Positions 1 to 25,977 of a stretch of DNA of 25,977 nucleotides are shown piece after piece. The notes under the pieces are model-generated. The model saw only the letters and a program-made list of their open reading frames with translations. It had not been told where the DNA came from and ran no database searches. Origin of the DNA: Parachlamydiaceae bacterium (GTDB taxonomy: Bacteria > Chlamydiota > Chlamydiia > Chlamydiales > Parachlamydiaceae); the NCBI GenBank assembly GCA_013698165.1, contig JACCVN010000363.1, positions 1 through 25,977 on the forward strand, given 5' to 3'. A program made the translations under genes and the position numbers. Numbering within the stretch: the stretch's first letter is position 1; the number at the start of each line of letters is the position of its first letter.

Positions 1-338
1 AGTAAAGTCCTTGCAAGTAGGCCTTTGAGTCGGAACGTGGTCTGCAAAAAGTTTGGCATGTCACGTCCAAACTCGGCATTGGAATGCCAAGCTACGTACT
101 GCACGACGTTTTGCTTGTCACGTCCAAGCGACAATAGCGAGCCCAACACGTAGCTTGGCATTCCAATGCCGAGTTTGGAGTGCACAAGTAAAGTCCTTGC
201 ATGTAGGCCTTTGAGTCGGAACATGGTCTGCAAAAAGTTTGGCATGTCACGTCCAAACTCGGCATTGGAATGCCAAGCTACGTGCTGCACGACGTTTTGC
301 TTGTCAAGCCCAAACGACAATAGCGTGTCCCACATGTA
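1..338. repeat. 186-bp-period tandem repeat (1-152 vs 187-338), probably continuing off the left edge
   Basis: Ungapped alignment at offset 186: 3 mismatches over 1-120 vs 187-306 and 10 mismatches over 1-152 vs 187-338. Confidence 0.95.
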
Positions 339-369
339 ATCAACTCGCCGTTGAAATGCCAAGCTACGT
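66..369. repeat. Four copies of a 32-bp palindromic REP-like motif in mixed orientation (66-97 +, 148-179 -, 252-283 +, degenerate 342-369 +)
   Basis: TCCAAACTCGGCATTGGAATGCCAAGCTACGT at 66-97 and 252-283; its exact reverse complement at 148-179; 25/28 match at 342-369. The core reads GTAG + CTTGGCATT-CC-AATGCCGAG (150-173). Confidence 0.85.
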
Positions 370-543
370 TTTGGGAGAGTTAGGTTTTTAGCAAATGTGG
401 TTTTATACTTAATAACTTTTTGGATTCTAAAGACACCACACAAAGTGGTAAAAGATGCCTGCAGTTGATCTTGCATTAAGGCATTGCACATGAATAGCTT
501 GTGAGTTCGATTATTGCTATCTCGCGGCATGCGCTTTAAGTGC

Positions 544-571
544 TTGCGCAAAAAATACTCAACGAGATAAT
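544..571 (+). promoter_or_regulatory. Possible sigma66/sigma70-type promoter for the tRNA pair
   Basis: TTGCGC (544-549), 16 nt, GATAAT (566-571), about 70 nt upstream of tRNA-Glu. Imperfect match. Confidence 0.3.
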
Positions 572-644
572 ATCTAATTTCTCTAGCGATAGAGATTAAA
601 GTTTCGCTGAAGTTAATGAAAAAACTCTTCAAGAACCTTTCTCT

Positions 645-719
645 GGCCCCATCGTCTAGTCTGGTCTAGGACACCGGATTTTCATTCCGATAACTGGGGT
701 TCGAATCCCCATGGGGTCA
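645..719 (+). tRNA. trnE: tRNA-Glu (anticodon TTC), CCA not encoded
   Basis: Acceptor stem GGCCCCA/TGGGGTC, anticodon loop TT-TTC-AT (681-683), T-arm TGGGG-TTCGAAT-CCCCA. Confidence 0.96.
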
Positions 720-724
720 TACAT

Positions 725-798
725 GAGTCTTTAGCTCAGCTGGTTAGAGCACCTCACTTTTAATGAGGGGGTCGATGGTTCGAATCCATCAAGACTCA
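725..798 (+). tRNA. trnK: tRNA-Lys (anticodon TTT), CCA not encoded
   Basis: Acceptor stem GAGTCTT/AAGACTC, D-arm GCTCAGCTGGTTAGAGC, anticodon arm CCTCA-CTTTTAA-TGAGG, T-loop GGTTCGAATCC. Confidence 0.97.
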
Positions 799-833
799 TT
801 TTCCTTCTTTTCAATTTATTGAATAAATTTTTT

Positions 834-869
834 AAATCTGCAGCTATAATTAGCTGCAGATTTTTTTTT
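834..869 (+). terminator. Rho-independent terminator of the tRNA pair
   Basis: Perfect 13-bp stem AAATCTGCAGCTA / TAGCTGCAGATTT with TAAT loop, running into T9 (861-869). It lies between the convergent tRNA and kinase genes. Confidence 0.9.
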
Positions 870-921
870 ACTGAATTTTCCTTCGCAATAAAAAAACTTC
901 TAACCATTTCTAGAGTGTTCT

Positions 922-3000
922 TTATACCATTGGGTATTCAGGAATCTCCAACCCAATTGTTGTAAGTCGAGAAAGGCACTCTTCAGAAGTTGGACGCTTT
1001 TGCCATTCTGAGTTAGTCATCTGATTGATCAGACTCATTAACCCTTCCATTTTAGTGCGATCTTCATCACTGAGATTGGTGTAGTAAGAAGAGATGAATT
1101 CCGATTGGTTCATAGGCCCTTTAAGAGTCGTTCCTCTAGAAGATGGATTAACTATGGGGTATAGCTCTTTAATATTAACTTGTGTTAAAAATAACCTCCA
1201 AGTGACACCTAAGGCATAGACATCTAGACTTGTATTAAATCCTGATACCTCATTGGTTTTTAGTGAATGGCGGCTCATTATAGCTGCATCCTTCTCATTG
1301 AGGAATCCTTTAGTGGTAATTTCATTAGTATTTACATTTGCTAGATGTGCCCCATCGAAATCTGCTATCCCATAACTAATGACCCCATCGTTATTTTTAG
1401 AACAAAAGATATTCGATGGTTTGATATCGTTATGAGCAATGCTTGTTTTTCCCCCTATAGTTGAATGTAAATGCCTTACTCCAAAGCAAGTTTGCGTCAC
1501 AAAATCAAAGCATTCTTTAGGAGATTTATGATTTCTTATGACCTTTATATTTGCATCTCCATGATTATATAAACTCAAAACAGAGAATTTCTTATCGTTA
1601 TCAAAATATTTTGTTCGTTTGACCAGTCCGGGTACATTCACTGGGGAGCCCTGTGGATTAATATACTGATCCTGCATTATCAAATGGCCCTTCCTTGCAA
1701 TAAATCCATCATTAAATGATTTCGGTACTTTTAAGGCTTTGGCCTTTCCAGCTATCGCGTTTCCATTTGCATCTACGGGGCTATAACGGTACACATTTGC
1801 CGTTCCTCCCTCTCCAAGCTTAAGGTCACGCCTATAGCATTTTGTAACTAGTTCGTTTTGTCGTTTTACTTTTTTAACAGTCAGCATTGACCCTTGAGAT
1901 GAATATTCTTCTCTGGCTATTTTATATTGGGAAATAGGTTTTTTGGGGAGCTGTACAAATTCCCGACAAACAAGAAGGTCCCTTAAAAAAGTCAATGGCA
2001 GTACTTTCTCTTTGATGCAGAGGCCTAGATCAACTATTTTTTTACTCTGACTTTTTATTTTAAGGTCAACTAATGGTGCCTTATTCATTTCATTGACATC
2101 GACTTGAGGTTTTTTCCCCGCTACATGGAAATCTAGTTTGGCCAAAACCTTCATAGTTTTGGAAACATCAACGCTAATTGATTTTTTGATTTCGACATTT
2201 TTTACTTCAACTTGGGGTTTATTATCCATCCCAATGAAATCGATTTGAGGAGATTTACCAATTATATGCGAATTAAATTTTGGTAAAGTGTATTTTTCGA
2301 TTACTTCCACTTCAACTAACTGTTTATTTTGTGTGTTTTTTACTTCAACTTGTGGTTCTTTAAGGATTTTTTCTATTTCAATAAAAACGTTTTTAGGAGC
2401 TAAAACTTGGGGGTTTGTACTTATTTTAGTGTTAGGAGTTCCAATAAATCTAGAATCCTCAACAGTTTTTAAGCTACTTTGAGCCTGATTGTTTTTTATA
2501 ATAGATAAAGGAGGCTGCAGATTAGGTGGTGCATTTTGAGCAACGTGTGGTAAAGCTGGGCAGTTGTGATGAAATAAATTAGTATAATCAATGGGTGGCT
2601 TAGATTGTACAAATTTCATTTGACTGGAAACTTTGGCAATTCGATCATAAAGCCATTCTTTTTGGGGGAGTGGGGTGCTGTGCTCCTTAGACCAAATTTT
2701 GGAAATTCTGTGATCAAAAGCTTTTAAAAGTAGGATATTTGATTTAAATCGAATTGATGTTGATTCAGAATTTTGATTATATCCTTCAATTACTTTGTCT
2801 AAATGGGTTGATCTGTAAAATCCAAAAGCTTTTCTTAGAAAAAGTTGAACGCAATTCATTTCTTTAAGGTCCCACCCTTCTTTGGCATTAAAGGAGATCA
2901 TCACCTTTTTTACAAAAAAGCTTTCCTTTTTTCCTAGATTTTGACAGTCGTTTAAAATCATAGTTTGTTTTTCACGAAGGCACGTAGTTAAACTTTGCAT
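922..3000 (-). CDS. Eukaryote-like Ser/Thr protein kinase (C-terminal domain, about aa 393-685) with a long low-complexity/repeat N-terminus; putative effector
   Basis: LGEGGTANVY glycine loop, ALK424, H523-N-D525-IKPSN catalytic loop, D547-F-D, LDVYALG (subdomain IX), KRPTSEECL (XI). GGGA upstream of the ATG. Confidence 0.85.
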   Translation of the reverse strand: MQSLTTCLREKQTMILNDCQNLGKKESFFVKKVMISFNAKEGWDLKEMNCVQLFLRKAFGFYRSTHLDKVIEGYNQNSESTSIRFKSNILLLKAFDHRISKIWSKEHSTPLPQKEWLYDRIAKVSSQMKFVQSKPPIDYTNLFHHNCPALPHVAQNAPPNLQPPLSIIKNNQAQSSLKTVEDSRFIGTPNTKISTNPQVLAPKNVFIEIEKILKEPQVEVKNTQNKQLVEVEVIEKYTLPKFNSHIIGKSPQIDFIGMDNKPQVEVKNVEIKKSISVDVSKTMKVLAKLDFHVAGKKPQVDVNEMNKAPLVDLKIKSQSKKIVDLGLCIKEKVLPLTFLRDLLVCREFVQLPKKPISQYKIAREEYSSQGSMLTVKKVKRQNELVTKCYRRDLKLGEGGTANVYRYSPVDANGNAIAGKAKALKVPKSFNDGFIARKGHLIMQDQYINPQGSPVNVPGLVKRTKYFDNDKKFSVLSLYNHGDANIKVIRNHKSPKECFDFVTQTCFGVRHLHSTIGGKTSIAHNDIKPSNIFCSKNNDGVISYGIADFDGAHLANVNTNEITTKGFLNEKDAAIMSRHSLKTNEVSGFNTSLDVYALGVTWRLFLTQVNIKELYPIVNPSSRGTTLKGPMNQSEFISSYYTNLSDEDRTKMEGLMSLINQMTNSEWQKRPTSEECLSRLTTIGLEIPEYPMV

Positions 3001-3248
3001 GAACAGTCCCTTTTTTAACAGTTTATTAAATATATATAATAATATTTTAACAATATAGAAATTAATTGTAAATAGTAAAGTTTAATAATGTAAAATAACT
3101 ATGTTTTGTTATTAATTAAATTCAAGTGTTTATACTTCTTATGGCTTGCTCGTAATCCTCCTCATTCTCGGTTTTTGACTAGATCGAATAGCAATTTTTT
3201 TTACATTAGTTGTTTCGCGATTGAGGAATATCTACATTTGCGGATTGT

Positions 3249-3315
3249 GATAAGAATAAATATTGACTTGAATTTAAATACTATTTTCAGAGAGAATTGC
3301 ATTGCAAATCAGGCC
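3249..3315. repeat. 67-bp exact direct repeat, copy 1
   Basis: GATAAGAATAAATATTGACTTGAATTTAAATACTATTTTCAGAGAGAATTGCATTGCAAATCAGGCC, identical to 5622-5688. Confidence 0.97.
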
Positions 3316-3343
3316 TAAGGGTTAGGTAAAGATAGCCCTTAAA

Positions 3344-5236
3344 TTAGAATAACTTTCTCCTCAGCTTGGTTTCATTTAAAAATGCATCAAATTGAGCAGC
3401 GGCTTTTATTTCATCGGCCCATAGCCCTGTATGTTCACCGGAAGATTCTATCAATTTATAAATCCGTTTATCTCCCATCTGTGGGTTAGGTAAATTCTTA
3501 ATAAGCTTATGAATTTGTTCTTCAGGAATAACAGTATCCTTTGCAGCTATTACGATGGCAACATTTCCTTGAACATTATGTAGGTTCTCGGAAGTGTTGT
3601 AGTTGACTATTGATGGCATAATGCCCCCGATCAGATTTCTAATAATCGGAAATCTTTCCCTTGCTACTTCACTATAATCAGAAAACGTCCTGTCAAGTAT
3701 TAAATTAGTGCCAGGTCTTCTACTTGCAAGATCTGATGCAGGCCCTCCACCTAAACAATGCCCATGGATGAGGAGATCTTCGTTTTTAACATGGTGCTTA
3801 ATTTGTAGATATTGGTACGCTGTGTCTAAATCGATTTTGGTCCGTGTCTCTGTTGGACTTCCCTCACTTTCACCAAACCCTCTAAAATCGACCATCATCA
3901 CATTTATTCCTCTAATTAGATATGAGGCGGCCAATCCTTTGTAAGCAGCATAACTCATACCTGATCCGGGTGAAATTAACGCCGTAGGTTGTGAAAAATT
4001 TCTGTCCAAATCTGCTTCACTAACTTGGGAGGGCCCTCTGGAAACATTGTCCAATTTATTCCCATTATCCCTTAAAGTTTTCTCAACTTTCGAAGCAAAG
4101 TCTGCATGTGGGGCTGGAATAGCTGCAAGAGGGGTAACTTTAGGAACTTTACCCAATAGAATCACATTACCCCTTACAGTTTTATCATCTTTCGAAATTA
4201 CGCCTGTAGTTTGAATACTGAGACCTAACCCCTTGAGATTAGCTAAAAATTCAGCAGCTTCTTCAATAGGTTGAAGATAAGTCCAACTTATTAACTCGTT
4301 ATTTGGAGACTTTATTTCAGTTCTTGTACAGAATTCAGGTTTAATTGTTAATGTTTGTTGGATAGTTCCATCATCATTTTCTTCTTCATTGACATTGCAA
4401 TACTTTTCAATAGCCATCTTAAAATCTTTTGCATTTAAAAACATCCCATCAAGTTTATCTCCACCGGGGGTTGATAAAGTGACAGGCTGTCCACCAACCG
4501 ATTGTAGTTGAAACTTTGCTTTTTGTATTCTTTCTTGATCGAAGCGCGCTTTTAGATATGAGGCTCCGGGATAAATTAGAGATTTTAATATTCTAACAGT
4601 TAAATCATTTATAATACTTGAGATTTTATTAGATTTATGAATTTGTTGTTCAGGAGGACCATATGCGTATGTAGCTTTAAATACCATTTTATTTATGGGG
4701 ATTCTAATTTCAAGTTGGTTGAGTTCTTTTTGGAGTAAAGATACTTTTGCTTGCGCATGTTCCTTAATACTTGGATTTTTCATTATTTCATTGGTAAGCT
4801 TACGAATCTCCTGGTTAAGAGCTTTAATTTTTTGTGTATCATTGCTTGTTACAGAGGAGGATTTAGGTAAGCGAGTTTTTGCAGAATTGACCTTTAAAAG
4901 TTTATTTAAATTGTTTTCAAAAATTTGATATTCAGCTTTTTTTATTTCTAAGGCTCTTTTCTGCTTTCTTATGCTTGGATCAATAATAGACCTAAGAAGA
5001 TAACTCACTGAATTTAATTTTTTAGACTCTGCATTTATAGACTCCTGAAATTCAGTTTTTTTATTTTTAAGTGCTTGAATATCTTTTGGTGAAATTGGTT
5101 GTCCAAATTTCATTGCAATTTTCATTTCAGTGATGAGGTTGATTATATAGGGATTTGTAAATCTGTTCTTTTTGGTGGGGCTATTAGTGTAATTTGAAAG
5201 TGCCGATGGCTCCTTATAATTATTGTTAACTTCCAT
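3344..5236 (-). CDS. Alpha/beta-hydrolase-fold protein (ABHD-like C-terminal domain) with a coiled-coil-like N-terminus; putative effector
   Basis: GINVMMVDFRGFGESEG, nucleophile elbow GHCLGG (C494), AAKD567TVI, GEH602TG. Lys/Glu/Leu-rich helical N-terminus. Confidence 0.88.
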   Translation of the reverse strand: MEVNNNYKEPSALSNYTNSPTKKNRFTNPYIINLITEMKIAMKFGQPISPKDIQALKNKKTEFQESINAESKKLNSVSYLLRSIIDPSIRKQKRALEIKKAEYQIFENNLNKLLKVNSAKTRLPKSSSVTSNDTQKIKALNQEIRKLTNEIMKNPSIKEHAQAKVSLLQKELNQLEIRIPINKMVFKATYAYGPPEQQIHKSNKISSIINDLTVRILKSLIYPGASYLKARFDQERIQKAKFQLQSVGGQPVTLSTPGGDKLDGMFLNAKDFKMAIEKYCNVNEEENDDGTIQQTLTIKPEFCTRTEIKSPNNELISWTYLQPIEEAAEFLANLKGLGLSIQTTGVISKDDKTVRGNVILLGKVPKVTPLAAIPAPHADFASKVEKTLRDNGNKLDNVSRGPSQVSEADLDRNFSQPTALISPGSGMSYAAYKGLAASYLIRGINVMMVDFRGFGESEGSPTETRTKIDLDTAYQYLQIKHHVKNEDLLIHGHCLGGGPASDLASRRPGTNLILDRTFSDYSEVARERFPIIRNLIGGIMPSIVNYNTSENLHNVQGNVAIVIAAKDTVIPEEQIHKLIKNLPNPQMGDKRIYKLIESSGEHTGLWADEIKAAAQFDAFLNETKLRRKLF

Positions 5237-5621
5237 TTAACCTCGATTGGTTGAGTAAATGTACTACGCAACTGCCTTCTTTAATTATAAGGATTTTTAT
5301 TATAAAAGTGTAAGTATTAAAACTTTAATTATAGATTTTAATGATTATTGAGCCCCTGGGTTTAAGTTGGTTAGAGATGAATAGAGTAAAAGAAAATAAT
5401 TATAAATGGACTAATGGGTTGTTAAAGGTAAATTCGACTTCTATGCCAATTATGTTACTAGGACACCTTATACCTATTTTTTTTGGTACCGAGTCATACA
5501 ATACTCTGCGCTTGGCCGAGCTTGTCCAATCCTTTTTTTAGTCTTTTTTAAGCACTTTATTTACAGACATCCTTTTGGTCCTATACCCTTTTTGTCGTTA
5601 TCCCCCAACTTTGCCACTAGC

Positions 5622-5688
5622 GATAAGAATAAATATTGACTTGAATTTAAATACTATTTTCAGAGAGAATTGCATTGCAAATCAGGCC
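5622..5688. repeat. 67-bp exact direct repeat, copy 2
   Basis: Identical to 3249-3315; offset 2373 bp. Confidence 0.97.
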
Positions 5689-5892
5689 AAGCTATGTGGC
5701 AGAAAGTCGAGCATTTGGCAGGATAAGTGAGCGAGGCTTTTTAGAAGTAACCTATCGGTTAGTTCTGAGTCTTGTGCACCTCACAGCTATATTCAGGGTT
5801 TACTGACTTCTATAGACCGATTTGTCGCTTCACAAATCAGCCTATAGAAGTTAGTAAGCGCTAAATCCATTAATATATTGGTTGGGAGACGA

Positions 5893-7008
5893 ATGGAAAA
5901 AGGAGTTGTATTTAAGAATATTGTAAAGAAGCGTGGAGATACAACAGCTCTTGCAGATGTCTCTTTTTCGATCAAGGGCGGAGAGTTTTTCTCTATTTTA
6001 GGCCCTAGTGGTTGTGGAAAGACGACCCTTTTACGCCTGCTGGCAGGTTTTGATACACCTGATTCAGGTCAGATTTTTCTAGATGGAGTCGATATTACCC
6101 ATCTGCCAGCTAATCGCCGGCCTATCAATACAGTTTTCCAGAATTACGCACTTTTTCCCCATCTGGACATTTGGGAGAATATCGCTTTTGGGCTGCGCAT
6201 CATGAATAAGAGCGAACGCGTTATCAAAGATGAAGTCGGAAAAATGCTTGAACTGATTCAAATGCCCGAACATGCGCATAAAATGCCTGATCAGATCAGT
6301 GGTGGACAAAAGCAAAGAGTGGCCATTGCGCGAGCTCTTGTGAATCATCCACAGGTATTATTGCTCGATGAACCTTTAGCGGCTTTAGATTTGAAGCTGC
6401 GTCAGAAAATGTTACTCGATTTGGACCTCATCCATGATGAAGTAGGCATTACCTTTATTTTTGTTACTCACGATCAATCTGAAGCAATGTCCCTTTCAGA
6501 TCGTATTGCCGTTTTGCATAGGGGACATTTGCAGCAGCTTGGAGCTCCCATGGAGATCTACGAAACTCCTAAAAATCACTTTGTGGCCGATTTTATCGGG
6601 GATACTAACTTTTTTGATGGAAGCATGGCAGAAAAGGTCCAAAACGATTATAGCCTGTTGACATTCGAAGGATTTCCTCCGGTCATTTGCTTTAATGATA
6701 AGCAGCTCGCCGTTGGTGATTTGGTGCATCTTAGCGTTCGGCCTGAAAAGATCCACATTTCCCGAGAAAAGCCTAATACACAATCCTTGCATAATTGTTT
6801 TGAAGGAGTTGTCGACCAAACCGTGTACAAGGGCGACCACACCGATTATATCGTTTTAGTGGCGAATAAGAAAATCTCTCTAACGCAACAGCATAGCCGC
6901 TTTCTATTGGATGAAACGCCAATCCGTTGGAAAGATAAAGTATGGATCTGGTGGCATCCTGATGATGGATATATTCTTGAAAGAGAAAGAGGCAGGGGCG
7001 TTAAGTGA
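5893..7008 (+). CDS. potA: Spermidine/putrescine ABC transporter ATPase
   Basis: GPSGCGKTT Walker A, HLPANRRPINTVFQNYALFPHL, ISGGQKQRVAIARAL, LLLDEPLAALD. ATG 5893 with GGGAGA upstream is preferred over the TTG at 5878. Confidence 0.95.
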   Translation: MEKGVVFKNIVKKRGDTTALADVSFSIKGGEFFSILGPSGCGKTTLLRLLAGFDTPDSGQIFLDGVDITHLPANRRPINTVFQNYALFPHLDIWENIAFGLRIMNKSERVIKDEVGKMLELIQMPEHAHKMPDQISGGQKQRVAIARALVNHPQVLLLDEPLAALDLKLRQKMLLDLDLIHDEVGITFIFVTHDQSEAMSLSDRIAVLHRGHLQQLGAPMEIYETPKNHFVADFIGDTNFFDGSMAEKVQNDYSLLTFEGFPPVICFNDKQLAVGDLVHLSVRPEKIHISREKPNTQSLHNCFEGVVDQTVYKGDHTDYIVLVANKKISLTQQHSRFLLDETPIRWKDKVWIWWHPDDGYILERERGRGVK

Positions 7009-7880
7009 GAGAACGTGGTATGAAATTAAAGGAATATTTGCTGACAGCGCCATCGTTCATTTGGCTGATATTATTCTTCGTGATCCCTTCGGTCATCATA
7101 TTTGCGTATGCTTTTAAGCCTTATGACATTTATGGTGCTGTGGTTAGTGGATGGACACTTAACACGATATGGGAGCTTTTAGATTTAAACCTGTTGGTCT
7201 TGTTGTGGCGGACCTTCTGGCTGAGTGCTTTGGCGACAATTATTTGCCTTTTAGTCGCTTTACCGATGGGATATCAATTAATGACAACGCCAAAAAAATG
7301 GCGCAATCTGTTGTTAATGATGATTATCATTCCTTTTTGGAGCAGCTTTTTGATCCGTATTTTTGCCTGGAAGGCATTGCTTCATCCGGAAGGATTGCTG
7401 CATCAATTGCTTGAATTTATGGGCATAATAGCTCCTGAGACCACCTTATTATACAATTCTTTGACAGTCCTTTTTGTCATGGTTTACAACTTCCTTCCTT
7501 TTGCAGTACTCCCGATTTTTGCGGCGGCATCTAAATTCGATTTTCACCTTCTTGAGGCAGCTATCGATCTCGGAGCAACGCAATTGCAAGCATTTATAAA
7601 GATCTTTATACCCGGAATTCGCAGGGGGCTGACTACGGCTGCAATCATGGTATTTATTCCAGCTGTAGGAACTTACGTTATTCCCGATTTGGTGGGGGGA
7701 ACGAATAGTGAGATGTTAGGAAATAAGATTGCACAGAAGACTTTTGTAGAACGCAACTTACCTCAGGCTAGTGCCCTTTCGGCCATGCTTATTGCAGCCA
7801 TTTTTATCCCGATGTGGTTGATAAACCGCTACTATGAAAAAAGCAAAAAGTTTGAGCTTGAGTCGAGGAATCGCGAATGA
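7005..7880 (+). CDS. potB: Polyamine ABC transporter permease
   Basis: IIPFWSSFLIRIFAW, VYNFLPFAVLPI, LLEAAIDLGA (EAA motif). 4-nt overlap with potA. Confidence 0.93.
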   Translation: MRERGMKLKEYLLTAPSFIWLILFFVIPSVIIFAYAFKPYDIYGAVVSGWTLNTIWELLDLNLLVLLWRTFWLSALATIICLLVALPMGYQLMTTPKKWRNLLLMMIIIPFWSSFLIRIFAWKALLHPEGLLHQLLEFMGIIAPETTLLYNSLTVLFVMVYNFLPFAVLPIFAAASKFDFHLLEAAIDLGATQLQAFIKIFIPGIRRGLTTAAIMVFIPAVGTYVIPDLVGGTNSEMLGNKIAQKTFVERNLPQASALSAMLIAAIFIPMWLINRYYEKSKKFELESRNRE

Positions 7881-8653
7881 AACGTAGCCGCATCTGTTTG
7901 ACGATTACGATCATCACGTTTATCTTCCTTTACCTTCCCATCTTCATGTTGATGATAAACTCCTTTAATGCGTCGCGTTTTGGGGGAGTTTGGGCAGGGT
8001 TTTCTTTAAAGTGGTATGAGCGCATGCTGCAAGAGAGCATCATGTGGGAGTCACTGCAAAATTCATTGATTGTGGCCATATCCTCGACGATCATTTCTAC
8101 GATTTTGGGCACTTTTGCCGCCTTTGCTCTTCATTTTTATCGATCGAAGACTCAGAAAGTGCATTATGCCTTGATTTATACACCGCTTGTCATTCCGGAT
8201 ATTTTGATGGGGATTAGCTTACTACTATTCTTTTTCGCCTTAAATATCAAATTAGGGTTGTTGACCATAACCATAGCACATACAACTTTTTGCGTCAGTT
8301 ATGTCACCATGGTAATGCTTTCAAAGCTTCAGCATTTTGACTTCTCTGTTGTAGAGGCAGCCCTTGATCTGGGAGCAAAGATGCCAGCGGTGATCAGACG
8401 CATTTTGCTGCCGCTGCTATCGCCGGGGATTTTTTCCGCTGCGCTACTGGCTTTTACATTATCCATAGACGACTTTGTGATCACATTTTTTATGGCAGGT
8501 GAGGGTACATCAACACTTCCGATTTATATTTATAGCATGGGAAAATTTGGAGCGACACCAATTATCAATGCACTTTCGACGGCTATTCTTTGCATCACAT
8601 TTCTTTTTGTGCTGTTGTTCCATACATTTTCTCGTGAGGAAGGCGAAATATGA
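7877..8653 (+). CDS. potC: Polyamine ABC transporter permease
   Basis: FLYLPIFMLMINSFNASR, EAALDLGA, FTLSIDDFVITFF. ATGA overlap with potB. Confidence 0.93.
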   Translation: MKRSRICLTITIITFIFLYLPIFMLMINSFNASRFGGVWAGFSLKWYERMLQESIMWESLQNSLIVAISSTIISTILGTFAAFALHFYRSKTQKVHYALIYTPLVIPDILMGISLLLFFFALNIKLGLLTITIAHTTFCVSYVTMVMLSKLQHFDFSVVEAALDLGAKMPAVIRRILLPLLSPGIFSAALLAFTLSIDDFVITFFMAGEGTSTLPIYIYSMGKFGATPIINALSTAILCITFLFVLLFHTFSREEGEI

Positions 8654-9693
8654 AATTTCCAAAAGCTATTGTAACTAGTGTGGCAATAATGATTCTTCCC
8701 CTCATTGCTTTGTTAATAGGGGGTTGTGGTACATCAAACAAGCAGAAGTTATATATTTATACTTGGAGCGAGATTTTTGATCCGGCTTTGATTGCGGAAT
8801 TTGAAACCAAGTTCGATTGCAAAGTTATTATTGATATTTTCGATACCAATGAATCGATGTATGCCAAACTGAAGCTAACTTCCGCAGGATATGATATTAT
8901 TTGTCCAAGCCATTACTTCGTGAGTATTCTGGCACAGCAGAAAATGATCCAAGCATTAGATTCGAAGCTTTTACCAGACCTCATGAACTTGGACCCTAAG
9001 TATTTTACTTTGACCGACCCGTTGTATGCGGTGCCTTACATAGTAAGCTTTTCAGGTATCGGTTATCGTCAGGATAAAATTAATGAGATTTCCCCTTCCT
9101 ATGGTGTTTTTGGGCGCGTTGATCTGCGCGGGCGGATGACTATGCTTAATGATAGCCGTGAAGCAATCGGCGCAGCCTTGAAATATTTAGGGTATAGCGT
9201 TAATTCCAGAGAACCCAAAGAAATTGAAAAAGCCGGCGATCTGCTGATACAATGGAAAAAAAACCTGGCGAAATTTGAAAGCGAGCAGTACAAAAGCGGC
9301 CTTTCAAGCGGTGAATTTTTAGTTGTCCAAGGGTATTCCACAGATATTTTACAGGTGCAATCCGAGAATAAAAGTGTGGTTTTTCTTTTTCCCAGTGAGG
9401 GAGTGATCACATCTATCGATTGCTTGTCTATTCCAGAAGGCGCCCAAAATACTGAGCTTGCCTATAAATTCATTAATTTTATGATAGGCACTGAAGTGGC
9501 AGCCCAAAATATCCGATATGCTGCTGCCCTTTCACCCGTTGCAAGCGCCTATCCATTGTTAGGTGAAGATATTCGTAACAATCCCATATACTTCCCTCCC
9601 AAAGACGTTATCGACAAGATGGAGCGGATTGAAGACCTTCAGGGTGACGTTCAGTATTATTATAAAACGTGGGACAGGGTAAAGGCTAGTTAA
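8650..9693 (+). CDS. potD: Polyamine ABC transporter substrate-binding lipoprotein
   Basis: Lipobox-like LLIGGC, LYIYTWSE, FDTNESMYAKL, YDIICPSHY, FPSEG, AYKFINF. ATGA overlap with potC. Confidence 0.92.
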   Translation: MKFPKAIVTSVAIMILPLIALLIGGCGTSNKQKLYIYTWSEIFDPALIAEFETKFDCKVIIDIFDTNESMYAKLKLTSAGYDIICPSHYFVSILAQQKMIQALDSKLLPDLMNLDPKYFTLTDPLYAVPYIVSFSGIGYRQDKINEISPSYGVFGRVDLRGRMTMLNDSREAIGAALKYLGYSVNSREPKEIEKAGDLLIQWKKNLAKFESEQYKSGLSSGEFLVVQGYSTDILQVQSENKSVVFLFPSEGVITSIDCLSIPEGAQNTELAYKFINFMIGTEVAAQNIRYAAALSPVASAYPLLGEDIRNNPIYFPPKDVIDKMERIEDLQGDVQYYYKTWDRVKAS

Positions 9694-9789
9694 TCAAACG
9701 TCAAAGCTTCTCAGGGATATAGTTTTTAATAGTCTGGATTGTCAGATAAGCAGCAATAGCACAATGTAAAACCGATTTAAAAAAATAAT

Positions 9790-9818
9790 TTGCATGCTTA
9801 TAGTTTTTTTTATACAAT
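9790..9818 (+). promoter_or_regulatory. Sigma66/sigma70-type promoter for the membrane protein-glycosyltransferase pair
   Basis: TTGCAT (9790-9795), 17 nt, TACAAT (9813-9818). Confidence 0.65.
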
Positions 9819-9913
9819 GAAGTTAAGCCAGTTATAATCTGTTGAAGTGAATTTTTTTTATTAAAAATCACAGGATCAATGAGATGGCTGTTCACACATT
9901 TGTAGGAGGGATT

Positions 9914-10387
9914 ATGGACCCAAATAATTTAAAAGAAGATCCTCAAGACAGCTCCTCTTCAAAAAAAATCAACGAAGATTTGTCAGCAAAGAAGAAGTTT
10001 GATGACTTTGGAGGCGTACGCTTTTCTAAACCGATAAGAAAAGAAGAAAAATCTGGCAGTGATATTCTATCATTTATGAAAGAAAACACTAGAGATACCA
10101 TCGCTTATGTTGTTTTAATTGCGGGAATTATGATGATGTTTTTTGACAATGTCGCCATTTATGGTGGTTTAATTGTTGGAGTCATCTTTGGGCTTTATTT
10201 TGCTAAAGAGTTAGCTTATTTGGTGACTAACGCGGGAACTTTAATCGAAGAACAGGGCGTTCCAAAAACCTTGATGATTGGAGCTCTTTTGTTAATTTTT
10301 CTGCTTAAAGTCCCTTTTGTATTTATAGGTGCAGCTCTTGTAGCGGTTTTGAAGGCGTTTTTTGGCGATGATATTTTGAAAAATTAA
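9914..10387 (+). CDS. Hypothetical membrane protein (charged N-terminus, about 3-4 predicted TM segments)
   Basis: ORF-track frame. ATG 9914 preceded by AGGAGGG is preferred over 9884. Hydrophobic C-terminal two-thirds. Confidence 0.8.
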   Translation: MDPNNLKEDPQDSSSSKKINEDLSAKKKFDDFGGVRFSKPIRKEEKSGSDILSFMKENTRDTIAYVVLIAGIMMMFFDNVAIYGGLIVGVIFGLYFAKELAYLVTNAGTLIEEQGVPKTLMIGALLLIFLLKVPFVFIGAALVAVLKAFFGDDILKN

Positions 10388-10408
10388 TGTTAGCTGAGAG
10401 TGTGACGA

Positions 10409-11269
10409 TTGTTAAACCCATCGATTGGTGTTATCGTACCGACGCTTTGTGCAAGGCGACATTTGCATTTTTGCCTCGCGCCCTTCATAAAGTCACCTTT
10501 GCGTCCACGCATACTTGTGATTGATTCTTCCTCACAGGACGATACAGCAGAATACGCCAAGGAACTTGGAGCAGATGTGCTGATCGTCCCTGCAAAAGAA
10601 TTTAATCATGGAAGTACTCGTGAACTTGCCCGGCGGCATTTAAAAACAGATATCGTCGTTATGGTCACTCAGGATTGCTATCTTGAAAATTCACGTGTAC
10701 TCGAAATACTTGTTGCCCCTTTAATCGAAATGAAATCTTCGGTGGCTTATGCGCGTCAACGCCCTCATATAGGCGCTGGAGTTTTAGAATCCTTTCTTCG
10801 TGATTTTAATTATCCAGCGGAGAGCCATATCAGAAGCCTTGCAGACCTTAAGCAATATGGGAGTTACTCCTTTTTTTGTTCCAATTCTTGCGCAGCCTAC
10901 CTTAATAAGGCTTTAGATGAGATTGGTGGCTTTGAACACGTTTTGTTAGGTGAAGATACGGTGGCGGTGGCTAAGTTATTGCATAAAGGACATTCCATTG
11001 CCTACGTCGCTGAGGCTGTCGCTAGACATTCACATACATATACATTAAGAGAAGAATTTAAGCGCGCTTATGATACCGGTAAAGCGCGACGCGGATACCA
11101 TCATCTACTTGCTACGGGAGGACTTGATACCGTCCGTGGTAAAGCCTACGCTCTCGCTTTAACAAAAAAACTGTTTCGAGAGTGTCCTCAGTTGCTGCCT
11201 TATGCAGCACTCCAAACCACAGTCAAATGGCTCGGCTATAAGCTTGGGTGGAACGCTGAAAATTCGTAG
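10409..11269 (+). CDS. GT2 family glycosyltransferase, rhamnosyltransferase-like
   Basis: VIDSSSQDDT, FNHGSTR, VMVTQD, AYARQRP, FCSNSCAAY, LGED. TTG start. Confidence 0.85.
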   Translation: MLNPSIGVIVPTLCARRHLHFCLAPFIKSPLRPRILVIDSSSQDDTAEYAKELGADVLIVPAKEFNHGSTRELARRHLKTDIVVMVTQDCYLENSRVLEILVAPLIEMKSSVAYARQRPHIGAGVLESFLRDFNYPAESHIRSLADLKQYGSYSFFCSNSCAAYLNKALDEIGGFEHVLLGEDTVAVAKLLHKGHSIAYVAEAVARHSHTYTLREEFKRAYDTGKARRGYHHLLATGGLDTVRGKAYALALTKKLFRECPQLLPYAALQTTVKWLGYKLGWNAENS

Positions 11270-11331
11270 CTTGCCCTTCTGATGTCGAATAAATACTCAA
11301 TATCGCTTGAAATCGAAATTCTCTTCTTTGT

Positions 11332-12372
11332 CTATTTTTTCAGAGGAAAATATGTGTAGTCAGGTAACCGGGAGGTCATATCAAATTCTTTGGTAGTATT
11401 CCCTAATTCATCTTTGTAAAGATGAACATTTTCGTAGATACGCGTACCTGTGAAACCAGAACTATCGGTGAGATGTACTTTAGCTTTTTCATCATTTAAT
11501 TTTTTTGCTAAAATGTTGTAAAGAAGTAAATATCCAAGACCTTTACCCTTATGTTTTTCTTCCGTTGCAATCCACATCACTTCGTAGTGATCAGAATCTT
11601 TTTTTTGGATTAGGTTTTGAAAGGAGCCTAAATTGTCACATTTTGCCTTATTTTTGCAAACAATAGCATGACCAAAAAGTTGTTCAGAGTCTTTGAGTTC
11701 AAAGACTTCTACATTTTCAGCAAAATAATTATAAGATTCTACCTTTGGAGGTTCGGAAGAGTTTTTAGCTTTAGAAGGTTCAATTTCTCCAAAAAGATCA
11801 AAATCTTCACTATCATCATCGATTATTTTATTAAAAGCAAAATGATATGAGGAATTTTCATCACTGGATAGGGGTTTAAAAGAGCACTTATCTTCAGCTT
11901 GCAGCTTCCGTTCATTGATAAATTCGCAAAGGGAGAGTCGATTTTTTTCGATATACCTCATGATTTCTGGTTTTATTTTACTCGCTTCTTGTGGAGTCAT
12001 TTTAAATAGTATTTTCATGAACTGATTATGATTTTTATTGTCCATGGCTGAGGAAATTTGGGTAGTTAATTCTGTGGTGATATCTAATTTGAAATTTCTT
12101 ATGGGAGATTTATTCAAAGAATGAAGTTCTTTCAGACTTTCTTTAATACTACTAGCTGATAGATCCTTTTGTTTTTTTAATGCATCTTTAAATATGTTTG
12201 GAATGTCTCCTTTGGAATCAGATAACATATAATAGGAGCGTCCATTAATGATCACCTTTTGAGCATCTTCATTTTTTTTTAATGATTTGCTATCTCCTAT
12301 TTTTAAGACATGTTTTTGATCATGAACAGTAAAACTAACATCGAGCTCTTGAAATGGACGAAATGAATTCAT
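11332..12372 (-). CDS. Orphan protein with a C-terminal GNAT acetyltransferase-like domain; putative effector
   Basis: YEVMWIATEEKHKGKGLGYLLL resembles GNAT acetyl-CoA-binding motif A. AT-rich gene with a Lys/Ser/Asp-rich N-terminus. Confidence 0.7.
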   Translation of the reverse strand: MNSFRPFQELDVSFTVHDQKHVLKIGDSKSLKKNEDAQKVIINGRSYYMLSDSKGDIPNIFKDALKKQKDLSASSIKESLKELHSLNKSPIRNFKLDITTELTTQISSAMDNKNHNQFMKILFKMTPQEASKIKPEIMRYIEKNRLSLCEFINERKLQAEDKCSFKPLSSDENSSYHFAFNKIIDDDSEDFDLFGEIEPSKAKNSSEPPKVESYNYFAENVEVFELKDSEQLFGHAIVCKNKAKCDNLGSFQNLIQKKDSDHYEVMWIATEEKHKGKGLGYLLLYNILAKKLNDEKAKVHLTDSSGFTGTRIYENVHLYKDELGNTTKEFDMTSRLPDYTYFPLKK

Positions 12373-12640
12373 AAAACGCCTTTAAAATAAAAATCTAAAT
12401 TCCATAATTTATTATAGCATTGATAATATTTAAAAGCTTATGAGGCTAGATTTTTATGGGTAACTAAATATGAGCTTCAACTGTTTTTATGCAATCCGTG
12501 AAATTTTGACTTCGCACCATGCAATTTTTCCTCTGTTCACTTTTCAGCTAAAAATCTTAAAGTCGAGTCTGTAGGCTCGGTAGTAGTGATTTTTTTCCAC
12601 AAATTTTGTATATTTGTTCTTGCCTGCGGAATAAACTACA

Positions 12641-13495
12641 CTATCCTGATTTTTTAGCTGTGAAAATCCCATATTGCCATAAGTTTTTCTTTAGCGTGAG
12701 ATATTGATAGTAGGCGGCCCAAATGTTGTCCGTTTGAATTTTTGAACGCACACCGAACCATTCTCCAATTTTGGACATTGCCAAAGCTGGAAAAGAGATC
12801 CAATAGAGCCGTTTAGATGAGCGCATGACGTTAAGAGTGATATCCCGATAATTGATGTCTTGAAAGCCAGCTGCTGAAAGTTCTCGTTGAAAAATCTCCA
12901 CCGTCTCTAAACTTGAAACACCCCAGCCTTTAAGCCATACAGTCATATTAGAAGCATCGTTTTGTTGGAGATTTTTATTTAGCTGAAAGCCGTCGGCTAC
13001 AACCAAACGCCCGAATGGTTTTAACAGACGAAATGCTTCTTTGATAAATGCTGCTTTGTTTTCAGCGTGGCAGATACTTTCGATTCCCCAGATCACATCA
13101 AAACTTTCATCGGCAAAAGAAGTTTGGGTAAAGTCCATGACATAAAATTTTGGGGGACAAGAAAGGCTCGCATTTTTTGCTTGCAATGTAGCCATTTCCA
13201 CTTGTTTTGCACTTATGGTGATGCCTGTTGTATCGCATCCATAGCGGCGGGAAAGGAAAAGGGAGCTTCCTCCTACTCCGCATCCGGCATCCAAAACTTT
13301 ATCATTTGAGGTGATGTTAACCAGTTCCGCTAAAATTTCATTTTCTCGTTCTAAGGCATCTGCAAGAGTTTTTGTCGTATTATCCCAATAACCTGCGTGC
13401 ATAGCAAAGCTGCGGTCTAAATTCCAGAAGAGACGATAGTCGCTTACACAGTGATCATAATAAGAAATAATATCTTCTTTTGCCGATGATGTCAT
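12641..13495 (-). CDS. Class I SAM-dependent methyltransferase (gamma-tocopherol/sterol/RebM-like group)
   Basis: MHAGYW, VLDAGCGVGG (motif I), GITISAKQV, FDVIWGIESICH, LKPFGRLVVAD. Confidence 0.88.
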   Translation of the reverse strand: MTSSAKEDIISYYDHCVSDYRLFWNLDRSFAMHAGYWDNTTKTLADALERENEILAELVNITSNDKVLDAGCGVGGSSLFLSRRYGCDTTGITISAKQVEMATLQAKNASLSCPPKFYVMDFTQTSFADESFDVIWGIESICHAENKAAFIKEAFRLLKPFGRLVVADGFQLNKNLQQNDASNMTVWLKGWGVSSLETVEIFQRELSAAGFQDINYRDITLNVMRSSKRLYWISFPALAMSKIGEWFGVRSKIQTDNIWAAYYQYLTLKKNLWQYGIFTAKKSG

Positions 13496-13521
13496 TGAGT
13501 GACCCTTAGATTATATCATTT

Positions 13522-14211
13522 CTATTTGAGAGATTTTTTAGCTTTGAGACTATCTTTAATTTCTAAAATTTTGATGACCACTCCATCGATATTCAAATCT
13601 GAAGTATCCACCAATATGGCATCCTCGGCTTGTTTTAAAGGAGAGTGAACGCGGGTGGAATCAGTGTTGTCGCGCCTATTTAAGTCTTCTAACGCCATTT
13701 CAAGGGTCAGATTTTGAGTTTCATTAGGGAATTTTGCTTTTAGCTCATCAAAACGTCTTTTGGCGCGTACTTCAGGTCTTGCAGTTAGAAAGATTTTCAT
13801 GTCTGCATTAGGGAATACGACCGTCCCCATATCCCTTCCTTCAAAGACAGCATTGACGCCGGAAGCAAAATTGCGTTGCATGCTCACAAGCTTTTCTCGG
13901 ATCTCCGGATTGGCTGAAACTGCAGAGACTCGAGAGGTAACAGCCTCGGCCCTGATAGCTTGTGTAATGTCTTCTTGATCTATGAAATAATGACGTTCAC
14001 CCTTCTTGTTTTTGATATTGAAAGCAAATCCATTGATCAGTTTTTCGAGGTCTTCTGGGTTATTTAAGTCGTAGTTTTTTTGGATTGCTAGCCAGGTGAA
14101 AGCGCGGTACATGGCGCCGGTATCGAAAAAAATGTAGCCTAATTCTTCAGCCAGTTTTTTTGCGATAGTGCTTTTACCTGTAGCTACAGGACCATCAATA
14201 GTAATAATCAT
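13522..14211 (-). CDS. cmk: Cytidylate kinase
   Basis: ITIDGPVATGKST, FDTGAMYRA, VFEGRDMGTVVFPNADMKIFLTA, RRDNTDSTR. Confidence 0.96.
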   Translation of the reverse strand: MIITIDGPVATGKSTIAKKLAEELGYIFFDTGAMYRAFTWLAIQKNYDLNNPEDLEKLINGFAFNIKNKKGERHYFIDQEDITQAIRAEAVTSRVSAVSANPEIREKLVSMQRNFASGVNAVFEGRDMGTVVFPNADMKIFLTARPEVRAKRRFDELKAKFPNETQNLTLEMALEDLNRRDNTDSTRVHSPLKQAEDAILVDTSDLNIDGVVIKILEIKDSLKAKKSLK

Positions 14212-15086
14212 AGATGAACTCCATTAAACTGAGCTTGAAGAAACAGATAAACAAGGGGAGCCGTAAAAATTATTGAATCAACCATGTCAAAGACACCACC
14301 GACGCCCGGAAGATTATTGCTATCTTTGACCCCGGCATCTCTTTTAAGCAATGATTCCGCAAGATCGCCAAATTGGGCTAAGATACTTATACATATGCCC
14401 AGCAGAAGACTTTGGGTAAAGGTAATTTCCATACACCACTTCTGAGGAGCAACATTGGCAATGAAATAGAAGGCCACGCTGACAGCCATTGAGGTTAAAA
14501 GCCCCCCTATGGCACCTTCAAGAGTCTTCTTAGGGCTTAGATTTGGTGCTAATGGCGTGCGGCCGATATATTTACCCACAAAATAAGCGCCGGTATCAGT
14601 CATTTTTGTCACAAAAAGCGTATATAAAAGCCAGCAGCGGCCATCTTGCGCACTTGTTTCAGGAAAAAAATAATTGATTTTCACCAAAAAAGAGAGAGGA
14701 ATCGCCAAATAAGCAATGCCGAAGGTTGTCATGGCAATATTGCTTAGGGGATTACCCCCCTGAATTAAATAATAACCAAAAAAACTTAAAAGTGCGGTTA
14801 ATAAAATAGCTTCCGGCAGGATTGCAAGTTGAACATGCTTTATACTTAAGTAGGTGGCAAACGTATAGAGAGTTGAAAATGCTATAGCTGCAGTTGCAAG
14901 GGGATTGAACTTTTTGATATTGGCGAGATGAAAAAGCTCTGAGAGGGCTCCGGCAATAGTGGCAGCTATTAAAGTAATATAGAAAAAAGGGATTGCAAAG
15001 GAATAATAGATGATTAACCAAACAACAAGCACAACTATGCTGTTGACCAAAACCCGCTGTCCAAAATTGCTCATTTTGTCAAGCAT
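14208..15086 (-). CDS. cdsA: Phosphatidate cytidylyltransferase
   Basis: DTGAYFVGKYIGR, LSPKKTLEGAIGG, AQFGDLAESLLKRDAGVKDS, GGVFDMVDS. Confidence 0.96.
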   Translation of the reverse strand: MLDKMSNFGQRVLVNSIVVLVVWLIIYYSFAIPFFYITLIAATIAGALSELFHLANIKKFNPLATAAIAFSTLYTFATYLSIKHVQLAILPEAILLTALLSFFGYYLIQGGNPLSNIAMTTFGIAYLAIPLSFLVKINYFFPETSAQDGRCWLLYTLFVTKMTDTGAYFVGKYIGRTPLAPNLSPKKTLEGAIGGLLTSMAVSVAFYFIANVAPQKWCMEITFTQSLLLGICISILAQFGDLAESLLKRDAGVKDSNNLPGVGGVFDMVDSIIFTAPLVYLFLQAQFNGVHL

Positions 15087-15847
15087 TACATGCCTCCTAG
15101 GCGTCGATCGCGTGATTGAAAATTCAGAATGGCATTAAAAAGGCAATTATGATTGAAATCGGGCCATAAAACTTCTGTCACGTATATTTCTGCATATGAC
15201 ATTTGCCAAAGCAGGTAATTGCTTAAACGCATTTCTCCACTCGTCCGGATAAAAAGATCGGGATCACCCCAAGGTGTTGTATCTAGATACTGACTGATCA
15301 AATTTTCGTCAATCTTATCCTTGGAAATTTTTTTGCTGTCCATATCGGCAATGATTGCGCAGACAGCTCGGCAGATTTCATTGCGGCTGCCATAATTTAA
15401 AGCCATCACCATATTTATATCGTCACAAGATGCTGTGGCAATTTTAGCCTCTTCAACAGCTTGCCTAGCATGACTAGGGAGTTGTGAGAGGTCTCCGATG
15501 CTGCAGACCTTGATGCCATAGTCGATCATTGTATCGCGCTGTTTAGTGAGAAAATCCTCTAATAACCACATCAGCATATTGACCTCTTCAGGCTGTCGAG
15601 ACCAATTTTCAGTAGAAAAAAGATAGATGGACACAGTTTTGACGCCAAGCTCCCTGGCAGCTTTCACGATTTCTATCAGGTTATCTCCGCCCTTTCGATG
15701 GCCAGAGAAAGCTGGTAAGTGATTTTTCTTTGCCCAACGGCGATTGCCATCGGGAATAATTGTCAAATGACGGGGAATACGTTGCAACTCTAAAGCCGAA
15801 AGCTGTTGAGAGGAATAAAAATTTGTCTTTAAGGAAGCTTGTCTCAT
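15086..15847 (-). CDS. uppS: Undecaprenyl diphosphate synthase (cis-prenyltransferase)
   Basis: PRHLTIIPDGNRRWA, FSTENWSRQPEEV, ALNYGSR, PDLFIRTSGEMRLSNYLLWQ. Confidence 0.96.
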   Translation of the reverse strand: MRQASLKTNFYSSQQLSALELQRIPRHLTIIPDGNRRWAKKNHLPAFSGHRKGGDNLIEIVKAARELGVKTVSIYLFSTENWSRQPEEVNMLMWLLEDFLTKQRDTMIDYGIKVCSIGDLSQLPSHARQAVEEAKIATASCDDINMVMALNYGSRNEICRAVCAIIADMDSKKISKDKIDENLISQYLDTTPWGDPDLFIRTSGEMRLSNYLLWQMSYAEIYVTEVLWPDFNHNCLFNAILNFQSRDRRLGGM

Positions 15848-16036
15848 TTAACACGCTCGAGAGTTTTTGGCAGTACTATCTTTCAATTAAACCATAAAAA
15901 CAAAAATCTCGTCGAGGTAAACCAACTCAGAGAGGGTAAAAAATGCTCCCAAAGGATTTTTTAAGAAATTTTAACCCATTTGGCACGTAAAATGCACTGA
16001 TTAAAACGTATTCTTTTAATCAGGGAGGGTTTCAAT

Positions 16037-16231
16037 ATGGAAACGAAAGTCCAACTACAAAAAAAGCTTGCGATCTTAGAATCTGCAAATGACCACTTGA
16101 TTTCAGAGTTAGCTTATATTGATGAATTGATGTACCTCATAGGATTTAACAACGGGCTTGATGGCTTGAAAGAAACTGCACAGGAATTTTGTGAGGATCT
16201 TGAAAGCAACCCGCTTGATGAATATCAATAA
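16037..16231 (+). CDS. Small acidic helical hypothetical protein (64 aa)
   Basis: Strong GGGAGG Shine-Dalgarno at 16023-16028. The heptad-like LQKKLAILESANDHLISELAYID...IGFNNGL pattern resembles small conserved chlamydial proteins (from memory, unverified). Confidence 0.7.
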   Translation: METKVQLQKKLAILESANDHLISELAYIDELMYLIGFNNGLDGLKETAQEFCEDLESNPLDEYQ

Positions 16232-16249
16232 AAAAGCTTTATTATGTTG

Positions 16250-16410
16250 TATCCTGCAGCGTCTCGCTGTAGGAGTGAGTGAAGCGTAAATGCTTTTCTT
16301 TGTGATTCTAGCACCTGCTGCGAGACACATTTCTGTCCTGAGGGATTCCTCACTTCCAACAATACGAGCTACCCGTGTTTTATTTGCTCCGGAGCGAGTA
16401 ACCAGGATAA
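16250..16410 (+). ncRNA. Candidate structured non-coding RNA, long closing hairpin (6S RNA-like)
   Basis: End-to-end pairing 16250-16256/16403-16409, 16263-16268/16393-16398 and 16272-16287/16375-16390 (16 consecutive pairs, 7 of them G-U on the + strand). Confidence 0.5.
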
Positions 16411-18191
16411 GCAAGAGTTTCTAATGCCTTATTAACCGCTTTAGAATAGTTGGAGTATTCATTTTGCAGGTCAAAAGGTGTTACATCATAGATGATATCT
16501 GGAGTGACACCTAAATTTTCCAGTGGGTTATTCCCTGTCCTTTGAGCAAAGGAAGCTGTGCATGAAAAAAGGCTCATCCCAAACAAATTAGGGTATGAGT
16601 ACATTTCGACATATCCACCTGCACCGCTTGTTCGGGTGCCAAAAAGAGTTGCTCTCTGATTGTCTTGTAGAATTGCAGGTAGAAAATCTGCACAGGAGAA
16701 ATCCAGACTATCGATAAGCATTAGTATCGGTCTGCTGTAGGTCGCAAATGGATGAGGTTTGGCTGCTGTAATACCATAGAGGTGATGTTGGTCAGTGATG
16801 TGATGGCCCGCATTCCATTGATCGATAACAAATTGAAAGTGCTTTATTGCTCCCGCGACGAAATCCATATCGACATTGTAGCCAGAGATAGAATTTCCAA
16901 AAGTTTCTTTTGCCGAGCTTTCATCATCGACATATGCCAATGCTTCCAAATAATTCAATGCTTCATGCACATCTTTTTGGGTGATTGTAAATGCGTGTGT
17001 CGGTAAGACTAATGGAGTCTTAGAGAGCATTGAAGCTATGGCGTAAGCAAAAAAAAGATCTCCCCCCGGATTACATACTTGATCGACCACTAGTGCGTCA
17101 GTAGACATTTCAAATTCTTTAATTAGATAGGCAAATTCTTTGGCATTGTGTTCATCTTGGACATCAAAGCTAGGAATGCGTACATAACCGATAGGTCTCT
17201 TCGTACTGGGATGTTCAAATATGTAAGCATTAAAAGTTGAAGGGTGTGAAGTTTTCCAGAGGATTTTCCCTAAGAGAGGAACATAGCTTTTAAAGTGGCC
17301 GATGGGGAAAAAATCATCGTCGATTATATCGTTGGTTTGCCCTCTGAGGCGGTTGATTTTTTTGTAAACATCTACAAAAGATTTGAAGTAGGGAGTTATC
17401 ATCGACTTATGAAAAACGGAATGAGGAGTGCTCTGTGCATCGCTTCCTGAGGAAATTAAGGCTTTATAATTGTCGGTAAATGGTGGAGAGATCTCTTCAT
17501 CACCGTAGAACCATTCCAAAGAGCCTTTTATTTGCCTTCCACGCCTTAGTGCTTGCAGGGGGACTTTTCCTAGTTGAGGGTTCTGACCATCAGCTCCAAT
17601 TCTCAAGGTTAATGCAATTTCTGCCAAGGCATTATCAGTGGAAGGCAATCCGCGGTTAAAGTGACGTGACCGAAGTTCATCGACCACTTCGCTGACGGGG
17701 CGATCGTTAAAGCTTATCAGTTCATCTCCAACTTTTAGATTCATTCCTCTTTCCCAGAGGAGTTTTTCATCGATCCATGAGACAAAGTAGCGTCCTTGGC
17801 TGCTTTTTACGCGGAAGGGAAGATAAGAGAAACTTGTCGAATGAAATACAGCTTTTACATGGTAATCATAGCAACTATACAAAAATTGCATTAGAATCTG
17901 TCGGCCATCATCTAAATTCATCGTATCGGCTTCCAGAACTTTACTTTTGGCTTTTGCGATTTGGTCATCCAGATCCCATCCAGTGAGTAGAAACTTCCAA
18001 TCTTTGGGTGCATATTTAATGCGGAAGGTATGCTTGATGCAATCAAGATTATCCAAGAGTTCTTGGGAGTATAAAGCTGACATACTTCTTGTATGTATGT
18101 CAGCTTTTTCAAATACTGGCATTTCACTCGCCAGCAACGGCAAAATCGATGCCGCTGCAAAAGTGGCGACTATACTTAACCAATATCTCAT
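16380..18191 (-). CDS. cpa: Chlamydial protease-like activity factor (CPAF, S41 family) with signal peptide
   Basis: N-terminal signal peptide, DYHV (catalytic His region), IGYVRIPSF, DQVCNPGG, DFSCADFLP (catalytic Ser), RTSGAGG, ENLGVTPD. Confidence 0.9.
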   Translation of the reverse strand: MRYWLSIVATFAAASILPLLASEMPVFEKADIHTRSMSALYSQELLDNLDCIKHTFRIKYAPKDWKFLLTGWDLDDQIAKAKSKVLEADTMNLDDGRQILMQFLYSCYDYHVKAVFHSTSFSYLPFRVKSSQGRYFVSWIDEKLLWERGMNLKVGDELISFNDRPVSEVVDELRSRHFNRGLPSTDNALAEIALTLRIGADGQNPQLGKVPLQALRRGRQIKGSLEWFYGDEEISPPFTDNYKALISSGSDAQSTPHSVFHKSMITPYFKSFVDVYKKINRLRGQTNDIIDDDFFPIGHFKSYVPLLGKILWKTSHPSTFNAYIFEHPSTKRPIGYVRIPSFDVQDEHNAKEFAYLIKEFEMSTDALVVDQVCNPGGDLFFAYAIASMLSKTPLVLPTHAFTITQKDVHEALNYLEALAYVDDESSAKETFGNSISGYNVDMDFVAGAIKHFQFVIDQWNAGHHITDQHHLYGITAAKPHPFATYSRPILMLIDSLDFSCADFLPAILQDNQRATLFGTRTSGAGGYVEMYSYPNLFGMSLFSCTASFAQRTGNNPLENLGVTPDIIYDVTPFDLQNEYSNYSKAVNKALETLAYPGYSLRSK

Positions 18192-18199
18192 GAGAGGCC

Positions 18200-20776
18200 T
18201 TATTCCTTTGATTTCATTCTTACGCGAACACTTTCTTTAGGCCCTTGGGCAGTATCCGGAGCGTGGCTGATCACTTCAGTGTCTACGAATACTAGCTTAT
18301 CATCTTCGACAGTGACAAGTGAGCGTCTGCCTTCATTTGGATGCATTAGCAGCTTTTCAGCTAACGGATCTTCGAGATATTCTTCAATAGTGCGACGCAG
18401 CGGTCTGGCGCCCATTTCGACCTGGAATCCTTTTTCAACCAGAAAGCTTTTGGATTTATCATCGAGCTCGATATAAATATCTTTTTTGGCAAGGCGTGCC
18501 TGAAGCTTTTTGAGTTCGATAGTGATTACCTGTAAGAGTCCTGCGCGGTCTAGAGGTCTGAAGATGATGGTGTCGTTTAAGCGATTGAGGAATTCCGGTT
18601 TGAAGCCTTTTTTTACTGCTTGCAGGATTTTCTCTTTAATATGTTCGTAGTCCATGGAGCTTTCCCCAGCTCCAAAGCCCATTTCAGTACTCTTCTTGAT
18701 CAAATCAGCACCCATATTTGAGGTCATGATAATGATCGTATTGCGGAAGTCGATCTTACGTCCGAACGAATCTGTCAGGCGGCCTTCTTCGAGAATTTGC
18801 AGAAGAAGGTCCATGACATCCGGATGCGCTTTTTCGATCTCGTCGAAAAGAACAACGGAATAAGGCCGCTGGCGTACTTGTTCTGTGAGTTGTCCGCCTT
18901 CTTCATGGCCGACATATCCGGGAGGAGATCCTGTCATACGACTGACAGCAAATTTCTCCATATATTCAGACATGTCAACTTGAATTAATGCATCTTCGCC
19001 GCCAAACATATTGATCGCTAACAACCGGGCAAGCAAGGTTTTACCCACACCTGTAGGACCTAAGAATAGGAATGCCCCGATAGGACGATTCGGGTCTTTA
19101 ATATCTGCGCGGCTACGGCGGATTGCTCGGCAAATTGTTTTTAGAGCTTCTTCTTGACCAATGATACTTTCTCTTAAAATTTCTTCCATCTTAAGAACTT
19201 TTTGAGTTTCACCTTCAGTCAGACGATAGAGAGGCACCCCTGTTTTCTTGGCGACAACTTTTGCAACATCTTCATCTTCGACGATCACTTCATGTTCTTC
19301 TTTGTTCGTTTCCCATTCAGACCGGATTTGTTGGAGCTGCTCGCGTAGATTTTTTTCTTTATCGCGTAGTTTTGCAGCTTTTTCATATTCTTGCTTGCTG
19401 ATCGCTTCTTCTTTAGCTAGGCGAACTTCTTCGATCTCCATTTCATATTTGCTGATATCTTGCGGTTGATTCATCATGGAGATGCGCATTTTAGCGCCAG
19501 CTTCGTCGATGAGATCGATAGCCTTATCAGGTAAGAAACGCCCATGGATGTAACGATCAGAAAGTACAGCAGCAGCGGTCAAAGAACTTGGAGTATAAAA
19601 ACACTTATGGTGTTCTTCATACTTAGTTTTTAGCCCTTGAAGAATCTCGATAGTCTCATCGACGCTTGGAGGGGCGATAACAATTTTTTGAAATCGGCGT
19701 TCTAAGGCGGCATCTTTTTCGATATGTTTGCGATATTCATCAAGCGTGGTGGCGCCTATACATTGGAGCTCTCCGCGTGAAAGGGCGGGCTTTAAAATAT
19801 TAGAGGCATCAATGGCGCCTTCGGCAGCACCGGCTCCAACGATCGTATGCAGTTCATCAATAAATAGGAGAATATTTCCATTTTTCTTGATCTCATCCAT
19901 GACTGCTTTGATACGCTCTTCAAATTGGCCCCTGTATTTTGTACCGGCAATCATCAGGGCTAGATCAAGAGTAATCAACTTCTTTTTACGGAGGTTGTCA
20001 GGGACATCGCCTTTAACAATGGCTTGGGCTAGACCTTCTACAATAGCAGTTTTTCCCACGCCGGCTTCACCTACGAGGACAGGATTGTTTTTGCGTCTTC
20101 GGCATAAGATCAATATCAGGCTTTCGACCTCATCTTTGCGTCCAATGACAGGGTCCATTTTACCTTCGCGACACATCTCTGTGAGGTCGTGGCCGTAGGC
20201 TTTCAGGGCAGGCATTTTGTCATTTGCTGAGGCCACAGCGGCTTTTTCGTAAGATTTTCCGTTGCCTTGCTGTCCACCAATCCCTTGAGGGTTAATGGGG
20301 CCGGGGAGTGGACCGCCCAAAGGAGGCAGCTGTAAGTTAAACGTTTCTAATTCTTTAAGGACTTCTTTCCTAACTTCTTTAAGATTGACATTCAGATTTT
20401 CAAGAACTTGAGCTGCAACGCCATCGGTCTGGCGCAGCAAGCCTAACAAAAGATGTTCAGTCCCGACATAGTTATGATTGAGATTAGCCGCTTCTTCGTT
20501 CGCGAATTCAAAAACTTTTTTTACTTTACCAGTGAGCGCGGGTTCTCCATAAACTTGAATTTCAGGACCATATCCAACAAGCTTTTCAACTTCTGCTCGA
20601 ACAGTTTCGAAATCAATATTCAGGTTGCGCAAAACATTTACTGCTACACCTTGGCCGAGTTTCAATAGTCCTAAAAGAAGATGTTCAGTACCCAGATAAT
20701 TGTGGTTAAGTCTTTGGGCTTCTTTTTTGGCCAATTTGATGACTTGCTTTGCACGATTGGTAAATTTGTCAAACAT
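18200..20776 (-). CDS. clpC: ATP-dependent Clp protease ATPase subunit ClpC
   Basis: [13 protein letters not shown]lp-N repeats, [22 protein letters not shown]-like M domain (YEKAAKLRD), [30 protein letters not shown]. Confidence 0.97.
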
Positions 20777-20887
20777 AACTATTTCTCTTTTGTTGCAGGT
20801 CTTGAGCCTGTAGACTATTAAATCTGAAGACTATTGCGAGAGGTTCATCGTACAGTGGATATTTTATCCGTAAGAGGCTTATAGCTG

Positions 20888-20916
20888 ATCTTATTCTTCC
20901 TAGTAGTTTTTTGCAA
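20888..20916 (-). promoter_or_regulatory. Probable sigma66 promoter of clpC(-cpa)
   Basis: Minus strand TTGCAA (20916-20911), 17 nt, TAAGAT (20893-20888). Confidence 0.5.
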
Positions 20917-20943
20917 ATCTATACTTTAGGAGGAACAAACACA

Positions 20944-20972
20944 TTGCATTTATATTTAGCCTGGAGTATAAT
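20944..20972 (+). promoter_or_regulatory. Near-consensus sigma66 promoter facing the ntt genes
   Basis: TTGCAT (20944-20949), 17 nt, TATAAT (20967-20972). Confidence 0.7.
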
Positions 20973-21067
20973 ATATGGCAAAAGAGCTGAAGAGTTTTTG
21001 TATTCAGTAAATCATCAGTCCAGAAATGAGACATCAAATCATTTAACCTTAGGTGTTTAGGGGATTT

Positions 21068-21226
21068 ATGCTTAGTTCAGGGGACCATTTCAATACCCTT
21101 CGAATCGCTTATCGACCTTCTGATCACACCGTAAAATTTCATGTTATCCAGTTTTTATCTATAGGCAGGTTAATTGCCCTGTTTCTTAGCCACGGCAAGA
21201 GCATTCTTTATGCCCCTCTAATATAA
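21068..21226 (+). CDS. Possible 52-aa upstream ORF in the ntt leader
   Basis: AGGGGA then ATG at 21068. Open for 52 codons. The TAA overlaps the TAAGG SD-like site of the first ntt gene. No recognisable homology. Confidence 0.25.
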   Translation: MLSSGDHFNTLRIAYRPSDHTVKFHVIQFLSIGRLIALFLSHGKSILYAPLI

Positions 21227-21235
21227 GGTTATTCC

Positions 21236-22834
21236 ATGGCAATGAGTAATTCGACTCCTTCCGAGTTCAAGGGTTGGCGACTTTTTTTATGGCCGATACA
21301 TCGGCAAGAATTAAAAAAACTCATCCCGATGCTGTTGATTTTCTTCTTTGTTTCCTTTGATTATAACATCTTAAGGACAATGAAAGACACCTTAGTGATG
21401 TATGCACCATCCTCTGGCGCGGAAGTGATCCCTTTCTTAAAAGTTTGGGCCATGTTTCCGGGCACTCTCCTCATGACATTCCTTTTCACGCGTCTATCGA
21501 ATAGATACTCTCGGCAAGTCGTTACATACATTTTAATGGGGATTTTTCTGGGTTACTTTGCGCTATTCATTGGTGTGATGTACCCATTTCGCGATGTGCT
21601 TGAGCCTTCTGCATTAGCCACTTGGTTGCAAGATGTTTTACCTGAAAGCTTCAGATGGCCGATTCTTATGTTCCGCAACTGGGTCTTTACCAGTTTCTAT
21701 GTCATGTCAGAGCTATGGAGCAATATCGTTTTCTTTGTATTATTTTGGGGTTTCGCCAATCAAATAACGCGCGTCAGTGAATCCAAACGTTTTTATGGAA
21801 TTATTGGTGTTGCTGCCAATGCTTCAGGTGCATTAGCCGGTCAAGCTTCTGTTTTTGTGAGCGGATTGGGTTATAATCCTAATCTCAACTTTGGCACGAC
21901 CAGCTGGGAACAAAGCATGCTTTTTCTAGTTCTAATGGTGATAGCTGCCGGGGGATTGATCTTATTTCTTTTCAACTGGATGTACCGACATGTTTTAAAC
22001 GATCCCATCTATTATGATCCTGCAGAGGCAATTGCCGAAGGGCGCATACAAGGAAAGCTATCGTTGCGCGAAGCTTTCAAATACTTACTGAGTTCCAGAT
22101 ATCTTATCGGTATTGCTGTTGTCGTGATCTCGTATAACGTTGTCATTAACCTTGTAGAAGTCATCTGGAAATTTGAAGTTAAAGAGCTTTATCAAAACCA
22201 GAGTGAATATAATGTTTATATGAACCAAGTGTCGACAATCATCTCTATTATTGCCACATTGTCCGCTTTATTTGTTTCTGGGAATGCGGTCCGAAAATTT
22301 GGTTGGACATTCACAGCCATGATGACGCCCGCCATATTGATGTTGACAAGCATTGCATTCTTCTCGTTCTTCTTCCTGAAAGAATCTTCATTTGATGGCT
22401 ATACATTCCTGATGGGCTTTACCCCGCTGATGATGGTCGTTTTTGCGGGAACAACCCAAAATATTTTATGCCGATCGGCAAAATACAGTCTTTTTGATGC
22501 GACGAAAGAGATGGCGTTTGTGCCATTGTCTCCGGAGTGCAAGATTAAAGGGAAGGCGGCGATTGATGGTGTTTGTTCTCGACTTGGTAAGACAGGCGGT
22601 TCATTAATCCACCAGGTGCTTTTATTGTCGTTGGCAAGCTTTACTTTTAGCGCTCCATATGTTGCGGGACTGTTATTTTTAATTATAACTATTTGGATGG
22701 TTGCAGTGAGGGTGGTAGGGACAAGCTTCAAGCAGCTTACACAAACGCCTGTAACATCTACTGATGCAGAAAATGAAAGGATCGCATTGACTAACAATGA
22801 ATTGGGATCGCAGATTCCAGTTAATGCAATTTAA
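21236..22834 (+). CDS. ntt: NTT/TLC-family nucleotide transport protein (resembles the non-ATP/ADP-exchanger group)
   Basis: LWPIHRQELKKLIPM, YNILRTMKD, GAEVIPFLKVW, FYVMSELWS, FWGFANQ, NLVEVIWK, KYSLFDATKEMAFVPL, KGKAAIDG, RLGKTGG. Confidence 0.95.
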   Translation: MAMSNSTPSEFKGWRLFLWPIHRQELKKLIPMLLIFFFVSFDYNILRTMKDTLVMYAPSSGAEVIPFLKVWAMFPGTLLMTFLFTRLSNRYSRQVVTYILMGIFLGYFALFIGVMYPFRDVLEPSALATWLQDVLPESFRWPILMFRNWVFTSFYVMSELWSNIVFFVLFWGFANQITRVSESKRFYGIIGVAANASGALAGQASVFVSGLGYNPNLNFGTTSWEQSMLFLVLMVIAAGGLILFLFNWMYRHVLNDPIYYDPAEAIAEGRIQGKLSLREAFKYLLSSRYLIGIAVVVISYNVVINLVEVIWKFEVKELYQNQSEYNVYMNQVSTIISIIATLSALFVSGNAVRKFGWTFTAMMTPAILMLTSIAFFSFFFLKESSFDGYTFLMGFTPLMMVVFAGTTQNILCRSAKYSLFDATKEMAFVPLSPECKIKGKAAIDGVCSRLGKTGGSLIHQVLLLSLASFTFSAPYVAGLLFLIITIWMVAVRVVGTSFKQLTQTPVTSTDAENERIALTNNELGSQIPVNAI

Positions 22835-22880
22835 TTGAGGTTTTAATGTTTAAATATATTTTATTTACAAAGGCATTTAG

Positions 22881-24476
22881 ATGTCTCTATCTATAGATTC
22901 TGCCCCTGAATTTGGAGCTTGGCGCTCGTTTTTCTGGCCTATTCATGGCTATGAATTGCGCAAGGTCCTGCCTATGGTGCTGATGTTAGTCTTGATTGGT
23001 TTCAACTATAGAATTTTGTATAATCTCAAGGACTCGCTTGTAATTACGACCTCCGGAGCAGAAGTGATCCCGTTCATCAAGATGTGGGTGCTGCTTCCTA
23101 TGGCCATTGTGCTGACAGTGGTATTTGCTAGGCTGACAAATAAGTATAGCCAAGAGCGTGTCTTTTATATCATGGTCTCGATCTTTCTCGTTTTCTTTGC
23201 TATCTTTACCTTTTTTCTGTATCCCTTTCGCGAAATTCTGCAGCCGCATGACATTGCTCGAGATCTTCAGGCGAATTACCCAAGTTTTAAGTGGTTCATT
23301 GCCATTTGTGATAATTGGATATTTACTTCGTTTTATGTAATGTCTGAGCTATGGGGTACAATCGTTCTGCAAGTGATCTTTTGGGGTTTTGCCAACGAAA
23401 TTACACGCGTTGATGAAGCACGACGTTTCTATAGCATTTTTAGTATCGGGGGTAATTTGGCTTCGGTCCTTGCTGGCATGTACCTTATTTTCTTTATTTC
23501 TTCCGATTCTATTTTTGATCTCAATTTGCAAACAGCATTAGAAATTGAAGAGATTAAAGAAGCTGATTGGATGCATAAATTACAATGGATCATGGGAATC
23601 ATTATTGCTTGCGGTATAGGAATCATGGCTTTATTCCACTGGACCAATAAGCATGTGCTTAACGATCCATGTTTCGATGGCCTGCATAAAATTAAGAAAG
23701 TCGCTAAACTGAAGGGCCGCCAATCGCTGCGGGAGAGCTTTAAATATCTTAAGAATTCTAAATATCTGGTTTGTATTGCTGTTCTAGTGATCAGCTATAA
23801 TCTAACTATTAATCTTGTCGAGATTGTTTGGAAGGACCAACTTAAGCAGCTGTATCCTGCAAAAGCTGATTATCTCTGGTTTATGAGCTGTGTGTCCCTT
23901 TCCATGGGGATTGTTTCTACTATTACCGCATTTTTTATGTCACATATGATTGCACGCTTTGGATGGACTTTTACCGCTTTGATAACACCTGTAACGATGA
24001 TGGTTACATCAATCGGTTTTTTTACCTTTCTGCTATTTCGCGAATCACTTGCTCCGATGGCTGTCGTCCTTGTAGGGACAACACCATTAGCAATCGCTGT
24101 ATATATTGGGTCGGTACAAAACTGTTTCAGCAAGGCTGCGAAGTATTCTGTTTTTGATGCGACTAAAGAGATGGCCTTTATTCCTTTGGACCATGAAAGC
24201 AAGCTTAAAGGCAAAGCCGCAATCGATGGTATCGGTTCGCGTCTTGGGAAATCGGGCGGTTCTCTGATTCATACCGGCCTATTAATGATCTTTCATACTT
24301 TAAGCAACAGCAGCCCCTATGTCGCTGCCATCTTATTGATCGTCATTCTTGGATGGACAATAGCCGTTTCCTCACTGGGCAAAAAGTTTAATGAGTTGAC
24401 TTCTACTAAACCAACAGAAAATGAAGAATCTGAGCCCAAAGCAGCACTTGCAACAGCTCAGCTTGTGGAAGGCTAA
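22881..24476 (+). CDS. ntt: Second NTT/TLC-family nucleotide transport protein (tandem paralog)
   Basis: FWPIHGYELRKVLPM, GAEVIPFIKMW, FYVMSELWG, FWGFANE, NLVEIVWK, KYSVFDATKEMAFIPL, KGKAAIDG, RLGKSGG. Confidence 0.95.
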   Translation: MSLSIDSAPEFGAWRSFFWPIHGYELRKVLPMVLMLVLIGFNYRILYNLKDSLVITTSGAEVIPFIKMWVLLPMAIVLTVVFARLTNKYSQERVFYIMVSIFLVFFAIFTFFLYPFREILQPHDIARDLQANYPSFKWFIAICDNWIFTSFYVMSELWGTIVLQVIFWGFANEITRVDEARRFYSIFSIGGNLASVLAGMYLIFFISSDSIFDLNLQTALEIEEIKEADWMHKLQWIMGIIIACGIGIMALFHWTNKHVLNDPCFDGLHKIKKVAKLKGRQSLRESFKYLKNSKYLVCIAVLVISYNLTINLVEIVWKDQLKQLYPAKADYLWFMSCVSLSMGIVSTITAFFMSHMIARFGWTFTALITPVTMMVTSIGFFTFLLFRESLAPMAVVLVGTTPLAIAVYIGSVQNCFSKAAKYSVFDATKEMAFIPLDHESKLKGKAAIDGIGSRLGKSGGSLIHTGLLMIFHTLSNSSPYVAAILLIVILGWTIAVSSLGKKFNELTSTKPTENEESEPKAALATAQLVEG

Positions 24477-24487
24477 AAAGCAGTTAT

Positions 24488-24643
24488 GGTCCTTTCACGC
24501 CTCTTGAAGGCTGGCGTGTGGCATTCATTGAAGAGTGCGGAGCGCCGGTTGAATTGATTGAGACCAAATTGACAGAGGGGCAAATTAAAACTCGTGAAAG
24601 TGAAGTTTTTACAATTCCAAATTCAGTCCAGAGGCTTGAGTAG
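24488..24643 (+). pseudogene. 5'-truncated remnant of a small VOC/glyoxalase-like gene
   Basis: Start-less frame GPFTPLEGWRVAFIEECGAPVELIETKLTEGQIK...RLE* ending with TAG at 24641-24643. RVAFIEECGAPVELIE fits the last two beta-strands of a VOC-type domain. Confidence 0.6.
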
Positions 24644-24646
24644 AGA

Positions 24647-25579
24647 ATGAAAAAGTGGTTTTTGTATTTTATAATTGTTATTTGTTTGACTGTCAAAGTC
24701 CATGGCTGGTGGGATGTTCCTCATATGCTGGTAGCGCAAATTGCTAAGGACAATATAGAACCCAAAACTTGTGAACGTGTAGAAGAGCTTCTGTCCTATT
24801 TCAAAGACCATTTTCCAAAAAGCAATTCCATTGTGACGGCTGCTTGTTTTCCAGATGATATTACATCTTTAGGCCTATCCGGCTTTAAAGTATGGCATGG
24901 AATGTTAACCCCTTATTGTCCTGACCACTATTTGTCAGAAGAGACTTTTAGCTGTATTGAAGCATTGGTTAATGATAACAATATTCTTTCAGGAATTAAC
25001 CAAAGCTTGAAAACTTTGCGTAATCCTTCCGCAAGTAAATGGGAAAAGTGTTTTCTGTTGAGGTTTTTATTACATTGCGTAGCTGATATTCACCAACCTT
25101 TGCACTGTATTCAGATGTATAGCAAGGAGTTTCCATCCGGCGATTTTGCTGGACATCGTTTTACAATCTCGGAAATGCCCTATGCTGATCTACATCAACT
25201 TTGGGATGCAGCATTTGGAATCGGATTTAAAAGAATGAAACGTCCCTTATCCGATCAAGATGCCCTCTGGATCAAAGAAACAGCAGATTTTATCGCGACC
25301 AATTTTCAAAATGAGATTTCTCCCCAAATTCATAATATGAATATCTCTGAATGGAGCCAGGAAAGTTATCAATTAGCCATAGATTTTGCTTACACAGGAA
25401 TTCAGCCTGGGGATAAACCTTCTCAAGATTATTTGGACAAGGGCGAACGCATTGCTTTACGCCAAATTGCCCTTGCAGGCTTTAGGTTGGGCACTCTTCT
25501 GGAAGAGCTTTTTGGTGAGGTAGCCTGCGGCGTCTCGCAGCAGGAGTCAGGGGTGAATGATGAGCTAAACATCAATTGA
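24647..25579 (+). CDS. Secreted S1/P1-family nuclease
   Basis: Signal peptide ending VHG/W21. Mature N-terminal W..H (WWDVPH), PDD, VWH, LLHCVADIHQPLH, DLHQLWD (Zn ligands), QIALAGFRL. Confidence 0.92.
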   Translation: MKKWFLYFIIVICLTVKVHGWWDVPHMLVAQIAKDNIEPKTCERVEELLSYFKDHFPKSNSIVTAACFPDDITSLGLSGFKVWHGMLTPYCPDHYLSEETFSCIEALVNDNNILSGINQSLKTLRNPSASKWEKCFLLRFLLHCVADIHQPLHCIQMYSKEFPSGDFAGHRFTISEMPYADLHQLWDAAFGIGFKRMKRPLSDQDALWIKETADFIATNFQNEISPQIHNMNISEWSQESYQLAIDFAYTGIQPGDKPSQDYLDKGERIALRQIALAGFRLGTLLEELFGEVACGVSQQESGVNDELNIN

Positions 25580-25580
25580 T

Positions 25581-25960
25581 AGCCGCAAAATGCAGCACTT
25601 GTAGTCTAACGTAAGTAAATTTGGAGCTCGAAGGGGCAGCTGCCGCCGCCGCATTCGCGGCTTTAAATTTATTTTTGTTAAACCACTGGCATAGGCCTTA
25701 TCATTACCCATATTTCAAAATCTAGGGTTAGATAAAAGAGAATATTAGCAACCCGCAGCTGCGGCTCTCTTCGCTATCGCTCGCAAGCCTTGCTACGGGC
25801 TAGGGTGTTGTTTTTGTGCAAAAAATTGGGTTTTTTATTCACATGAATTTAAGTATATTTAGGTATAACCTATTTAAGGTAATGTATTGCGATATACTTC
25901 ACAAATGAACCTCTAGCCGCGAAATGCGGCGACAGCATGTAGCCACACGCGTAAGTGTGG
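25581..25960. repeat. Cluster of short GC-rich hairpins / REP-like elements
   Basis: GCCGC-GAAAT-GCGGC (25916-25930), GTAG+CCACAC-GCGTAA-GTGTGG (25939-25960), inverted near-copy at 25647-25662, degenerate direct copy at 25581-25596, palindrome CCGCAGCTGCGG at 25753-25764. Confidence 0.6.
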
Positions 25961-25977
25961 TAGACCAAGTTGTAGAG

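Follow-up and report, generated by a model that had tools for sequence, protein, structure and literature searches.

A BIME-like array of GTAG-type REP sequences in an environmental chlamydia, most likely the downstream flank of a RAYT gene

Introduction

REP/RAYT systems are best known from Proteobacteria. The REP sequence of E. coli is a short imperfect hairpin with GTAG on its 5' side, it lies outside genes, and in the BIMEs two REP subtypes, Y and Z, alternate and are joined by characteristic linkers. The transposase TnpA-REP (RayT, PDB 4ER8) is encoded by a single-copy HUH/Tyr gene with inverted REPs on its flanks, and it is the established model for how a REP is bound and cleaved. In Pseudomonas the REPINs are inverted doublets whose arms are conserved and whose spacers vary, every RAYT has a repeat population of its own, and one genome can hold several such systems (Bertels and Rainey 2011). 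The inheritance of REPIN-RAYT systems is described as being almost exclusively vertical and their transfer as rare (bioRxiv 10.1101/2021.07.10.451892), and the idea that they are transferred on long time scales has been discussed (bioRxiv 10.1101/119735). Within the PVC superphylum, the only reports of GTAG REPs concern Planctomycetes and Opitutus terrae (PMC3733652), and our literature searches gave no publication connecting Chlamydiae with REPINs or RAYTs.

The DNA analysed here, called the window in its whole length of 25,977 nt, comes from a soil metagenome-assembled genome (MAG) of an environmental chlamydia. Its first 369 nt are a cluster of a REP family named REP-B, of BIME-like build, which very probably stands directly 3' of the gene of its cognate transposase, RAYT-1. 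As in E. coli, GTAG is found 5' of a short imperfect hairpin, the repeats are extragenic, two subtypes alternate with characteristic linkers, and the transposase gene is a single-copy HUH/Tyr gene between inverted REPs. The REP-B core and linkers are, however, unrelated to those of E. coli, the copy number is far lower, RAYT-1 has an insertion of about 50-70 residues after the first strand, and the host is a chlamydia of the intracellular type. The inverted doublets with conserved arms and variable spacers, the several systems in one genome and the separate repeat population of each RAYT are shared with Pseudomonas, but the REP-B population is small, and RAYT-1 appears to have crossed phyla. 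The TnpA proteins of IS200/IS605 elements have the same Y1 HUH fold, and by analogy RAYT-1 may share their recognition of subterminal hairpins in single-stranded DNA; it differs from them in being single-copy, in scoring better with the RAYT model, and in having hairpins that are dispersed without the gene. The system is of a known kind, and what this locus adds is an array that is likely a transposase flank, together with a sister system in the Verrucomicrobiota.

Results and discussion

The window and the anatomy of the array

The MAG comprises 2.96 Mb in 640 contigs (N50 5.2 kb, 39.8% GC, 89.8% complete). The window is one entire contig of it, and the array therefore stands at a contig end (Table 1). 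The contig encodes CPAF (NCBIfam chlamy_CPAF, 614 bits against a cut-off of 250), and a family search found two NTP/NDP exchange transporter (NTT) genes on it as well, and these confirm that it is chlamydial. Two copies of a second GTAG REP family (GTAGCCTGCTGCG-TCT-CGCAGCAGG) are present at 16249-16273 and 25520-25544, and 16-mers of two further high-copy repeats, AGCCGCGAATGCGGCG and CAAAAACAACACCCTA, with about 55 copies each genome-wide, are found at 25640-25820. With the array at the left end and the high-copy repeats near the right, both ends of the contig break in repeats. A separate family in the same genome is a near-perfect long palindrome of about 170 nt that starts CTAGTACACTGTCAAGG (for example G000 C4:2280-2450); it has about 60 copies and lacks the GTAG-hairpin anatomy.

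Table 1. Positions of the REP-B array, its parts and the genes discussed in the text
Feature	Position	Strand	Remark
Window, complete contig C340	1-25,977		soil MAG, environmental chlamydia
REP-B array, four REP copies, 186-bp periodic BIME-like mosaic	1-369	.	contig start; inferred 3' flank of RAYT-1
REP-B copy, flank subtype 2 (TGCAG.AC-GTAG ... TTTGGACGTGAC)	66-97	-	GTAG on minus
50-nt linker of GTAG-inward pair	98-147	.	partly self-complementary
REP-B copy, flank subtype 1 (CCCAA.AC-GTAG ... TTTGGAGTGC.C)	148-179	+	GTAG 150-153, hairpin 154-173
72-nt spacer of GTAG-outward doublet	180-251	.	REPIN-like unit
REP-B copy, flank subtype 2	252-283	-	32-nt core identical to 66-97
57 nt identical to the end of contig C596	291-347	+	likely assembly-graph junction
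Decayed REP-B copy, 3 mismatches in 24-nt core	342-375	-	last REP before unique sequence
tRNA-Glu(UUC) 644-720, tRNA-Lys(UUU) 724-799	644-799	+	synteny anchor
RAYT-1, 241 aa	C596:1878-2603		
RAYT-2	C330:4625-5446		
RAYT-3	C487		

The first-pass annotation, made from the letters alone, had described a 32-bp motif in alternating orientation, and its geometry was recovered in full. The plus-strand form of the 32-mer, TCCAAACTCGGCATTGGAATGCCAAGCTACGT, occurs at 66-97 and 252-283, and its exact reverse complement at 148-179. Read on the GTAG strand, the core consists of GTAG and then CTTGGCATT-CC-AATGCCGAG, so that the imperfect 9-bp palindrome noted at 150-173 consists of 9-nt arms with one G.T position and a CC centre. 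In an alignment of 43 copies, both the tag and the stem are conserved. The first two copies in the window are 100% complementary to each other, and their arms are 50 nt apart, which is the linker length given at the outset. The second and third are the GTAG-outward pair that had been called perfect; the 32-nt cores, 72 nt apart, are indeed perfect, and the longer arms of 36 nt, at 144-179 and 252-287, show 97% complementarity. The 186-bp tandem repeat is seen as a direct repeat of 1-152 and 187-338 with 93% identity. The last arm at 342-369, described as flipped and decayed, is an 89% copy in the orientation of 256-283 and breaks the alternation.

Tandem Repeats Finder reported no array on the window, because the array does not reach two full units. 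A CRISPR array was considered and rejected, as the copies alternate in orientation and the spacers are repeated too.

REP-B is a dispersed family

A contig end inside the repeat, if there was one, had been taken to suggest that the motif is multicopy, and confinement to this one locus would have spoken against its REP character. The 32-mer has 24 sites in the genome at up to 3 mismatches, compared to none for a reversed-pattern control, which means that its abundance is not due to chance. At up to 6 mismatches there are 34 sites, and 12 copies are identical. An nhmmer profile built from the copies gave 73 non-overlapping matches at E<0.01 (53 at E<1e-4), spread over 45 contigs in 48 clusters. 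These are 33 singlets, 10 doublets, 3 triplets, the four-copy cluster of the window, and one array of seven REPs with the same period of about 186 bp in the middle of contig C310. The singlets outnumber the doublets, contrary to what is seen in Pseudomonas. A search of 60 related genomes, 36 of which represent other genera of the same family, gave no match to the core with 3 or fewer mismatches.

Among the 25 adjacent pairs of copies, 19 are inverted and 6 direct. The inverted ones comprise 12 with GTAG outward, which is the commonest type and the one with the 72-nt spacer between 32-mers, and 7 with GTAG inward. Measured between the 44-nt nhmmer matches, the gaps are 58-68 nt in the outward pairs, with one exception of 138 nt, and 39-41 nt in the inward ones. 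Alignment of the copies shows two flank subtypes, which alternate in the window. The cores are far better conserved than the linkers, whole units are 75-93% identical, and the isolated copies have ragged edges that differ from copy to copy.

The expected bias towards intergenic DNA is also clear. Counted from ORF calls rather than with a gene finder, 66 of 74 REP-B matches (about 89%) lie outside ORFs of at least 100 aa, although such ORFs make up 81% of the genome, and half of the remaining eight belong to a single open frame in the window itself (3-632). Thirty-two clusters have genes on both sides, 20 of them between tandem, 10 between convergent and 2 between divergent genes, and 30 of these 32 adjoin at least one gene 3' end. 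Sixteen of the 48 clusters are found at contig ends. Repeats of the REP type help to account for the poor assembly of such MAGs, as a third of the REP-B clusters coincide with a break.

RAYT-1 and the other Y1 genes

The motif had from the start been assigned to the REP/REPIN/BIME elements that are mobilised by RAYT transposases. This reading is supported, since the motif is dispersed and extragenic and is found inverted on both sides of a RAYT gene. A search of the genome with the Pfam Y1_Tnp model gave eight matches, three of which are RAYT-like and carry the motifs LPHW / YFVTFRL / MPNHVHV / WQ..FD..IR / Y..NP. With the NCBIfam model REP_Tyr_transpos (cut-off 80 bits) the scores are 51.7 for RAYT-1, 63.5 for RAYT-2 and 98.6 for RAYT-3, so only the last one passes, and RAYT-1 is also below the Pfam Y1_Tnp cut-off (21.4 compared to 23 bits). 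All three nevertheless score higher with REP_Tyr_transpos than with the IS200 model, which gives 17.3 for RAYT-1. The residues of the HUH and Y..NP motifs (H153, H155, Y209, N213 and P214) do not vary among six chlamydial sequences. A family profile of these six, compared with solved structures, had TnpA-REP 4ER8 as its best match (E 9.8e-9), well above the IS200/IS605 transposases; phmmer with RAYT-1 alone gave no match among the PDB sequences. RAYT-1 is present in a single copy, and RAYT-2 and RAYT-3 are distinct genes.

On contig C596 the RAYT-1 gene is flanked by inverted cognate REPs. To its left, at about 1800-1832 on the plus strand, is a variant REP-B, GTAGCTCGGCAT-ACTG-ATGTTGAG, which is divergent (nhmmer E 2e-3) and folds into a hairpin of -10.3 kcal/mol (z -6.0). 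To its right is a canonical copy on the minus strand (2702-2743), in a unit that starts 20 nt past the stop codon. The same arrangement, a plus hairpin, the gene and a minus hairpin, is common to all three RAYT genes, and the repeat family is a different one at each gene. RAYT-3 stands between doublets of the GTAGCCTGCTGCG-TCT-CGCAGCAGG family, which has 141 sites at up to 2 mismatches on 92 contigs, and RAYT-2 between GTAATCAGGCCG-TCT-CGGCCTGA hairpins, with 30 sites in the genome. The hairpin tags of these two families are GTAG/GTAA. The genome is thereby a clean case of three RAYT/REP pairs residing together in an environmental chlamydia.

Among the IS200-type genes, an open frame at G000 C468:7894-8742 has two Y1_Tnp domains in tandem (80.8 and 67.3 bits), an unusual fusion. 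The frame reaches the contig end.

The array as the downstream flank of RAYT-1

Contig C596 has the order pyrH, frr, REP, RAYT-1, REP-B unit, contig end. Its frr is 60-75% identical to that of genomes of the same family, which identifies C596 as chlamydial DNA. The possibility that it is a contaminant was rejected on the same ground, and also by the GC content of RAYT-1, which at 38.7% is host-like, while the verrucomicrobial homologues have 62%. In five related genera, tRNA-Glu(UUC) and tRNA-Lys(UUU) follow directly after frr, within about 70-125 nt. The window starts inside the REP-B array and then reaches the same two tRNA genes. In addition, the end of C596 and the window share an exact terminal overlap of 57 nt, which is of the kind that a de Bruijn assembler leaves where a repeat branches. 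The synteny and the overlap together place C596 directly upstream of the window, and the array is most likely RAYT-1's own downstream flank, the physical join of the contigs being deduced from these two observations. The order would then be pyrH, frr, REP, RAYT-1, REP-B array, tRNA-Glu and tRNA-Lys. The gene and its repeats would in that case be an inserted segment, about 1.25 kb long or longer, in what is a short spacer in related genomes.

A break at this place raises the question of whether the 186-bp duplication could be an artefact, made by dispersed copies that were collapsed or mis-joined at the contig end. The array does lie at such an end, like a third of all clusters, and the 57 nt of C596 are shared with the second unit. 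Logan contigs from three soil-metagenome runs were compared with 1-1500, and none of them spans the array; their depth is low (about 4-6) with a spike at 151-200, and their apparent joints are short contigs which may come from other REP-B copies, so that they are uninformative on the array length. The two units, however, differ at 7% of their positions and are not a simple duplicate, an array of seven REPs with the same period was assembled in the middle of C310, and periodic arrays of REPs are likewise found next to the verrucomicrobial homologues. We consider an artefact unlikely, and the REP/RAYT reading would survive even if there was one.

Folding of the hairpins

As single-stranded DNA, one REP-B copy is a modest to weak hairpin. 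The copy at 148-179 folds with -5.6 kcal/mol on the GTAG strand (z -0.9) and -4.9 on the complement, and the copy at 66-97 with -7.4 and -4.5 kcal/mol, respectively. The GTAG strand folds better because its T.G position turns into a C.A mismatch on the complement. The pairs of copies fold very strongly, both the GTAG-outward doublet (144-287, -50.6 kcal/mol, z -11.2) and the GTAG-inward pair (62-183, -46.2 kcal/mol, z -11.3).

Such strong folding may suggest that the array is chiefly regulatory and separates the transposase gene from the tRNA genes as a structured insulator or stabiliser, its mobility being incidental or extinct. Secondary roles of a regulatory type are established for the REPs of E. 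coli, and the preference of the two-sided clusters for gene 3' ends would agree with such a function. The REPs do not have a T-run, though, and no terminator-like site was called at them. No Rfam family reached its threshold; on the array there were only sub-threshold matches of microRNA type to the long hairpins, and we take these as chance. Nor would a regulatory function explain the GTAG tag or the linkage to RAYT genes. As the chief role of the array we regard it as very improbable, and it is compatible with an array made by RAYT-1.

A possible route of REP-B spread

By analogy with TnpA-REP, RAYT-1 would recognise the GTAG tag together with the folded hairpin on single-stranded DNA, and as an HUH/Tyr enzyme it may then cut and rejoin the GTAG strand of the REP. 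The outcome would be that REP singlets and inverted doublets (REPINs) are copied into other intergenic gaps. The RAYT-1 gene itself would stay put as a single copy, and the cluster beside it could expand through insertions close by or through recombination of one copy with another. The intact RAYT-1 gene, the many identical cores and their better conservation than that of the linkers are indirect signs that REP-B may be active, or was so recently. No transposition event or insertion polymorphism was seen in our comparison set, which consists of genomes from other genera.

It is conceivable that REP-B, as a palindromic repeat or MITE, instead owes its spread to another enzyme or to recombination, and that it stands next to RAYT-1 by coincidence. 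RAYT-1 falls below the curated cut-offs of both Pfam and NCBIfam, and the genome has other abundant palindromic repeats as well as IS200-type Y1 genes. A coincidence would, however, have to be repeated at three RAYT genes, each with its own family on its flanks, and it would not account for the REP-B core occurring together with the RAYT-1 clade in the Verrucomicrobiota (see below). This makes an origin independent of RAYT-1 improbable to a high degree. Finally, it is scarcely credible that the repeats are coding as part of the 210-aa minus-strand frame at 3-632, which is open through the entire array, since the frame has no family match, about 89% of the copies lie outside long ORFs, and one motif would have to be read in both orientations; we have rejected it as a gene.

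Relatives and origin of RAYT-1

RAYT-like genes (E<=1e-15) were found in 9 of 400 sampled genomes of the phylum, and 7 of these 9, the present genome included, belong to this family. Among representative genomes, the nearest relatives of RAYT-1 are in verrucomicrobial MAGs (59%, 57% and 45% identity), followed by Kiritimatiellota and Planctomycetota. A quick maximum-likelihood tree, with sequences picked by their similarity to RAYT-1 and an arbitrary root, places RAYT-1 inside a clade of three Verrucomicrobiota sequences (SH-aLRT 98).

The two closest homologues come from soil Verrucomicrobiota (Chthoniobacter-type MAGs, L054 and L055), and both have periodic arrays of GTAGCTCGACATTCCAATGTCGAG on the two sides of the gene. 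This hairpin agrees with the REP-B core at 21 of 24 positions, it has the same TTCCAA loop, and there is one compensatory pair, from G-C to A-T. The two genomes, of 8 Mb, contain 82 and 63 copies. REP/RAYT pairing of this type is accordingly present in both phyla. The verrucomicrobial systems differ from REP-B in their unrelated linkers, their shorter doublet spacers and a host GC of about 60-64% as compared to 40%.

The housekeeping protein frr of these verrucomicrobial genomes is only 40-42% identical to that of the present genome. The simplest reading of these comparisons is an old transfer of a whole system between phyla, followed by long residence. A complete REP/RAYT system would have crossed between the Verrucomicrobiota and the chlamydial lineage, founded a REP population and stayed until the base composition of the gene became host-like; we hold the case for this course of events to be evenly balanced. 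Alternatively, RAYT-1 and its hairpin may go back to an ancestor shared by the PVC phyla, with very slow evolution and with losses on a massive scale in other lineages. If the transfer is true, it would be a concrete inter-phylum case for a system described as nearly always vertical, and the transferred system would sit in a genome that keeps two other RAYT/REP pairs. A RAYT-1 and a hairpin in common with soil Verrucomicrobiota also offer a natural test of the specificity and heritability of REP/RAYT systems. A relative of RAYT-1 in another genome (G006) is a truncated frame of 118 aa in a different neighbourhood, and no REP was found beside it.

One of the two verrucomicrobial loci, L054 (CAMAUZ010000118.1), is titled Akkermansia muciniphila. 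The genome measures about 7.9 Mb, the GC content at the locus is about 60%, and the RAYT and REP match those of a Chthoniobacter MAG; the species name therefore appears to be mistaken.

RAYT-2 belongs to a tight chlamydial clade with up to 94% identity between genera. The frr genes of the same genera are 57-75% identical, far below RAYT-2, which is a hint of transfer among chlamydiae. The genomes that carry RAYT-2 have 18-252 copies of its hairpin, and 49 of the 60 relatives hold none. In one genome, from a related genus, a RAYT-2-type pseudogene (L146, G024:C257:28351-28838) has ten in-frame stops, and six matching hairpins are left, which fits a decay of the repeats after the loss of the transposase.

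Follow-up and report, generated by a model that had tools for sequence, protein, structure and literature searches.

In an uncultured member of the Parachlamydiaceae, the gene for a 630-aa alpha/beta hydrolase is bracketed by two exact copies of a 67-bp sequence. The borders of the repeats are abrupt, the repeat is unique in the genome, mobility genes are absent and both integrated junctions are present. The reading that fits best is that the repeat pair is the scar of a recent recombinase-independent insertion of a 2306-bp single-gene unit, accompanied by a 67-bp target duplication, and we give this reading about an even chance of being correct. The window referred to throughout is the whole 25,977-nt stretch of DNA that was analyzed, which comes from a soil Parachlamydiaceae metagenome-assembled genome (MAG) of 2.96 Mb in 640 contigs, 89.8% complete and assembled at low coverage (~6x).

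Results

The original prediction had placed two identical 67-mers around the hydrolase gene, and a repeat search together with string comparison confirmed this arrangement in full. Copy 1 (3249-3315) and copy 2 (5622-5688), neither of which has an assigned strand, were identical at 67/67 positions, lay in direct orientation and were spaced 2373 bp start to start. The distances to the gene were also as predicted, with copy 1 ending 28 bp past the stop codon and copy 2 beginning 385 bp 5' of the ATG. The 67-mer had no terminal inverted repeats, and the flanks of the two copies were unrelated, with local alignments of L1 vs L2 and of R1 vs R2 falling within the range of shuffled sequence. Exact 67-nt pairs are expected by chance about 3.5e-31 times in a 26-kb window of this composition. 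Ungapped alignment of the copies could be carried to 79 nt at 94% identity (3237-3315 and 5610-5688), as the 12 nt to the left of copy 1 (3237-3248) and their partner to the left of copy 2 (5610-5621) share TTTGC followed by seven bases, five of which differ. Copy 2 alone is framed by a 9-bp inverted repeat in which 5613-5621 (GCCACTAGC) pairs with 5691-5700 (GCTATGTGGC), and its minus-strand fold gave a z of -2.9 that was equalled by 2 of 200 shuffles. The 67-mer as such had no stable fold (copy 1 z = +0.9 and -0.3, no better than shuffles) and no Rfam match. The 67-mer can be read through in an open frame of 22 codons on the plus strand and in an ATG-started frame on the minus strand; neither had homologues, and as AT-rich DNA gives such frames by chance they were rejected as genes.

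A search of all 640 contigs of the MAG found these two copies of the 67-mer and no others, and the reading of it as a widely dispersed repeat was not borne out. Fragments of the 67-mer were not enriched at contig ends of the MAG, no relatives were found by DNA search in 40 related genomes and its 22-nt core was absent from the metagenome, genome and viral contig collections. In a genome-wide screen for direct repeats on the same contig (at least 40 bp, at least 95% identity) no isolated two-copy repeat other than this pair enclosed a gene. Candidates for a second bracketed case proved to be the starts of paralogous genes (C235), coding paralogues and a contig-end loop (C387), and extending the screen to all exact repeats of 18 bp or more produced no further case among the candidates inspected, which lay in tandem or paralogous sequence.

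The putative insert (3316-5621, minus strand, 2306 bp) holds the hydrolase gene (3344-5236, minus strand), preceded by 385 bp of upstream DNA and followed past its stop codon by a weak hairpin. The alpha/beta hydrolase region occupies residues ~420-600 in the C-terminal part of the protein with a GHCLG elbow at 492-496, and the N-terminal ~180 aa were missing from all homologues found. The gene is preceded by a Shine-Dalgarno sequence (GAGG, 5 nt 5' of the ATG) and its GC content is 35.3% vs 39.8% for the genome. The upstream region (L2, 5237-5621, minus strand) has its best sigma-70-like site at 5425-5396 (9/12) and shows no homology to L1. No pseudogene remnants were found in the spacers, and Pfam scans of the window ORFs detected no recombinase, integrase or transposase. 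Among the hydrolase homologues the gene neighborhood differed in each genus examined; the closest homologue, from another organism, sits between a radical-SAM gene and rplM, a spacer that in this genome is empty. No direct repeats flanked the homologues in 5 relatives, and the hydrolase family therefore shows no recurrent footprint. Close relatives of the hydrolase were absent from the JGI metagenomes, and look-ups of the exact protein matched only one other assembly, from the same organism.

To the left of the unit, and outside it, lies a gene for a eukaryotic-like Ser/Thr kinase of 692 aa (922-3000, minus strand; Pkinase at 390-677 with HND and DFD motifs), the product of which is unrelated to the hydrolase. 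For the kinase, the best promoter-like sites lie in the kinase-side spacer (L1, 3001-3248, 25% GC), on the minus strand at 3094-3065 and 3072-3044 (10/12 each). Further left, tRNA-Glu(UUC) and tRNA-Lys(UUU) (644-799, plus strand) bound the low-GC kinase/hydrolase islet. To the right lies a potA-like ABC ATPase gene (5893-7008, plus strand, 43.2% GC), which opens a potABCD-like operon, and the spacer on this side (R2, 5689-5892) contains a unique and very stable hairpin (5791-5866) directly 5' of the potA ribosome-binding region. The upstream side of potA held no tRNA, kinase or hydrolase in 12 related genomes and was not syntenic, and for this reason the ancestral state of the locus could not be rebuilt from them.

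The first of the readings offered by the original prediction, an insertion scar, fits the locus best, with a unique repeat, abrupt borders, no recombinase and a single low-GC gene carrying its own upstream region; an empty site, which the prediction had proposed to look for, was not found. Under the insertion reading, the ancestral site would have been kinase, L1, one 67-mer, R2 and potA, with a divergent spacer of 519 bp. The 2306-bp unit, in which the hydrolase gene is joined by ~385 bp of its own upstream DNA and a tail of 28 bp, would have entered this kinase-potA spacer, and the 67 bp of target where it entered would have come to lie on both sides, copy 1 being the target copy on the kinase-side spacer and copy 2 that on the potA-side spacer. 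The repeats themselves need not have a function, and as a by-product RecA-dependent or slippage recombination between them could delete or amplify the hydrolase gene. The content of the unit supports this reading, as it is one complete gene with a Shine-Dalgarno sequence and upstream DNA at 35% GC vs 39.8% for the genome and 43% for potA. Against it, the GC content of the kinase gene (35.5%) is as low as that of the hydrolase gene, and because this adjacent gene is equally low, composition does not mark the hydrolase unit as a newcomer. A simple duplication also leaves unexplained the TTTGC shared 7 nt to the left of the repeat and the inverted repeat framing copy 2 only. As the 67/67 identity is in non-coding DNA, the insertion was probably recent. 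No empty site with a single 67-mer was found in 40 related and 73 family genomes, the JGI metagenomes, the GTDB genomes and 5.8 billion proteins, which held no close enough relative, and we therefore infer the direction, a gain rather than a relic.

The original prediction had alternatively proposed that the 67-mer is a duplicated regulatory module. On this reading a promoter, operator or upstream activating site was recently copied and co-controls the kinase and the hydrolase on the minus strand, which we consider unlikely. Each copy does lie 5' of one minus-strand effector-like gene, and the 67-mer holds the predicted TTGCAA-N18-TAGTAT pair on the minus strand, the predicted 11-nt palindrome TTGCATTGCAA and two tandem pairs of TTGNN pentamers ~32 nt apart. 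A sigma-70/sigma-66-type promoter with operator would have near-consensus -35 and -10 hexamers 16-18 nt apart and an operator motif repeated at other promoters. The motifs are present, but the promoter pair matches at 8/12 positions, under the scan threshold of 9, and the TTGCA-N-TGCAA palindrome occurs 9 times in the genome vs ~8.8 expected, so that both stand at chance level. Stronger promoter-like sites lie closer to both start codons, and the copies are at unequal distances from these (spacers of 248 vs 385 bp). Nothing similar was found upstream of the kinase-domain paralogues or elsewhere in the genome, the kinase and hydrolase are unrelated proteins, and a functional element has no need of 67/67 identity with sharp borders. 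Taken against the low promoter score, the unenriched palindrome and the better sites nearer both genes, the case for shared regulation is weak. Compared by eye with consensus sequences, the 67-mer was also a poor candidate for a sigma-54 site (unfit GG-to-GC spacing) and for sigma-28, DnaA-box or IHF sites (inadequate spacing or matches).

Cis-mobilizable islets of the CIME type are flanked by att sites of a known integrase family, usually in a tRNA or gene end. We considered, as a quite improbable alternative, that the 67-bp repeats are the attL and attR of such a cassette, for which a site-specific recombinase would be supplied from another place in the genome or by a co-resident element, in the manner of CIMEs, integrons or Xer modules. 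The locus resembles CIMEs and integrase-less att-flanked islets in that exact direct repeats enclose a single-gene unit that encodes no recombinase, the islet lies beside tRNA genes, and GTTAGGT, which matches the integron R' core, occurs 8 nt to the right of copy 1 with CCCCAAC 12 nt to the left of copy 2. It differs from them in lacking a tRNA or gene-end target, an integrase and a further copy of the site: the 67-mer does not derive from tRNA-Glu or tRNA-Lys and belongs to no tRNA or gene end, the two copies had no relatives in any collection searched, and 67 bp of identity is far beyond the need of most att cores. Integron attC sites are imperfect palindromic hairpins with R'' (RYYYAAC) and R' (GTTRRRY) cores, one behind each cassette, and were rejected as the 67-mer has no such hairpin (copy 1 z = +0.9 and -0.3, no better than shuffles) and the core-like heptamers are placed asymmetrically at the two copies. 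A dif site spans 28 bp with two 11-nt arms, a 6-8 nt center and a conserved XerD arm, and the 67-mer contained no such pair of arms. Xer/dif modules (IMEX, pdif) were rejected because, in a comparison by eye with the dif sequences of E. coli and B. subtilis, the best arms agreed at 7/11 and 8/11 positions around a 9-nt spacer and the XerD arm was poor; PMC3025954 does not give the dif sequence of chlamydiae.

The 67-mer did not match other repeat elements either. A MITE or IS-derived element would be present in many copies, end in inverted repeats and be flanked by a short target duplication; the 67-mer lacks terminal inverted repeats and has two copies only. The genome carries a GTAG-type REP/REPIN family, and an nhmmer profile built from 33 of its REP copies found nothing at 3150-3450 or 5500-5950 even at E<1000. 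A REP origin of the right border, where GCCAAGCTA-GTG resembles a REP end, was likewise unsupported by the profile. Elsewhere in the window the REP profile matched at 64-373 and 11262-11290.

Both integrated junctions were supported outside the MAG. An independent NCBI assembly (JAITZK010007745.1) was 100% identical to window positions 473-4127 and spans the left flank, the repeat and the end of the hydrolase gene. A read-length (151-nt) unitig of run X3, from another study, matched 5608-5758 with no difference, running from 14 nt of L2 through the repeat and on into R2 for 70 nt. A 672-nt Logan contig of run X1 joined 3248 to 5622, giving the path L1-repeat-R2. As Logan contigs use k=31, shorter than the 67-nt repeat, this contig has no 31-mer absent from the integrated form; we therefore rejected it as evidence for an empty site, and it speaks neither for nor against excision. 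Contig depth in run X1 was 5.0-6.4 inside the unit and 5.9-6.8 in the flanks. Uncovered stretches were confined to the repeat-proximal ends of the unit (3316-3416 and 5417-5621), which is the pattern expected of tip clipping at a repeat node.

The original prediction had further suggested that the repeats are a substrate for deletion or amplification of the gene. This potential is generic to any 67-bp direct repeat and has a precedent in restriction-modification units (PMC2853133), but there was no sign of it here, and the raised coverage proposed as a check for amplification was not seen, with the depth of the unit equal to that of the flanks. In a stronger form of this suggestion, the natural population would keep the 2373-bp unit in dynamic equilibrium, with the unit looping out and re-entering or amplifying via the 67-bp repeats, and the L1-repeat-R2 contig of run X1 would be a real empty site; we find this very doubtful. 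If true, cells would differ in the presence or copy number of a host-targeted Cys-type alpha/beta-hydrolase, and an obligate intracellular bacterium would show copy-number phase variation of an effector gene with no dedicated recombinase.

An assembly artefact, in which an uninterrupted kinase-potA spacer and a separate 2373-bp circle or a hydrolase gene elsewhere were threaded together via the shared 67 bp, is conceivable in a soil MAG with this coverage and contig number, where any k <67 gives the same de Bruijn graph for the integrated form and for an empty site plus circle, where the X1 contig follows the L1-repeat-R2 path and where another MAG contig ends in an exact 117-bp loop-like repeat, but is extremely unlikely given the L2-repeat-R2 unitig of run X3, a junction exclusive to the integrated form, the identical L1-repeat-R1 junction in the independent assembly, and the even depth and clipping-like gaps in run X1.

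Discussion

Homology-facilitated illegitimate recombination can add a foreign segment beside a homologous anchor and duplicate recipient sequence at the illegitimate joint. It reportedly takes place on uptake of foreign DNA, and is said to have been described by de Vries and Wackernagel and by Prudhomme and colleagues in 2002. As the mechanism of the insertion proposed here it would account for one sharp border and one with fading similarity. The process has reportedly been demonstrated in naturally competent bacteria and is not known from chlamydiae.

Insertion with long target duplication is already known, and this locus would add a new example. It has been reported for restriction-modification gene units (Furuta, Abe and Kobayashi 2010, PMC2853133), extending the earlier description by Nobusato et al. 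2000 that it cites. The flanking repeats in that survey measured 46 to >400 bp, far above transposon target duplications, and amplification via these repeats was proposed for the restriction-modification units (PMC2853133). Furuta et al. required a repeat of >30 bp that is unique in the genome, an insert of <20 kb that neither contains nor adjoins mobility genes, and an empty site in a related genome. In the locus described here the direct repeat is exact at 67/67 positions, it has two copies in a MAG that is 89.8% complete, and the insert is 2306 bp with one gene and no mobile-element genes, which agrees with their definition in every feature applicable here (length, uniqueness, size and the absence of mobility genes). 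Their definition was framed around restriction-modification cargo and the cargo here is an alpha/beta hydrolase, a difference that concerns its original scope and not the mechanism. The unit resembles those of PMC2853133 in being short, free of mobility genes, located in a spacer, flanked by long unique direct repeats and off the genome mean in GC. It differs from them in carrying a single effector-like hydrolase gene and in its uncultured Parachlamydiaceae host. Taken alone, without an empty site, the locus is a single well-documented scar.

Environmental chlamydiae have large and fast-changing sets of host-directed proteins, and few classical mobile elements to explain the turnover of single genes. 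If the insertion reading is correct, the locus would document, freshly and to the exact base, a gene gain that needed no recombinase and duplicated a long target, with an effector-like hydrolase as cargo, and the 67-bp repeats would mark a gene open to loss or multiplication by ordinary recombination.

Two identical repeats bracket the hydrolase gene

The window is the whole of C340, the longest contig of the MAG (640 contigs, 2.96 Mb, 89.8% complete). It encodes tRNA-Glu and tRNA-Lys (644-799, + strand), a 692-aa protein with a C-terminal protein-kinase domain (922-3000, - strand), a 630-aa protein with a C-terminal alpha/beta-hydrolase domain (3344-5236, - strand), a potA-like ATPase with its ATG probably at 5893 (5893-7008, + strand) and potB, potC and potD-like genes (7005-9693, + strand). 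For potC, the product of an exact copy on L030, a further sequence compared, carries PF00528.

A repeat search of the window returned a two-copy direct family at 3237-3315 and 5610-5688 with a spacing of 2373, and string comparison showed the final 67 nt of both copies (copy 1, 3249-3315; copy 2, 5622-5688) to be identical letter for letter. The chance expectation for such repeat pairs is 3.5e-31. Copy 1 sits between the hydrolase stop (28 bp away) and the kinase ATG (248 bp away), and copy 2 between the start codons of the hydrolase gene (385 bp away) and potA (204 bp away), confirming the original prediction of direct 67-mers around the hydrolase gene in coordinates, distances and identity (67/67). 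The flanks are unrelated, as had also been proposed. At the left border TTTGC is common to both copies, followed by 7 bases of which 5 differ; a simple duplication would not account for this shared TTTGC. At the right border similarity ends immediately. No homology was found between the kinase-side spacer left of copy 1 (L1, 3001-3248) and the hydrolase upstream DNA left of copy 2 (L2, 5237-5621), or between the sequence right of copy 1 (R1) and the potA-side spacer right of copy 2 (R2, 5689-5892). The spacers held no recognisable pseudogene remnants and the hydrolase and kinase proteins are unrelated to each other.

The 67-mer has no terminal inverted repeats, as predicted, and no Rfam match, and copy 1 folded no better than shuffles. 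A search for a dispersed repeat found two copies only in the MAG and no enrichment of 67-mer fragments at its contig ends, and the 22-nt core was absent from metagenome, GTDB genome and viral collections. In genome-wide repeat screens the 67-mer was the sole isolated two-copy repeat bracketing a gene; inspection of other matches showed tandem arrays, paralogous coding sequence or a contig-end loop.

Other repeats and features of the neighbouring genes

A GTAG-type REP profile built from 33 genomic copies (53 genome matches at E<0.01) matched window 64-373 and, weakly, 11262-11290, and did not match the 67-mer. REP units of alternating orientation form a 186-bp tandem array within window 1-380. 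Two adjacent minus-strand genes on MAG contig C235 are tandem paralogues in which the N-terminus is conserved: both open with the same 24 nt (248-271 and 3767-3790; MIGPVSTT), and the residues that follow are similar. One gene codes for 1163 aa, the contig end breaks off the other, and neither has a Pfam match. The second copy of an exact 117-bp direct repeat on MAG contig C387 (16357-16473 and 16802-16918) is flush with the contig end. This repeat is probably an assembly loop and advises caution with exact repeats at contig ends in the MAG. A very stable hairpin with 35-nt arms (5791-5866) directly precedes the potA ribosome-binding region (-41 kcal/mol across 5780-5900; z = -5.7 on the + strand and -6.4 on the - strand). 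It occurs once in the genome, and strain differences in the public metagenome run X2 fall within the right arm (5843 T>A, 5848 A>C, +GT after 5859).

The kinase protein opens with a module of ~130 residues that recurs in other MAG proteins (C419:3594-4001 and C39:542-754; 42-43% identity) and in other genera of the Parachlamydiaceae, where G064, a relative's genome, has it in four tandem genes. In the kinase domain HND and DFD replace HRD and DFG. The hydrolase has a GHCLG nucleophile elbow (Cys494) and a K/E/Q-rich N-terminal extension of ~180 aa without counterpart in any homologue found; the homologues share no more than 54% identity with it and are 406-423 aa long, apart from one of 527 aa. 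A decayed paralogue with two in-frame TGA stops lies at C574:3766-4856 of the MAG (29-38% identity across two segments).

Junctions and depth in public data

Sequence from the window occurs in public metagenome runs from soil and sand, available as Logan k=31 contigs only. An X2 contig spans 3171-3594 with zero differences, and a 151-nt unitig from X3, a run of another study whose pieces are all exactly read length, spans 5608-5758 with zero differences, comprising 14 nt specific to L2, the repeat and 70 nt of R2. A 3657-bp contig of an independent NCBI assembly matches window 473-4127 at 100% identity, in the order L1, repeat, hydrolase end. Both junctions of the integrated form (L1-repeat-R1 and L2-repeat-R2) were thus seen in sequence from outside the MAG.

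Deletion or amplification through the repeats, the second reading originally offered, would be a plausible consequence of them. A 672-nt contig from run X1 joins 2985-3248 to 5622-6029. It resembles the single-repeat empty site that had been sought but was rejected as evidence for one, as it holds nothing absent from the integrated form: a 31-mer is too short to bridge the 67-nt repeat and reach both L1 and R2, making the joint uninformative. Raised coverage over the unit (3316-5621, 2306 bp) was likewise not seen; X1 contig depth, a blunt measure, was the same inside (5.0-6.4) as in the flanks (5.9-6.8) and gave no hint of amplification. The only stretches without an X1 contig were the unit ends adjoining the repeat (3316-3416 and 5417-5621), the pattern that results when tips are clipped at a double-depth repeat node in a ~6x data set.

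Possible regulatory motifs in the repeat

Chlamydial promoters are hard to predict, and for this reason we retain at low weight the weak alternative that the 67-mer would be a regulatory module shared by kinase and hydrolase. The predicted minus-strand TTGCAA-N18-TAGTAT pair and the palindrome TTGCA-N-TGCAA are both present, but the former matches the sigma-70 consensus at 8/12 and is missing from the 17 sites of a promoter scan, which placed better sites just upstream of the kinase ATG (10/12, 3094-3065 and 3072-3044) and upstream of the hydrolase (9/12, 5425-5396). With 9 genomic occurrences against ~8.8 expected under a third-order Markov model, the palindrome gives no sign of a regulon.

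A proposed insertion with target duplication

An insertion scar is the best-supported of the three readings, and we give it an even chance of being correct. The unit holds a single gene, which is complete and has a ribosome-binding site and 385 bp of upstream DNA to itself; it is placed in a divergent spacer and bracketed by an exact 67-bp direct repeat unique in the genome, and Pfam scans of the 26-kb window found no recombinase gene. Such a pattern has been described for restriction-modification units as insertion with long target duplication, defined by repeats >30 bp, inserts <20 kb and the absence of other mobile elements, with genome-unique repeats of 46 to >400 bp, insert GC often off the genome mean, and amplification via the flanking repeats discussed (Furuta et al. 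2010, PMC2853133). Our case agrees with that pattern in every feature testable here; the decisive feature would be an empty site in a relative. If the unit was inserted, the 9-bp inverted repeat framing copy 2 alone (5613-5621 and 5691-5700; minus-strand fold z = -2.9) would pair the last bases of the insert with target just past the duplicated stretch, and may be a hint of fold-back or template switching, or chance.

Two observations weaken the case for insertion. The kinase and hydrolase genes are equally low in GC (35.5% and 35.3%), so composition sets apart the whole tRNA-potA islet and not the unit alone, and none of five hydrolase homologues in relatives has flanking repeats. The relatives found are too distant to show an empty site: DNA searches of 40 related genomes gave no match, and the region upstream of potA differs in each of the 12 related genomes compared. 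Homologues reach at most 39% identity to the kinase and, anywhere, 54% to the hydrolase, the 54% homologue being without the first ~180 residues. One hydrolase homologue within the same GTDB family is PNK_0140 of Candidatus Protochlamydia naegleriophila, in keeping with a place of the MAG among the environmental chlamydiae. Each genus examined has other genes next to its hydrolase homologues, and neighbours are conserved only inside one genus. In the organism with the closest homologue (Logan contig L045) a 410-aa hydrolase gene lies between a radical-SAM (MiaB-like) gene and rplM, and in the MAG that spacer is empty (331 bp, C540:5940-6270). The differing neighbours between genera and the empty spacer fit a mobile hydrolase gene. 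As an insertion with target duplication, the hydrolase unit would be a new instance of a type of gene gain that is known but little understood.
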